DNA of 61,712 nt, counting the filler. It is 10 parts of 10 records of this genome, joined end to end, with 100 filler letters (N's around TTAATTAATTAA, not from the genome) between each part and the next. Parts side by side here need not be neighbours in the genome. Positions count along the whole stretch, not along the records: positions 33,017 to 38,288 come from SRR31147125_40747; 9 more parts are not named here. One strand, written 5' to 3'. This document shows positions 1 through 61,712 of the stretch, one piece after another. Made by a program: the position numbers and the translations under genes. How positions within the stretch are numbered: the stretch's first letter is position 1; each line of letters starts with the position of its first letter. Under the pieces are notes generated by a model. That model did no database searches and had not been told where the DNA came from. It saw only the letters and a list, made by a program, of their open reading frames with translations.

Positions 1-974
1 GGACAGGGTAGTGCTTTGTATTTCTTTTTCTTGTTATAACTACCATCGAAGTTTATCGTAAGACTTATTTCATGGCTACCTCCGGTTGATGTTATTAAAT
101 CGTTTATCGTCATATCATAATTATAACTAAACGTATAGTATCTATACTGTACCCCTATTAAAAATATAATTGCATCGCTGGTGCTGTATTCATTTCCGGC
201 TGGCGTCCCCCTGTACCAAAGGCCAAACATTAGTGGATCTTTAAAATAATACGCCCCTAAATCTACCTGATGAAGCTGAGATTGATAATTGTATTTAAAT
301 GCAACGCTTATATAATCATCGTTGGTACGTCTTAATACGTCGCGTATTACAAATTTTTTACCCCCAAAAAGGGTGAGCCGCATATCAGTATAAGTGTTTT
401 TTTCGCTTAAGACAGGGGAAAGGTTCATTAAATGATCTATAGTGAAACCACCCCAACTAAAACTACTGTATAGTAATCCGGAGACTGCAAAATCAGCGTG
501 ATGTATGTTCTCATAGGTTAATGATTCGGAAGTTGAACCAATAAACTGAGAATCAAAAAACTGGTCGGAAAAACTTAATTTATCATAATTGATACCCCTA
601 CTGTAGTAGTAAGCTGCCAAACCTGGTTGAAAAAAAAGATCACGCATGATTTGTGTTTTGTAAGAGTATGAAAAAGTAATATCGTAGGTTACTAATTTGC
701 CAGATCCTGCATTGTCTGCGAAAAAACTCAATCCCATTCCGGTTTTATACCTCTCAAAAAAATGGTCTACAGAAAAAGAGCTCGATATAAATGTGCCTGG
801 TATTTTAGGCCACTGGTCGCGGTAGTTGCCAACCAATCTTGTTCCGTGAGTGCTACCTGCAAATGAAGGAGCCAAATAAATTGGATTTGCGTAAAACTGT
901 GAAAACTGAACATCCTGAGCTCTGAGCAAGGGAACCAGTAAAAATAATATTAAAGATGCTGTATAGAATTTCAT
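1..974 (-). CDS. PorP/SprF family type IX secretion outer-membrane protein (3' end runs off the window)
   Basis: Not in the ORF track because it has no stop codon. Manual translation from ATG at 974 gives MKFYTASLILFLLVPLLRAQDVQFSQFYANPIYLAPSFAGSTHGTRLVGNYRDQWP...KYKALPC, with the QDxxFSQFY/NP/YRxQW signature. It lies directly downstream of a type-B CTD protein. Confidence 0.9.
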   Translation of the reverse strand, partial: MKFYTASLILFLLVPLLRAQDVQFSQFYANPIYLAPSFAGSTHGTRLVGNYRDQWPKIPGTFISSSFSVDHFFERYKTGMGLSFFADNAGSGKLVTYDITFSYSYKTQIMRDLFFQPGLAAYYYSRGINYDKLSFSDQFFDSQFIGSTSESLTYENIHHADFAVSGLLYSSFSWGGFTIDHLMNLSPVLSEKNTYTDMRLTLFGGKKFVIRDVLRRTNDDYISVAFKYNYQSQLHQVDLGAYYFKDPLMFGLWYRGTPAGNEYSTSDAIIFLIGVQYRYYTFSYNYDMTINDLITSTGGSHEISLTINFDGSYNKKKKYKALPC

Positions 975-979
975 AATTA

Positions 980-3900
980 TTACTCATTAAGTAGCAATAA
1001 AACATTACCAGTCCTCTGGAACGATTTACCACTATTATATTTACCTGTAACGATATATATATAAACATCCTGAGGCAACAACCTTTCTTTATAATAACCA
1101 TCCCAACCAATATTTATATCTTTTGTTGAAAATACCATAACACCTAACCGGCTATAGATTTTCATTTCGAATTCTATTAGCTCTCCATCAACCATGATTG
1201 GGTAAAATACATCGTTAGAACGATCGTTCATACTGTAACTACCTCCCCTACTACCGCCAATGTTTGGAGTAAAAGCTTCAGGGAAAAAGAAATCGTTTCG
1301 TTTTTTCACATTAACGGCATTGTAAGTTATTAACGAATCTGTACATCCCTTTTCAGATATCACTTTTAAACCAACGTTATAGGAACCTTCATCAGCATAG
1401 GTATAAGTTGGTGCGTAACCTGTAAGAGAATTTCCATCACCAAAATACCAAATACTTGAGTCTGCTCCTTCTGAATAATTATAACAACTGATATGTTCGT
1501 CTGGTATATATACGGTATCGGGAGCTATTTCGAAAATTGCTAACGGGTTCTGGTGGATTGTTATTAATGTATCTAAAATGTTTGATGTTCCCAGTGTTGC
1601 ATAAGCTGTAAGTTTAACTGTATACTGTCCTGCCTCTGTGTATGTATGTGAAGGACTGTTCTCTGTAGATGAAGTTCCGTCTCCAAAGTCCCACTCATAT
1701 GTGCTTCCTCCAATAGTTTTATTTACAAATTTGATATTAACAGGTGGGCAACCTTCAATAGCTGAAGGTTCAAACCCAAGAACCGGGGTTTCAATATAGT
1801 TAATACTTATGTCATCTGATGTGGTGCAATTCCCATTTGTTATGGTCCAGGTAAATACATTGGCACCAGAGCCTAAATTTGCAACTATTGTCTCTACACT
1901 ATTAGGAGTTGCAATGGTTCCAGAACCTGATGTTAATTTCCATTCACCTATTCCTGAAGATGGATTGTTACCAATTAATTGGACTGAAGGATTGTTTACT
2001 GTTTCATCTTCTCCTGCATTTGCTATTTCATAATTCGATGTAATTACTACCTCATCAGAAAGTTTGCAATTGTTATAGGTAATCGTCCATCTAAAAGTAT
2101 TTTGACCAAGATCAATATTTTTTGCCAATGTTTGATTTGAATACGGTTCAACAATTACAGCGTCACCACTCACTAACGACCAATTACCAATTCCACGTGT
2201 TGGGGGAGCTGCATATAATTGTGTTGAATCGATACATAAAACCTCATCATAACCTGCAAATGGGGTGCTTGGTAAGTTGTTTGTCAAGACAAGCTCATCA
2301 TAAGAATAACACCCGTTTTTACTAATTGTCCATCGCAAAATATTTTCTCCCAATGCCAGTCCACGAACTTTACTTGTTGGGCTATTCGGTGAATCGAATT
2401 CAGCTGAACCTGAAATTAACATCCATTCACCGGTACCTACTAATGGAGTGTTCCCTGCAAGATCAGATGAATCTGCGCACAAAATCCTGTTTGGGCCGGC
2501 ATACGCTGATGTAGGAACTGTACTTGTAATCACAACCGTATCTGAGATGCTACAATCAGAGCTGGAGACTGTCCATTTAAATATATTTTCGCCTTTGGCA
2601 AGATTCCGCACGACGCTTTCGTGGTAATTGGCATTAACAAAAGAACCCGATCCTTTAATAATAGACCATTGTCCAATACCTATCGTTGCTTTGTTTGCAG
2701 CGAGGCCTGCTGTATCAGAACAAGAAACCTGGTCGCTACCTGCAGAAACATTAACAGGAAGGTTACTTGTAATATTTACTTCATCGTATGATGTACATTC
2801 GCCTTGTGTGATTGTCCAACGCAACAAATTCTTACCTACACTTAGATTTGTTAATGTAGTATTCGGATTTGTTTCATCGTTAAATGTTCCTGAGCCATCC
2901 ATTAAAATCCAGGCTCCGTTACCATATACGGGAGTGTTTCCATTTAGAATAACTTCTTTTGAACATACAGCCCTGTCAACCCCGGCAAATGCATCGGTTG
3001 GTTTATTGCTTGTAACGATAATGTCATCATGTGCTGCACAATTTTCTTGTTTTACTGTCCATCGTAATTGATTGGCTCCATTCGATAGATTAGTAACTAT
3101 TGTATTAGGAGCATTCTTATCTTCGAAGTTTGCTCCACTGGCACCTACAATACTCCATGTACCTATACCTATTGTGTTGTTGGCAGCGATTAATTCGTAC
3201 TCGTCCTCACACAGGGTGATGTCTTCTCCCGCATCTGCTGTAACAGAATTGTTGTAGATTTTAACTTCATCATGTTCAATACAACCATTTTTAGAAATAG
3301 TCCACCTGAATATGTTAAGACTGCTGGCCAGGTTACGCACAGTGGCATTCGGATTAGTTTTATCATCAAAAGTGCCAGTACCATTAATTATTGACCATAT
3401 AGCTGTACCTTCCGCCGGTTGATTAGATTGTAGCTTAATTGTGTCAACACACAGGCTTTTATCGTATCCTGCCGTCGGCGTTGTTGGTTTATTGTTAATA
3501 ATATTTACTATATCATTAGAATAACAGCTTCCTTGTGTAATAGTGTAAAGGAAGATATTTGTATCTGGGGCTAATTGAGTAACTGTATTTCCTACAAAAG
3601 TACCGGTTCCTGAAATTACACTCCACGATGCATTTCCTACTGTAGGTGTATTAGGTAGCAATACAGTAGAATCTTTACAAATTGTCTGGTCACTACCAGC
3701 ATTAGCTTTTGTTGGTGTATTATTAATTATGGTAACATAATCTTCGCTGCTACAGGTTTTATTGATTATTGTCCATTTAAGAACATTTTCGCCAGATGAA
3801 AGATTTTTTATTATGGCAGTAGGGACTGTCTCGTTGTTAAAATTACCGGAACCACCGCTTATTGTCCATTTTCCTGCTCCATATATAGGAGTATTGGCAG

Positions 3901-6900
3901 CAAGTAAAGCAGAGTCAACACACAATGTTCTGTCTGCTCCGGCATTAGCCTCGGTTACCTGGTTATTAGTGATTAATACCGAATCATATCGGGAGCTATG
4001 ATTGGACGTACTTACTGTCCAAATTAACCAGTTCTCACCAAGCCCTAAATTAGATACTTTTGTTTTTGGATCATTTACATCTTCGAATGTAGCGCTTCCG
4101 TGATTTACTTTGATACTCCATTCTCCTTGACCAATGTTTGGTACAGTAGCATTCAGCTGGGTAGTATTTGCACATATAGTTTGATCGACTCCCGCTTCAG
4201 GATCCTCATCTAAAGTGTTGGTTATTGTTACTGTATCAGAAAGGCTACAACTACCTTTTGTAACAGTCCATACAAAAACATTGTCTCCTGAAACCAGATC
4301 TGTAACCTGCGATTTTGCGTCTGTCTTATCAGAAATGCTTCCTCCTCCATTGTATATTTTCCACAAACCGGATTCACCGCTTTTGGGAGATTCAGCATCT
4401 AGGTATGTTTGTACTGATTCTAATATTTGATCCACTCCTGCATCAGGTATTACAGGTAAATTGTTCGTTAATTTTACTGTATCTAAACTTCGGCAACTAT
4501 TATTTTCAACTACCCATGCAAATGTGTTTTCTCCTCTTCCTAAATAGAGAACTTCGCTATTGGGAGAATAATTATCAACAATGGTAGCAGAAGCATTAAT
4601 AAATTCCCAGTGACCTCCGGAGGTTGGGGTTACAGCTTGCAAGTTTGTTTTATTGGAACAAATAATCTGATCGTCACCGGCATCAATAGGAACAAGATTG
4701 TTGTATATATTAACCGTATCTGAGCTAGAGCATCCGTTGGCATCGCTAACTGTCCAAACAAAGATGTTATTTCCTTTTGCAATGCCTGTTACATTTGTGT
4801 TAGGCTGCGTAAAGTTACTAAATGAGGCAGCTCCATCATATAATGTCCAGGTTCCTGATTCACCAGCCGACAAACTGGTTGCAGCCATTGTTGTCTGCTC
4901 CGAACATATTTGCTGGTTGTCTCCGGCATAAGTGTACGGAGGGGTATTTACATTGACCACCTTACTGATAGCGCCTCCTGCACCACAATTATTCTCGCCG
5001 TATACGGAAATATTATCTGTAACTGAAAGCACACTAAAATCTACCACGATCTGGCGGGTATTTTGCCCTGAAATAATGGTTGCCCCAGTTGGTAATGTCC
5101 AAACATATGTAGTTGCACCCGGAATTGCATCAACTGAATAGGTTACTCCTGTTTCATTACTACAAACACTAGCTGCACCATTGATGGTTGCAGCATCATC
5201 AGGGACTTCGTTAACATTTATATAAAAGTTTGGTGAGACAGAACCTGTTCCACAACTGTTCTCAGCGTAGACAGTAATTATTCCATCTGTAGCTGTATTA
5301 TCCGTCTCAACAGTTATTGATTCGGAATTATCACCCGAAGTGATATTAAATCCTGAAGGTATCGACCAAATGTATTTCGTAGCGTTCGCAATTTGGGGTA
5401 CAGTATATGTCAACCCGGAAGACATTTGACAAACTACATCGTCTCCGGTTATGGCAAGGGCATCTTCGGGTAATGGGTTCATAATAATATTTACGTTGCT
5501 GCCCATTATCTTTTCGCACAAAGTAGAAGTATTATAAGCACGTACAGTATATGTCCCCGCTTCTGTTTGCAATCCAAAATCAATTGGAGAGCCTGTACCC
5601 GTTACATCAATAATCAAATCTGCTCCGTCTAACCAAAGTTCATACGTTATTCCGGTTTGAGAACCAGATAATCCAACAGATAATCCGCCAGTACCTTCAC
5701 AATATGTACCACCACCAGTAACAGTGTGTTCTGTAGGTGTTTCAATAATATCAATTGTTGCGGTTTCGTGAGGACTCTCACATCCGTTTACCGATTGGGT
5801 AACATAATATGTAAAAGTACCAGGTACTGTTTGCGTAGGCTGAAAACTACTAGCTGTTGAAATAACAGAGCCTGATAGGTTCCTATACCATTTGATATTT
5901 ATCCCGGATACAGAAAAAGAGGGTATTATTTCGTTTTCGCAAGCGTCAAGATTAGCATCGACCAATACCGGGGCTGATGGAACAGATTTTATTGTATACG
6001 TGACGGCTTCTTTGCTACTTTCACATCCTTTGCTGTCTGTTTGTGAAGCAAAGTAAGTATAGGTTCCTGATGCTACATCTGTTGGAATATATGTGTTTCC
6101 TGAAGCTAAGTAGCTACCGCCTGAAGTATACCATTGTATGTTGTTTCCTATTGCATTCAAAGCTTGCCCTGCACTACCTTCACAAATAGAAGCATCTACT
6201 GTTACAGGATTATTGGGTAGGTCGTTAATGGTTAATGTTACTTCTTTGGGCATGCTAGTGCAGCCATTGCTTGCCGTTGATGTTGCATAATAGCTATGCA
6301 CTCCTGTGGCACTTTCTGTTGGGGTATATGAATTTCCTCCGGACAGGTAGCCTGTTAATGCGGAATTACTATACCATTTTACATCTGAGCCGGTTAATAC
6401 TGTAAATGCTGGATTTGCCGCCCCGTAACATACTTCCTCGTTATTGATGATAGGAGCGGAAGGCACTGTTTTATCTTCGGCAACAGTAACCGTGTATGTG
6501 GTATCACATCCATTATTAATATCAGTAATGATTAAAGAATAACCACCCGGTGCATCTACATTGGTGGCGTATGAATTAACGTTTGAAATATTGCCCAAAC
6601 CAGACCATGAATAAGTATAATCTGTATTTTGACTGGCAATTAAGGTTACAGAAGAGACAGAACACGTAATGTCCCCTGAAGGAGCAAACATGGTAATTGA
6701 AGGTGTAGACACGTTTTCGTTCACATAAACATTGGCAGAGGTAGCTGTACAGTTGTTATCCAGATTCTTTACGGTAAGAACATATATCCCTGCTTTATCA
6801 ACAATAGGTGTTTTTGTATTTGCATTAAAGATTGTACCACCACCTGAAGTATTCCATTGATAACTTACATTTGGATAGGTGGATGAACCATTAAGTTGCA

Positions 6901-7363
6901 CCGTTGGCGAACTACAAGTTATATCATTTGGAGAAATATCTACTGTAACATCAGGATATATTGTATCGATGGTTACCGTTACTGTAGATGAATTTGTGCA
7001 ATTATTACCTAAATCTGTAACAATTAAATTGTAATCTGCCGCTGCTGTTACTGTTGGGTTAGAAGTTGAAGCGCCAGAAGAAATTACTCCGCCAGGCCCG
7101 GCCGACCATGCGTATGATAGCGAAGAGCCGTCAACAGATGCTGCTGTAGCTTTCAGGCTTACCTGGGATACAGAACAGGTTAAGTCGTTAGGAGTATCTA
7201 TCTGGATAGATGGGGGTGTTATATTTTGCTCCACTGTTACGCCCCTTACGCTTGAGCATCCGTTATCGGTATTGGTTATGGTAACCACATACGTTCCGGG
7301 TTCATCTACTGTTGGATTTGTAATGTCGGTAGCTGATGTGAAATTACCATCTGATGTAGTCCA
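980..7363 (-). CDS. Giant Ig-like/PKD repeat surface protein with gliding-motility-associated (T9SS type B) C-terminal domain; 5' truncated
   Basis: At least 2102 aa, with the frame open to the contig edge (WTTSDGNF...). It has 13 AGx(D/N)-type repeats, other Cys-containing Ig repeats, PKD motifs (WDFGDG, WYFGDG) and a C-terminus FPEAFTPN...NDVF...GWDG...VYIY...GNVLLL. Confidence 0.9.
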   Translation of the reverse strand, partial: WTTSDGNFTSATDITNPTVDEPGTYVVTITNTDNGCSSVRGVTVEQNITPPSIQIDTPNDLTCSVSQVSLKATAASVDGSSLSYAWSAGPGGVISSGASTSNPTVTAAADYNLIVTDLGNNCTNSSTVTVTIDTIYPDVTVDISPNDITCSSPTVQLNGSSTYPNVSYQWNTSGGGTIFNANTKTPIVDKAGIYVLTVKNLDNNCTATSANVYVNENVSTPSITMFAPSGDITCSVSSVTLIASQNTDYTYSWSGLGNISNVNSYATNVDAPGGYSLIITDINNGCDTTYTVTVAEDKTVPSAPIINNEEVCYGAANPAFTVLTGSDVKWYSNSALTGYLSGGNSYTPTESATGVHSYYATSTASNGCTSMPKEVTLTINDLPNNPVTVDASICEGSAGQALNAIGNNIQWYTSGGSYLASGNTYIPTDVASGTYTYFASQTDSKGCESSKEAVTYTIKSVPSAPVLVDANLDACENEIIPSFSVSGINIKWYRNLSGSVISTASSFQPTQTVPGTFTYYVTQSVNGCESPHETATIDIIETPTEHTVTGGGTYCEGTGGLSVGLSGSQTGITYELWLDGADLIIDVTGTGSPIDFGLQTEAGTYTVRAYNTSTLCEKIMGSNVNIIMNPLPEDALAITGDDVVCQMSSGLTYTVPQIANATKYIWSIPSGFNITSGDNSESITVETDNTATDGIITVYAENSCGTGSVSPNFYINVNEVPDDAATINGAASVCSNETGVTYSVDAIPGATTYVWTLPTGATIISGQNTRQIVVDFSVLSVTDNISVYGENNCGAGGAISKVVNVNTPPYTYAGDNQQICSEQTTMAATSLSAGESGTWTLYDGAASFSNFTQPNTNVTGIAKGNNIFVWTVSDANGCSSSDTVNIYNNLVPIDAGDDQIICSNKTNLQAVTPTSGGHWEFINASATIVDNYSPNSEVLYLGRGENTFAWVVENNSCRSLDTVKLTNNLPVIPDAGVDQILESVQTYLDAESPKSGESGLWKIYNGGGSISDKTDAKSQVTDLVSGDNVFVWTVTKGSCSLSDTVTITNTLDEDPEAGVDQTICANTTQLNATVPNIGQGEWSIKVNHGSATFEDVNDPKTKVSNLGLGENWLIWTVSTSNHSSRYDSVLITNNQVTEANAGADRTLCVDSALLAANTPIYGAGKWTISGGSGNFNNETVPTAIIKNLSSGENVLKWTIINKTCSSEDYVTIINNTPTKANAGSDQTICKDSTVLLPNTPTVGNASWSVISGTGTFVGNTVTQLAPDTNIFLYTITQGSCYSNDIVNIINNKPTTPTAGYDKSLCVDTIKLQSNQPAEGTAIWSIINGTGTFDDKTNPNATVRNLASSLNIFRWTISKNGCIEHDEVKIYNNSVTADAGEDITLCEDEYELIAANNTIGIGTWSIVGASGANFEDKNAPNTIVTNLSNGANQLRWTVKQENCAAHDDIIVTSNKPTDAFAGVDRAVCSKEVILNGNTPVYGNGAWILMDGSGTFNDETNPNTTLTNLSVGKNLLRWTITQGECTSYDEVNITSNLPVNVSAGSDQVSCSDTAGLAANKATIGIGQWSIIKGSGSFVNANYHESVVRNLAKGENIFKWTVSSSDCSISDTVVITSTVPTSAYAGPNRILCADSSDLAGNTPLVGTGEWMLISGSAEFDSPNSPTSKVRGLALGENILRWTISKNGCYSYDELVLTNNLPSTPFAGYDEVLCIDSTQLYAAPPTRGIGNWSLVSGDAVIVEPYSNQTLAKNIDLGQNTFRWTITYNNCKLSDEVVITSNYEIANAGEDETVNNPSVQLIGNNPSSGIGEWKLTSGSGTIATPNSVETIVANLGSGANVFTWTITNGNCTTSDDISINYIETPVLGFEPSAIEGCPPVNIKFVNKTIGGSTYEWDFGDGTSSTENSPSHTYTEAGQYTVKLTAYATLGTSNILDTLITIHQNPLAIFEIAPDTVYIPDEHISCYNYSEGADSSIWYFGDGNSLTGYAPTYTYADEGSYNVGLKVISEKGCTDSLITYNAVNVKKRNDFFFPEAFTPNIGGSRGGSYSMNDRSNDVFYPIMVDGELIEFEMKIYSRLGVMVFSTKDINIGWDGYYKERLLPQDVYIYIVTGKYNSGKSFQRTGNVLLLLNE

Positions 7364-7463
7364 NNNNNNNNNNNNNNNNNNNNNNNNNNNNNNNNNNNNN
7401 NNNNNNNTTAATTAATTAANNNNNNNNNNNNNNNNNNNNNNNNNNNNNNNNNNNNNNNNNNNN
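7364..7463. other. Artificial contig spacer
   Basis: 100-bp N-run containing TTAATTAATTAA (stops in all frames). Identical spacers occur at 12796-12895, 18050-18149, 23208-23307, 32917-33016, 38289-38388, 43571-43670, 48727-48826 and 54782-54881. Confidence 0.99.
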
Positions 7464-8078
7464 AAAAGATTTTTGTTTTAATACTTCAAATGAAATACGC
7501 GATACTTCTTTAGGTTTTAAGTCTTTTCTTGCTAAAGGAAAACTTAGGATGCATAAAATCAAAGGATAAAATAAACCTAAAATTAAAAATGTTTGAGATA
7601 GTCCAATATGCGAAAGAAGTGATTCTATAATTGGAGCGAAAATAAGAGGAGAAAGTCCAAATCCAAGTAATGTGATACCTGTTAAAAAACCTAAGTGTTG
7701 ATGACTAAATTGTGCAATGACACGCAGAGGTAATGTATAAAGTATACCTATACCAATACCTATAAACACACCATAAGAAATCGTAAGCATGGTAATATTT
7801 TGACTAAAACTTGATAATATAAAGCCAAGAGAGATGCTGATCATACCAACTAAAGTCATTAAACTGGTTTTATATTTTTCAAATAAAACACCACTAAAAG
7901 CCATGGATATGGCATAAAATAATAATACAATCATAAATGGCAATCCACTTTGAGTTTTTGAAATATTGAAATAAGATTCAATATCTAATCTAAATAAAGA
8001 ATAACTATAAACGATACCTAAACAGATCATAAGTAATGTTGATAATAATACATAAACATATATGTTTTTTGTTTTCAT
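7464..8078 (-). CDS. MFS transporter, oxalate/formate antiporter (OFA)-like; 3' truncated
   Basis: Six hydrophobic helices; CLGIVYSYS, YGVFIGIGIGILY and GFLTGITLLGFGLS motifs. Confidence 0.8.
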
Positions 8079-8149
8079 AAATTCACCAGTTTCTATGTCG
8101 TATGTCTATTATTCCATAATTTCTTTTGAATATCAAACTATTTAACTAA

Positions 8150-8183
8150 AAAAGAAAAGGTGATATGGATAACATATCACCTA
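8150..8183 (-). terminator. Intrinsic terminator after gpmI
   Basis: Perfect stem AGGTGATATG / CATATCACCT followed by a T-rich tract on the minus strand. Confidence 0.75.
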
Positions 8184-8199
8184 TAAGTTTATATCAATA

Positions 8200-9732
8200 T
8201 TATTTATTTGATATTAAAGAATGACCAGTCATTTCTTTTGGTTGTTCAACGCCTAAAATATCAAGTAATGTTGGTGCAACATCACATAAAGCACCAGTAC
8301 CAACTAAAACATTAGGATCTGTTACGATAACAGGAACTAAGTTTGTTGTATGTGCTGTATGAGGGTTTCCGTTTTCATTAACCATTTTTTCAGCATTACC
8401 ATGATCTGCAATAATGATTGCAACACCGCCGATAGATTCAATGGCTTCAACAACATCTTTGGTACATGTATCAACAGTTTCAACAGCGATTCTAGCTGCT
8501 TCAACTGAACCTGTATGACCAACCATATCAGGATTAGCAAAGTTTAAGATCATTGTGTCAAATTCTCCTGATTTAATCGCTGCAACAGCTTTGTCTCTCA
8601 CTTCAAATGCACTCATTTCTGGTTTTAAATCATAAGTAGCAACTTTAGGTGATTGTACTAAGATACGTTGAGCACCTTTAAAGTTTTGTTCTTGTCCACC
8701 ATCAAAGAAGAAGGTAACATGTGCATATTTTTCAGTTTCTGCAATTCTCAGTTGTCTAAGTCCTGCATTTGCGATAACTTCACCATAAATCTTATCAAGT
8801 TTTTGTAATGGGAAAGCAATAGGACCTTTAACTGTTGCATTGTAATGCATCATAGAAACTAAGAAAATATTTTTTACCGCTTTTGAAGGATCAAATACTG
8901 GTTTTCCTTCTGTGACATAAGCTTTAGGTCCTTCAATTGGATTAGAAAAAGCAGTTGCGATTCTAATTGCTCTATCTGGTCTAAAGTTTGCAACAATGAC
9001 TGCATCATTATCACGAACTAATCCATCTTTATTTGCAACAAAAGGTATAATGAATTCATCTGTAACATCTTGATCATATGCATTTTGAATACCATCAAGT
9101 GGGTTACTAAACTGAGCGCCAGTACCCAATGTCATATTATCATAAGCTTTTTGAAGACGATCCCAGTTATTATCTCTATCCATCGCATAATAACGACCTG
9201 AAACAGTTGCAACTTGAACACCAGCATCAATTAAATCTTTTAAGAATCCTTTACCAGATTTTTGAGGTGTATCTCTACCATCCATAAATGCATGTAGCCA
9301 AGGATTTAGTCCTTTTGATTTTGCTAAATCATTAAGTGCTTTAATATGTGTCGGGTATGCATGAACGCCACCGTTTGAAACAAGTCCAAAAATATGTAAT
9401 TTTGAATTATTTTTCTTAACATAATCAATCGCATCTAAAAATGCTTTGTTTTCAAAGAAGTCTCCATCTTTGATTGATTTATTAATACGTGTAAGTGATT
9501 GATAAACGACACGTCCAGCACCTAAGTTTAAGTGACCAACTTCACTATTACCCATTTGTCCTTCAGGTAGTCCCACCGCTTCACCACTTGCTTGTAGTGT
9601 ATTGTTTGGATATTTTTTAAATGCTTCATCTAAAAATGGTTTTTTTGCAAGTGAAACAGCATTAGAATCACTTGCTGGGGCTAATCCGTAGCCATCCATA
9701 ATAATTAAACCAGCAAATCTTTTTTTGTTCAT
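8200..9732 (-). CDS. gpmI: 2,3-bisphosphoglycerate-independent phosphoglycerate mutase
   Basis: Motifs IMDGYG, QMGNSEVGH, DGRD, AETEKYAHVTFFF, NPDMVGH, ADHGNAE. Start set at ATG 9732, behind an AAGGAG ribosome-binding site. Confidence 0.97.
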   Translation of the reverse strand: MNKKRFAGLIIMDGYGLAPASDSNAVSLAKKPFLDEAFKKYPNNTLQASGEAVGLPEGQMGNSEVGHLNLGAGRVVYQSLTRINKSIKDGDFFENKAFLDAIDYVKKNNSKLHIFGLVSNGGVHAYPTHIKALNDLAKSKGLNPWLHAFMDGRDTPQKSGKGFLKDLIDAGVQVATVSGRYYAMDRDNNWDRLQKAYDNMTLGTGAQFSNPLDGIQNAYDQDVTDEFIIPFVANKDGLVRDNDAVIVANFRPDRAIRIATAFSNPIEGPKAYVTEGKPVFDPSKAVKNIFLVSMMHYNATVKGPIAFPLQKLDKIYGEVIANAGLRQLRIAETEKYAHVTFFFDGGQEQNFKGAQRILVQSPKVATYDLKPEMSAFEVRDKAVAAIKSGEFDTMILNFANPDMVGHTGSVEAARIAVETVDTCTKDVVEAIESIGGVAIIIADHGNAEKMVNENGNPHTAHTTNLVPVIVTDPNVLVGTGALCDVAPTLLDILGVEQPKEMTGHSLISNK

Positions 9733-9884
9733 AGTCTTACTCCTTATCGTGATTTTCAACTATATTATAACGCAATATCATTAACTTTAAAGTTAATAGA
9801 CAAAAAAAACGTTTTCAAATTGACAAAAATATTGCCAAATATCATAATTGTGTTACAATATGTTTGTAATTTAATATATTTATA

Positions 9885-9995
9885 AAATGCTTCGGGGCAA
9901 CGTGAAAATCGTGACCGGCGGTGATAGTCCGCGAGCCAATTGGCAGGAACTTGTGCAATTCAAGTACCGACAGTATAGTCTGGATGGAAGAAGTG
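9885..9995 (+). ncRNA. FMN riboswitch (RFN element)
   Basis: Matches the consensus CTTCGGGGCA..GTGAAA..GACCGGCGGT..AGTCCGCGAG..CCGACAGTATAGTCTGGATGGAAGAAG and sits upstream of a RibU-like gene. Confidence 0.95.
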
Positions 9996-10020
9996 AAAGT
10001 CATTTTTTGACGTTCTTTTT

Positions 10021-10049
10021 GTCGCCGAAGTAATTTGGCGATTTTTTTA
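10021..10049 (+). terminator. Riboswitch expression-platform terminator
   Basis: TCGCCGAA-GTAA-TTTGGCGA stem followed by TTTTTTT, between the FMN aptamer and the ribU ribosome-binding site. Confidence 0.8.
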
Positions 10050-10067
10050 TTCTAGGAGGTCAAACAC

Positions 10068-10700
10068 ATGTCAAATTACTTACAGTTAAAGAAGATGCTA
10101 TATATTGTTGCAGTTGCAGCAATGGCAATCGTCATCGGGTTAATCCAAATTCCTTGGATTTATGGTTTCTTAAAACTCGATTTTAGTGAGGTAGTCATAT
10201 TAGTGGCTATATTAGTTTTAGGTAGTAGAGAAGCAATGTTAGCTGCAGTGATACGATCATTGATCAGGTTAATATTTACTGGGTTAGAACCTACAAATAT
10301 ATTAGGTGAAGTTCTAGCAGTGCTTGCATCATTTTCTATCATTTTTGCATATACACTCATCAGAAAGATATTTAATAAAGATGCAAAACCATTTTTATAT
10401 GAAGTGCCAGTAAATGGAAATGGTATTCATATCAAAGAATGGATCTATACAATACTTAGTGTTACATTATCATTAACAGTCGTATTGTTAGTAGTTAATG
10501 TCTTATTTTCTACGCCAATGTATTACACATATTTTACAAATCTAACCATGTTTGGATACCTTGAAGATACAGGGCAATCACTTGCATCGTATTTATGGTT
10601 AAATATTTCAATCTATGTACCATTTAATTTAGTAAAAGGTGCTTCAGTCTCTATTGTCTTTCTACTGATTAAGATGCGGTTAAAATATTTGCAATTGTAA
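10068..10700 (+). CDS. ribU: ECF transporter S component, riboflavin transporter
   Basis: FLKLDFSEV and PFNLVKG motifs, multiple transmembrane helices, FMN riboswitch upstream. Confidence 0.88.
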   Translation: MSNYLQLKKMLYIVAVAAMAIVIGLIQIPWIYGFLKLDFSEVVILVAILVLGSREAMLAAVIRSLIRLIFTGLEPTNILGEVLAVLASFSIIFAYTLIRKIFNKDAKPFLYEVPVNGNGIHIKEWIYTILSVTLSLTVVLLVVNVLFSTPMYYTYFTNLTMFGYLEDTGQSLASYLWLNISIYVPFNLVKGASVSIVFLLIKMRLKYLQL

Positions 10701-10781
10701 AATCTAACTTTTAGCATGCAATAACGCTTTCATTATATGATATAATATATACAAAGTATAAATAATTTAATGGAGGTATTT

Positions 10782-11567
10782 ATGGAAGAAAAAATGAAAA
10801 AACTCGTTCGATTTAATTTAATTATGGGAAGTGTACACTTCATTCAAGGTGTTATCATGATTTTTCTTGCGACATCAGTGATCCAAACAATCTCTGAGTT
10901 TCAACCAGTGATCACACAAAATTATTTATCATTTAATCAAACAACTCAAAGTTTAGAATTAGCATCAGAAGAATTGTTTACTTTACCGTTTGGTATTATG
11001 GTTGCAAGTTTCTTGTTATTATCAGCACTTGCACATGCCATAATTTCAATACCTAAAAAGACAAGAGAAATCTATATCAAAGATTTAGGGCAAAATATCA
11101 ATCGATTTAGATGGTTTGAATATGCATTTAGTTCATCAATTATGATTGTCTTAATATCAACATTATTTGGTATTTATGACATTGTTTCTCTACTTTTAAT
11201 CTTTGGACTTAATTTCATTATGAATATCTTTGGTCTATATATGGAACTACTTAATAAAGATAGAGATCAAAAAATTAAATGGGGACCATTTGTTTATGGA
11301 TCCATTGCAGGTATCCTTCCATGGATAGCGATATTATCTTATATGTTTGGTACGGGCAATTTTGATATGGTACCTTGGTTTGTATGGGCAATAGTTGGGA
11401 CTTACTTTGTCGCGTTTAATACATTCCCAGTAAACATGGTCCTTCAATATAAGAAGATTGGTAAATGGAAAGATTATCTATATGGTGAACGTGCTTATAT
11501 TATATTAAGCTTAGTTGCTAAAACATTTTTAGCATGGCTCGTCTTATTTGGAGCAATGCAACCATAA
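10782..11567 (+). CDS. heR: Heliorhodopsin
   Basis: HxxQ (VHFIQG), SALAH, NRFRWFEYAFSSSIM and YGERAYIILSLVAK (retinal-binding Lys in SxxxK). Start set at ATG 10782 after GGAGG. Confidence 0.95.
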   Translation: MEEKMKKLVRFNLIMGSVHFIQGVIMIFLATSVIQTISEFQPVITQNYLSFNQTTQSLELASEELFTLPFGIMVASFLLLSALAHAIISIPKKTREIYIKDLGQNINRFRWFEYAFSSSIMIVLISTLFGIYDIVSLLLIFGLNFIMNIFGLYMELLNKDRDQKIKWGPFVYGSIAGILPWIAILSYMFGTGNFDMVPWFVWAIVGTYFVAFNTFPVNMVLQYKKIGKWKDYLYGERAYIILSLVAKTFLAWLVLFGAMQP

Positions 11568-11584
11568 TCATTAAAATATCACAT

Positions 11585-11609
11585 AAAAACAGGCATTTGC
11601 CTGTTTTTT
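11585..11609 (+). terminator. Intrinsic terminator after the heliorhodopsin gene
   Basis: AAAAACAGGCA-TT-TGCCTGTTTTTT. Confidence 0.75.
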
Positions 11610-11703
11610 GATTTTTAATACTTAGAAATATGGAAAATATTGTTTAGTAAACGTTTTTATCATTTGAAATTCTTTAAATTGTGTATAGATTCATGTATAA
11701 TGA

Positions 11704-12795
<1,092 letters not shown>

Positions 12796-12895
12796 NNNNN
12801 NNNNNNNNNNNNNNNNNNNNNNNNNNNNNNNNNNNNNNNTTAATTAATTAANNNNNNNNNNNNNNNNNNNNNNNNNNNNNNNNNNNNNNNNNNNN

Positions 12896-13725
12896 AGGAT
12901 TTTAAAGAAGGAGTATATGAGGCGGCAAGAGATTATAGCTGTGCTATTGAATATAATCCTATTCAGGCCGTGGCGGCGAATGATAAAATGGTCGAGTATA
13001 TCAATATAGCGTCAAAATCGCGCGTTGATGGGATTATAGTTAACGGTGATGGAACAGTAGAGTACGAAAATGCGATTAATAACGCGGCAGATTCTGGAAT
13101 GCCTGTTGTTTTAGGTGGCGTTGAAAGTATTAACAGCACCAAGCTTTCTTATATTGGTACAAATTTTTACGAATACGGTATGGCAGCTGCAAGAGTGATG
13201 TCGAAAATTCCGTGTGAGGGCGATATTGAGGTTGCAGTTATCTTATCCTCTCAGGTTGAAGAAAGAGTTGTAAAAACAGTTGTTCCGCAAAATGATATGA
13301 TGCTTTCTGGTTTGATTAGTTTTATAGAAGTTAGCAATAATATGCATTTAATATCTACGCAGTATAGAGAAAACGACCTTTTAGGTGCTGAGGATTTGAT
13401 GCGAAAAACACTGACAGAAAACCCAGAAGTGGATGTACTTTTTTGCGTTAATGCAAGAGATACAATGGCGGCATCGCGCGTTATAGTAGAACGAAACTTG
13501 GTTGGTAAAGTGTTTGTTGTAGGGACAGATATTACAGATTTGATTAAGAATTATATTGACAAAGGCATAATATTTGGTACTTTAGACCGGAACGGATATG
13601 AAGCCGGTTATAAGAGTGTGGAAATATTGATGAAAAATATGGACGAAAGCTTTAGACCAAGTTATGAAGATATTGATATTGATATATATACAAAAACCAA
13701 TATCGCCTCATATCATGGAAGATAG
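12896..13725 (+). CDS. Sugar-binding protein of the RbsB/XylFII type (sensor accessory); 5' truncated
   Basis: VDGII, YIGTNFYEYG and GYKSVE motifs; frame open to the contig edge; precedes a LytS/YesM kinase. Confidence 0.8.
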
Positions 13726-13867
13726 ATTTTAAACCAAAAAATGTGCAGCCAAATGCATCTAGCCTTAAAAGCCTAACTGTTTATAGTAGCTAAACTTTTA
13801 GAAAAAGGATGGTCATAACAATGAAGAGACTTCTAAAAGGACGTTTTTTAAAAGCATACGCTCAAAG

Positions 13868-15346
13868 ATGATTGGCGTGTTTTTGGTAACTACGCTAGTA
13901 ACAAGCATGACAAGCATCTTTATATTACAAACTTCAAGAAATCTAACTGAAAAAATGGACGAGATGTTTTCCATAAATGTTGAAGTGGAAGAGTTTTTAA
14001 CAATTATGGAAAGCGTTAATGATAATTTGACAAATTATTTAGTATCAGATGATTCGGATAGCGTACTTAATTATCATAAGCAAAAAGATATTTTTGTAGA
14101 AAAAGTCAGCAGCATGTTTGAAAAAACGGAAGATGTATACCGCCAGGATGACTTGATCTATAAAGATATTAGATATATGGTAGAGGCGTATTTGATTGAA
14201 ACAGATGCGGCGATTAATGCAAAACGCTTAAATGATGCTGATGAATATATAAAACGATACTCAGAGGCTGATAAGATTGCTGGATATATTAAGATATATA
14301 TTGACAGATTAAACTTAAGTAGTCTTGATGCTAACACTAACAAATATATAGGTATGACAGATGATTTGAACATGCTTCTGGTGACAAACATGGTGTTGAT
14401 TTTATCAGTTATTCTCGCAAATTTATTTGTTATATTTTATATAACATATGATATAACAAGACCTATTGTAAAACTGGCGCATTCTGCTGAGGAGATGACA
14501 AATGGAAACTTTGACGCTGATGATGTGAAAGTTGAATCGCAAGACGAAATGAAAGTTATGGCTAATGCTTTTAATGAGATGAAGCATAGTATAAAAAGAT
14601 ATATTTCGGATTTGCATGACAAAGCCGAAACAGAAGCCCAGCTTTTTGAACAACAAGTGGATAACTTTAAAATGAAATCTTTGTTGGACGAAGCTGAGCT
14701 TAAAGCACTTCAGATGCAAATTAATCCTCACTTTTTATTTAATACTCTAAATGCAGGTGTTCAGCTTGCTATGATAGAAGGTGCGGATAGAACCACGAAT
14801 TTTTTGGAGGACATTGCCAAGATTTTTCGGTATAATGTAAATAGCCTTGATAGAGTTGTTAAGATCAAAGAAGAAGTGGACATGGTTAGGGCTTACGGAA
14901 ATATGTTTCATGTAAGGTTTGGCGATACAATTAAGTTCGAATACGATATCGATTGTGACCTTTTTGATATAGAAGTACCTCCGCTTATAATTCAGCCATT
15001 TGTTGAAAATTCTACAATTCATGGAATAGGAAACAAAGAAGAAGGTGGAACAATAGGTATAAAAATATATAGACAAGAAGATATAGTGAATATAGAAGTA
15101 AGCGATAATGGCGTTGGAATGAGCGACAAAGTAAAGCAAATGCTTTTAAAAGGTGACTCGGTAGACGCAGGAAAATCTGGGCACACAACAGGTATTGGTA
15201 TATCTAATGTAGTCCATAGATTAAGGCTGTTTTTTAGAGTTGATGATGTTATGGATATTGAAACACAAATAGACAAGGGCACAAAATTTACTTTGAAAAT
15301 ACCATTTGATAATAAAGCGACAGCGGAGGATATAACGGATGTATAA
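13868..15346 (+). CDS. YesM/LytS-type sensor histidine kinase with HAMP domain
   Basis: Two TM helices, HAMP, ELKALQMQINPHFLFNTLN, QPFVENS, DNGVG, GIGISNV. The true start may be 13821 (see findings). Confidence 0.92.
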   Translation: MIGVFLVTTLVTSMTSIFILQTSRNLTEKMDEMFSINVEVEEFLTIMESVNDNLTNYLVSDDSDSVLNYHKQKDIFVEKVSSMFEKTEDVYRQDDLIYKDIRYMVEAYLIETDAAINAKRLNDADEYIKRYSEADKIAGYIKIYIDRLNLSSLDANTNKYIGMTDDLNMLLVTNMVLILSVILANLFVIFYITYDITRPIVKLAHSAEEMTNGNFDADDVKVESQDEMKVMANAFNEMKHSIKRYISDLHDKAETEAQLFEQQVDNFKMKSLLDEAELKALQMQINPHFLFNTLNAGVQLAMIEGADRTTNFLEDIAKIFRYNVNSLDRVVKIKEEVDMVRAYGNMFHVRFGDTIKFEYDIDCDLFDIEVPPLIIQPFVENSTIHGIGNKEEGGTIGIKIYRQEDIVNIEVSDNGVGMSDKVKQMLLKGDSVDAGKSGHTTGIGISNVVHRLRLFFRVDDVMDIETQIDKGTKFTLKIPFDNKATAEDITDV

Positions 15347-16904
15347 ACTTATGGTTGTTGATGACGAACAGATTGCGATTGAATCTGTAAAATATATTGT
15401 AGACAAAGAGATAGATAATATTGAGGTAGTAGAAACTGCAAGATCTGGAAGAGAGGCGATTGAGAAAGTAGCCAACAGCAGACCAGATATAATTATAATG
15501 GATATTCGTATGCCTGGAATAAATGGGCTTGAGGCAGTGAAGGAAATTCAAAACATATATAGAAATATTAAATTTATCATAATATCTGCTTACGAATATT
15601 TTGATTTTGCAAAGCAGGCAGTTGAGTTGGGTGTTGAGGAATATTTAACTAAGCCAGTTAATAAACAAAGCTTAATACTAACGTTAAAAAAAGTCACTGA
15701 TCTTTTGGATAAAAATCAATTAAAGTTAAGCTATGAGCTTGAAGTAAAAGAGAAAATTGATAAAATGCTTACTGTCGTTGAACATAGTTTTATCTATTCG
15801 TTAATGCTTAATTATAGTGATGTTTTTGATATTGGTAAATATCGTGAGCTCTTTGATATTTCATGCGAGCACGGATATATTTTTATTTTAAGGATAAACA
15901 ACATTGGTTCAAAGGTAAGTGCGCCATCCGGTATGGTGAGTCAACATTTTTACTCTGAGTTTAAAGATGAAATAAAATATTTGAGCAAATGTATTGTGGG
16001 TCCTGTGATGTTGGATAGAGTTGTTGTTTATGTTGCTAAAGATCCTAAAGATGAGTATGTGCAAAGAGTTGAAGCTATAGATATGCTTGAAAAAGTTATA
16101 ACAAAACTTCGAAACAAATATAAATTAGAATTTAGCGCAAGTATAGGCAGTGTAAAACTAAACGACGAAATAGTATTTTCGTATCAAGAGGCATTAAAAG
16201 CACTTGATTATTGTAAAGGTCAGAAAGTTATGCATATTAAAGATGTATCTTTTGGAATAGAAGAAGAGATAACAGGTGATGTTGATAAACTTATTAAGTG
16301 TATTGAAATTGGTGAATCCAGTTTGTGCGTTAATATTTTAGGTGATATATTTAACAAGAACCCTAATTTTTTTGAAAAAGATAATATAAAAAATAGGCTT
16401 ATAGAGTTGATTGTTACAGCACACAGGATAGCATTTGAAAACGGTATTAGTGCTGATGAGTATTTAGATTATAGTACTTATATAAACAAAATGTTAAAGC
16501 TAGATAATAAACATAAGTTTGAAGAGATGTGTATAGGTAAGATTGGGTATATTGCAAATAAAATCAACCAAAACAAGCAGCAAAATATGTGTGAGATTGT
16601 TGATAAAGCTAACGAGATAATAGAAGAAAATTTTGACCAAGAGCTTACATTGGATGATATTTCTAAACAGCTAAGTGTAAGCCCTCAATATTTTAGCAGA
16701 CTGTATAAAGAACAAATGGGCATCAATTTTATTGAAAGATTAACAAGTGTACGCATTGATCATGCAAAAAAAATGATGAAACAGGGTGTGCATTCAATAA
16801 AAGAGATATGTTTCGAATCAGGATATAATGACCCGAATTATTTTTCTAAACTTTTTAAAAAGCACGAAGGTGTATCCCCTTCAACGTTTATGAAGAACAT
16901 ATAA
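15339..16904 (+). CDS. YesN-type response regulator (REC + AraC HTH)
   Basis: N-terminal VVDDE/MDIRMP/YLTKP receiver domain; C-terminal YFSRLYK...GYNDPNYFSKLFKK AraC domain. Confidence 0.93.
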   Translation: MYKLMVVDDEQIAIESVKYIVDKEIDNIEVVETARSGREAIEKVANSRPDIIIMDIRMPGINGLEAVKEIQNIYRNIKFIIISAYEYFDFAKQAVELGVEEYLTKPVNKQSLILTLKKVTDLLDKNQLKLSYELEVKEKIDKMLTVVEHSFIYSLMLNYSDVFDIGKYRELFDISCEHGYIFILRINNIGSKVSAPSGMVSQHFYSEFKDEIKYLSKCIVGPVMLDRVVVYVAKDPKDEYVQRVEAIDMLEKVITKLRNKYKLEFSASIGSVKLNDEIVFSYQEALKALDYCKGQKVMHIKDVSFGIEEEITGDVDKLIKCIEIGESSLCVNILGDIFNKNPNFFEKDNIKNRLIELIVTAHRIAFENGISADEYLDYSTYINKMLKLDNKHKFEEMCIGKIGYIANKINQNKQQNMCEIVDKANEIIEENFDQELTLDDISKQLSVSPQYFSRLYKEQMGINFIERLTSVRIDHAKKMMKQGVHSIKEICFESGYNDPNYFSKLFKKHEGVSPSTFMKNI

Positions 16905-16940
16905 GTTTTTACAATTTCATTTTGTTTTAGGAGGTAGGAG

Positions 16941-17981
16941 ATGAGAAGAATTACAGTTTTTGTTTTTTGCTGTGTCATGTTTTTTTGTTGTGGATGTTCA
17001 AGTGAGGAAACTTTCACAAATGATGATGGTGTAGTGAAAATAGGTTTTATACCTGAAACAATGACAGTTGAAAGGTGGCAGAGAGATAGAGATATTTTTG
17101 TTGCTAAAGCAAAGGAATTAGGTGCAGAAGTCATTGTTAAAAATGCTTATGAAGATAGCCAATTACAGATAGAAATTGGAAAAGAAATGATAGAGCAAGG
17201 TGTGGATGTTCTTGCTATTGTTGTATACGATAAAGATAGTTTGGTAAAATTTGTGGAGTATGCACATGACAATAATGTTAAAGTAATCGCATACGATCGG
17301 ATGATTAAGAATGCTAATGTAGATTTGCATATTTCGTTTGATAATGTAAAGGTAGGAGAGCTTCAAGGCAGCGCTATAACGAGAAATGTACCGCAAGGAA
17401 ACTATATTATATTGAATGGTTCGCAAACGGATAACAATGCATTTATGTTTAGAGAAGGCTATATGAGCGTAATACAGCCGCTTATAGATGAAGGCGACAT
17501 AACAGTTGTTGCCGAAACATGGATAGACGCATGGCGCGATGAGCTTTCTTACGAATACGTGAGTGAAGTAATAAGTAACGAAATAGAATTTGATGCGATT
17601 TTGGCGGCTAATGACCGCGTTGCCGAAGGAGCGGTTAATGCCCTTTCTGAAAACAGATTGATTGACGATGTTTACGTTACTGGACAAGATGCGGAGCTTG
17701 CTGCTACTCAAAGAATAGTTGAGGGTACGCAGGATATGACTGTTTATAAGCCTATCAAAGTTTTGGCAGAAGGTGCTGCTGAAATTGCAGTTAAGATGGC
17801 AAAAGGAGAAGATATAAACGTTGAAAAAACTATTTTTGATGGGAAATATAATATTCCGTATATTGATTTTTTACCTATTAGTGTAAATGCATTAAACATA
17901 AAGGATACTGTTATTGCGGATGGATTTTATACAGTGGAGCAAGTTTATGCAAATGTAGAAAAGAGTATGTGGCCCAAATAG
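16941..17981 (+). CDS. XylF/ChvE-like sugar ABC transporter substrate-binding lipoprotein
   Basis: Lipoprotein-like signal; ERWQRDRD, IAYDR, SFDNVKVG, TGQDAE, MTVYKP. Confidence 0.88.
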   Translation: MRRITVFVFCCVMFFCCGCSSEETFTNDDGVVKIGFIPETMTVERWQRDRDIFVAKAKELGAEVIVKNAYEDSQLQIEIGKEMIEQGVDVLAIVVYDKDSLVKFVEYAHDNNVKVIAYDRMIKNANVDLHISFDNVKVGELQGSAITRNVPQGNYIILNGSQTDNNAFMFREGYMSVIQPLIDEGDITVVAETWIDAWRDELSYEYVSEVISNEIEFDAILAANDRVAEGAVNALSENRLIDDVYVTGQDAELAATQRIVEGTQDMTVYKPIKVLAEGAAEIAVKMAKGEDINVEKTIFDGKYNIPYIDFLPISVNALNIKDTVIADGFYTVEQVYANVEKSMWPK

Positions 17982-17994
17982 ATGCTTCATATTT

Positions 17995-18020
17995 AAAAAC
18001 CCCCAATCATATGGGGGTTT
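17995..18020 (+). terminator. Probable terminator hairpin after the XylF-like gene
   Basis: AAACCCCCA...TGGGGGTTT inverted repeat. Confidence 0.6.
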
Positions 18021-18275
18021 CAGACCGTCGATAAAGGGCACAAATGCAANNNNNNNNNNNNNNNNNNNNNNNNNNNNNNNNNNNNNNNNNNNNTTAATTA
18101 ATTAANNNNNNNNNNNNNNNNNNNNNNNNNNNNNNNNNNNNNNNNNNNNGAATTTCACCTGTATATCTGCGAGATTCCGTACCACCTGCATGAATCATTG
18201 GCTATACAACATGTATCACAGAATACGTTTTTCACGTCACTTTTTTTGCTCACTGAAGCTCTGCTATCTTAAATT

Positions 18276-18941
18276 TTATAGAATTCCAAACATCACACTA
18301 ACAGAAATATTGAACGTATTAAAATTTTCCTCAATATCCTCCTTGCCAAAAAGAGAATTAAAATTATATTTGGCACTGACATCCACATCAATGGTCGGCA
18401 ACAAGGTGAAATCCAAACCCGCACCGATACCGAGTCCGTACCGACTCTCACCATCAGACTTGACTGTTGTAGAACCACCCGGATAATTGATTATGAATTC
18501 GCTATCGCCAAAAGAACTTATGAGAAAATCCGCTGCCAGATATGGAGAAAGCGGTCCTGGTATCAAACGCCGCTCGATACCAACACTCATAGTGAGTAGG
18601 CTTAACTTTTGTTCTCCATCGGCATCCACAATAGCCAGCGAAGATGTGGGTGGCAACTCATAATTGACAGGTCCCTCTCCTTTATAGGAGAAATACTGTA
18701 CCTGTCCTGTAATCGTAAAAGGAAAAAGTGGCAGACCCAGTTTCGCCTTGCCGCCCAAAAAATTCTCGGAATCAAATCCAAATCCCCCGTCCTTGAGATC
18801 CTTTGTATAGATATCGGCACCTGTCACAGTACTCATACCTGCAGTTGGCCCAAATCGTAAGATTTTGGCTTCAACACGTTGAGAGACAAAGACAAAAACA
18901 GCAACCACAACGACATAAAAAATCCTCTTTTTCATGATCAT
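18276..18941 (-). CDS. Outer-membrane beta-barrel (porin-family) protein
   Basis: Signal peptide, alternating amphipathic strands (YGLGIGAGLDF, FNISVSVMFGIL), AGGAGG ribosome-binding site. Confidence 0.75.
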   Translation of the reverse strand: MIMKKRIFYVVVVAVFVFVSQRVEAKILRFGPTAGMSTVTGADIYTKDLKDGGFGFDSENFLGGKAKLGLPLFPFTITGQVQYFSYKGEGPVNYELPPTSSLAIVDADGEQKLSLLTMSVGIERRLIPGPLSPYLAADFLISSFGDSEFIINYPGGSTTVKSDGESRYGLGIGAGLDFTLLPTIDVDVSAKYNFNSLFGKEDIEENFNTFNISVSVMFGIL

Positions 18942-19316
18942 TCCTCCTTAGATGATGAACAGGCAATAAACAGTTCCGAATCTGTTAATACAATGTTGAG
19001 TGGGGCGCACCCTCTCAACGTTTTGTGGTTTCATTGACAATGGATTATCTGGTATTTGCTAATTAAAACGCCCATTTTTAAAACTATATTTAACTAATAT
19101 TCATCGGAAACACAAATAAAATATGAGCATGGACCACTTTTTAAACTGTTATTTATTGTCAATTGATCCATTCTTTTATCATTTTTTTCAAGGCAGGATA
19201 ACTATCCGGAAAGAAATAATAAATGTTGGTAAATGAAATATCCTTTGCAATAAACGATTTTATTTATGTCCCGATCCCAGGCAATCCCGGAAAGAAACAA
19301 TCATAACAAACAACTT

Positions 19317-19733
19317 TCATTTAAAAGGATCCCCTTTTCCGGTTTCACAATAATTTTTCAGGCTCACCATATACCGGCCCCAGTGATAATTGCAGCTCGC
19401 ATAAAAGTCGGTTGTTTTCTGCCAATGAGTATGAGCAAATCGAAGAACCGTAAAATCGCTCTTTTCTTCCAAATCAAAAATAAAACGCGTGCCAATCCAT
19501 TCCTTATCACCCTGTATACACTCCCATTCGACCTCTCTATTGGCTACAAGACGGAGAATTCGCATTTTATCATGGTAAATGTCACCAAACCTGAATTCGG
19601 CGATGGAACCAACTGTTGCCTCTGCAATGGTATCAACTGTCCACCAGCCAGCCAGGCCTTCCTGCTCGGTAATAGCTTTATAGACGACATCACTGGGAGC
19701 CTTTATAGTCAGCAAAAACTTCATTTCAGCCAT
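19317..19733 (-). CDS. SRPBCC/AHSA1-like domain protein
   Basis: IKAPSDVVYKAIT...GLAGWWT...LRFAH...WGRYMVSLKNYCETGKG. Confidence 0.88.
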   Translation of the reverse strand: MAEMKFLLTIKAPSDVVYKAITEQEGLAGWWTVDTIAEATVGSIAEFRFGDIYHDKMRILRLVANREVEWECIQGDKEWIGTRFIFDLEEKSDFTVLRFAHTHWQKTTDFYASCNYHWGRYMVSLKNYCETGKGDPFK

Positions 19734-19799
19734 AATGGCATCTTCCTCTTTGTAATTTCAAAGTGAGTCACAAATAAAAACGTAATTCTTATCCTGATT

Positions 19800-20615
19800 T
19801 CAATATCCGGTTATATTAATATTCCCGTTCACTGTTCTCAGCGCGATCGTTCCTTTGCCATCTCCGATCGTCCCGCTCAATGACGTTGGTGAAACCACCT
19901 GATTATTGACCACAAGATTCGTCACCAATATGGTTCCGGTGGTCACATTTGCTGTCATGGCTGCAGAGGTGGTCTGCGGTATGGAAAGACTGATAGCACC
20001 ATTGGTGGTGCGTAGATCCATTGTTTCATTTAAAGGTAATTTTATATTGCCAATAATACTACCATTAATGATTTGGGCAAAAACATTACCAACGATATTA
20101 TCTAATTCGATTTCCCCGTTCACATTACTGACTGTAATCGCATTACCAATGGATTCTATGTCAATTGTTCCATTAATCTGAAGGACAAATAATATAAAAT
20201 TCTCCGGCACCGTAATATCATAATCCACCACAAAATTTCGTCCACCGGTTTCCTGCGGCTGGACAGTCCCGATAAAAAACTCATTGGTCAGATCCTGAAC
20301 ATTAACCAACAAGTTTTGCAAATTCTCTTCTGCATCCTCCAGGCTCTCGGATCCAACACTTCTTTGACCAGTAATTCTCATGGAATCTGTCTCCGCAACT
20401 CCGTTAATAGTGATCGTCCCATTTATGGCTTCCATAACAATTTGAGTCTGATCCACGATCGGCACGCTAAGTGAGAAAGCCTCTTTTGCTACAAAGTTGG
20501 TATTGCTAACATTAAAACCAGGTACAACAGGATTGTCATCTGTTTTACAATGAAACCAGACAGGAAGTGAGGCTATGATAACAAGCACAAAGAAGCGATA
20601 TAAAAGGCTATACAT
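19800..20615 (-). CDS. DUF4097 family beta-strand-repeat protein (probable lipoprotein)
   Basis: Repeated (T/I)NGxI motifs, VDYDITVP, C-terminal LRTVNGNINI. Confidence 0.8.
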   Translation of the reverse strand: MYSLLYRFFVLVIIASLPVWFHCKTDDNPVVPGFNVSNTNFVAKEAFSLSVPIVDQTQIVMEAINGTITINGVAETDSMRITGQRSVGSESLEDAEENLQNLLVNVQDLTNEFFIGTVQPQETGGRNFVVDYDITVPENFILFVLQINGTIDIESIGNAITVSNVNGEIELDNIVGNVFAQIINGSIIGNIKLPLNETMDLRTTNGAISLSIPQTTSAAMTANVTTGTILVTNLVVNNQVVSPTSLSGTIGDGKGTIALRTVNGNINITGY

Positions 20616-20795
20616 GACACGGCCTCCTCATTTTGTTTTAATTCATGTATTGAGAAAAAATACATTATATACTGGTCAGGTCACAAAGTAACAATCCCCC
20701 GGAAAATCAACATGTGCGAAATGTAATTCTGAACCTATAAAACAATCCAAAAGAGTCGGAAATTTCTCTTATTTAAATCACACAAATGAATATTT

Positions 20796-21905
20796 ATGAT
20801 ACCATATCTTCTTATTTTTATCGATAGCCTTCCCTTTGATCTTTTACCGGAAACACCATTTTTAAACTCTTTACCGGTCAAGTCAAGAGTTGTACCCGGC
20901 ATAGGATATAGCGATACGTGTCAAACAGAACTATTCAGCGGCCGATCACCCGATGACATGGGATATTTTGGCTCCTGGATCTTTGATCCTCATGATTCAC
21001 CCTTTAAATGTTGGAGACAACTTTTTGATATAGCGGGAATCGCTTCCCGATTCTACAAACTTGACCGTCTTTTGCACCGAATTTTACACAAATTGTCCGG
21101 CTTACCAATAAAAAACATTCCTTTGCACTATCTGAGCTATTTTAGTCATCCCTATGTGAGTGTTTTTGATAATCACTTTCCATTTGACTCTATTTTAAAG
21201 CCGAATAACATAATTGGAATCTATTCCCAATCATTTAGCAACGTGCCCTGGACCAGGGTAGATGAGCACGTCTATTTCCAGGCTCAACAAAAAATCCCAT
21301 CTCTGTCACATAACAATCATTTATTCATTTCCATGACCAAACTGGACGCCACAGGTCACATTTATGGTCTCAACTCGAATGAATACCAGAATAAAATCCG
21401 TGAACTGGATGGCTGGATCCAGGATCTTTACGAACGATTTACGCACCGCTTTCCTACGGCAGAACTCGTTGTCTTGTCGGACCATGGAATGGTCGATGTA
21501 TCTCAAATTATTTACCTTCAGCTTGAGAAACTATTTGGTAAACCTAATCTGAAACACTATGTTTATTTTCTGGATGGAACCCTGCTTAGGATCTGGGTAA
21601 AATACACATCATTACAACAGGAACTGGAAAATTATCTGGATAATCTCCCCATTGGGAACAGATTAACAAACACAGACCGGAAAAATTATGGTGTAGCATC
21701 CAGGGATTTTGCAGACATAATCTATCTTATTAACGAATCTCTGATGTTTGTCCCCAGCTTTTGGGGTAACCATCCTTCAAAAGCCATGCATGGATATTTT
21801 CCAGCCAATCATTCTCAACATGGTATTTTACTCATGTCTAAAAATAACAATCCTTACGGAATCCCCCAAAAACACTGCGGAGTACAAAGGTATATACGAT
21901 TATAA
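20796..21905 (+). CDS. Alkaline phosphatase superfamily protein (type I phosphodiesterase/NPP-like)
   Basis: IFIDSL, LDATGHIYG, LSDHGM and AMHGY metal-ligand motifs; next to a glycosyltransferase. Confidence 0.8.
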   Translation: MIPYLLIFIDSLPFDLLPETPFLNSLPVKSRVVPGIGYSDTCQTELFSGRSPDDMGYFGSWIFDPHDSPFKCWRQLFDIAGIASRFYKLDRLLHRILHKLSGLPIKNIPLHYLSYFSHPYVSVFDNHFPFDSILKPNNIIGIYSQSFSNVPWTRVDEHVYFQAQQKIPSLSHNNHLFISMTKLDATGHIYGLNSNEYQNKIRELDGWIQDLYERFTHRFPTAELVVLSDHGMVDVSQIIYLQLEKLFGKPNLKHYVYFLDGTLLRIWVKYTSLQQELENYLDNLPIGNRLTNTDRKNYGVASRDFADIIYLINESLMFVPSFWGNHPSKAMHGYFPANHSQHGILLMSKNNNPYGIPQKHCGVQRYIRL

Positions 21906-21988
21906 AATCATTACTCTGTCAATAAATCGCTTTTTTCTTTTAACATTAACACTGTTTTTTTTGTCAGATATTAACATCAGGCATAGTT

Positions 21989-23207
21989 ATGAAATCAAGC
22001 AATTCTATACACCTGGGTATTTTCCAGGATGGGCCTGTCGCTTTTGATGGTTGCAGCTATTGGCAACAAAAACCAATGGCAACCTATATCAAAAGTATAA
22101 GTTTACAATTTAAACAACCGCATCTTTACGCGCCATTTATAACTCAAGAAGACGTTCTCTATCATAGTTTTAGGGAAGAACAATTAGAGTCCACCTTTAT
22201 ACAAGTTCATCCACTATCTCTTGGTGGTAAAAGCCCGGTAACGGCATTCCTGCGCCTGGTAAAACTGATCCCCTATTTTTATAAAAATCTTTCACAATAT
22301 GATTTTTTATTATTCTTTCTACCAGCCACTTTCACTATTCCTGCTATTCTGGTTCGAAGAATGAGACGAAAACCTTATGCCATCTATCTCGGTAGTGATT
22401 GGCAAAAAATCACCTCCTTTTCCTGTCGTTGGAGCAATTTTATGGATTCATTATTCTATCTTTTGTTCTACAAACTCGGTCACCTTTTACAAAAAAAATT
22501 CTTAACTGCAGCATCTTTTGTTCTCACGGCTGGCGAAGATCTCCGCCAAAAGACAACCTGTTTGGGTGCATTCGCTATAAATACCGTTCCCAGAATAGCA
22601 CTAAGAAAACAGGATGTATACATCCGCCAGGATACCTGTTCAGGTAAAACTGTTACCTGTCTGTTTGTAGGGAGTTTGATTAAACGAAAGGGCTTGATTT
22701 ATTTGTTAAAGGCCGTAAAAATGCTGCTAAATAAGGGCTATCCCATTACCCTTCATATAATTGGTGACGGAGAGATAAAACAACAGTTGTGTCAGATTAT
22801 CACAACAATGGGACTTTTAGGAAAAGTCTCCATGTCCGGTCATATCGCAGGAGGGCCACTTTTATGGAGAGAATACAGATCCGCAGACCTGTTTATCTTA
22901 CCATCTCTTTCCGAAGGATTTCCACGTGTTTTATATGAAGCCATGAGCTCGAGCCTGCCGATTGTCACCACCCATGTTGGCGGTATTCCTCATATGCTGA
23001 AACATAATCAATCGGCAATACTGGTTCCACCCCGGAACAGTACTGCTTTGGCAAATGCAATACAATATTTAATAAATAATCCTTCTCTGCGACAAAAATT
23101 AATTTTAAACGCACGGCAACAGGTAATCCCCATATTAGAAATGGATCCCGGGCTTCAACTTAAGGAACTCATTTTAAAGACAGTACAAAATGATGAGCAT
23201 TATAAGG
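21989..23207 (+). CDS. Glycosyltransferase family 4; runs into the spacer
   Basis: FVGSLIKRKG and FILPSLSEGFPRVLYEAM (EX7E) motifs. Confidence 0.9.
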
Positions 23208-23336
23208 NNNNNNNNNNNNNNNNNNNNNNNNNNNNNNNNNNNNNNNNNNNNTTAATTAATTAANNNNNNNNNNNNNNNNNNNNNNNNNNNNNNNNNNNNN
23301 NNNNNNNCCCCCTCAAGGTGGAGGGAACAATAGAAA

Positions 23337-24812
<1,476 letters not shown>

Positions 24813-24903
24813 CTAGTAGAAAGGTGGTTACTTGTCAAGCTTTGTTAAGGAAATTAGCTAGTTATGGTGATATGGAGAGATCCTGCGATTCTGGGCCTAC
24901 CCC

Positions 24904-24991
24904 GGTGACGGAGTAAAAACAGCCAAAAGGTGACGGAGTAAATATGAGCTTTTTTACTCCGTCACCAGAAGCCCTTTTTTACTCCGTCACC
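24904..24991. repeat. Four identical 14-mers GGTGACGGAGTAAA in nested inverted arrangement
   Basis: Forward copies at 24904-24917 and 24929-24942; reverse copies at 24953-24966 and 24978-24991. Confidence 0.92.
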
Positions 24992-25002
24992 ACTATGAAA
25001 GC

Positions 25003-25036
25003 ATAAAAAAAGCCCCCGCTTTTGCGGGGGCTTTAT
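25003..25036 (-). terminator. Intrinsic terminator after the OmpA-family gene
   Basis: AAAGCCCCCGC-TTTT-GCGGGGGCTTT with a T-tract on the minus strand. Confidence 0.85.
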
Positions 25037-25059
25037 CTTCACTACTGCTATATCGGCTT

Positions 25060-26955
25060 CTATTTATTGATAACTACAAAGACAACTCGTCTGTTTTTTG
25101 CTCTTCCTTGACGTGTCTTGTTTGAGGCGATTGGATTTGCTGCTCCTCTACCTGCAACTTCAACCTTGCTAGAATCAACACCTATCTTCATCAGATATTC
25201 CTTCGTAGCCTCTGCTCTTGCATTAGACACCCATCTATTTGCATATCCCTTACCGAGACTATCTGCATAACCATCAATCCTGATTCTCATATTTGGATTT
25301 CTGACCAAGGCTTCTGCAACTTCAACTAATACAGGAATCATCTCCGGCTTAATATCCCAGTTATTATAGGCAAATTCGATTGGCTGAGCAGTCTTTAGGA
25401 CATCGCCCCTGACAAAGGCCCTACCTGCTGGGCAACCCTTTCTATCAACTTGACCAGCGACTGTTGGACATCTATCCATCAAATCAGGAACACCATCTCT
25501 GTCTTTATCTGTCTGACTGAGTTTTTGAACAACAACCCAATTCTGTTCAGGATATGTTTCACGTAGTACGAAAACTTTGTGACAAGCAACATCATGAACA
25601 TCTGGATTGAAATCTGCTGGATTTGCAGGACATGATCCAGCAATAGCAACAACCTCTTTTAGATCATAATATTTTGGACAGGCCGCATCATGAACACCTG
25701 CCTTGTATTGCCCTGCTGTCTCTGGACAACGCAAGCTTAACTCAACTGTCGATAAAACGTATACAGTGTTAACATCTTCTGCAGAGTATTCATCAGCCAA
25801 GGTATAGACTTTTTGACAAGCATCATCGTGAATTTTAGGATTAAAATCGCTTGGATTTGTTGGACACTTGATAACCAACTCGGCGACATCTTTCAACTCA
25901 TAGTACTTCGGACAAGCTGCATCATGAATATCTGGATTAAACACACTTGGATCTGGGCAAATCTCCCTCAAGACAACTATCATCTTCTGAGCTTCTGTCA
26001 TTGTAGGAGCTCCAGAAGCAGCACGCATTGCTAGACGTTCAGCATCCATAGTCTTAAACGTATCTGTCATACGTTTGTAGGTCATGCCAGCAAAACCTCT
26101 GACCAGCGGTGAACTTGCACCTCTGACCAAGCCAGCACCAGCACCAGCATTGATTGTAATTCCAGTATCACCAATTTTATATTTCACACCACCATTGATT
26201 TCAGCCGGTGTATTAACCTTACTGCTAAAGAAATGATTTGTTGGGGTCGAAGTATAACCTTCCAAGGCAAATGAAAGCTCTTCAGTTGCTTTAATATTTG
26301 CACCAGCTCCGAGCCTTACAACAACTTTTCCTCTATCAAAATTTCTAAATTTAACTGTCTCACCAACGCTAACGCCCGAGTTCAGAGCCAGCACAACTCT
26401 ATCGCCAAGCTGAGCATCTAAGACAACATCGGCACCACCAGTTACACTATCTTCACCAAGAAAATATGTCTGATTACCTGAAGGAATCGTTACAAAAGGA
26501 GCGATCGCTAAACCAACGGGATACTTATCACGATCAAGAATCTGGCCCTTCATAGAAACTCTAACATCTCCAATACCAATCTTCCATTTAGCAGCTGGAA
26601 CAATGGCCGGACCTGGATCATAATAGTTATCCATCCATGCCATGGGTATATCAATTGTCGCTTCAAACCAATCGGTTGCACCAATTGTTGCGAAAAAATG
26701 TTGTTCTAAGAGCTTATCAACAATTTTTCTTCCGGTATTCTTCTCCTCAAGAGGTCTGTAGCTAAAAGAAAGGGCCGTTCCGGCAGTAAACTGCATCTGA
26801 TACAAAGTTCTACTATCCAAAAGATGAAAAAACTTTCCACCATCCGGATTTGGATAGAAATTCATTATACTAAAGCGATCTTTTGCAGATGCTGTTTGAC
26901 AAAAACAAGCTATTAGAAACAAAACAGAAAGAAGCCTAATTATCCTTTTTTTCAC
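25060..26955 (-). CDS. OmpA-family outer-membrane protein: N-terminal barrel, Cys/His repeats, TSP3-like motif, OmpA_C domain
   Basis: Signal peptide; DKDRDGVPDLMDRCP; IDGYADSLG...NRWVSNARA...GRAKNRRV. Confidence 0.88.
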   Translation of the reverse strand: MKKRIIRLLSVLFLIACFCQTASAKDRFSIMNFYPNPDGGKFFHLLDSRTLYQMQFTAGTALSFSYRPLEEKNTGRKIVDKLLEQHFFATIGATDWFEATIDIPMAWMDNYYDPGPAIVPAAKWKIGIGDVRVSMKGQILDRDKYPVGLAIAPFVTIPSGNQTYFLGEDSVTGGADVVLDAQLGDRVVLALNSGVSVGETVKFRNFDRGKVVVRLGAGANIKATEELSFALEGYTSTPTNHFFSSKVNTPAEINGGVKYKIGDTGITINAGAGAGLVRGASSPLVRGFAGMTYKRMTDTFKTMDAERLAMRAASGAPTMTEAQKMIVVLREICPDPSVFNPDIHDAACPKYYELKDVAELVIKCPTNPSDFNPKIHDDACQKVYTLADEYSAEDVNTVYVLSTVELSLRCPETAGQYKAGVHDAACPKYYDLKEVVAIAGSCPANPADFNPDVHDVACHKVFVLRETYPEQNWVVVQKLSQTDKDRDGVPDLMDRCPTVAGQVDRKGCPAGRAFVRGDVLKTAQPIEFAYNNWDIKPEMIPVLVEVAEALVRNPNMRIRIDGYADSLGKGYANRWVSNARAEATKEYLMKIGVDSSKVEVAGRGAANPIASNKTRQGRAKNRRVVFVVINK

Positions 26956-27031
26956 TACTCCCCCTATCGTTTATACAGAAGATAATTAAACGAGAATTTA
27001 ATCGAAAAAGCTAAAAGAATCAATGGGTAAA

Positions 27032-28150
27032 CTAATTTTTTATCCTGAATGCGTAGAGTTGCCCGCTATTTGACAGAACTAGGACTCTTCCGTCTGCGAC
27101 AATTGGAGTTCCATAGGTACCACCACCCAAATGTCTTTCGAAAATCTTTGCTCCTGAAGCCCTGTCTATCAGATAAATCTTATCATCTGTTGAAAGAACA
27201 ACTATCTTATCGCCCGTAATTGCGGGTCCCGAAAGCTCAGAGACCTCAAGATTTGTCTCCCAATTGATTTTTCCATCTGCGGCATTAATAGAATATAGTT
27301 TTCCACCACCAGAAACAAGAAGCTCCCCATTATCAACTACAATATCATTCGGTGTTGCTAAAGGTATAGACCAGACATCTTTACTGGTTTTATAATTCAT
27401 GCACTGCAAGACACCTTCCATCGATGAAAAGTAGAGAAAGTTGTCGTACTGAAGCGGCGAGGTATCGATGTCTGAGAACTGAGCCCTACCAACAGCTATT
27501 GGAATCGTTCGAACCTTGTTACCACTCTTAGCATCGTAAACAACCAAAACACCATCCGTATTTCCTACATAGATGTTATTACCAATCAATGTAGGTCTTG
27601 AGAAGCCTTTAATAGCAAGCTTTGCAAAAGGCTGAGGCCTTCTAGCCATCCATCTTATTGCACCTGAACCCATATCAAGAGCTGCTAAAGAGTTATTCTG
27701 CGTTGCAAAGAAAACCATGTCACTATTTGAAACAGGTTCTGTCATCATCTCTTCACCGACAAAGGCATGCCAGTTAATCGTTCCGGTTGCAGAATCAATT
27801 GAATAAGCTTCTCCCTTACCATCACCAATGTAAAGGGTATTCCCAACCATTAGCGGCCTAGATTGAACAGGCCCTTCCAACTTGATTTCCCAAATCTTCT
27901 TTCCATCCACTGTATTTATAGAATAGAAAAAACCACCTTCGTTTCCAACATAAGCCCTCTCTCCAACAACCAGAGGTGTTGAGAAGGTAAGCTTTTTCTT
28001 CGCAGAGACTCGCCCGCTCTTTAAAGAACTTGTCCAGTCCATTTCTATAGGTTGAGTCGCAGCCTCAAGACCTAGGCTCAAAAATAGAGAAGCTAGGACT
28101 GCAAAAAATGTTATTTTTGATCGCTTGGTGTTCCAAGTGAAGATATCCAT
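27032..28150 (-). CDS. bamB: PQQ-like beta-propeller protein, BamB-like
   Basis: Repeated xDxxxGxxxW blades; directly downstream of a YfgM-like gene, with der nearby. Confidence 0.75.
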   Translation of the reverse strand: MDIFTWNTKRSKITFFAVLASLFLSLGLEAATQPIEMDWTSSLKSGRVSAKKKLTFSTPLVVGERAYVGNEGGFFYSINTVDGKKIWEIKLEGPVQSRPLMVGNTLYIGDGKGEAYSIDSATGTINWHAFVGEEMMTEPVSNSDMVFFATQNNSLAALDMGSGAIRWMARRPQPFAKLAIKGFSRPTLIGNNIYVGNTDGVLVVYDAKSGNKVRTIPIAVGRAQFSDIDTSPLQYDNFLYFSSMEGVLQCMNYKTSKDVWSIPLATPNDIVVDNGELLVSGGGKLYSINAADGKINWETNLEVSELSGPAITGDKIVVLSTDDKIYLIDRASGAKIFERHLGGGTYGTPIVADGRVLVLSNSGQLYAFRIKN

Positions 28151-28782
28151 AGTAACTGCTCCTCTGCCTTCATTTTAGTTGATGTTGCTGCTTTTTCATT
28201 ATTCACAATTGATTCAAAAACTTCTTTTGCCTTGTCATAATTTTTAGCAATCTCGAAAATATAACCAGCTTTATACTTCATTTCATCTGGCCAAGGATTA
28301 TTAAACTCTTTAGATGCATTGAGATAGATATTTGCAGCCGCTTCATATTCACCCAGCTCAAGATGTATTGGGACTATAGAATCTATTGCCAAAAAATGAA
28401 TCAAATCACCGGAAGTCTCGTCTATGACCTTAGAATACAAGTTCTTTGACTTTTCGGTGTCATTTTTCTGATAATAGTAAGAGGCTAAAGCCATATCTGC
28501 AAGATATGAAATATCAGTTTTTTTATGCTGAGTTGAAAACTCTTCAAGCCTAGCAATCTTCTGATCTTCGTCTTCTATCTGCATTATTTCATAGTATGTG
28601 AGCTCCAAAGCTTTACGCCTCTGCTCCATATGATTTGAAACCAAAATGCCTGCAATCACTATTACAAGAATAATGGCTGAAAGGACTGTTATCTTTTTCC
28701 ACTGAAGAACTGCGAAATTAAAAACTCTATCTAAAAAGTGGAGAATCTCATCCTCATCTGGATTCTTCTTCTGTTTTGGCAA
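28111..28782 (-). CDS. YfgM-like membrane-anchored TPR protein
   Basis: Single N-terminal TM helix followed by helical TPR-like repeats; overlaps the bamB-like gene; TTG start. Confidence 0.7.
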   Translation of the reverse strand: MPKQKKNPDEDEILHFLDRVFNFAVLQWKKITVLSAIILVIVIAGILVSNHMEQRRKALELTYYEIMQIEDEDQKIARLEEFSTQHKKTDISYLADMALASYYYQKNDTEKSKNLYSKVIDETSGDLIHFLAIDSIVPIHLELGEYEAAANIYLNASKEFNNPWPDEMKYKAGYIFEIAKNYDKAKEVFESIVNNEKAATSTKMKAEEQLLWISSLGTPSDQK

Positions 28783-28954
28783 TTGTTTATAGCGTGCGAT
28801 GATACACCCCCGTGTTAAAGAAAATTAATTATTTTCAAATAAAACAGTCTTCTCCTCTAGGTCAAAGACTATTTTTGAAATCAGTAGCGATTTCTATACT
28901 ATCTGTCCTACTTGTCAATACTACAAATTTTATACTTACCAGCCTTACCCTTGT

Positions 28955-30499
28955 TTACACCCCATCCTTGCTTGGCGGTGTTTTCCAGCCCATCTTAGTT
29001 AAAAACCATGCAATCATAAGCGTCATAACAATCCATCCAAACCCTACAGGAATGATAAAAATCCATGGATAGCCAGAATATGGAGTTGTCACCTGTTCTA
29101 CAACTTCAAGGATGATCATGATACCCAAGATAAATGGAATCCAGATAGCGATAACATACTGCCACCATTTGCCAAGCTGGAATTTTGTATGTCCATGTCC
29201 ATGATGTTCAACCTGGTATGCAGCTTCGGCACTATCATTAATATGTTTTCTCAATTTAACTGTCTTATAGATCCAACCGATTGCAATTGCTTCAAAGAGA
29301 CCTGATATCAAAAGACCGAAGTGGTTGAGAAAAAAGTCGACCGTATCTAGCCAATAGAGGCCTGAACCCGTGGCAAAAAGCAACCCTCCACAAAAGCCTA
29401 TGGCGGCCATACCAGTTGTAACTCTTTTTCTAGACCAACCGAACTTGTCGATAACTGAAGAGGCTGTTGCCTCAAAGATCGAAATGGAAGAACTGATCCC
29501 CGCGAAAAGAAGAGCTAGAAAAAAGAGAACACCAAAGATCTTCTGGCCAAAAGGAAGAAGATTAATAGTTGCAGGATAAGTCACAAAGGCTAAACCTGGT
29601 CCTCCGGTTGCGACTTCAGAAATTGGTTTTCCAGAAGCATAACTCATATAACCAAGAGTTGCAAAGACGGCAAACCCAGCAAATATGGAAAATGCACAGT
29701 TACTAAAACATGTAATCAATGCATTAGATTTTATATTCGATTTTGTAGGAAGGTAACTAGCATAAGCAATCATGATTCCAAAACCAAGTGATAACGTAAA
29801 AAAGATCTGAGAGAAGGCGCCAGTCCAAATATGAGGATCAAGAAGTCTTGAAAAGTCCGGCCACAAATATGCCTTTATACCAATCTCAGCGCCTGGAAGG
29901 AAAAGACTCCAAACTACCAACACAACTGTGATCACAGCCAAAAAAGGAATTAAGATTTTACTGGCAAGTTCGATACCTCTTCGTATTCCGCGATAGACAA
30001 TCCACCAATTGATAAGCCAGACAAGAAGCAAGGCTATTACAATAGATGGGTCAAAAGTTCCAAATTGATATGGGCCCTTTGTTAGTCCCAGAAAATCATT
30101 CTCAAAAAAAGAACCTGTATTAGCACCCCAAGAAAGACCAAAAGCAAATTTCAGATAATTCATGCACCAGGAGATAACAACACAATAGTAGAGCTCAATT
30201 CCGATGAAGACAAATACAACCATCCACCAACCAAGAAACTCCCACCTTCTTCCAATCTGTCTCAACGCCATCGGAGCAGAAGCCCTAAACTTGTGACCAA
30301 GCCCAAGCTCCAATATCATTAAGGGGATACCTACTGTTACAAGAGCAATCAAATAGGGGATTAAAAATGCACCACCACCATTTTTATATGCGAGATAAGG
30401 GAATCGCCAAATATTTCCCAGGCCAACAGCTGAACCGATTACTGCCAATAAAAAACCCGTTCTAGTTTTCCAACTGCCTCTCTCCATCTCAGCCATCAT
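28955..30499 (-). CDS. Sodium-dependent transporter (NSS/SLC6 family)
   Basis: GSAVGLGNIWRFPY, GGGAFLIPY, QIFFTLSLGFG, GPGLAF. Start set at ATG 30499, overlapping the yihY stop. Confidence 0.93.
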   Translation of the reverse strand: MMAEMERGSWKTRTGFLLAVIGSAVGLGNIWRFPYLAYKNGGGAFLIPYLIALVTVGIPLMILELGLGHKFRASAPMALRQIGRRWEFLGWWMVVFVFIGIELYYCVVISWCMNYLKFAFGLSWGANTGSFFENDFLGLTKGPYQFGTFDPSIVIALLLVWLINWWIVYRGIRRGIELASKILIPFLAVITVVLVVWSLFLPGAEIGIKAYLWPDFSRLLDPHIWTGAFSQIFFTLSLGFGIMIAYASYLPTKSNIKSNALITCFSNCAFSIFAGFAVFATLGYMSYASGKPISEVATGGPGLAFVTYPATINLLPFGQKIFGVLFFLALLFAGISSSISIFEATASSVIDKFGWSRKRVTTGMAAIGFCGGLLFATGSGLYWLDTVDFFLNHFGLLISGLFEAIAIGWIYKTVKLRKHINDSAEAAYQVEHHGHGHTKFQLGKWWQYVIAIWIPFILGIMIILEVVEQVTTPYSGYPWIFIIPVGFGWIVMTLMIAWFLTKMGWKTPPSKDGV

Positions 30500-31290
30500 C
30501 ACCCCTTCCTTCTCTGCAGTGCAGCCACAACCTCGGCAGAAAAAAGATATATTGTTACTATATAGTAGATCCACATAATCGTTAAAATAATAACCGAAAG
30601 CGAACCATAAATAATATTGTATCTATTAAATGTTAACAGGAAGTACCATTTAACAAGATACTTCGCGACAGTAATACCAATTGAATATATCAAACTACCC
30701 ACCAAAGCATATTTTATATGAATCTTCTGGTGAGGAATTATAGTTATTGTAACAATATAAGAGATCATCGCAAAGATAATAAAGAAGGTCTTTCCAGAGA
30801 GATATTCAGTCAAAGGAACAGACAAACCAAATCTCATTAGAATTGTTTCAATCACCTGAACTGTTGTTGGTAGAAAAAGAACAAGAAGAATGATGAAGAT
30901 CATGCCGACAGAAAGAAACTTAGATCTAAAGAAGTTTCTCTTTGTCTCGGATTCAAATATTTTATCCAATGCACGCTCAAGAGAACCAAATAAAACTGTA
31001 GATATAAGGAGCAAGCAGACCATACCCCAAATACCAAAACTCGATTTCTTATTTAACAAGTTTGTAATATTTGACAAAAAAAGATCTTTTGCACCAGGGA
31101 CTACTTCAGTTATCGCATTTGCAATCTGCGAAACAATATGCGTAGAACCAATAACATGACCAAGGACCGATACGAAAATCATAATCAACGGCAAAAGTGC
31201 TAAAATCGCGAAGAAGGAGATATTCGCCGACAAGTTCAGAATATCGTGATTTTTACATGATTTAAATAAATCTATAACGTATCTCTTCAT
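30499..31290 (-). CDS. YihY/BrkB family inner-membrane protein
   Basis: SANISFFAILALLP and YNIIYGSL...WIY...LFSAEV motifs. Confidence 0.88.
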   Translation of the reverse strand: MKRYVIDLFKSCKNHDILNLSANISFFAILALLPLIMIFVSVLGHVIGSTHIVSQIANAITEVVPGAKDLFLSNITNLLNKKSSFGIWGMVCLLLISTVLFGSLERALDKIFESETKRNFFRSKFLSVGMIFIILLVLFLPTTVQVIETILMRFGLSVPLTEYLSGKTFFIIFAMISYIVTITIIPHQKIHIKYALVGSLIYSIGITVAKYLVKWYFLLTFNRYNIIYGSLSVIILTIMWIYYIVTIYLFSAEVVAALQRRKG

Positions 31291-32606
31291 TTTTGGGCCC
31301 TAAACTTAACAACTATTGGAATAATTGCTTTACCAAATAATTTTCTCAAACCCTTTGTCAGATATTTTTTATAGGATTTTTTTACAGCCTCTGGTTTATT
31401 TGTAAAAATAGCAAAGACAGGTGGAACAACATCTGCCTGAGTTATATACTTGAGCTTTACTTCTTTGCCACGATAATCAGGTGGAGGATGAGCCTCAACC
31501 AATTCTTCAAAATATTTATTGAGCTTTGAAGTTGGGATTCTCTTGTTTGTAAGCTTTAGCTGTTCTAAGGCTAATGAAAAAATCTTATTACAGTTGTAGC
31601 CAGTCTTTGCAGAAATTATCTCCAAAGGGAGATCTCTTAAATCTTTCAAATTAAAACGAAGTTGTTCGAGATATTCTTTTTGAAATCTTCTCTTATCTTT
31701 CTTCCCTTCAATCACAGCATCCCACTTATTTAACAAAATGACCGTCGGTCTATAGTTGTTAAATGAGTGTGCAGCGAGCATTATATCTTGCTTTGAAAAG
31801 CCATCTTCGGCATCCAGCACAATAAAGACGACATCAGCATCATCTATTGCACGAAGAGATTTGATAGTTGAAAACTTATCTATTTTATGGGTCGTCTTGG
31901 CTTTCTTCTTTATCCCTGCTGTATCAACAAAGATGTAATGTTCGTCATTATGAATAACCTCAACATCGATCGTATCTCTTGTTGTGCCAGGCATCTGATG
32001 TGCGACAACCCTATCCTCTTTTGCCATTTGATTGATAATAGTTGATTTACCAACATTTGGACGCCCGATAAGAGCAATCCTAACACCCTCTCTCTCATCC
32101 TTTTCAACATGCTCTGCAGAAGGCATTATTTCAACAATCTTATCGAGCAAATCACCAACTCCGCGATTATGCTCAGCAGATATAGAAATATAATCAATCC
32201 CAAGCGACAAAAACTCTAATGCAAGGGTCTCGTTATTCTCGGTATCAATCTTATTCACAGCAAAGACAACCGGTTTTCCACTTTTCCGGAAGATATCAAC
32301 AACATCCCTATCGATATTTGTGATTCCATCTCTTCCATCAAAAAGACAGATAACAACGCTAGCTTCATCAAGCGCTGCAAGACTTTGTTTATGGACCTTT
32401 GCCTCAACGGCATCTGTTTCATCAAAAGAGAGACCGCCTGTATCAATAAGAGCAAAAGGAGTCCCCATCCAGTCTGTCTGCGCATAGTGACGATCACGAG
32501 TCACGCCAACCATATCACTGACCAACGCCTTACGCTTTCCAATTATTCTATTAAATAGAGCCGATTTACCAACATTCGGCCTACCTACTATTGCAACTAC
32601 TGACAC
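31287..32606 (-). CDS. der: Ribosome biogenesis GTPase Der (EngA)
   Basis: Two GRPNVGKS P-loops, DTGG/DTAG, NKID/NKWD, C-terminal KH-like domain. Confidence 0.96.
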   Translation of the reverse strand: MSVVAIVGRPNVGKSALFNRIIGKRKALVSDMVGVTRDRHYAQTDWMGTPFALIDTGGLSFDETDAVEAKVHKQSLAALDEASVVICLFDGRDGITNIDRDVVDIFRKSGKPVVFAVNKIDTENNETLALEFLSLGIDYISISAEHNRGVGDLLDKIVEIMPSAEHVEKDEREGVRIALIGRPNVGKSTIINQMAKEDRVVAHQMPGTTRDTIDVEVIHNDEHYIFVDTAGIKKKAKTTHKIDKFSTIKSLRAIDDADVVFIVLDAEDGFSKQDIMLAAHSFNNYRPTVILLNKWDAVIEGKKDKRRFQKEYLEQLRFNLKDLRDLPLEIISAKTGYNCNKIFSLALEQLKLTNKRIPTSKLNKYFEELVEAHPPPDYRGKEVKLKYITQADVVPPVFAIFTNKPEAVKKSYKKYLTKGLRKLFGKAIIPIVVKFRAQK

Positions 32607-32809
32607 CTAACTCTCCTCATCTTCAAATACCAAGACCTACTCAACGTAAAATCACGCTCCACCCAGCAGCTGACTTGGTATAAAAATTTCGGTAGACCCT
32701 ATCCCAAATCTACAATGATATCAACGTTTTTTGAAATTCTGCAATTACAGCCGAATTTTACCCTTCTCATATTGACATGAGGCCATATGAGTGTTAGCTC
32801 TCTCCCATC

Positions 32810-32916
32810 TTAGCTGGGGTGCACTATTTGAAGTGCTGAGAGTCTATTAGTAAATCTCCACAGACCTGTAATATTTGACTTGGAGATTTACCTAGCCGCC
32901 ACAGGCGGCGAGAGGG
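32810..32916 (+). ncRNA. Probable TPP riboswitch, 5' half only (truncated by the contig end)
   Basis: GGGGTGCACT...AGTGCTGAGAG matches the TPP P2/P3/J3-2 core, and TTGACA lies at 32772-32777 upstream. The 3' core (CCTGA...GCGNAGG) is not in the contig. Confidence 0.55.
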
Positions 32917-33016
32917 NNNNNNNNNNNNNNNNNNNNNNNNNNNNNNNNNNNNNNNNNNNNTTAATTAATTAANNNNNNNNNNNNNNNNNNNNNNNNNNNN
33001 NNNNNNNNNNNNNNNN

Positions 33017-33193
33017 ACTCAACTACCAAAAAGCTATAAATCGGCTTTAAACATTAATGATAATTTCGTTGAACCTGCTGATTCGGAAAACATCAAAATA
33101 ATTGAGCATAATGTGAATGAGGGGAAAATAATTATGGTGAATAAACTGGCAACATTAGAAAACTGGAAAGAATTAGCAAATAGTTTTAATTAA
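33017..33193 (+). CDS. 3' fragment of a hypothetical protein
   Basis: Open frame from the contig edge, TQLPKSYK...ELANSFN-stop; no recognisable motif. Confidence 0.4.
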   Translation, partial: TQLPKSYKSALNINDNFVEPADSENIKIIEHNVNEGKIIMVNKLATLENWKELANSFN

Positions 33194-33497
33194 AACAAGT
33201 TTTATTGGCGGAGTTTAGATTCATAATTTTGATTCGTTTATAGTTTATATTGCATTTGGCCAAATGTTTATATTTTATGCAATTAAGGTTTTTAAACATT
33301 TTTATGTAACGCTTCGCCAATAATTTTTTATGTGTTGGTTTCATAGTAAAATGAATTGAAAAAGAATACGTAAATGGCTTATTGTGTCAACAGTAATCTT
33401 TATTATTGCTTAGCAATTTTTAATTAATTTTATTTTTTTGCTGACTGGTGTCTTTACAATTCTAAAAGGCATGAAAATGTGATTTAGCAGATAATTT

Positions 33498-35921
33498 ATG
33501 TTATATCGAATTAAGGTTATAATTACACTTCTGTTTGTGATAAATTCAATTTTATTTTCACAACCAGATATCCAGTTTGTTAATTATACCCAGGATGATG
33601 GTTTATCTCAAAATTCAATTTATACAATTCTTCAGGATTTTAGAGGTTTTATGTGGTTTGGTACCCAAAACGGATTAAACCGGTATGATGGTATTTCTTT
33701 TAAAACATATTATAATATTCCGGGAGATACTGTCAGTTTAAGAAATAATATAATTACCTGTTTGCATGAGGATGGCAAAAATAATCTTTGGATTGGTACC
33801 ATGGGAGGTGGATTGCACCGGTATAACAGGAGCGAAGATAATTTTGTAAATTATGATCTTAACCTCGAGAAAAATGTTATTCGCTGTATATTCGAAGATT
33901 CCAACCAAAATTTATGGATTGGTACAAATAGCGGGTTGGTTTTATTTAAATACGAAGTAGAGGGATATATAAAATATTCATACAACCCCGATAATATTTT
34001 TGGTATCTCAGGAAATTATATAAATGCCATAGTGGAAGATAATTATGGTTCTATCTGGCTTGCCATTCAAAACACAGGGTTAGAGAAATTCGATATAAAC
34101 ACGCAGACTTTCAGGAATATAAATAAAATAACAAAGAATAATAAATCCTTTAATATTAGAGATATAAACACTCTTTTCTATGATGGTAATAATACTGTTT
34201 GGATAGGTACAATTAACAATGGACTTATAAAATTTAATCCAGCTACTTATGAATTTACCGCTATACCATATTCAATAAGTGGGCATATGCCAGATAAATT
34301 AGGTCATTATAATGTATCAAAGATAATTTCAGACACTAATGATGCTTTATGGGTTGGTACAATGGGAGGGGGCGTTTCGCATTATGATTTAATTGAAAAA
34401 CGTTTTAAGCACTATGTACATCACAAATCATTAAAAACAAGCCTAACCAAAAACTCAATTAATACATTATTCAGTGATAAAAATGGAAATTTGTGGATTG
34501 GTACGGAGAGTGGGGGCATAAATTTTTATGATAAAAGCCGAAAAAAGTTTCACTTAATTTCTCATCTTCCGGAAGATAAAAATAGCTTAAATACCAATTC
34601 GGTATTGAGCATTGAAGAAGCCAACGACGGAAGTATATGGTTTGGACTGGATGAAGGCGGTATATCAAGATATGATGTAGGTAAGAAAGAGTTTGAACAA
34701 TATATGCCAGAAAATGGTGTGTCGGGTCTGTCTCACCACGTAATAATTGATGTATTTGAAGATGCCGACAAAAATATGTGGATTGTTCCTGCTGGTAGGG
34801 GATTGGATTTATTTAACCCGGCAACAAGAACTTTTCGTAATTTCAGAAATGTTAATTATCCTGATCCATCAAATTCGGTCCGAGTTATTTATGAAGACAC
34901 GGATAACCTTCTATGGGCTGGGACAAATGGCAATGGTCTTGCTTTGTTTGATCGCGATACAAAAAAATACATCACGTATTACGTTAACAATCCAAAAGAT
35001 AGGAATACGTTAAGTAACAATGATGTTACTGATATCATAGAAGATAGCATCGGGAATATTTGGGTTGGTACCTGGGGCGGACTTAATAAGTTTAATAAAG
35101 ACAAAGAAAACTTTGTTAGCTACATACAGGACTATAGTAGTCCCACAAGTATCTCAAACAACGAAATTACGTGTCTTTTTATTGATAGTAAAAGTAATCT
35201 TTGGATAGGTACATACGGGGGATTAAACAAATATGTGAAAGAGATTGATGGATTTAAGACTTTTAGTCAAAATATAAACCTGCCAAATAATGTTGTCTGT
35301 GCCATTGAAGAAGATAATACAGGTAACCTTTGGGTAAGTACTTATAAAGGCCTTTCAAAATTTAACCCTGAAACAAATCAGGTAATAAACTATGATGAAC
35401 GTGATGGATTGCAGGATAATATATTTAATCTTAGATCATCGCATAAAACTAAAGACGGGACAATGTATTTTGGGGGGATAAACGGGGCAACCTATTTTTA
35501 TCCCGATAGCATAAAAGAATCGCAGATTCGCTCTGAAATTACATTTACCGGATTTAAAATATTTAATAAACAGGTTAATGTTGCTGATGAAGGTTCGCCT
35601 TTGAAAAATAATATTTGGGAAACCGAATATATTAAGCTGAAATACAACCAGTCTTCATTCTCTTTTGAATTTGTAGAGCTAAATTTTTCAACATCGGCAA
35701 AAATAGATTTTAAATATATACTGGAGAATTATAACCAGGATTGGATTGTTACTAAGCAACAAGAAGCAAGTTTTACCAATGTGCCACCTGGTAATTATTC
35801 TTTTAAATTAACATTAAACAATCCTGGAGAAAATCTAGAAGTTCCTGTTCGTAATATCTATATCGAAATCACACCACCTTTTTGGCAATCCTGGTGGTTT
35901 AGGTATTGGTGGCTTCAATAA
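33498..35921 (+). CDS. Periplasmic beta-propeller (Reg_prop) + Y_Y_Y sensor; N-terminal part of a frameshifted gene
   Basis: DGLSQNSI..ILQD..GFMWFGT, about 14 LWIGT-type blades, FTNVPPGNYSF (Y_Y_Y) and ITPPFWQSWWFR immediately before the expected TM helix. Confidence 0.88.
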   Translation: MLYRIKVIITLLFVINSILFSQPDIQFVNYTQDDGLSQNSIYTILQDFRGFMWFGTQNGLNRYDGISFKTYYNIPGDTVSLRNNIITCLHEDGKNNLWIGTMGGGLHRYNRSEDNFVNYDLNLEKNVIRCIFEDSNQNLWIGTNSGLVLFKYEVEGYIKYSYNPDNIFGISGNYINAIVEDNYGSIWLAIQNTGLEKFDINTQTFRNINKITKNNKSFNIRDINTLFYDGNNTVWIGTINNGLIKFNPATYEFTAIPYSISGHMPDKLGHYNVSKIISDTNDALWVGTMGGGVSHYDLIEKRFKHYVHHKSLKTSLTKNSINTLFSDKNGNLWIGTESGGINFYDKSRKKFHLISHLPEDKNSLNTNSVLSIEEANDGSIWFGLDEGGISRYDVGKKEFEQYMPENGVSGLSHHVIIDVFEDADKNMWIVPAGRGLDLFNPATRTFRNFRNVNYPDPSNSVRVIYEDTDNLLWAGTNGNGLALFDRDTKKYITYYVNNPKDRNTLSNNDVTDIIEDSIGNIWVGTWGGLNKFNKDKENFVSYIQDYSSPTSISNNEITCLFIDSKSNLWIGTYGGLNKYVKEIDGFKTFSQNINLPNNVVCAIEEDNTGNLWVSTYKGLSKFNPETNQVINYDERDGLQDNIFNLRSSHKTKDGTMYFGGINGATYFYPDSIKESQIRSEITFTGFKIFNKQVNVADEGSPLKNNIWETEYIKLKYNQSSFSFEFVELNFSTSAKIDFKYILENYNQDWIVTKQQEASFTNVPPGNYSFKLTLNNPGENLEVPVRNIYIEITPPFWQSWWFRYWWLQ

Positions 35922-36685
35922 TTATAATATCAGTATTTTCTTTACACTGGTTGAGGATTTACAAAATCAAAAAGCAAAATGAAAAACTTGATGCATTAGT
36001 TAAAAAAAGAACGAAGCAGTTGCATGAGGAAAAAGAAAAAGTTGAAGAGCATGCCACATCATTAAAGAAAGCAAATGTTGAGATACTTCATAAAAATATA
36101 CATTTAGAATTTCAAAAAGAGGAGATACAGGAACATACCAAACAAATAGAGAAAATGAACAAGCTCTTGCAGATGAGGTATGAGGATCTTCAAAAAAATG
36201 TTGATGAAATTTCAAAAGCCCGTGTAATGCAAAAAAGGGTCAGCTACGAAGAATTTTGTAAGATTTATCCAGATGATGAGTCATGCATTCAATTTATCAG
36301 GGAGTTAAAAGTTAACACGCTCTTTTCGTGCAGAAAATGCCAACATACCGAATACTCAGAACAGGAAGGTACTTTTTTAAGACGGTGCAAAAAATGTGGA
36401 TACCGTGAACCTGTTACACTCAATACAATTTTCTACAGGCTAAAGTTCCCCATTGTTAAGGCATTCTATATTTTATACCTAGTAAGCATGGGACGCGAAC
36501 TTACAATAGATGAAATTTCGCAATTGGTATTGCTTCGCAGGGAAACTTGTTGGACATTTAAAAATAAGGTGATTGAAGTAATGAAAACCAGGAAACGATT
36601 TAAGAATCCGAAAGAAGGTTGGAAAGAGCTAATAATCTTACCGGCTTCAATGAATAAGAAAGCAGCACAAACAAAAGATAGGTAA
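35903..36685 (+). CDS. C-terminal part of the same sensor: TM helix, coiled coil, IS1595-like Zn-ribbon/HTH domain
   Basis: The -1 frame continues VLVASIIIISVF (TM), then LDALVKKRTKQL (coiled coil), then YPDDESC..CRKC..CKKC..VTLNTIFYRLKFP..ISQLVLLRRETCWTFKNKV. Confidence 0.8.
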   Translation, partial: VLVASIIIISVFSLHWLRIYKIKKQNEKLDALVKKRTKQLHEEKEKVEEHATSLKKANVEILHKNIHLEFQKEEIQEHTKQIEKMNKLLQMRYEDLQKNVDEISKARVMQKRVSYEEFCKIYPDDESCIQFIRELKVNTLFSCRKCQHTEYSEQEGTFLRRCKKCGYREPVTLNTIFYRLKFPIVKAFYILYLVSMGRELTIDEISQLVLLRRETCWTFKNKVIEVMKTRKRFKNPKEGWKELIILPASMNKKAAQTKDR

Positions 36686-36760
36686 AGTGTTTGATTCGTT
36701 TGATGTTGAAATTTCAATTAGACAACAACGTCAATCGGCAAAAAATAGAATGCAGAAGGA

Positions 36761-37132
36761 TTACTTTACATATTTATTTATTGCTTCAACCAACTCTTCT
36801 TTTTCAAAAGGTTTTTGAAAACATCCTTTTATTAGATCTTCGTTAAGGGCATTTTCTATTTCTTTTGATACATCAAAACCTGTTAGTATAAAGTAGGAAA
36901 TTGCAGGTGCAATCTTAATTGCTTCCTTAATAAATTCAACACCACTCAATTTTGGCATCCTCATGTCGCTAACAACTGCGTCAATATTATTGTTGTTGCG
37001 CATAAATTCAAGACTTTCTACCGGAGATTCAAATGTTACTATTTTGAACTCATTATTAAACATTGCTTCAAAGAGCATGAGATTTATAGGTTCATCATCA
37101 ACGTACAGGATGGATATTTGATTTTGTTCCAA
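36761..37132 (-). CDS. Stand-alone response regulator receiver protein
   Basis: YVDDE, SDMRMP, ILTG, FQKP. Confidence 0.9.
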   Translation of the reverse strand: MEQNQISILYVDDEPINLMLFEAMFNNEFKIVTFESPVESLEFMRNNNNIDAVVSDMRMPKLSGVEFIKEAIKIAPAISYFILTGFDVSKEIENALNEDLIKGCFQKPFEKEELVEAINKYVK

Positions 37133-37230
37133 TGATTTTTATTTTGACACAAAAATTATAAAAAATTTAGATACTACAATACGAAAAAGCATTAAAATGG
37201 TTAATTAGCGGTATGGCTAAAAAAAATCGA

Positions 37231-37555
37231 CTAAACTGTAATTAGTTTTTCTCCTGATTTTAAATATGTTGTTAATGGTTCACCTAAATAACGCACATCA
37301 ATACCTAATTTCAAAAGTTTATCTGTAGCACCCAGATTATCACAGCAATCTTTACATGCTTCAATATTAACTCCAAGATTTTGCATTTCTTTAATTTCAG
37401 TTTGAACCTGGCCGTCCGTTGCAACTATTCTTGCTGATGCACCCCAGATAATAACATTAACTTCTTCCCACCAATTATGCCTTTTGGAGTATCGCTATCA
37501 TATTGAAAATTGTATCCTTATCGGTTGTTGTCCAGAGAATATTAAGCTTGTTCAT
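37231..37555 (-). pseudogene. DsrE-family protein, frameshifted
   Basis: Manual translation: MNKLNILWTTTDKDTIFNMIA, then a second frame SKRHNWWEEVNVIIWGASAR...IEACKDCCDNLG...KLITV-stop. The span is 325 nt, not a multiple of 3. Confidence 0.75.
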
Positions 37556-37711
37556 GTTTTATGTTTAATAACTGTTTGCAAAATAAGAGTTTAATTTTTC
37601 TAACCGGTTGCAAATGTTAAAAAAAACACAAAATTGTTTAGTCTTAAATCAATTGTGTTAAACAAGTGTTTAAACTCAGAATTGAATATTTAAAAACTTA
37701 AATTTTTAAAA

Positions 37712-38275
37712 ATGAAAACGATTAAAATTTTATTGGTACTAGCTCTATTTTCTATTGGAGGAATTTTAAATGCACAGCAAATAAATCTTGGAAAATCGAA
37801 TATAAAATGGACTGGAAACAAGGTTGGAGGCAGCCATTATGGTAAAATTAAGATTAAAAGTGGATCTTTAGAAGTTAGCGATAATTCTATTTCAAGTGGC
37901 AAATTTACTGTAGACATGACTTCAATTACCAATGATGATTTAGATAATGCAAATTTCAACAAAAAGCTTGTTGATCATTTAAAGTCTGAAGATTTTTTTG
38001 GAGTAGAAAAATATCCTGAGTCTAATTTTGTGGTTACAAAAAGTACAAAGTTTTCAGGGGGCAAAGCAACCGTAACCGGCAAACTTACCATTAAGGGAAA
38101 AACAGAGGTAATTTCTTTTGATGTTATGAAAAAAAGCAGCACTGAATATTCGGCAAAAATTGAAATAGACAGATCAAAATTTGATGTTAGATATGGTTCA
38201 AAAACTTTCTTCAACGATATAGGAGATAAAGCGATTGACGATATCTTTATTCTAGAGGTTAAGATTGTAATCTAA
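37712..38275 (+). CDS. YceI family periplasmic protein
   Basis: SNIKWTGNKV, HLKSEDFF, GKLTIKG, IDRSKFDVRYGS. Confidence 0.92.
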   Translation: MKTIKILLVLALFSIGGILNAQQINLGKSNIKWTGNKVGGSHYGKIKIKSGSLEVSDNSISSGKFTVDMTSITNDDLDNANFNKKLVDHLKSEDFFGVEKYPESNFVVTKSTKFSGGKATVTGKLTIKGKTEVISFDVMKKSSTEYSAKIEIDRSKFDVRYGSKTFFNDIGDKAIDDIFILEVKIVI

Positions 38276-38390
38276 TTAACATAAAAAANNNNNNNNNNNN
38301 NNNNNNNNNNNNNNNNNNNNNNNNNNNNNNNNTTAATTAATTAANNNNNNNNNNNNNNNNNNNNNNNNNNNNNNNNNNNNNNNNNNNNAT

Positions 38391-38418
38391 GTAGCGACGC
38401 GATGCATCGCGTCGTTAC
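38391..38418. repeat. GTAG-type REP-like palindrome
   Basis: GTAG-CGACGCGATGCATCGCGTCG-TTAC; the 20-bp core is a perfect palindrome. Confidence 0.75.
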
Positions 38419-38552
38419 TGTTAATTCAGCAGGAACTTATATTTCTTAATTCTCAAACCCTTGCACTATAAGTATTTTCTTCTTTGCCGGAACAAAATAT
38501 AGCTGTAATTTATTCTACAAAAGTACAGATAATAAAATAAGAAGGATATACC

Positions 38553-39119
38553 ATGAAGAAAACTGTTATTGCATTAGCTCTGGTTGTAGCATTATTGTTC
38601 ACTTCCTGCTCAACAACGAAAGTGATCACAAATAAACATCGCGATAAATTACAACGCAAGGTCAATAAATATCGTCTTTTTGGCGGAGTTGCAGAAATTG
38701 GTGAAGCCATGAGCCAACGCGAAGATATCGCTCGTGACAAGGCACGTACCGACGCATATATCAAAATTGGACAGAGCATCCAATCAAGAATTGATGGTGT
38801 TTCCGCATTATACATCAAAGAAGAAGGACTTGGAGAAGATTCAGAGATCCAGGATGTATTTGAGAAAAGCGCTCAAGTGATCATCAATACAACTATCCAA
38901 GGTATCTTTGCCGTAGATGAAACGATCACCTTGAATCGCGATGGTGTTTATACCGCCTATGTTCTTTATGCTATCACACCTCGCTCGATCAACACCAGAT
39001 TAATGAAAGAATTGAGAGAACAACAACCTGAAGTATATGAACGTTTCTTGCTTTCAAAGACCCATGGATTAATGGAGCAAGAAGTAATGCAGTATGAGAA
39101 AGAAGTAACTAGTGATTAG
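38553..39119 (+). CDS. Lipoprotein (LPP20-like)
   Basis: Lipobox FTSC; GEAMSQREDIARDKARTDA..IGQSI pattern. Confidence 0.6.
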   Translation: MKKTVIALALVVALLFTSCSTTKVITNKHRDKLQRKVNKYRLFGGVAEIGEAMSQREDIARDKARTDAYIKIGQSIQSRIDGVSALYIKEEGLGEDSEIQDVFEKSAQVIINTTIQGIFAVDETITLNRDGVYTAYVLYAITPRSINTRLMKELREQQPEVYERFLLSKTHGLMEQEVMQYEKEVTSD

Positions 39120-39138
39120 TGACTGGTAACTAGTAAGT
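39104..39138 (+). repeat. Heptamer tandem repeat, 5 units
   Basis: AGTAACT AGTGATT AGTGACT GGTAACT AGTAAGT. Confidence 0.8.
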
Positions 39139-39173
39139 CACAAAGATAAATAAGAAACAATGGAATAATAATA

Positions 39174-39788
39174 TTGTCGGGGGACGATATGAAAACGAGT
39201 AAATTCGATTTTAATTCTTTTTACCATATTTACAACAGATCCATTGGAAATGAATTACTCTACCGTTTCGATAAGGATTATGAATATTTTCTTAAAAAAG
39301 CGGATCGATTTATTTCATCATATGCAGATATTATTGCATATTGCTTAATACCAAATCACTTTCATCTATTGATAAAGATTAAAGATCCGAAAGACCTTCC
39401 GGCTGGTATCCGACATATGGAGGATTTGCCGGATGGTCGAAGAAACCACACAGTAGACCAAGCTTTGAAGAATTTCTTTAATAGCTATACGCGCTCTTAT
39501 AATAATATTTATGAAAGGCACGGGAGATTATTCCAACATGGATACAAGTACAAAGAAATCAAGACAAATCAATATTTAATTTGGCTGATTTATTATATTC
39601 ATCGAAATCCTGTGCATCACAAACTCACGAATACATGCGATAAGTGGCCTTATTCATCTTATAATAGAATTATTGAGGAAGACAATAAATTGATATCAAA
39701 ATATATTTTTGATCTATATGGTGATAAAAATGAATTTATTGATTTTACATCTGATTTAACTTTAGAATACAAAAAAGAATTTTTATAA
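39174..39788 (+). mobile_element. REP-associated tyrosine transposase (RAYT, Y1 HUH family)
   Basis: YHIYNRS, AYCLIPNHFHLL (HUH), SYT..YN..RHGRLFQ, YIHRNPV, WPYSSY. The start may be ATG 39189. Confidence 0.9.
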
Positions 39789-39794
39789 TTTTTC

Positions 39795-39837
39795 GACCAG
39801 CCAGCATTCCACCTTCGGAGAATCAAGCTGGCAGGTC
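39795..39837. repeat. Imperfect palindrome just downstream of the RAYT gene (candidate cognate REP)
   Basis: GACCAGCCAGC...GCTGGCAGGTC; a related inverted copy lies inside the RAYT CDS at 39393-39438. Confidence 0.7.
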
Positions 39838-39844
39838 ATAGTTA

Positions 39845-41914
39845 CTAGTCACATGGTACAAATGATATCGCACAACCACCACCTGATGCCAATTTTATTG
39901 ATATATCAGAGCGGTGATTAACTTTAATCGTATCAATACTGTAATCATATGGATTATCATCCCAATGTGCATTCATTCCATCCGAGTAGATGATAGCTTT
40001 GTATTTCTTACCTTTATCCAGAAAATTGCAGTTAATATCTATTTTTCGGGATTCTTCATTCGAAATGCTACCCAGGAACCAATTGTCAGAATCGCGTTCT
40101 TTTCGGACGATCGTGACATATTCGCCAACCTCGCCATTGAGAACATGAGATTCTTCCCAATCAACAGCAACATCACGAATGAATTGAAAGGCAGGGTGGC
40201 CGTCATAGTTCTCGATAAGATCCGGAACCATTTGAATGGGACTATACAATACTACATAAAGTGCAAGCTGATGAGCTAAGGTCGTATTTATTTGATTATT
40301 AGGTTTATGTGGCTTTAGTTTAATATCAAAAACACCGGGCGTGAAATCAATGGGACCGGCTAACATGCGCGTAAATGCGATGGTTGGTAAATGATTGGGA
40401 GGATTACCGCCATCCGAAGACCATGCATTAAATTCCTGACCGCGTAAACCTTCTCTGGAAATTGCATTCGGGTAGGTTCTGCGAATACCGGTGGCTTTAA
40501 TGGGTTCATGCGCGTTGATGGCAATATTATATTTTGCGGCGGTTTCTATTACTTTTCTGTAATGTTTGACCATCCATTGACCGTGATGATAATAACCTTT
40601 AGGTTGAATTTTACCCACATATCCCGTTTTAACGGCCGATATGCCCAAATCGTTCATAAGTGCATAGGCAGTGTCCAATTGTTGCTCGTAAGTCCTTGGA
40701 GCGGCCGAGGTTTCGTGATGCATAATGATCTCTACACCTTTGCTCTTGCCATAAGCAACAACTTCTTCCAGGTCATAATCGGGGTAGGGCGTTACAAAAT
40801 CGAAAACACCTTCACGGTCAAAATCGCCAAACCAATGCTCCCAACCGGTGTTCCAGCCCTCGACAAGCAAAGCGCCAATTCCATTTTCAGCGCAAAAATC
40901 AATGTATTCTTTAGCATATTCCGTTGTAGCACCATGTCTACCGCTCGCCATATCCCATGATTTGGTCCCGATATGCATGTCCCACCAGATTCCCATGTAT
41001 TTTGTCGGTTCAAACCAGGAAACATCAATCTTAGCCGCTTCATTAAGGTTGACGATCAGGTTCGATTCGATCAGATCTCCCGCTTTTTCAGCTAGTTGGA
41101 TCGTTCTCCATGGAGTTTTAAAGGGAGTTGAGATCTTAGCCTTAATATTATCAAAATCACCTACCAGCTCTGAACTCATGCTTAAATTAACTGTATCGAT
41201 CTTTAATGTCATGCCGGGATAATCCGTCAGATTTGCTTCATGAAAACTAAGATAATAACCATCTTCGCTCTTCATCGTTACGGGTGTATTGACCGCATTA
41301 TAAGGGATATACGATTGAGCTAAGGAAGCATGGCTTCTGTAATATAAAGCATTGATCTGACTTAATTTTGTGTTTTTATATAGGTGCTCGTAAATATCCC
41401 AATCACCGGGGATCCACCAGACTTCATGATCATTTTTCAAGTTAAATTCGGTGTTCTCATCAAGGATGACAAGATCTTTCAGATCTTCATGCTCAGGCAA
41501 AATATAACGAAAACCAAGCCCGTCATTATAAACCTTGAATTCTACGATTAGTTCTCTAAACGGCGCTTCGACCTCTTTAAAGGTAACTGCCATCCCATTG
41601 TAATTATCTTTAACAATTTTTTGCTCGCCCCATGGCATTTCCCAGTCTTCATCGCGCTGTAATGTATATTCCCGTTCCTTAACCTTGAATTTTCCAAATG
41701 GAATTGTTTCGGTACTGAATTCAAATCCTAATTTTGATGTATCAATGACCGTTTTACCATGATATTTGACCATATAGTAGGGAATACCATCCTCTGTAAC
41801 ATCTGCGCGCAAAACTATCTTGTTATCGGGAGAACCGATCCTTTTAAATGATAATATTGAGCAGGAATACAGCAATAATGCCAAGAGTAAAAGAATTAAC
41901 ACAGACTTTTTCAT
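39845..41914 (-). CDS. Glycoside hydrolase family 97 (SusB-like alpha-glucosidase), lipoprotein
   Basis: KYMGIWW, LLVEGWN, MHHET, NAHE, REGLRGQE, FTRMLAGPIDFTPG. Confidence 0.93.
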   Translation of the reverse strand: MKKSVLILLLLALLLYSCSILSFKRIGSPDNKIVLRADVTEDGIPYYMVKYHGKTVIDTSKLGFEFSTETIPFGKFKVKEREYTLQRDEDWEMPWGEQKIVKDNYNGMAVTFKEVEAPFRELIVEFKVYNDGLGFRYILPEHEDLKDLVILDENTEFNLKNDHEVWWIPGDWDIYEHLYKNTKLSQINALYYRSHASLAQSYIPYNAVNTPVTMKSEDGYYLSFHEANLTDYPGMTLKIDTVNLSMSSELVGDFDNIKAKISTPFKTPWRTIQLAEKAGDLIESNLIVNLNEAAKIDVSWFEPTKYMGIWWDMHIGTKSWDMASGRHGATTEYAKEYIDFCAENGIGALLVEGWNTGWEHWFGDFDREGVFDFVTPYPDYDLEEVVAYGKSKGVEIIMHHETSAAPRTYEQQLDTAYALMNDLGISAVKTGYVGKIQPKGYYHHGQWMVKHYRKVIETAAKYNIAINAHEPIKATGIRRTYPNAISREGLRGQEFNAWSSDGGNPPNHLPTIAFTRMLAGPIDFTPGVFDIKLKPHKPNNQINTTLAHQLALYVVLYSPIQMVPDLIENYDGHPAFQFIRDVAVDWEESHVLNGEVGEYVTIVRKERDSDNWFLGSISNEESRKIDINCNFLDKGKKYKAIIYSDGMNAHWDDNPYDYSIDTIKVNHRSDISIKLASGGGCAISFVPCD

Positions 41915-41937
41915 AAAACTTCCTTGTTTAGATATAA

Positions 41938-43545
41938 CTACTTTAAATATAGTAGTTTATAAGATGTGCTTGAGTTACTGATACTAAAATTCAAGATATA
42001 TACACCGGATGAAAGTTGTGTGGGTCTCCATTCAATTTCATAGTGTCCGGAATTCAAGTGTTTCTTTAGAATATCTGCAATTTTAACACCTTCAAGCGAA
42101 TAAATTGATATTTGAGCCATAGCATTTTCATAAATGTTAAAGCTGATTCTGGTTTCAGGATTAAAAGGATTCGGATATATACCATTAAATTTGAAGCTAA
42201 TATCTTCAACCAGATCTTCTTCCTCAACGGTGATCTCTTTAACTTCAGAAACCGAAATGGTCCCTGAATAAGAAATATCTTTCAATCTATAGAAATACTT
42301 TGTTCCGGGACGAACATTCGTATCCTGAAATTCATAGGAGAACTCTTCACTTGTCGTTCCTTCACCCGGAGTGCTGTATATGATCTTCCAGTCCTCGTTT
42401 TCTTGCTTTTTTTCCAAAACAAAGGATGCATTTTCTGTTTGACTTGCGGTCACCCAGTTGATAATTACTGATCCCATATCATGATTCAGGTTAAATTTGG
42501 ATAATTCAATGTCTGTTGAAGCATCGCTCATGGTCGAAACGATTTGAATATCTGTCCAGGGTTCGGTATTGATATTTTCTCCATCGTAATGCCCCTTAAC
42601 CCTGAAATAGTAAGTCCCGGGGTCAACATTATCAAGTACTAAATAATCTGTTTCAACATCATAAATAGGAAAACCGCTCAATGACGCGGAAAAACTTGTA
42701 TCAATAGATACATCCACACAATAGGAATCAAAATCTGGAGAGGAAACCCAAGGAAGCACAAAACGGTCAAAGGTAATATCATAAGGTTGTATGGCGGCTA
42801 GATGTGAATAGGACAGTTGCCATGAAGAATCTGTCATATTTTCCAGCTTTCCATGATTCAAATTCAGGCTTGAATCGATCAAAACAGAATCTGCTTCCTG
42901 ATCGAAGGTATAATAACCTTGTAATCCCATAGCGTCATTACTGATGGTTTTATTAATGTTCTCTCTGATCTCTTCTCTGGTCCTGACAACCGACCAGAAA
43001 CGCACATCATCAAGTTGTCCTTTTATAGCTCTTAAAAAAGGATAGTCATAATAGGCGCCCAACATCACACCATAAGGTCTGAATGTTTCCGGATATTCAA
43101 GGTATATGTAACAATCTGCTTTTTTTACAACTTGACCGTTAAGATATGCAACTACATTTTCATCGTTTTTGTATTTATCATACGATACAGCGAGATGATA
43201 CCAAATATTCTCTTTAATATCTTCCAACTGCATTTCAAAGCTTTTATCAAAATTACCCATTTTGATAGCGATGCGATTACTATCCATAGTAAAAATTCCG
43301 TAACCAAAAAAATAATCTTCATGTAAATTTTTGGTTGTAAAATCGATCAAAGCTGCTGAATCAATAAACTCGGAAATATTAAACCAGCACTCCAAGGTGA
43401 ACCGATTCGAGAATTCCAAAGGATCATCCTCAATATAGACATAATCGTCAACATCCTCAAAAACGAGACAATTGGAAGGAGATTCAGCAAAAAGTAATGC
43501 GGTTAATACAATAATAAACGCTATGATGTATCTTAAATGCTTCAT
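41938..43545 (-). CDS. Secreted LamG-like jellyroll + FN3-like protein with T9SS-A/FlgD-like C-terminal sorting domain
   Basis: FTLECW, WYHLAVSYD, GQLDDVRFWS; C-terminal YPNPFNPET...LSSGVY...KLLYLK. Confidence 0.82.
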   Translation of the reverse strand: MKHLRYIIAFIIVLTALLFAESPSNCLVFEDVDDYVYIEDDPLEFSNRFTLECWFNISEFIDSAALIDFTTKNLHEDYFFGYGIFTMDSNRIAIKMGNFDKSFEMQLEDIKENIWYHLAVSYDKYKNDENVVAYLNGQVVKKADCYIYLEYPETFRPYGVMLGAYYDYPFLRAIKGQLDDVRFWSVVRTREEIRENINKTISNDAMGLQGYYTFDQEADSVLIDSSLNLNHGKLENMTDSSWQLSYSHLAAIQPYDITFDRFVLPWVSSPDFDSYCVDVSIDTSFSASLSGFPIYDVETDYLVLDNVDPGTYYFRVKGHYDGENINTEPWTDIQIVSTMSDASTDIELSKFNLNHDMGSVIINWVTASQTENASFVLEKKQENEDWKIIYSTPGEGTTSEEFSYEFQDTNVRPGTKYFYRLKDISYSGTISVSEVKEITVEEEDLVEDISFKFNGIYPNPFNPETRISFNIYENAMAQISIYSLEGVKIADILKKHLNSGHYEIEWRPTQLSSGVYILNFSISNSSTSYKLLYLK

Positions 43546-43670
43546 AAAACCTATGTTACTAATGTTAAATNNNNNNNNNNNNNNNNNNNNNNNNNNNNNN
43601 NNNNNNNNNNNNNNTTAATTAATTAANNNNNNNNNNNNNNNNNNNNNNNNNNNNNNNNNNNNNNNNNNNN

Positions 43671-44277
43671 AGCATTTATTTTGGGTGAAGAATTTATTGG
43701 TGATGATGAAGTATGCCTTATCCTGGGTGATAATATATTTTATGGCAGCGGTCTGCCTCAAATGCTGAGAGAAGCAGTCGTGCAGACAGAAAAAGAACAA
43801 GTCGCGACGATCTTTGGATATTATGTTAAAGATCCTGAACGTTATGGTGTCGCAGAGACCGATGAAAAAGGGAATGTCCTTTCTCTTGAAGAAAAACCCA
43901 AAGATCCCAAGAGCAATTTTGCCGTTGTAGGACTTTATATTTATCCGAATTCCGTTGTCGAAGTAGCAAAAAACGTTAAACCTTCTGCAAGGGGTGAACT
44001 TGAGATCACATCGGTCAATCAAGCTTATCTTGAAGCTGATAATTTGAAGATGGAATTCATGGGACGAGGCTTCGCCTGGCTAGATACCGGTACTCATGAA
44101 GCCATGGCAGATGCCACTATGTACATTCAGGCCATAGAAAAACGACAGGGCTTAAAGATTTCCTGTTTGGAAGAGATCGCCTGGCGCAAAGGCTTTATTT
44201 CTAAAGAAAAAATGAAAGAAGCCGGGGAAGTGATGGGAAAGAATAATTACGGACAATATCTGTTGGAACTGGAATGA
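43671..44277 (+). CDS. rfbA: Glucose-1-phosphate thymidylyltransferase; 5' truncated
   Basis: LILGDNIFYG, DPERYGV, EEKP, SARGELEIT, AWLDTGT. Confidence 0.95.
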
Positions 44278-44675
44278 AAATAGAAATAATTGATTTTAAA
44301 ACTTTAGGAGATGAACGTGGATCTTTGATCGCTTTGGAAGGATCAAAGAACATTCCTTTTGATATTAAAAGAGTTTATTATATTTATGCGACAAAACAAG
44401 ATGTAAGCAGGGGTTTTCATGCGCATAAGAATTTAAGACAAGTCGCTGTATGTGTTAAAGGTAGTTGTCGTTTTGTTTTAGATAATGGGGATGAAAGAGT
44501 AAGCGTTTTATTAGATGATCCTGCAAAAGGTTTGATCATAAATGAAATGATGTGGCGGGAAATGTACGATTTCTCAAATGATTGTGTGTTAATGGTCCTC
44601 GCGTCGGATTTTTATGATGAAGACGATTATATTAGAGATCATGAAGAATTCCTTAAACTGGGAGGTAAAACATGA
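44274..44675 (+). CDS. fdtA: dTDP-4-keto-6-deoxyglucose 3,4-ketoisomerase (FdtA/QdtA cupin)
   Basis: DERGSL, IPFDIKRVYY, RGFHAHK, LASDFYDEDDYIR. Confidence 0.88.
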   Translation: MKIEIIDFKTLGDERGSLIALEGSKNIPFDIKRVYYIYATKQDVSRGFHAHKNLRQVAVCVKGSCRFVLDNGDERVSVLLDDPAKGLIINEMMWREMYDFSNDCVLMVLASDFYDEDDYIRDHEEFLKLGGKT

Positions 44676-45178
44676 TAGCAAGTAAAATGGGAAGTTATTT
44701 TGAAGAATTTGAAAAAGGTCAGATTATAAAGCACTCCCTTTCTAAAACGATCTTTGAAAGCGATAACAATCAGTTTTCACTCATGACCATGAATCATCAT
44801 CCCGTGCATACGAATGTTGATTATGCCAAAGAAAATCAGCATGGAAAGGTCCTTGTTGTCGGCACGCTGGTCTTTAGTCTTGCCGTCGGGATCACCGTAC
44901 CGGATATCAGTGGAAAAGCTATTGCAAATCTTTTATATGAGGATATTAAACACTTAGCTCCGGTTTTTATCGGTGATACGGTTTATTGCCGTACTGAAGT
45001 GTTGGATGTCAGGGAATCCAGATCTAAGGATGACCGTGGTATCGTTTACGTTGAAACCATAGCATACAATCAGGATGGAACGGATATACTTTCGTTCAGA
45101 AGAAAAGTCCTGATCAAAAAAAGGAGCAAAAATAATGGATTATCTTTTAAGGAGTTTAATGTTTGTTCCGGGACATAA
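44672..45178 (+). CDS. MaoC-family acyl-CoA (de)hydratase
   Basis: GSYFEEF, DNNQFSLMTMNHHPVH (Asp/His dyad), APVFIGDT. Confidence 0.88.
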   Translation: MIASKMGSYFEEFEKGQIIKHSLSKTIFESDNNQFSLMTMNHHPVHTNVDYAKENQHGKVLVVGTLVFSLAVGITVPDISGKAIANLLYEDIKHLAPVFIGDTVYCRTEVLDVRESRSKDDRGIVYVETIAYNQDGTDILSFRRKVLIKKRSKNNGLSFKEFNVCSGT

Positions 45179-46013
45179 TGAGCGTTTGATGAATTCCGCT
45201 GCACGATCAGATGCCGATGTGTTGTTGCTGGATATTGAAGACTCGGTGCAACCTGTTGAGAACAAACAGATCGCCAGAGATACGGTTAAAAAGTATGTAT
45301 CTGAAGGTCAATTTGATAAATATCATGTATTTCCACGGATCAACGATAGGGAAAGCGGTGAATTATTGCATGATCTAATGCAACTTACCATTGACGGTAT
45401 CGACGGTTTTATGTACCCTAAAGCTCAAGATGGAAAAGACATATATTTTATTGACAAACTGCTTGAAACCATTGAGTACGAAAAAGGTATTGAAGTCGGG
45501 ACCTTTAAACTGATCCCTCTGATAGAAACCGCATCGGCTGCATTGCATGCTGAAGAGATTTGCGCAGCCTCTGACCGTGTTATTGCTATCGCATTCGGAT
45601 GTGAGGATTATATCGCTGATCTTGAAGGTATTCATGATGAAAAACATCAAAGCCTGGAAGTTCCAAGAGCATTGATCGCTATGGCAGCCAGGGCACAAAA
45701 TAAGATCCCTGTCGATACGGTACATATCAATGTACATGATCTTGAAGATCTGGAAGAGAATCTGATAACAGCCAAAAATCTTGGATTTGAGGGCATGTTG
45801 GTGCTACATCCTAAGGAATTGCCTTTGGTTCATGGTTATTTTTCACCCTCGGAACAGGAAGTTGCCGATGCACGTGAAATGCTTGAACTATTTGATGAAG
45901 CACAAAAAAGTGGTAAGGGTGTTGCCATTATGGATGGTAAATTCATTGGTCCACCTATGGTTATCACGGCTAAAAAAGTACTGAAAAAACAAGAATTGAT
46001 CGAAGGAAAATAA
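45135..46013 (+). CDS. CitE/HpcH-family acyl-CoA C-C lyase
   Basis: RSLMFVPG, LDIEDSV, PRIN, LIET, FGCEDY, LHPKEL. Confidence 0.9.
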   Translation: MDYLLRSLMFVPGHNERLMNSAARSDADVLLLDIEDSVQPVENKQIARDTVKKYVSEGQFDKYHVFPRINDRESGELLHDLMQLTIDGIDGFMYPKAQDGKDIYFIDKLLETIEYEKGIEVGTFKLIPLIETASAALHAEEICAASDRVIAIAFGCEDYIADLEGIHDEKHQSLEVPRALIAMAARAQNKIPVDTVHINVHDLEDLEENLITAKNLGFEGMLVLHPKELPLVHGYFSPSEQEVADAREMLELFDEAQKSGKGVAIMDGKFIGPPMVITAKKVLKKQELIEGK

Positions 46014-46016
46014 GAT

Positions 46017-46697
46017 ATGAGTAAAAAGGTCATTATTCTTGGAGGCGAAGGAAATGGCGGTGTAGTTGCCGCTTGTATTCGCGATATGAATGAGCGATAT
46101 AATGATCATGAATATGAGGTTATGGGTTTTTTGAACGATATGGAAGAGACCGGCTCAGAGATCAATGGATATCCTGTTCTGGGTAAAACTTTAGACCATG
46201 TTAAATTTCATGACGATAAAAATATTTACTTTATGTTTGCTATTCATCCTGTAGGTCATGGCTCTCTGCGAGTTGATCTGTTCAATAAACTGGGTATACC
46301 GGAAGAAAAACTCGCGGTGATCGTTCATCCCTCGGCGTTCGTGGGTTATAATGCAGAGATAAAATCCGGTGCAATGGTAATGGCTAATTCCTATGTGGGA
46401 CCAGGTGCTAAGATCGGTAAATGTGCTTTACTAATGTCTAATACAGTTGTTGGACACAATACGGATGTTGGTGATTATTGTCACATATCCGTTGGTTCAG
46501 TCGTTTCATCCTACGTTAAGATGGGAACGGCCTCGGATGTAGCATTAAATGCAACCGTATTGGAAAAAATCGTAATTGAAGAATACGCTGTTGTAGGAGC
46601 GGGAGCAATGATCACAAAGCATGTTAATAAAAACGAGATTGTGGTTGGAAATCCACAACGGGTTCTTAGGCTTGCCACTGACAAGAGAAGATATTAA
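46017..46697 (+). CDS. NeuD/PglD-like hexapeptide-repeat sugar acyltransferase
   Basis: ILGGEGNG Rossmann-like N-terminus, IVHPSA, left-handed beta-helix repeats, VVGNP. Confidence 0.85.
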   Translation: MSKKVIILGGEGNGGVVAACIRDMNERYNDHEYEVMGFLNDMEETGSEINGYPVLGKTLDHVKFHDDKNIYFMFAIHPVGHGSLRVDLFNKLGIPEEKLAVIVHPSAFVGYNAEIKSGAMVMANSYVGPGAKIGKCALLMSNTVVGHNTDVGDYCHISVGSVVSSYVKMGTASDVALNATVLEKIVIEEYAVVGAGAMITKHVNKNEIVVGNPQRVLRLATDKRRY

Positions 46698-46706
46698 AGG
46701 ATATCA

Positions 46707-47792
46707 ATGATTAAATTCCTTGATCTGAAAAATATAAATCTTCAATATGAAGATGAATTTAAAGAAGCATTCGAAAGAGTGCTTCATTCCGGTTGGTTCA
46801 TTATGGGTGAAGAGCTTGGAGCCTTTGAAAAGGAATTTGCAGCATATTGTGGTGTTAATAATTGTATTGGTGTTGGCAATGGTTTAGATGCATTACATTT
46901 GATCCTCAAAGCTTATGGTATTGGAGAAGGAGATGAGGTAATTGTCCCTTCAAATACTTTTATTGCTACATGGTTAGCAGTTTCATATGCCGGTGCGACT
47001 CCCATTCCAGTTGAACCCGACATCAAAACATACAATATCGATCCGACGCTTATTGAAGAAAAGATCACTGATAGAACGAAAGCTATCATTCCTGTTCATC
47101 TTTATGGGCAACCGGCAGACATGGATCCGATTATTGAAATTGCACGAAAATACGCTCTTAAAGTGATTGAAGACGCAGCTCAAGCTCAGGGTGCATTTTA
47201 TAAAGGTAGGCGTACCGGTTCATTGGGAGATGCCGCCGGCTTTAGTTTTTATCCCGGAAAGAATCTTGGAGCTCTCGGTGATGGTGGTGCTATGACGACT
47301 AACGATCAGGAATTAGCTGAAAAGATCAGAATACTCAGAAATTACGGGTCCAAGAAGAAATATGATCATGAGGTCAAAGGATACAATAGTAGATTGGATG
47401 AATTACAGGCTGCTTTTCTTCGAATAAAATTAAGACATTTGGATCAAGAAAATGAAAAGAGAAATACTATTGCCAGATTGTATTTAGAAGGTATAAATAA
47501 CAATAAATTATTATTACCGGGTATTCATCCTGATGTTGATCCGGTATGGCATGTCTTTACAATAAGAGGTAATAATAGAATTCTCCTGGAAGAATATCTT
47601 GCTGATAATAAGATTGATACGGTGATTCATTATCCAACAGCCCCAAATGAACAAAAGGCTTATTCAAATTTAAATTCCATGAAATTACCTCTCGCTCATA
47701 AGATACACAATGAAATTATAAGTATTCCTATCAGTAGTATCATGCCCAAAGAAGATGTTGAATACATTATTTCAAAACTCAATAAATTTTAA
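46707..47792 (+). CDS. fdtB: DegT/FdtB-family PLP aminotransferase
   Basis: [45 protein letters not shown]. Confidence 0.85.
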
Positions 47793-47797
47793 ATAAA

Positions 47798-48685
47798 ATG
47801 TCAAAAATATTTGTTCATATAGGTCTGCCCAAGACAGCCACAACAACATTACAAAAAGACATATTTCCTTCAATGAATGGTAAAAAAATTAATTACCTTG
47901 GTATTAAATATCCTAGAGAAACTGAACAAACAGAGCTTTATAGATCATTTTATTCATCTATTTCAACCGGTCAGGATTTCTCAAAAACAAAAGAGTTGAT
48001 CGAAAATGAATTGAAGAATGGTGAAAATATACTAATCTCAGAAGAAATGATCGTTTTATCCTCACTTAATACCAGTTGGTCAAAAAAAATAGAAAATCTT
48101 TACAATATTATCAGTGATTTTGATTATAAAGTGATCGTAACAGTTCGTGAACCTGCAAAAGCTCTGTTTTCATATTATGTGGAAATTTATCAGCATTTTA
48201 AGAACATTCCTTTCATGAAAGCAGCCTTGGAAAATGATTATTTAAAAATATTTCACTATAAAGTATTCTTTTCAAGATTAAGTGAATTGTTCAAAAAAGA
48301 AAATATATTCATAAAGAAATTTGAAGAAATAATTGATCATGATATTGATGATCTTTTGGAATATTTAGAAATAGATACGATAAAATTAATTGAAATTGAT
48401 AAACACAATGTAAAAAGCATTAATGATGGTAAGGTTAAAAAGCAATATAATGAGACTCTACTATCAAAAATTTTGGTGATATATAGAAAGATCGGTTTGA
48501 ATCGAGTTTTTAAAGGGATAAAAGATAATAAAATTCTGAAAAAAATAATGTCTAAGGCAAAGAATGTTTCATTTAATAAAAACTTTGATATACCTATTCC
48601 TGATGAAACAGAAATGAAGAGTTTAAGAAATAAACTAAATGAACAAAATGAATATTTATTCAAAGAGTTTGGTATAAAATATTAA
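47798..48685 (+). CDS. Sulfotransferase-like P-loop protein
   Basis: HIGLPKTATTTLQ 5'-PAPS-binding motif; ISEE; TVREP...SYY. Confidence 0.7.
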   Translation: MSKIFVHIGLPKTATTTLQKDIFPSMNGKKINYLGIKYPRETEQTELYRSFYSSISTGQDFSKTKELIENELKNGENILISEEMIVLSSLNTSWSKKIENLYNIISDFDYKVIVTVREPAKALFSYYVEIYQHFKNIPFMKAALENDYLKIFHYKVFFSRLSELFKKENIFIKKFEEIIDHDIDDLLEYLEIDTIKLIEIDKHNVKSINDGKVKKQYNETLLSKILVIYRKIGLNRVFKGIKDNKILKKIMSKAKNVSFNKNFDIPIPDETEMKSLRNKLNEQNEYLFKEFGIKY

Positions 48686-48826
48686 GGATTATTAAGGAAA
48701 ATGACCCAAAAGAATATGAGCAGGGGNNNNNNNNNNNNNNNNNNNNNNNNNNNNNNNNNNNNNNNNNNNNTTAATTAATTAANNNNNNNNNNNNNNNNNN
48801 NNNNNNNNNNNNNNNNNNNNNNNNNN

Positions 48827-48963
48827 ATGCACGCAATGCCCTGCGCATGGATTATGTAATGGCCGGGATGATCGTTATCGGATTGATTGGAATTGTATTG
48901 GATGCGCTGATGCGGAAATTGGGAGACATTGAATCGGCAAGTTGGGGAATAAAGATGCGATAG
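48827..48963 (+). CDS. 3' fragment of a NitT/TauT ABC permease
   Basis: ARNALRMDYVMAGMIVIGLIGIVLDALMR...-stop at 48961-48963. Confidence 0.8.
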
Positions 48964-49015
48964 ACCTCTGCGATTGAAAGAGGCTGCGCGACTGTTCTGG
49001 AAACGGTATCAGCTT

Positions 49016-49813
49016 ATGAGCTATATCAAGATCGACAATCTTACAAAGATTTACATGGGACGGCGAAGAAAGCCTCGCAGCATCTACGATCCCGTAGAAC
49101 AATCGGGTGACAATGTGCTGGTGCTTAACAAGATCAGTATGGCCTTCGAAGAGGGGGAGATGGTATGCATCCTGGGACCGTCCGGATGCGGTAAATCGAC
49201 CTTGTTGCGCATTATCGCCGGATTCGAACAACCCACCTATGGATCGGTGGTTGTTTCAGGCGAACAGGTGAGGGGGCCTTCGGATCAATCGATCTTTGTT
49301 TTTCAGCACAGTGGCCTCTATCCGTGGCTCACCGTATCTGAGAACGTAGGGCTTGCCCTTCGAAGTCTGTGCGATGAGAGTGAGAGGAAAGAGCGAATAC
49401 AGGAGTACATCGAAATCGTTGAACTGGAAGGTTTCGAAGATTATTATCCCCATCAACTTTCCGGGGGTATGCAACGGCGTGCAGAGCTGGGAAGAGCCAT
49501 CGCCGTCAATCCCAATTTGCTGATCATGGACGAACCCTTCAGTGGATTGGATTTTTTAACGCACATGAAAATGCGCGAAGAGGTGGTCAATATGCACGAA
49601 TTTATTCGAAAGACCACCCTCGTCGTAACTCATGATATTGATGATGCATTGATTATGGGGGATCGCATTGTCGTTCTCAGCGGTAGACCATCGGTGATCA
49701 AGCTGACGCATAAGCTTGACTTCCCACGTCCTCGGGATTTTGAAAGAGATCAGGAACTGAGCCGATTGCGCAGCGAAATCTTCCTGATGCTGGGGGTGCC
49801 GTATGCCGTTTAG
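49016..49813 (+). CDS. NitT/TauT-family ABC ATP-binding protein
   Basis: GPSGCGKST, QLSGGMQRR, MDEPF, VTHD; start set at ATG 49016. Confidence 0.92.
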   Translation: MSYIKIDNLTKIYMGRRRKPRSIYDPVEQSGDNVLVLNKISMAFEEGEMVCILGPSGCGKSTLLRIIAGFEQPTYGSVVVSGEQVRGPSDQSIFVFQHSGLYPWLTVSENVGLALRSLCDESERKERIQEYIEIVELEGFEDYYPHQLSGGMQRRAELGRAIAVNPNLLIMDEPFSGLDFLTHMKMREEVVNMHEFIRKTTLVVTHDIDDALIMGDRIVVLSGRPSVIKLTHKLDFPRPRDFERDQELSRLRSEIFLMLGVPYAV

Positions 49814-50858
49814 GCTGTCATCCATCAGAGCTGCCTGGCGTTCCTATCCTGTACGGCTTTGCTTTTTCTCCCTGCTGTGGTTCGTGATTATTACCGCCGC
49901 ACATTATTACCTCAATACGGATCGCGAGGAGCGACCTGTTTTGAAGATGGGGTATATGCCCGTCATTACCAATTTGGCCGCGCCGATACTCGATGCCGCC
50001 AGTACCGACACCTCATCTGAAATACGATTCAAGGCCGTGAAGTTTGCCTCATTCGCAGAAATGGCCGAAGCCCTGCGCAACAGTGAGATAGATGCGGCAT
50101 ATATTATCGCGCCTCTTTCGATTGTTCTGCATCAACAGGGGGCGGACGTGCGTGTCGTTTATATCGGCAATCGGCACGAAAGTACGTTGGTCGTACGAAA
50201 GGGGCTGGGAGCTTCATCCCTGACAGACCTGATGGGCCACACCGTCGCTGTTCCAATGCGCTATTCAGGGCACAATATTGCCTTGTTGAAAATGGCCGCT
50301 GAACAGGGAATTTCAAATAAAATTAATATTGTAGAGATGAATCCGCCGGATATGGCTTCTGCACTGGCGTCGGGTTCGTTAGACGCCTATTTTGTCGGTG
50401 AGCCATTCGCCGCTCAGACATTGAAGGACGGCACCAGCGAACTGTTCTTTTACGTTGAAACGGTGTGGCCCGATTTTATTTGCAATCTTCTTCTGGTGAC
50501 ACAGCGCTATGTCGATGCCCACCCCGATCGAGTGCAATTGCTTGTTGAAGGTGCCGCCCGCTCGGGGATTTGGGCACAGGCAAATATTACCCAGGCCGCA
50601 CAGATCGCTTCCAACTACTGGGGGCAGCCGGTCGATTTGGTCCAATATGCATTGACCAATCCAAAAAACCGGATTGTCTTCAATCGCTTTTTACCGGATG
50701 AAAGTGAGTTGAAAAAGATGGCCAAAGTGATGGTCGACTTCGGGTTGGCGGAAAATGACAATATCGATGGGTTGGTACTGGATCAATTTGCAAAAAGGGC
50801 GGACTTGACGCAACTATCTGATTTGAGTTCAGTGATAAGAACAGATGTGCAGAATTAA
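49803..50858 (+). CDS. NitT/TauT (CmpA/SsuA-like) ABC substrate-binding protein
   Basis: MGYMP, AEALR, PPDMASALASGSLDAYFVGEPF. Confidence 0.85.
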   Translation: MPFRLSSIRAAWRSYPVRLCFFSLLWFVIITAAHYYLNTDREERPVLKMGYMPVITNLAAPILDAASTDTSSEIRFKAVKFASFAEMAEALRNSEIDAAYIIAPLSIVLHQQGADVRVVYIGNRHESTLVVRKGLGASSLTDLMGHTVAVPMRYSGHNIALLKMAAEQGISNKINIVEMNPPDMASALASGSLDAYFVGEPFAAQTLKDGTSELFFYVETVWPDFICNLLLVTQRYVDAHPDRVQLLVEGAARSGIWAQANITQAAQIASNYWGQPVDLVQYALTNPKNRIVFNRFLPDESELKKMAKVMVDFGLAENDNIDGLVLDQFAKRADLTQLSDLSSVIRTDVQN

Positions 50859-51019
50859 CTATTTAGATCTGATAGACTATCGATATATATCGGCATGTTC
50901 ATGGGATAGTCGGCTTGGCCAGATCAAATTCAATAACAATAGAGTTTGTCTTGAGGGTGGTTCCCCCTCCCTTTCAATATGCCGTTAAAACTGAAGAATT
51001 TGATGGGAGGGGGCGGTCG

Positions 51020-51634
51020 TTATCCTTTGCGTAATAGATCCAGCTCTTTCTGCAGATCTGTCAATTGCGACTTCAACTCATCCACCTGCGCATTCAGTCG
51101 TTCTTCCACTTCATTCATTGCCTTCTTGAAATCTTGGTTTTCAAGGAGTGAGCCGACATCCGGTTGTCGGGGCGAAACGTCAGAAGTAACGGGAGAAGGA
51201 GAACCGGCTCTTTTCTGAACTTCTACCTGCTCCTTTAACTTTTTGAACGCCAGTATCTCTTTGGCGACAATCCGTTTTCGACTGACTTCATCCAGATCTT
51301 CGTTGCTAATCAATGATTCGATACTGGCAAAGACAGACATTACCCTCTTTATTGCGTCCTGGTGCGCCTGGGCCTTTCGTTTCTGGACATACCTGACCAG
51401 CGCTCGCAGCATGCGCAACAACGCATGGGTCGTCTGAACGTTTTGGTACGTCGGAAGAATGGCTTCGGTTTCATTGATCAAATCCGCAAGGCACTCGTCT
51501 GTGATTTCCCAATCGATGGACAATACCGCTGACTTAAGTTTCTCCAGGGATTTGGCAGTACCAGGTGCGGCCGTAGGGGCCTCCTCATCTTGCTCCCCAA
51601 AAAAATCATCCAAGCTGTTTTCGATATCGTTCAT
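51020..51634 (-). CDS. Hypothetical helical/coiled-coil protein downstream of mglA
   Basis: 204-aa ORF with IENSLDDFF, LKSAVLSIDWEI and a C-terminal coiled coil; co-oriented with mglBA. Confidence 0.75.
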   Translation of the reverse strand: MNDIENSLDDFFGEQDEEAPTAAPGTAKSLEKLKSAVLSIDWEITDECLADLINETEAILPTYQNVQTTHALLRMLRALVRYVQKRKAQAHQDAIKRVMSVFASIESLISNEDLDEVSRKRIVAKEILAFKKLKEQVEVQKRAGSPSPVTSDVSPRQPDVGSLLENQDFKKAMNEVEERLNAQVDELKSQLTDLQKELDLLRKG

Positions 51635-51672
51635 CAGTTTTGATTTCTCTTTTGTTCTCCAATACCGACCTC

Positions 51673-52281
51673 CTATGCTAAGTGATCCTGGAGAGATACA
51701 ATTGTTAAGGAAATTGCCTTTTTGGCCGTTGCGATCACATTGTCCCCTTTGATTGCACTGGCTTCGAAGTAGGGGGCGTTCAGATCGGAATTCAAGTCTT
51801 TTTGCATCGTTTCTATGTCGAGCAGTGCGACCCCATCATCTGCAAGATCGCGCTTGTTATACTGCAAAACAATAGGGAAATTGTCGTATAGATCTATGTC
51901 ATAGAAAGCCAGGTTTTCCTTCAAATTTTCAAGGGCCGTAATATTCTTCTCTCGCATGACTTCCATGGAATCGGCTACAAAAACGATACCATCGACCCCT
52001 TTGAGGACCAGTTTACGTGTTGCGTTATATTTGACTTGGCCAGGAACCGTATAAAGTTGAGTCTTGATCTTGTATCCCCGGATTTGCCCCAGTTCAAAGG
52101 GTAAAAAATCAAAGAACAAGGTCCTGTCGCCATGCGTTTTAATGCTGACCATATCGGATTGGATCCGGTGTCGGATATTTGCGAAGATAAAATCCAAATT
52201 GGTGGTTTTACCGCCCCGCCCCGGTCCTACATATACGATCTTGACCTGAACTTCACTTTTGCGAATATTAATAACCGCCAC
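51673..52281 (-). CDS. mglA: MglA-family small Ras-like GTPase
   Basis: KIVYVGPGRGGKTTN, DRTLFFDFLP, LYTVPGQ, QYNKRD, EASA. Confidence 0.93.
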   Translation of the reverse strand: MAVINIRKSEVQVKIVYVGPGRGGKTTNLDFIFANIRHRIQSDMVSIKTHGDRTLFFDFLPFELGQIRGYKIKTQLYTVPGQVKYNATRKLVLKGVDGIVFVADSMEVMREKNITALENLKENLAFYDIDLYDNFPIVLQYNKRDLADDGVALLDIETMQKDLNSDLNAPYFEASAIKGDNVIATAKKAISLTIVSLQDHLA

Positions 52282-52344
52282 GCGGGCATCCTCGCCTTTG
52301 GGTTAGCTGCGAAGTCAATCCCTAAGTGTGATTGAGTAAAACGT

Positions 52345-52749
52345 CTAAATCTTTTTCGTCGTTTCGAAAATTTTACTGATTTTTCCGATCGATTCATCGA
52401 CTTTTAGACGCAGATAGCCCAACGAGACGTCGTTTCCGAAAATGGTCACCAACAAGAAATCGTCCATTACCTTGCTAAAGTGAATGTTCTCGCTTTTTCC
52501 TTTGTGGAAAAGAAGTGCGAAATCATCTTCTCCGATGATGGCCGCCATGGCACAGACCGCTCCAAAATTTCCTGCCGCCAGAGCGGCAAGCGAATAGACG
52601 TCATGACCTACCTGGCCATTATCAAGATTGGCGATGATGTTACCGGCCATGTCTATGAGAATGACACACTTCAGACCAAGGTCCATCAAGTCCTTTTGCA
52701 AGACCTCTTCGATACCATCCAACTGCTCTTGATCGAGTATATAGGACAA
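52345..52749 (-). CDS. mglB: MglB roadblock/LC7 protein
   Basis: LIDMAG, SLAALAAGNFGA, LFHKGK..NIH, SLGYLR; directly upstream of mglA. Confidence 0.9.
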   Translation of the reverse strand: MSYILDQEQLDGIEEVLQKDLMDLGLKCVILIDMAGNIIANLDNGQVGHDVYSLAALAAGNFGAVCAMAAIIGEDDFALLFHKGKSENIHFSKVMDDFLLVTIFGNDVSLGYLRLKVDESIGKISKIFETTKKI

Positions 52750-53283
52750 TGATCTTCCTCCTTTAGGGATATGTTAACTTTATAAGCCGATCGCAGATTC
52801 CCGGCATACTCACTATTGGTAACATAAAAATGTTATAATGCTGAAACAACAGACGCCGCCGAGCGAATAATTTACAAGAGCAGCCAGCTTGTCTCTATTT
52901 GTCATTTTGCGCCTGGAGAACAGAATACCCTTTTAGTTCAACGAAGTATAAAGAATTGAGGCATTTGTGTCAAATAAAAAGAGATATCAGGATCTCTTGC
53001 GCTATTGGTTAAGTTTGTCAGACACTATACTTGATTTTCTGTGCAAGTGTGCGATATAGAAGAATATATGGTTTCCTTTATGTTTGTGGTGAATTTTGGC
53101 CTTTTGCACACGTATGTGCTTGTAAATAGGGTTAACGGTTAAAATTGTTGTTTAAGAGGACCTGAAGATAATTAGACCAGAGAAATGGCGGTATATCAAT
53201 CGCTATAAAATAGATGTTGGCTTCAAATCAAATTTGCGACTGGCGACTCAATGCACCATTTAAGGGAGAAAAGGAGCAGCAGC

Positions 53284-53877
53284 ATGGCCTATTCAGCCAA
53301 CCAGGTCGAAAAACACACGCTTTTTATGAGACTGGCCGTGTCAGTTTATAAGATGGATGATGAACAGTTGCACCTGTTGCTCGAGACCCTGGATCCAAAC
53401 CCGGTCCCGGACCACCCCACCTCAGAGCCTTCCGGAACTGATATGTCCTCACAAAAGAGCGCGGCCATCAAACGGCAGATGGTGCTGGCCAGGATCTTTG
53501 TGTTGATCAACCAACTGGATAGAGACACGATTTTAGATCGGTTGAAAGCGCTGGAAGACCCTGCATACAATTGGGTGAGAGTTTATCCCCGGTTGGCATG
53601 TTATTTGTTGGTCGATTTTGCTGCACAAGGCAAGGCATATCGTAGCTATATCCGCGATATTAGTGCTAACGGGGTCTTTATCGAAACCACTGAAAGCTTT
53701 GATGAGGGGCAGGTTGTGGCCTTGTGTTTCACCCTCTCCGAATCCAATGAGACTTTGCCCTTTAAGGTGCGTGGGCGCGTTACCCAGACCTACCCGGATG
53801 GGATCGGTGTCCAATATGAGAAAATGACCTACTACCAGCGAGAAATCCTGGACACCCTGATCAACAAGATCTATTGA
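53284..53877 (+). CDS. PilZ domain protein
   Basis: RVYPR and DISANG c-di-GMP-binding motifs; start set at ATG 53284 after AAGGAG. Confidence 0.85.
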   Translation: MAYSANQVEKHTLFMRLAVSVYKMDDEQLHLLLETLDPNPVPDHPTSEPSGTDMSSQKSAAIKRQMVLARIFVLINQLDRDTILDRLKALEDPAYNWVRVYPRLACYLLVDFAAQGKAYRSYIRDISANGVFIETTESFDEGQVVALCFTLSESNETLPFKVRGRVTQTYPDGIGVQYEKMTYYQREILDTLINKIY

Positions 53878-54781
53878 GCAGCCTGCTGTGACTGATGGGG
53901 CAATTTGTTAATGATCGCAGTGGCATCGGATAGTGCTTTGCTGGTAGAAGGCAGCTCGGACAGCGGCATCATCTGCGAAATCATCTTATCGACGAGCATA
54001 TCAAAATCGATGCTGCCCAATTCCGTGGATTGCACGGTTAGATACTTCTCGGCCACCAGCTTTATGATCCTGCCTGCATTGTTGTCCCGCTGATCCTTTG
54101 CCATATTGGTGATTAAAAGCGGCCGGATAGTGCTGATGGCACTTGAAAGCTGGTTCGCTGTTTTTGCACCGTGAGATTTGCGAACGGCCTGCTGCAGGTC
54201 TCGGAAAGTCCTCATCTGATCCTCATTTTTTGGATCCATGGCTGTTTTAATGATCTCCTGCAGGGATGCTTTTTGATGAGTCGACCGGCTCAGTTTGCGA
54301 TAAACGGCATTGCGTACAAAGGCATAGGCGTTTTGGATGGAGATGGGTTGCGGGGTTAGAACGACGATGGGATAGTCGGCAACTAGAAAGAAATCAAGTA
54401 CATTGTATGATGTTCCGGCCCCCAGATCCAAGATAACATGGTCTGCCGCAAGATGGGTGATGCTTTGTAATATCTTCGTTTTCTGGGCATATTGGGGATT
54501 GGCAAGAGAGAGGATCTCACTGGCGCCACAAACCAGTTCCAGATGTCTTACCTGGCTTTGGATACAGATATCTTCTATGCGATTGTATTTTCGGGTTACG
54601 AAATCATTGAGGGTCCGCACGGGGGTTTTGATGCCGAGCAGGGTATGCAAGTTTGCGCCACCCAAATCGGTGTCCACAAGCACGGTTTTCTGGTTGCTTT
54701 TGGCCAGAGCCATGGCCAACAAAACACTGACCACGCTTTTGCCGACTCCGCCTTTTCCGCCGCCGATGGCCCATATGGTGG
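53871..54781 (-). CDS. MinD/FlhG-family P-loop ATPase; 5' truncated
   Basis: Frame extends to the contig edge through TIWAIGGGKGGVGKS; DTDLGGANLHT, LDLGAG, SIQNAY. Confidence 0.88.
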
Positions 54782-54925
54782 NNNNNNNNNNNNNNNNNNN
54801 NNNNNNNNNNNNNNNNNNNNNNNNNTTAATTAATTAANNNNNNNNNNNNNNNNNNNNNNNNNNNNNNNNNNNNNNNNNNNNATCAATCTATTTTCAATCT
54901 CTTATCAATCTTAAAACAAATAAAT

Positions 54926-56434
54926 ATGAAAAACAAAATCATAGCAACACTAATAACAGGACTACTATTCATAGCTTCTGTCTCGGCCAAAGAATTTAAC
55001 ATCCTCGATTTTGGGGCTAAATCTTCAAAAAAGGAATATACGGCTCACATCAATACCAAAGCCATTCAGGCAGCTATCGATGCTGCATCAAAATCAGGTA
55101 AAGGCGATACGGTACTCATTCCAAAAGGCGTTTACGAAACAGGAACGCTTTTTCTGAAAAGTAATATTACCATAAAAATGGAGCCGCTGGCATGGATTTT
55201 TGGTAGTTCTAAAATAGAAGATTATGCCGAAGTGCCCGTGTCGACCGAAGAGCCACAGTTTACAAAAACATTGTTTTTTGTTGATGGAGCCGAAAACATA
55301 AACATAATTGGCGACATGCGTTCGGAAATTAACGGGCGTGGTTTTTTCTTTATGCATTCGCCGCAGCGCCCAAAGTTATTTCGGATTGAAAAATGTAAAA
55401 ACATTCGTTTCGAGGGCTTTCGTATTAAGTTTTCGGGTTCGTGGTGTACGGTTTTTACCGAATGCGATTCAATAAAATTGCACCGGCTTACTGTTATAAA
55501 CGATGCCAACCGAAATAATGATGGATTTGATTTCGACGGTTGTTCCAATGCCTGGGTAAGCGAATGTAACCTGCAGGTTGGCGACGATGCTATTTGCCTG
55601 AAAAGCAGCATAAATAAAGTCTGCGAAAACATAAATGTTAGCGATTGCACTATCCGAAGTTTTACAGCTGCAGTTAAGCTGGGAACATCTTCTATGTCAG
55701 GTTTCAGAAATGTTACCATTAAAAATTGCCAGTTTTTCGATTGCGTATCGGGAGGTGTAAAACTATTGTGCGTAGATGGTGCCATTCTTGAAAATATCGT
55801 GGTCGAGAATATAAAAATGTACAATTGCGGGGGACCATTATTTCTTCGTTTGGGCAATCGTGGTCGCGACTATACAAAATCAATCCGCCAGGTTTACGGC
55901 AAAAATGTTAAGCCCGAAGGACGACCTGTTGGGCAGCTAAAAAACATTACTTTCAGAAATATTGAAGGCCGTTTAATGGGACGGCACGACTCCACTGAAT
56001 GCATTTTCTTCACAGGCATTCCCGGGCACTACATTGAAAATGTTACGCTTGAAAATATTCACTATTCATACTCAGGCCATGGCGATTTAAATTTGAAAGA
56101 CCGTGTGGTTCCCGAAGATGAAGCACGTTACCCGGAACAAGCATTTTTTGGTCCGCTGCCATCGTACGGAATGTATTTACGGCACATAAAAGGGCTAAAA
56201 GTAAAAAATGTAAGTATGACTTTGCGCGGCCACGATAACCGTCCTGCAATTATACTCGACGATGTTCATGATAGCTCGTTCGAAAAAGTAAACTTCGACA
56301 TTAAGTCTGATGCTGGTTCTGGTGTAATTGTAAAAAATAGCAGCAACATTCGGTTCAATAATTTGGAAGAGAATGGTGAGGTCAAACAGCTAGTGATTAC
56401 TGATGATAATTCAAAAAATATTCAATTGAAATAG
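54926..56434 (+). CDS. Glycoside hydrolase family 28-like beta-helix protein
   Basis: NILDFGA, NTKAIQAAID, NNDGFD, GDDAICLKS, VKLGT. Confidence 0.85.
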   Translation: MKNKIIATLITGLLFIASVSAKEFNILDFGAKSSKKEYTAHINTKAIQAAIDAASKSGKGDTVLIPKGVYETGTLFLKSNITIKMEPLAWIFGSSKIEDYAEVPVSTEEPQFTKTLFFVDGAENINIIGDMRSEINGRGFFFMHSPQRPKLFRIEKCKNIRFEGFRIKFSGSWCTVFTECDSIKLHRLTVINDANRNNDGFDFDGCSNAWVSECNLQVGDDAICLKSSINKVCENINVSDCTIRSFTAAVKLGTSSMSGFRNVTIKNCQFFDCVSGGVKLLCVDGAILENIVVENIKMYNCGGPLFLRLGNRGRDYTKSIRQVYGKNVKPEGRPVGQLKNITFRNIEGRLMGRHDSTECIFFTGIPGHYIENVTLENIHYSYSGHGDLNLKDRVVPEDEARYPEQAFFGPLPSYGMYLRHIKGLKVKNVSMTLRGHDNRPAIILDDVHDSSFEKVNFDIKSDAGSGVIVKNSSNIRFNNLEENGEVKQLVITDDNSKNIQLK

Positions 56435-56443
56435 AATAATACG

Positions 56444-58906
56444 ATGAGAAAAATAATTATAAAAATAAGCTTGTTTGGCTGTGTTCTAATTCTGGCTGCC
56501 TGCTCAAATCCATCAGAAAAAGAACAAGGCAATACAAAACAAAACTTCGATTTTGGTTGGAAGTTTATAGCCGAAGAAGTTGCCAATTGCGAAGCACCTG
56601 ATTTCGACGATTCGGCATGGCGCAATGTAGATTTACCCCACGACTGGAGTATTGAGGGAGAATTTAGCAAAGACCACAAATCGTTTTCACGCGGTGGCTG
56701 GGTACAAACCGGCAAAGTAAGCTACCGCAAAACGTTCACGGTTCCTGCCAATCAAAAAGACAAACGTTTTATCATTTATTTCGATGGGGCTTACCGCAAT
56801 TCCGAGGTGTTTATAAACGGTCATTCACTTGGCTTTCGTCCGCTGGGTTATATTGCTTTTCATTACGATATGACCGAACATATCAATTTTGAAGAAGAGA
56901 ATGTGCTTACAGTAAAACTCGACAATTCGAGCCAGCCGGGTTCGCGCTGGTACACCGGAACAGGGATTTACCGCCATGTGCATTTAATTACCACCGACAA
57001 ATTATACGTGCCGGTTTGGGGCAATTATATTGTTGCCGATAATTATACAAGCCAAATGGCTAACATAAAAGTTCAAACTTCGGTACAAAACGACTATGAT
57101 AAAAAGAAGCAGGTTACCATTCGCCAAACTGCCTTTTCGCCACACGGTTTACAAGTTGCAACCGTAAGCAAAGAGCTAACAGTTGAGGCAGGTTCTGAAA
57201 TAAAAACAGAATTGGTGCTGGAGGTGCCAAAACCAGATATTTGGAGCCAGGAGCAACCAAATTTGTATTCCATAAAAACTGAAATACTAAGTGGTAACAA
57301 AGTCGTTTATTCTGAAAAAAATAAAACAGGTATTCGCACTTTGGAATTTGATAACCATGTTGGTTTTAAACTAAACGGAAAAGTAACCAAGCTAAAGGGT
57401 GTTTGTTTGCACCACGCGGGAGGCCCTCTTGGTGCTGCCATTCACAGAAGAACCACTGAAAGGCAATTGGAAAAACTACGAAAAATGGGCTGTAATGCCG
57501 TGCGTACTGCTCATAATCCTTTCTCTGAAGAATTTTTGGATGTTTGCGACAGTATGGGTTTTCTGGTAATGAACGAAGCATTTGATGAATGGGAATTGGT
57601 GAAAAATCCTGCTACTACTCAAAACGGCGAAAAAGTTCGAATTCCTGTAGATTTTTATGCAAAGATTTTCAAAAAATGGTCGAGCCGCGACATGACCGAT
57701 TTTGTGTTGCGCGACCGTAACCATCCGTCGGTAATTATGTGGAGTATTGGTAACGAAATCGACCAAATGCGTCGTCCTGAGGGAGAGCCTATTGGAAAAC
57801 GTCTTTCAGCAATTGTACATGAGTTAGACTATCGCCCAACAACCAACGGTAACCACGGTTATGGTTGGGGTGTATGGCCCGACCCCGAAGCTGCAAAAAC
57901 CAGCGACGTGTACGGTTATAACTACATAAAAGATGATGGTTTTGATAAAGAACACAAAATGAATCCTGATGTAAAAGCCGTTGTAACTGAACACGAATCG
58001 GCACAAAGTTTTTACCCGCGTGCAACATACTTGTACGGAGAAGCGAAAAAAGCCTGGTGGGATAAACTTGGGTATGAACATAAGGATGCTGAAGAGTGGG
58101 TAGAAAAGCGAGATATACGTGGAGAAAGCGGTATGAATGCCTGGAAATGGGTAAATGAACGCGATTACGTTGCAGGAATGTTTATCTGGACAGGTTGGGA
58201 CTACTTAGGCGAAGTGATTCCTTTTGGTTGGCCGGCACGTTCGTCGAGTTTTGCGCCAATCGATTTGGCAGGTTTCCCAAAAGACGGCTACTATTTTTAC
58301 CAAAGCCAGTGGACAAACAAACCAATGGTTCACATTTTTCCGCATTGGAATTTAAAAGGAATGGAGGGCAAAAAAGTTACAGTTTACGGTTTTACCAATG
58401 GCGACGAGGTTGAGCTTTTTCAGGATGGGAAGTCGCTGGGTAAAAAAGCTAACGATGTAGTTGCCGATAATTACCAAAGCTGGAATGTGATTTATAAACC
58501 GGGTGAATTAAAGGCCGTTTCGTACAAAAACGGGAAAGTAATTGCTGAAAAAACTGTGCGTACGGCTGGCGAACCTGCAAAAATTAAAGTGGAAACCCGC
58601 CGAACAGAAATGAAAGCCAATGGTCAGGATTTGATTTATGTGGAATGTACAATTCTGGATAAAGACGGTAACGAAGTACCTACAGCCAACAACCTCCTAA
58701 AATTTGATATTGAGGGACCGGCTAAAGTTGCAGGAGTTGGCAATGGCGATAATATGGGACTTGAGCCTTTTAAAGCCAATCAACGCACTGCCTTTAATGG
58801 CAAATGTTTGGCCATTTTACAATCTACCCGTAAACCGGGTTCCATAAAATTAGTTGTGAATTCTGATGGTTTGGAGTCGGCAACTATTAATTTGAAAGCT
58901 GAATAA
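56444..58906 (+). CDS. Glycoside hydrolase family 2 lipoprotein
   Basis: Lipobox LAAC; LPHDWSIE, SRWYTGTGIYR, RTAHNP, RDRNHPSVIMWSIGNE, WTGWDYLGE. Confidence 0.92.
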   Translation: MRKIIIKISLFGCVLILAACSNPSEKEQGNTKQNFDFGWKFIAEEVANCEAPDFDDSAWRNVDLPHDWSIEGEFSKDHKSFSRGGWVQTGKVSYRKTFTVPANQKDKRFIIYFDGAYRNSEVFINGHSLGFRPLGYIAFHYDMTEHINFEEENVLTVKLDNSSQPGSRWYTGTGIYRHVHLITTDKLYVPVWGNYIVADNYTSQMANIKVQTSVQNDYDKKKQVTIRQTAFSPHGLQVATVSKELTVEAGSEIKTELVLEVPKPDIWSQEQPNLYSIKTEILSGNKVVYSEKNKTGIRTLEFDNHVGFKLNGKVTKLKGVCLHHAGGPLGAAIHRRTTERQLEKLRKMGCNAVRTAHNPFSEEFLDVCDSMGFLVMNEAFDEWELVKNPATTQNGEKVRIPVDFYAKIFKKWSSRDMTDFVLRDRNHPSVIMWSIGNEIDQMRRPEGEPIGKRLSAIVHELDYRPTTNGNHGYGWGVWPDPEAAKTSDVYGYNYIKDDGFDKEHKMNPDVKAVVTEHESAQSFYPRATYLYGEAKKAWWDKLGYEHKDAEEWVEKRDIRGESGMNAWKWVNERDYVAGMFIWTGWDYLGEVIPFGWPARSSSFAPIDLAGFPKDGYYFYQSQWTNKPMVHIFPHWNLKGMEGKKVTVYGFTNGDEVELFQDGKSLGKKANDVVADNYQSWNVIYKPGELKAVSYKNGKVIAEKTVRTAGEPAKIKVETRRTEMKANGQDLIYVECTILDKDGNEVPTANNLLKFDIEGPAKVAGVGNGDNMGLEPFKANQRTAFNGKCLAILQSTRKPGSIKLVVNSDGLESATINLKAE

Positions 58907-59014
58907 ATAGCAATTCAAACTGAGACAATAAAAAGTCACCCTTTTAAAGCCTCATTTATCCCCTTAAAAAAAGAGCGTTATTATAATTTTGAATAAAAAA
59001 TCTAAACCAAAAAA

Positions 59015-60517
59015 ATGAAACAAAAAATTACCATCGTCATTACATTGTTGTTTATGTTAGGCCTAACACAACAAATTAGTGCACAACAAAAAGAGAAGTA
59101 CCAGCCCAACTGGAATTCTTTACAAAAACACGATACTCCGGAATGGTTAATGGATGCCAAATTCGGGATCTATTGCCACTGGGGAGCACAGTCGGTAAAA
59201 CTTGTAATGGGGCAAAACGATATGCCCGACCATGAAGCAATTGAACATTGGAAAGGTGAAAAGTTCGATGCTAAAGAATGGGTTGACTTATTTGAAAGAG
59301 CTGGGGCACAATTCGCTGGCCCCGTTGCCTGGCACGTAAACGGTTGCCTGAATTGGGATAGTAAAATTACCGATTGGAATTCGGCTAAAAAAGGACCTAA
59401 AATCGATATCTACGGAGACCTGGCTAAAGAAATCAGAAAAACAGATATGAAACTGATTGCCTCGTTTCACAGCACAACGCTCTGGGGACCAATGAGCAAG
59501 GCTGATAAAACTTATATGAAACCCGGAGCAGATTATGGAAAAAGAGGGAACACACCAAAGGTTCATGGCCCCGAGGGACGTTACACCAAGGAATACCTGA
59601 ATGGCTGGTTAGACCGCATGAAAGAGGGCTATGAACTGCATAAACCCGATATGGTTTGGGTAGATGTAGGTTTTGGCGGAACGGTTGGCCTTGAACTTAA
59701 AAAACAATTGGTTGAGGGAAAGATTGTTGAATCGGAGAATGAGTTTTTTGTAAACGGTATTCCTGAAAGTATTCAACAAGACTATTTGAGCAGCTACTTT
59801 AACGCCGCACAAGATTGGGGCAAAGAAGTGGAGTTTATCTACAAAAGTTTCGATATTCCTCCGGGTGTAGCCATGCGCGACATTGAAAATGGGAACCTCG
59901 ATGGTTTGCAATTCGACCCTTGGATGGCTGACATTAATATGCAGCAGCACGTTGCGTGGCCAACCGTGTGGTTTTATAATCCGAAAAACTATGTAAAAGA
60001 TGCCAATATTTTGGTTGACATGCTGGCCGATATTACATCAAAAAATGGTCGGATTTTGTTAAACGTTCCTCCCAAAGCGGATGGCTCTTTTGCTGAAAAT
60101 GTAAAAGAAGAATTGTATAAAATTGGCGACTGGCTAAAACTAAACGGCGAGGCTATTTACGGAACAACTCCATGGACAATTTACGGCGAAGGACCTGCCT
60201 ATGTTAAAAATGCCGGTCACCACGGACAAGGAAAAAACAAAGGAACAGAAATTCCGAAATACACATCGAAAGATATTCGTTTTACACAAAAGCCGGGCGT
60301 AATTTATGCCATCGTTTTAGATTGGCCGGAAGATGAATTGGAAATTAAAGCCTTTGGAACTGACGGAAAATTGTATCCGGGCGAAATAAAAAGCATTAGC
60401 CTAATCGGAAGCAAAACCAAGTTGAAGTGGAAACAAAACGCACAAAGTTTGACAATTAAGTTTCCAGCAGAAAAGCCTTGCGATTTTGCGTATGTTTTAA
60501 AAGTGGAGCGGAATTAG
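59015..60517 (+). CDS. Glycoside hydrolase family 29 (alpha-L-fucosidase-like)
   Basis: PEWLMDAKFGIYCHWG, FDAKEW..LF..AGA, MVWVD, SKNGRILLNVPPKADG, NGEAIYGTTPW. Confidence 0.85.
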   Translation: MKQKITIVITLLFMLGLTQQISAQQKEKYQPNWNSLQKHDTPEWLMDAKFGIYCHWGAQSVKLVMGQNDMPDHEAIEHWKGEKFDAKEWVDLFERAGAQFAGPVAWHVNGCLNWDSKITDWNSAKKGPKIDIYGDLAKEIRKTDMKLIASFHSTTLWGPMSKADKTYMKPGADYGKRGNTPKVHGPEGRYTKEYLNGWLDRMKEGYELHKPDMVWVDVGFGGTVGLELKKQLVEGKIVESENEFFVNGIPESIQQDYLSSYFNAAQDWGKEVEFIYKSFDIPPGVAMRDIENGNLDGLQFDPWMADINMQQHVAWPTVWFYNPKNYVKDANILVDMLADITSKNGRILLNVPPKADGSFAENVKEELYKIGDWLKLNGEAIYGTTPWTIYGEGPAYVKNAGHHGQGKNKGTEIPKYTSKDIRFTQKPGVIYAIVLDWPEDELEIKAFGTDGKLYPGEIKSISLIGSKTKLKWKQNAQSLTIKFPAEKPCDFAYVLKVERN

Positions 60518-60523
60518 AGTTAA

Positions 60524-60573
60524 GTAGGGATGGCATCCATTGCTGAGGTACGAAGCTGGATGCTATCCTTTAC
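60524..60573. repeat. GTAG-initiated long hairpin (REP-like or terminator)
   Basis: GTAGGGATGGCATCCA...TGGATGCTATCCTTTAC. Confidence 0.6.
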
Positions 60574-60620
60574 CATTTCCAAGGAACAAATGTAAAATGA
60601 ACCATATTGATTTTTAGTTT

Positions 60621-60788
60621 TTATAACACCGTCGCCATGCGACTCTGGGGCAGCCAACAATATTTAGGCTACCATAACATCGAGCCTCTGGCTCTTTATT
60701 CTGAATTATTCGAAGTCGCAAAGCGACGATGTTATGGTAGACATGAATTGTTCCGTAAAACAAAAATAGCTTAGCGATGGTGTTATGG
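60621..60788. repeat. Nested inverted-repeat element (REP/BIME-like)
   Basis: Perfect inner pair CTACCATAACATCG (60669-60682) / CGATGTTATGGTAG (60727-60740); outer pair ATAACACCGTCGC (60623-60635) / GCGATGGTGTTAT (60774-60786). Confidence 0.75.
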
Positions 60789-60822
60789 TCAGAAAAGGAA
60801 TAAAATATAAACGATTTTAAAT

Positions 60823-61712
60823 ATGAAACACCTAATTTCAATACTATTAATCGCATTTTTATTTGCGTGTAACACCAAACAAACAAAAGAAACCTGTTGC
60901 GAAACGAAAGCCGAAAGATACGAAGCCAACTGGTCTTCGCTACGCAAACACAATACGCCCGAATGGCTCGATGGAATGAAATTCGGAATTTATTGCCATT
61001 GGGGATGGTCGAGCGCCCAAATAGAGTCGGGCGATAAAGAGTTAAGCCGGCTGGAATCCATTAAACGCTGGAAAGGTGAACAATTCGATGCCAAAGAATG
61101 GGTGGATTTGTTTCAGGCGGCAGGTGCACAATTTGGTGGCCCGGTTGCCTGGCATGGTTGTGGTTTATTGCACTGGGACAGCGAAGTTACCGAATGGAAT
61201 TCTGTAAATCACGGCCCCAAAGTTGATATTTATGGAGAACTAGCCAAAGAGCTTCGAAATAGAAATATGCCGGTAATTTCATCTTTTCACACGGGTGATT
61301 TCTGGAGCAGAATGTGGGGGCCTATTTCAAAAGAAAATACAACTTATTTAGACCCAACGCAGGACAATTCGAAATATGCCACCATGAACAACGGCAGAAT
61401 TGGTGACCCAATTTTTGATGCCTGGTACGCCCGAATTTCAGAAGCCGTAAACAAATATCAACCCGATATGATTTGGTTTGACACGGGTTTTGGAGGAACG
61501 GTAAAAGGCGAATTACGTGGCTGGACCGAAGGTGGCAGATTATTGCCCGATGGAAGTAATGAGTTGCCCAATGCTCCTGAAAAATATCAGCAGAAATTAA
61601 TTAGCCATTATTTCAACAAAGGATTGGAGTGGGGAAAAGAAGTGGAGGTAATTTATAAAACACACGATATACCAACTGGAATTGGTATGCGCGACATTGA
61701 AGATGGTAACCT
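60823..61712 (+). CDS. Second GH29-like lipoprotein, paralogue of 59015-60517; 3' truncated
   Basis: Not in the ORF track because it has no stop codon. Translation MKHLISILLIAFLFACNTKQ...YEANWSSLRKHNTPEWLDGMKFGIYCHWG...PDMIWFDTGFGG...GMRDIEDGN. Confidence 0.87.
   Translation, partial: MKHLISILLIAFLFACNTKQTKETCCETKAERYEANWSSLRKHNTPEWLDGMKFGIYCHWGWSSAQIESGDKELSRLESIKRWKGEQFDAKEWVDLFQAAGAQFGGPVAWHGCGLLHWDSEVTEWNSVNHGPKVDIYGELAKELRNRNMPVISSFHTGDFWSRMWGPISKENTTYLDPTQDNSKYATMNNGRIGDPIFDAWYARISEAVNKYQPDMIWFDTGFGGTVKGELRGWTEGGRLLPDGSNELPNAPEKYQQKLISHYFNKGLEWGKEVEVIYKTHDIPTGIGMRDIEDGN

Follow-up and report, generated by a model that had tools for sequence, protein, structure and literature searches.

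In Bacteroidota, the control of polysaccharide utilisation is usually ascribed to hybrid two-component systems (HTCS), SusR-like regulators, ECF sigma/anti-sigma systems and, very recently, BguR-type regulators. The HTCS of Bacteroides carry a Reg_prop/Y_Y_Y sensor followed by HisKA, HATPase, REC and AraC domains. Two other groups of sensors are useful for comparison: the 7TMR-DISM receptors (PF07695/PF07696), known from LadS/RetS-type kinases, and the membrane-bound one-component regulators ToxR and CadC.

The closest studied analogue of the protein described here is BguR of Formosa agariphila, a membrane-spanning one-component beta-glucan regulator whose deletion abolishes growth on laminarin (bioRxiv 10.64898/2026.01.10.698779). 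The two share a plan consisting of a tandem beta-propeller with Y_Y_Y, a single transmembrane segment, an alpha-helical linker and a C-terminal DNA-binding domain. Both also lack HisKA, HATPase and receiver domains and occur only in Bacteroidota. BguR is located next to glycan-utilisation genes; among 79 loci of relatives of our gene, 39 directly adjoin a recurrent carbohydrate cluster, and our gene itself is flanked by housekeeping genes. They differ in the output, a GerE/LuxR-type HTH (PF00196) in BguR and a Zn ribbon plus HTH of the type found at the head of IS1595 transposases in our family; a Pfam search found no GerE match in our protein. The evidence differs too: BguR is backed by genetics, whereas the family reported here is known from sequence and models. 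The words transposase, zinc, IS1595 and 7TM have no occurrence in the BguR text. A literature search retrieved no paper on a sensor fused to an IS1595 head; the supplements of the preprint, which might list related regulators, lay outside this search.

The gene was studied in a stretch of 61,712 nucleotides (hereafter, the window), made of ten parts of ten records joined end to end. It appears there as two overlapping ORFs in different frames, 33498..35921 (807 aa, frame 1) and 35906..36685 (259 aa, frame 2), which together represent one split gene. Its features are the following:

33498..35903, + strand: periplasmic sensor part in frame 1, with hydrophobic N-terminal leader, Reg_prop blades, Y_Y_Y and PPFW...WWFR juxtamembrane motif (ORF 33498..35921, Reg_prop match)
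35682..35834, + strand: Y_Y_Y domain, frame 1 residues 729-779 (Pfam PF07495, 36.6 bits where the cut-off is 26.6, E 4.3e-9)
35901..35903, + strand: frameshift site, where the G run has one base fewer than the intact allele (comparison with the contig of run X1)
35906..36232, + strand: membrane helix continuing into a long helical linker in the cytoplasm, frame 2 residues 1-109 (AlphaFold2; first ~17 residues hydrophobic)
36269..36403, + strand: IS1595-type Zn ribbon, frame 2 residues 122-166, with Cys 142, 145, 161 and 164 (PF12760, profile positions 1-45 of 46)
36452..36589, + strand: HTH region of three helices at frame 2 residues 183-228, which contains the FPIxKAF and LRRETCW motifs (NF033547, hhalign, modelled helices)
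36590..36685, + strand: basic C-terminal extension with a conserved GW..L, then the stop codon, with no DDE domain after it (W239 invariant)

We consider, with moderate confidence, that the product of the intact gene is a one-component transcription regulator that spans the membrane and in which a propeller/Y_Y_Y ligand sensor is connected by a rigid helix to a domesticated IS1595 Zn-ribbon/HTH head controlling carbohydrate genes without a phosphorelay.

The first ORF encodes a double propeller, with 12 stretches matching Reg_prop (Pfam, E 1.6e-63), and has the PPFW...WWFR motif at its end. For the 259-aa ORF, AlphaFold2 (pLDDT 91.8) models one unbroken helix at residues 2-109, formed by the membrane helix and the linker, and then a hinge at 110-113. 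The cytoplasmic part of this helix measures ~90 residues, is followed by a 157-aa tail, and can be aligned with the linkers of sensors of both the Y_Y_Y and the 7TM-DISM type. The periplasmic sensor described in the initial annotation of this DNA, with its Reg_prop, Y_Y_Y, PPFW and transmembrane elements, is thereby recovered, and so is the absence of the usual outputs that it had pointed out: neither ORF has a match to HisKA, HATPase_c, receiver or AraC domains at E<=1 (Pfam).

The nearest relatives of the sensor domain are 30-45% identical to it, and their outputs are kinase, GGDEF, SpoIIE, sigma54-AAA+ and others. HTCS proteins, at 32-39% identity, have the same periplasmic sensor module and the same membrane-tethered DNA-binding logic, but our protein has no kinase, receiver or AraC domain; the signal would have to travel along the helix by mechanical means, with no phosphotransfer. 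As in ToxR and CadC, the protein is membrane-anchored, senses outside the cytoplasm and would bind DNA directly. However, the sensor is N-terminal and the DNA-binding domain C-terminal, which is the reverse topology; the DNA-binding folds also differ, and there is no sequence relationship.

In the window copy, sensor and tail lie in separate frames: frame 2 is closed upstream by TAG at 35900-35902 and frame 1 by TAA at 35919-35921. A 99.3% identical contig from the public run X1 (depth 47.5) has one extra G behind 35901, which gives a single frame. In its intact form, the gene has 1062 codons in one frame, and 75 of 75 homologous loci with the tail motif are single ORFs. Of the nine differences that separate the window from the X1 contig, eight are synonymous, which indicates that purifying selection acted on the frame until very recently. 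The frameshift is either an assembly error, homopolymer length errors being a common assembly artefact, or a very recent inactivation. If the one-base deletion were real, the sensor would not be made as one protein and the locus would be functionless in the window organism; the two frames and the stops flanking 35903-35919 are what this would produce. Against it stand the intact frame of the nearly identical X1 contig, the synonymous substitutions and the frequency of homopolymer errors in assemblies, so that we judge a pseudogene possible but unlikely.

Then, we evaluated the tail against the IS1595 family. Alone, the window tail matches Pfam Zn_ribbon_IS1595 (PF12760) over profile positions 1-45 of 46 with E 5.1e-5 and 23.6 bits, below the cut-off of 25.4, and residues 180-231 match positions 3-56 of 215 of NCBIfam NF033547 (IS1595 transposase) with E 0.0023, also below the curated cut-off. 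These sub-threshold scores count against the reading as a regulator. BLASTP aligned the tail with a bona fide IS1595 transposase of Flammeovirga aprica (P0241, PF12760+PF12762) over 116 residues at 26% identity (E 5e-11). The hhalign comparison of 53 tails with 27 transposases gave a probability of 98.8% (E 6e-17) over 122 columns, reaching transposase residues 1-123 and stopping just before the DDE domain. Furthermore, PF12760 was matched by 52 of the 53 family tails, and NF033547 positions 1-62 matched sensor tails in four out of five genomes. The four cysteines of the Zn ribbon are invariant (60/60 and 53/53 sequences), as is W239 of the C-terminal extension in the alignment. At the level of sequence homology, the tail is confirmed to correspond to the entire Zn-ribbon and HTH head of IS1595 transposases, comprising the N-terminal helix, the four-Cys ribbon and the three-helix HTH over ~120 residues. 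The pattern of an IS1595 N-terminal DNA-binding part, initially read by eye, was thus found again by profiles and alignments covering both ribbon and HTH.

In the AlphaFold2 model, the Zn ribbon has strands at 150-152, 158-161 and 167-169, and the helices of the HTH region span 183-194, 201-208 and 212-228. This region has a weak likeness to homeodomain-like and HTH DNA binders among solved folds (VIA-align, Z 3.2-3.7). For the whole tail, Foldseek returned no PDB structure at E<=1e-3 and the best VIA match (Z 3.7) was to generic three-helix DNA binders, which also counts against the regulator; by sequence, the best PDB match was a ribosomal S27e ribbon (E 0.072), and two unnamed BFVD structures matched at E ~1e-5. 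The tail has a net charge of +15 and a pI of 9.66 (family medians +9 and 9.3). The predicted homodimer of residues 22-259 scored 0.00, which we counted as evidence neither way.

The resemblance to transposases, together with a frameshift upstream, could indicate that the tail is a recent IS1595 insertion or an assembly chimera and not a functional output domain. The window protein has no match to the DDE domain (PF12762, Pfam), and 35900-37200 holds no IS-like terminal inverted repeats, the three pairs present being weak, A/T-rich and 14-17 nt long; both absences agree with the initial annotation. The lack of a DDE domain and of terminal repeats indicates that the tail is not a recent IS insertion. 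All 76 tails examined end 65-87 aa past FPIxKAF, while the transposases run in parallel all have the DDE domain. The window holds one copy of the tail, and blastn against plasmids returned no match to it. The initial annotation had taken homologous sensors without the tail, together with near-identity of the segment to an active IS, as signs of a recent insertion; here the tail is present on homologous sensors, and the segment is not near-identical to an active IS, even its nearest transposases being distant. The frameshift falls in the membrane helix, ~300 nt upstream of the tail, rather than at a domain junction. Finally, tail and linker are conserved at 35-63% identity across hundreds of intact proteins in three architectures. 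We regard a recent insertion or chimera as refuted and give it practically no credence.

As a C-terminal output, the tail is widespread. At least 541 loci were confirmed among 602 candidate stretches from GTDB species genomes, and 444 family representatives (clusters) were found at E<=1e-30, in Bacteroidales, Prolixibacteraceae, Cytophagales and Chitinophagales. The profile search gave 10,592 matches, the best 150 of which were inspected. We tabulated the partner domains of 102 longer proteins with the tail at the C-terminus: 65 are of the Y_Y_Y type and 37 of the 7TM-DISM type. A 7TM-DISM sensor is also present in 15 of 16 checked members of ~600 aa, and a PAS-PAS-tail protein (L066) adds a third architecture. 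The sequences confirm a wide Bacteroidota family with Reg_prop/Y_Y_Y, 7TM-DISM and PAS sensors. The 7TMR-DISM module of kinase receptors is thus shared by over a third of the tabulated proteins, our protein itself being of the Reg_prop/Y_Y_Y type, but the family output is a transposase-derived head and not a kinase, cyclase or phosphatase. The suspicion that the fusion belongs to a wider family, and the mention of similar tails on Cytophagales 7TM-DISM proteins, both proved right.

Identity between the window tail and 52 other tails is 37-70%. A tree of 74 rows places all 53 sensor tails together in a single clade (support 100/98), which lies within a larger clade (100/99) that also holds the true transposases L104, L106, L107 and L108; the midpoint root falls among transposases, and the window tail sits inside the Reg_prop-type clade (100/98). 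This topology indicates a single origin of the sensor tails, nested among true IS1595 transposases. Unlike these, the sensor tails lack the DDE domain and terminal repeats, are fused to the C-terminus of a sensor, are single-copy and are under purifying selection. Indeed, the idea that a transposase module was recruited as an effector gains support from the conservation of the tail as C-terminal output in hundreds of intact proteins, while DNA binding and a glycan ligand are still what we infer.

L104, which we used as a control, is a real IS: it is bounded by 33-nt inverted repeats and occurs in multiple identical copies. Such active-looking Bacteroidota transposases being the closest relatives of the tails, sensor-tethered heads could bind related IS1595 ends and make transposition or IS-driven promoters respond to an environmental signal. 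Of five genomes searched, however, three (G002, G004 and G005) have no transposase over the NF033547 cut-off, two of them (G002 and G005) matching the profile solely through the tail of a sensor-length ORF, and the repeat pair found on the sensor side (see below) lies upstream of glycan genes and not at IS ends. We consider such a role in transposition very improbable.

The gene neighbourhood of the relatives points to carbohydrate utilisation as the probable target of the regulator. By raw counts, taken with no genome-wide baseline, a recurrent carbohydrate-gene cluster (GH5, GH43, GH10, GH3, GH67, GH97, esterase, sulfatase, SusC or SusD) is found in the flank of 57 of 79 loci, within two genes in 53 and directly adjacent in 39. 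The share of neighbour genes belonging to carbohydrate clusters is 0.24-0.40 at offsets 1-3 and lower further out. Two observations count against the regulator: 22 of the 79 loci have no such cluster in the flank, and the window gene is frameshifted, with housekeeping flanks (Der GTPase, BrkB) and no PUL. The CAZyme gene nearest to it encodes a GH97, ~3 kb off on the other strand, and tblastn for decayed CAZyme or Sus genes upstream found no remnants. This position away from CAZyme and Sus genes, unlike that of most relatives, would also suit a gene that has lost its function. The next gene downstream is a receiver-only response regulator (36761-37132, opposite strand), which is not a conserved neighbour in the closest relatives. 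As to the window itself, a reading of its N runs as scaffold gaps was rejected: they are paired 44-N runs recurring every ~5-6 kb (9.7 kb between two pairs), a mask-like pattern.

Taken as a regulator, the intact protein would work as follows. The periplasmic double beta-propeller and Y_Y_Y would sense a ligand, most likely a glycan fragment. The single membrane helix would run on as a rigid cytoplasmic helix of ~90 residues, ending in a basic Zn-ribbon and HTH head that would derive by domestication from the N-terminal DNA-binding part of a transposase of the IS1595 family, with loss of the DDE catalytic domain. Ligand binding would alter how the helical stalks are arranged, probably within a dimer, and the heads could then bind operator repeats near carbohydrate-utilisation promoters. 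Transcription would be controlled without a phosphorelay, like that demonstrated genetically for the GerE-output BguR. The tail family probably switches on polysaccharide-degrading genes directly.

A candidate operator was found in one subclade (L011-L014), where ATTTAWCCGCCAAA occurs as co-oriented direct pairs 85-91 nt apart, always intergenic and upstream of sensor-flanking genes. Exact copies number 2, 3, 2 and 2 in the four genomes of 3.7-5.8 Mb, and the reversed control has 0. The sole site away from the sensor is a second pair, 87 nt apart, with one copy exact and the other with a single mismatch; it sits upstream, at 111 nt, of an operon that comprises an apiosidase-like GH and homologues of genes adjacent to the sensor. 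Three negative results count against the regulator: 8-mer enrichment found no family-wide operator motif, but A/T-rich words alone, at shuffle level; no shared 10-mers were found in the subclade of the window gene; and no spaced direct-repeat pairs in the window. Two other candidates were dropped: a TTAA(G/C)CGC core, enriched ~2-fold near sensors (21 in 55.7 kb vs 9 in 51.7 kb), and a word of the TGTTTTTAAGCG type, which stands upstream of the SusC genes of L071, L074 and L076 and is a weak lead at best.

Over 53 diverse tails, several paralogues from a single genome among them, little or no variation is seen in the putative recognition helix and in the flanking motifs FPIxKAF and LRRxTCW. 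This is unexpected if each paralogue has its own operator and counts against the reading as a regulator. The head could instead recognise a target shared by all paralogues, for instance RNA polymerase, a sigma factor, RNA or a DNA structure, and not classical operators, and would then serve as a partner-switch or tether; the lack of a DNA motif common to the family and the full-length sigma-70 genes immediately after the sensor in L022 and L027 would fit this. However, the same residues are kept in real transposases binding different IS ends, and may therefore be structural. Moreover, the repeat pair beside the sensor in the subclade above is genome-unique and marks a second glycan operon, and the analogue BguR is a transcriptional activator with a putative upstream motif. 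Binding to such a common partner therefore seems to us quite doubtful.

Returning to the one-component regulator, a broader scenario can be put forward tentatively, although we consider it less likely than not. The IS1595 head would have been domesticated once in Bacteroidota and become a portable output, shuffled among at least three sensor types and joined first to 7TM-DISM and later to Reg_prop/Y_Y_Y and PAS sensors, giving phosphorelay-free glycan regulators. Their operators would be direct repeats, paired at a spacing of ~85 nt and perhaps descended from IS ends, with a membrane-anchored dimer spanning each pair by its two heads.

The family would add a further widespread class to the regulators of Bacteroidota, with hundreds of species-level loci, and would offer a clear example from bacteria of how the DNA-binding module of a mobile element turns into a signalling output, with its nearest living transposase relatives identified here. 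Intact copies lie beside xylan-type gene sets (GH10, GH43, GH67 and esterase) in the culturable hosts Belliella, Echinicola, Fulvivirga and Flammeovirga, which, together with the concrete candidate operator, makes the hypothesis directly testable.

The window gene, which carries a frameshift, belongs to a large and unstudied Bacteroidota family whose members are membrane or PAS sensors, and of which we document the architecture, homology, origin, and genomic context. The output of the family is an IS1595 transposase DNA-binding head that was domesticated once, and its members most likely act as one-component regulators of glycan utilisation. The sensor and the gene that follows it are arranged as follows:

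33498..35921, + strand: ORF 1, 807 aa, overlapping ORF 2 in another frame
35906..36685, + strand: ORF 2, 259 aa
36761-37132, − strand: receiver-only response regulator, 123 aa (PF00072, E 4e-17), the next gene, convergent with the sensor

ORF 1 carries Reg_prop repeats in 12 stretches (E 1.6e-63) and a Y_Y_Y domain at residues 729-779 (E 4.3e-9), and is closed by a juxtamembrane PPFW...WWFR motif; the N-terminal stretch of ORF 2 is hydrophobic. In the AlphaFold2 model of ORF 2, built from 60 sequences (pLDDT 91.8), residues 2-109 form a single unbroken helix, followed by a short hinge, two short helices, a three-stranded ribbon (150-169), and three helices (183-228). Similar small receivers also follow the sensors of three other loci (L022, L024, and L027), but not those of the closest relatives of the window gene.

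Two stop codons place the frame change between 35903 and 35919: frame 2 is closed upstream by a TAG at 35900-35902, and frame 1 ends at a TAA at 35919-35921. Of the words sampled from the stretch 35300-36700, 80% occur in the public DNA run X1, and a contig of that run (3327 nt, depth 47.5), covering 35352-36700, differs by nine substitutions and one G inserted behind 35901. The added G yields a single frame of 1062 codons, reading like the homologues across the membrane helix. One of the nine substitutions is Leu to Ile, and the other eight, at third positions of codons in the second frame, are synonymous, so that purifying selection acted on the frame until very recently. Either a homopolymer error or a very young inactivation accounts for the split in the window. 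Another Reg_prop-type sensor (L014:~5600-8555) is divided into four ORFs (160, 460, 163, and 171 aa), which suggests frameshifts or assembly errors; the Gammaproteobacteria label of its MAG is doubtful, because the relatives are all Bacteroidota.

The initial annotation had interpreted the C-terminal tail as an IS1595-type DNA-binding module recruited as the sensor effector, with neither a DDE domain nor terminal inverted repeats. Taken alone, the window tail matched Pfam Zn_ribbon_IS1595 with E 5.1e-5 and 23.6 bits, under the cut-off of 25.4, covering profile positions 1-45 of 46, and NCBIfam NF033547 (IS1595 transposase) with E 0.0023, just under the curated threshold (residues 180-231 on profile positions 3-56 of 215). 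When the 157-aa tail was compared by BLASTP with P0241, a Flammeovirga aprica transposase with PF12760 and PF12762, the two shared 26% identity over 116 residues (E 5e-11), tail positions 14-127 pairing with transposase residues 5-120. Furthermore, hhalign of a profile of 53 tails against one of 27 transposases gave 98.8% and E 6e-17 over 122 columns, the match stopping at transposase residue 123, directly ahead of the DDE domain. PF12760 is matched individually by 52/53 tails, and the first 53-62 positions of NF033547 match the tails of sensor-length ORFs in four of the five genomes searched. These stronger tests settle the IS1595 likeness of the tail. No solved structure resembling the whole tail was found; the HTH part gave weak matches to homeodomain-like DNA binders (best Z 3.7). 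The tail is basic, with a net charge of +15 and a pI of 9.66 (family medians +9 and 9.3). The reading of a recruited effector holds, with DNA binding, like dimerisation, the ligand, and the direction of regulation, being what we infer.

With the 259-aa ORF as query, 102 longer proteins were matched, all with the tail at the C-terminus. Y_Y_Y is present in 65 of them, mostly of ~1030-1090 aa and from Bacteroidales and Prolixibacteraceae MAGs (best 62% identity), and 7TMR-DISM domains in the other 37, of ~590-690 aa, from Echinicola, Belliella, Cyclobacterium, Flammeovirga, Marinoscillum, and others. The Cytophagales 7TM-DISM proteins with similar tails, mentioned in the initial annotation, are real, and among 16 loci of ~600 aa Pfam identified 7TMR-DISMED2 and 7TMR-DISM_7TM in 15. 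A third architecture and a tandem arrangement were also found:

L066:7326-8717, + strand: PAS-PAS-tail protein, 464 aa, Chitinophagales MAG, apparently a cytoplasmic sensor
L069:3608-5551 and 5544-7508: tandem 7TM-DISM-tail sensors

An apparent divergent sensor pair in L063 was seen solely in the ORF-cluster layout. The fusion is, as suspected, a wider family: at least 541 loci were confirmed among 602 candidate stretches in GTDB (one genome per species), and several genomes carry several paralogues, others among them four or five on different contigs. Among 1.84 billion representatives, the profile search retrieved 444 proteins at E<=1e-30, 3021 at E<=1e-10, and 10,592 at E<=1e-3. In the best 150 of these 10,592 the match is always C-terminal, and their lengths are 560-720 aa (n=94), >=960 aa (n=21), or <560 aa (n=35, mostly fragments). 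The FPIxKAF motif was found in 75 of the 80 kept loci, with the protein ending 65-87 residues beyond it, thus never leaving space for a DDE domain.

A recent insertion of an active, near-identical IS would be the alternative. No DDE domain was found in the window ORFs by the domain scan, the window region showed no IS-like inverted repeats and no blastn match to plasmids, and sensors elsewhere carry the tail, which is a conserved family feature and not an insertion.

A tail-profile scan of 401 Bacteroidota genomes gave matches in 62. Nine of these contain sensor-length ORFs (603-718 aa, E<=2.5e-44); the others have mostly ORFs of ~300-340 aa, plus shorter or interrupted frames. Among 12 ORFs of ~300 aa, all nine from genomes other than G336 have PF12760 and a strong PF12762. 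One of these nine belongs to a complete IS; its transposase ranks among the true transposases most closely related to the sensor tails, and the IS occurs in several identical copies in genome G112:

L104:738-1758: complete IS, ~1 kb, with 33-nt terminal inverted repeats, 88% complementary

In a maximum-likelihood tree of 74 heads on 147 columns, few for so many rows, all 53 sensor tails formed one clade (support 100/98), with nine diverged G336 paralogues carrying a degenerate DDE domain as sister (98/90). Both groups fall within a clade (100/99) holding the true transposases of L104, L106, L107, and L108, itself nested in wider IS1595 diversity, and the midpoint root lies among transposases. 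Since the sister groups bear a DDE domain and midpoint rooting agrees, the polarity would run from transposase to sensor. The 13 Reg_prop-type tails, the window's included, form one clade (100/98) nested within the 7TM-DISM-type tails, which suggests that a linker-plus-head module passed from a 7TM-DISM sensor to a Reg_prop/Y_Y_Y sensor. The sensor domain of the window shares 30-45% identity with its nearest relatives, whose outputs are mostly kinase, GGDEF, SpoIIE, sigma54-AAA+, Ser/Thr-kinase, or cyclase, and an IS1595-type tail occurs in only 3 of the 120 best ones. This marks the sensor as a promiscuous module with the tail as one further output.

The G336 paralogues (L101-L103, nine places, ~306-339 aa) have the head closest to the sensor tails outside the sensors (E 1e-45 to 1e-48). 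Their DDE domain is matched weakly and over part of its length (profile 25-153, E 1e-4 to 4e-8), with a degenerate-looking first-Asp region; they may stem from a second domestication, this time as soluble proteins, or from an old IS in decay.

The ORFs of 80 loci were clustered, recurrent clusters were named by Pfam, and the 79 loci with a called sensor were counted. A recurrent carbohydrate cluster (GH5, GH43, GH10, GH3, GH67, GH97, rhamnosidase-like, cellulase-like, esterase, sulfatase, LamG, SusC-like, or SusD) lies in the flank in 57/79, at most two genes away in 53/79, and directly adjacent in 39/79; adjacent singletons include GH115, GH81, GH16/CBM6, GH20, and RhaT. The carbohydrate share is 0.24-0.40 at gene offsets 1-3 and lower beyond 4, far offsets being sampled less. 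Unlike most relatives, the window copy has no adjacent CAZyme or Sus genes: its upstream neighbours are Der GTPase, BrkB, and an SNF symporter, and its downstream ones the receiver, YceI, GH97, and a T9SS LamG protein. The sole carbohydrate-related genes near the sensor are:

39845-43545, − strand: GH97 and LamG protein with a T9SS sorting tail

Five related loci likewise have GH97 as a recurrent neighbour (cluster 10). No decayed glycan genes were found in the long upstream spacer, partly masked by N.

The motif search yielded no operator common to the whole family. In the Reg_prop-type subclade L011-L014, the 14-mer ATTTAWCCGCCAAA occurs as direct pairs spaced 85-91 nt, all intergenic, oriented with the genes, and upstream of sensor-flanking genes. 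The pairs found are:

L011:2998/3083
L012:8727/8812 and 3471/3562
L013:7140/7225
L014:1465/1552
L121:8171/8258

Four genomes of 3.7-5.8 Mb contain 2, 3, 2, and 2 exact copies, against 0 for the reversed control. The sole non-sensor site in these genomes is a pair 87 nt apart, one copy exact and one with a single mismatch, located 111 nt upstream of an operon whose first gene encodes an apiosidase-like hydrolase. This distant operon includes homologues (75% identity) of sensor-adjacent genes, and a GH88-like gene and a sulfatase adjoin it. The pairs are a candidate operator for one subclade; a trans-acting DNA-binding factor that is encoded at the main site and controls a small regulon would give this pattern, with the sensor as candidate factor.

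BguR of Formosa agariphila is the closest studied system: two propellers and Y_Y_Y are joined through one TM and a helical linker to a GerE HTH, without phosphorelay, and its deletion abolished growth on laminarin, the locus being induced >80-fold in the wild type (bioRxiv 10.64898/2026.01.10.698779). The available portion of its description makes no mention of transposase, zinc, IS1595, or 7TM (bioRxiv 10.64898/2026.01.10.698779). The sensor family shares the overall plan of BguR as described there, but its head is transposase-derived instead of GerE, and 7TM-DISM and PAS sensors are used too. Its members are not HTCS, because they have no kinase, receiver, or AraC domain, nor transposases, because they have no DDE domain and no inverted repeats. 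No description of a sensor-IS1595-head fusion was found in the literature.

Paired 44-N runs recur every ~5-6 kb along the window, with one gap of 9.7 kb (7364-7463, 12796-12895, 18050-18149, 23208-23307, 32917-33016, 38289-38388, 43571-43670, 48727-48826, and 54782-54881). One pair breaks an RmlA-like gene (43681-44277, profile 93-243 alone matched) and another falls within the upstream spacer of the sensor. Rfam matched the window once, at an FMN riboswitch on the + strand (9884-9999; RF00050, 99.9 bits).
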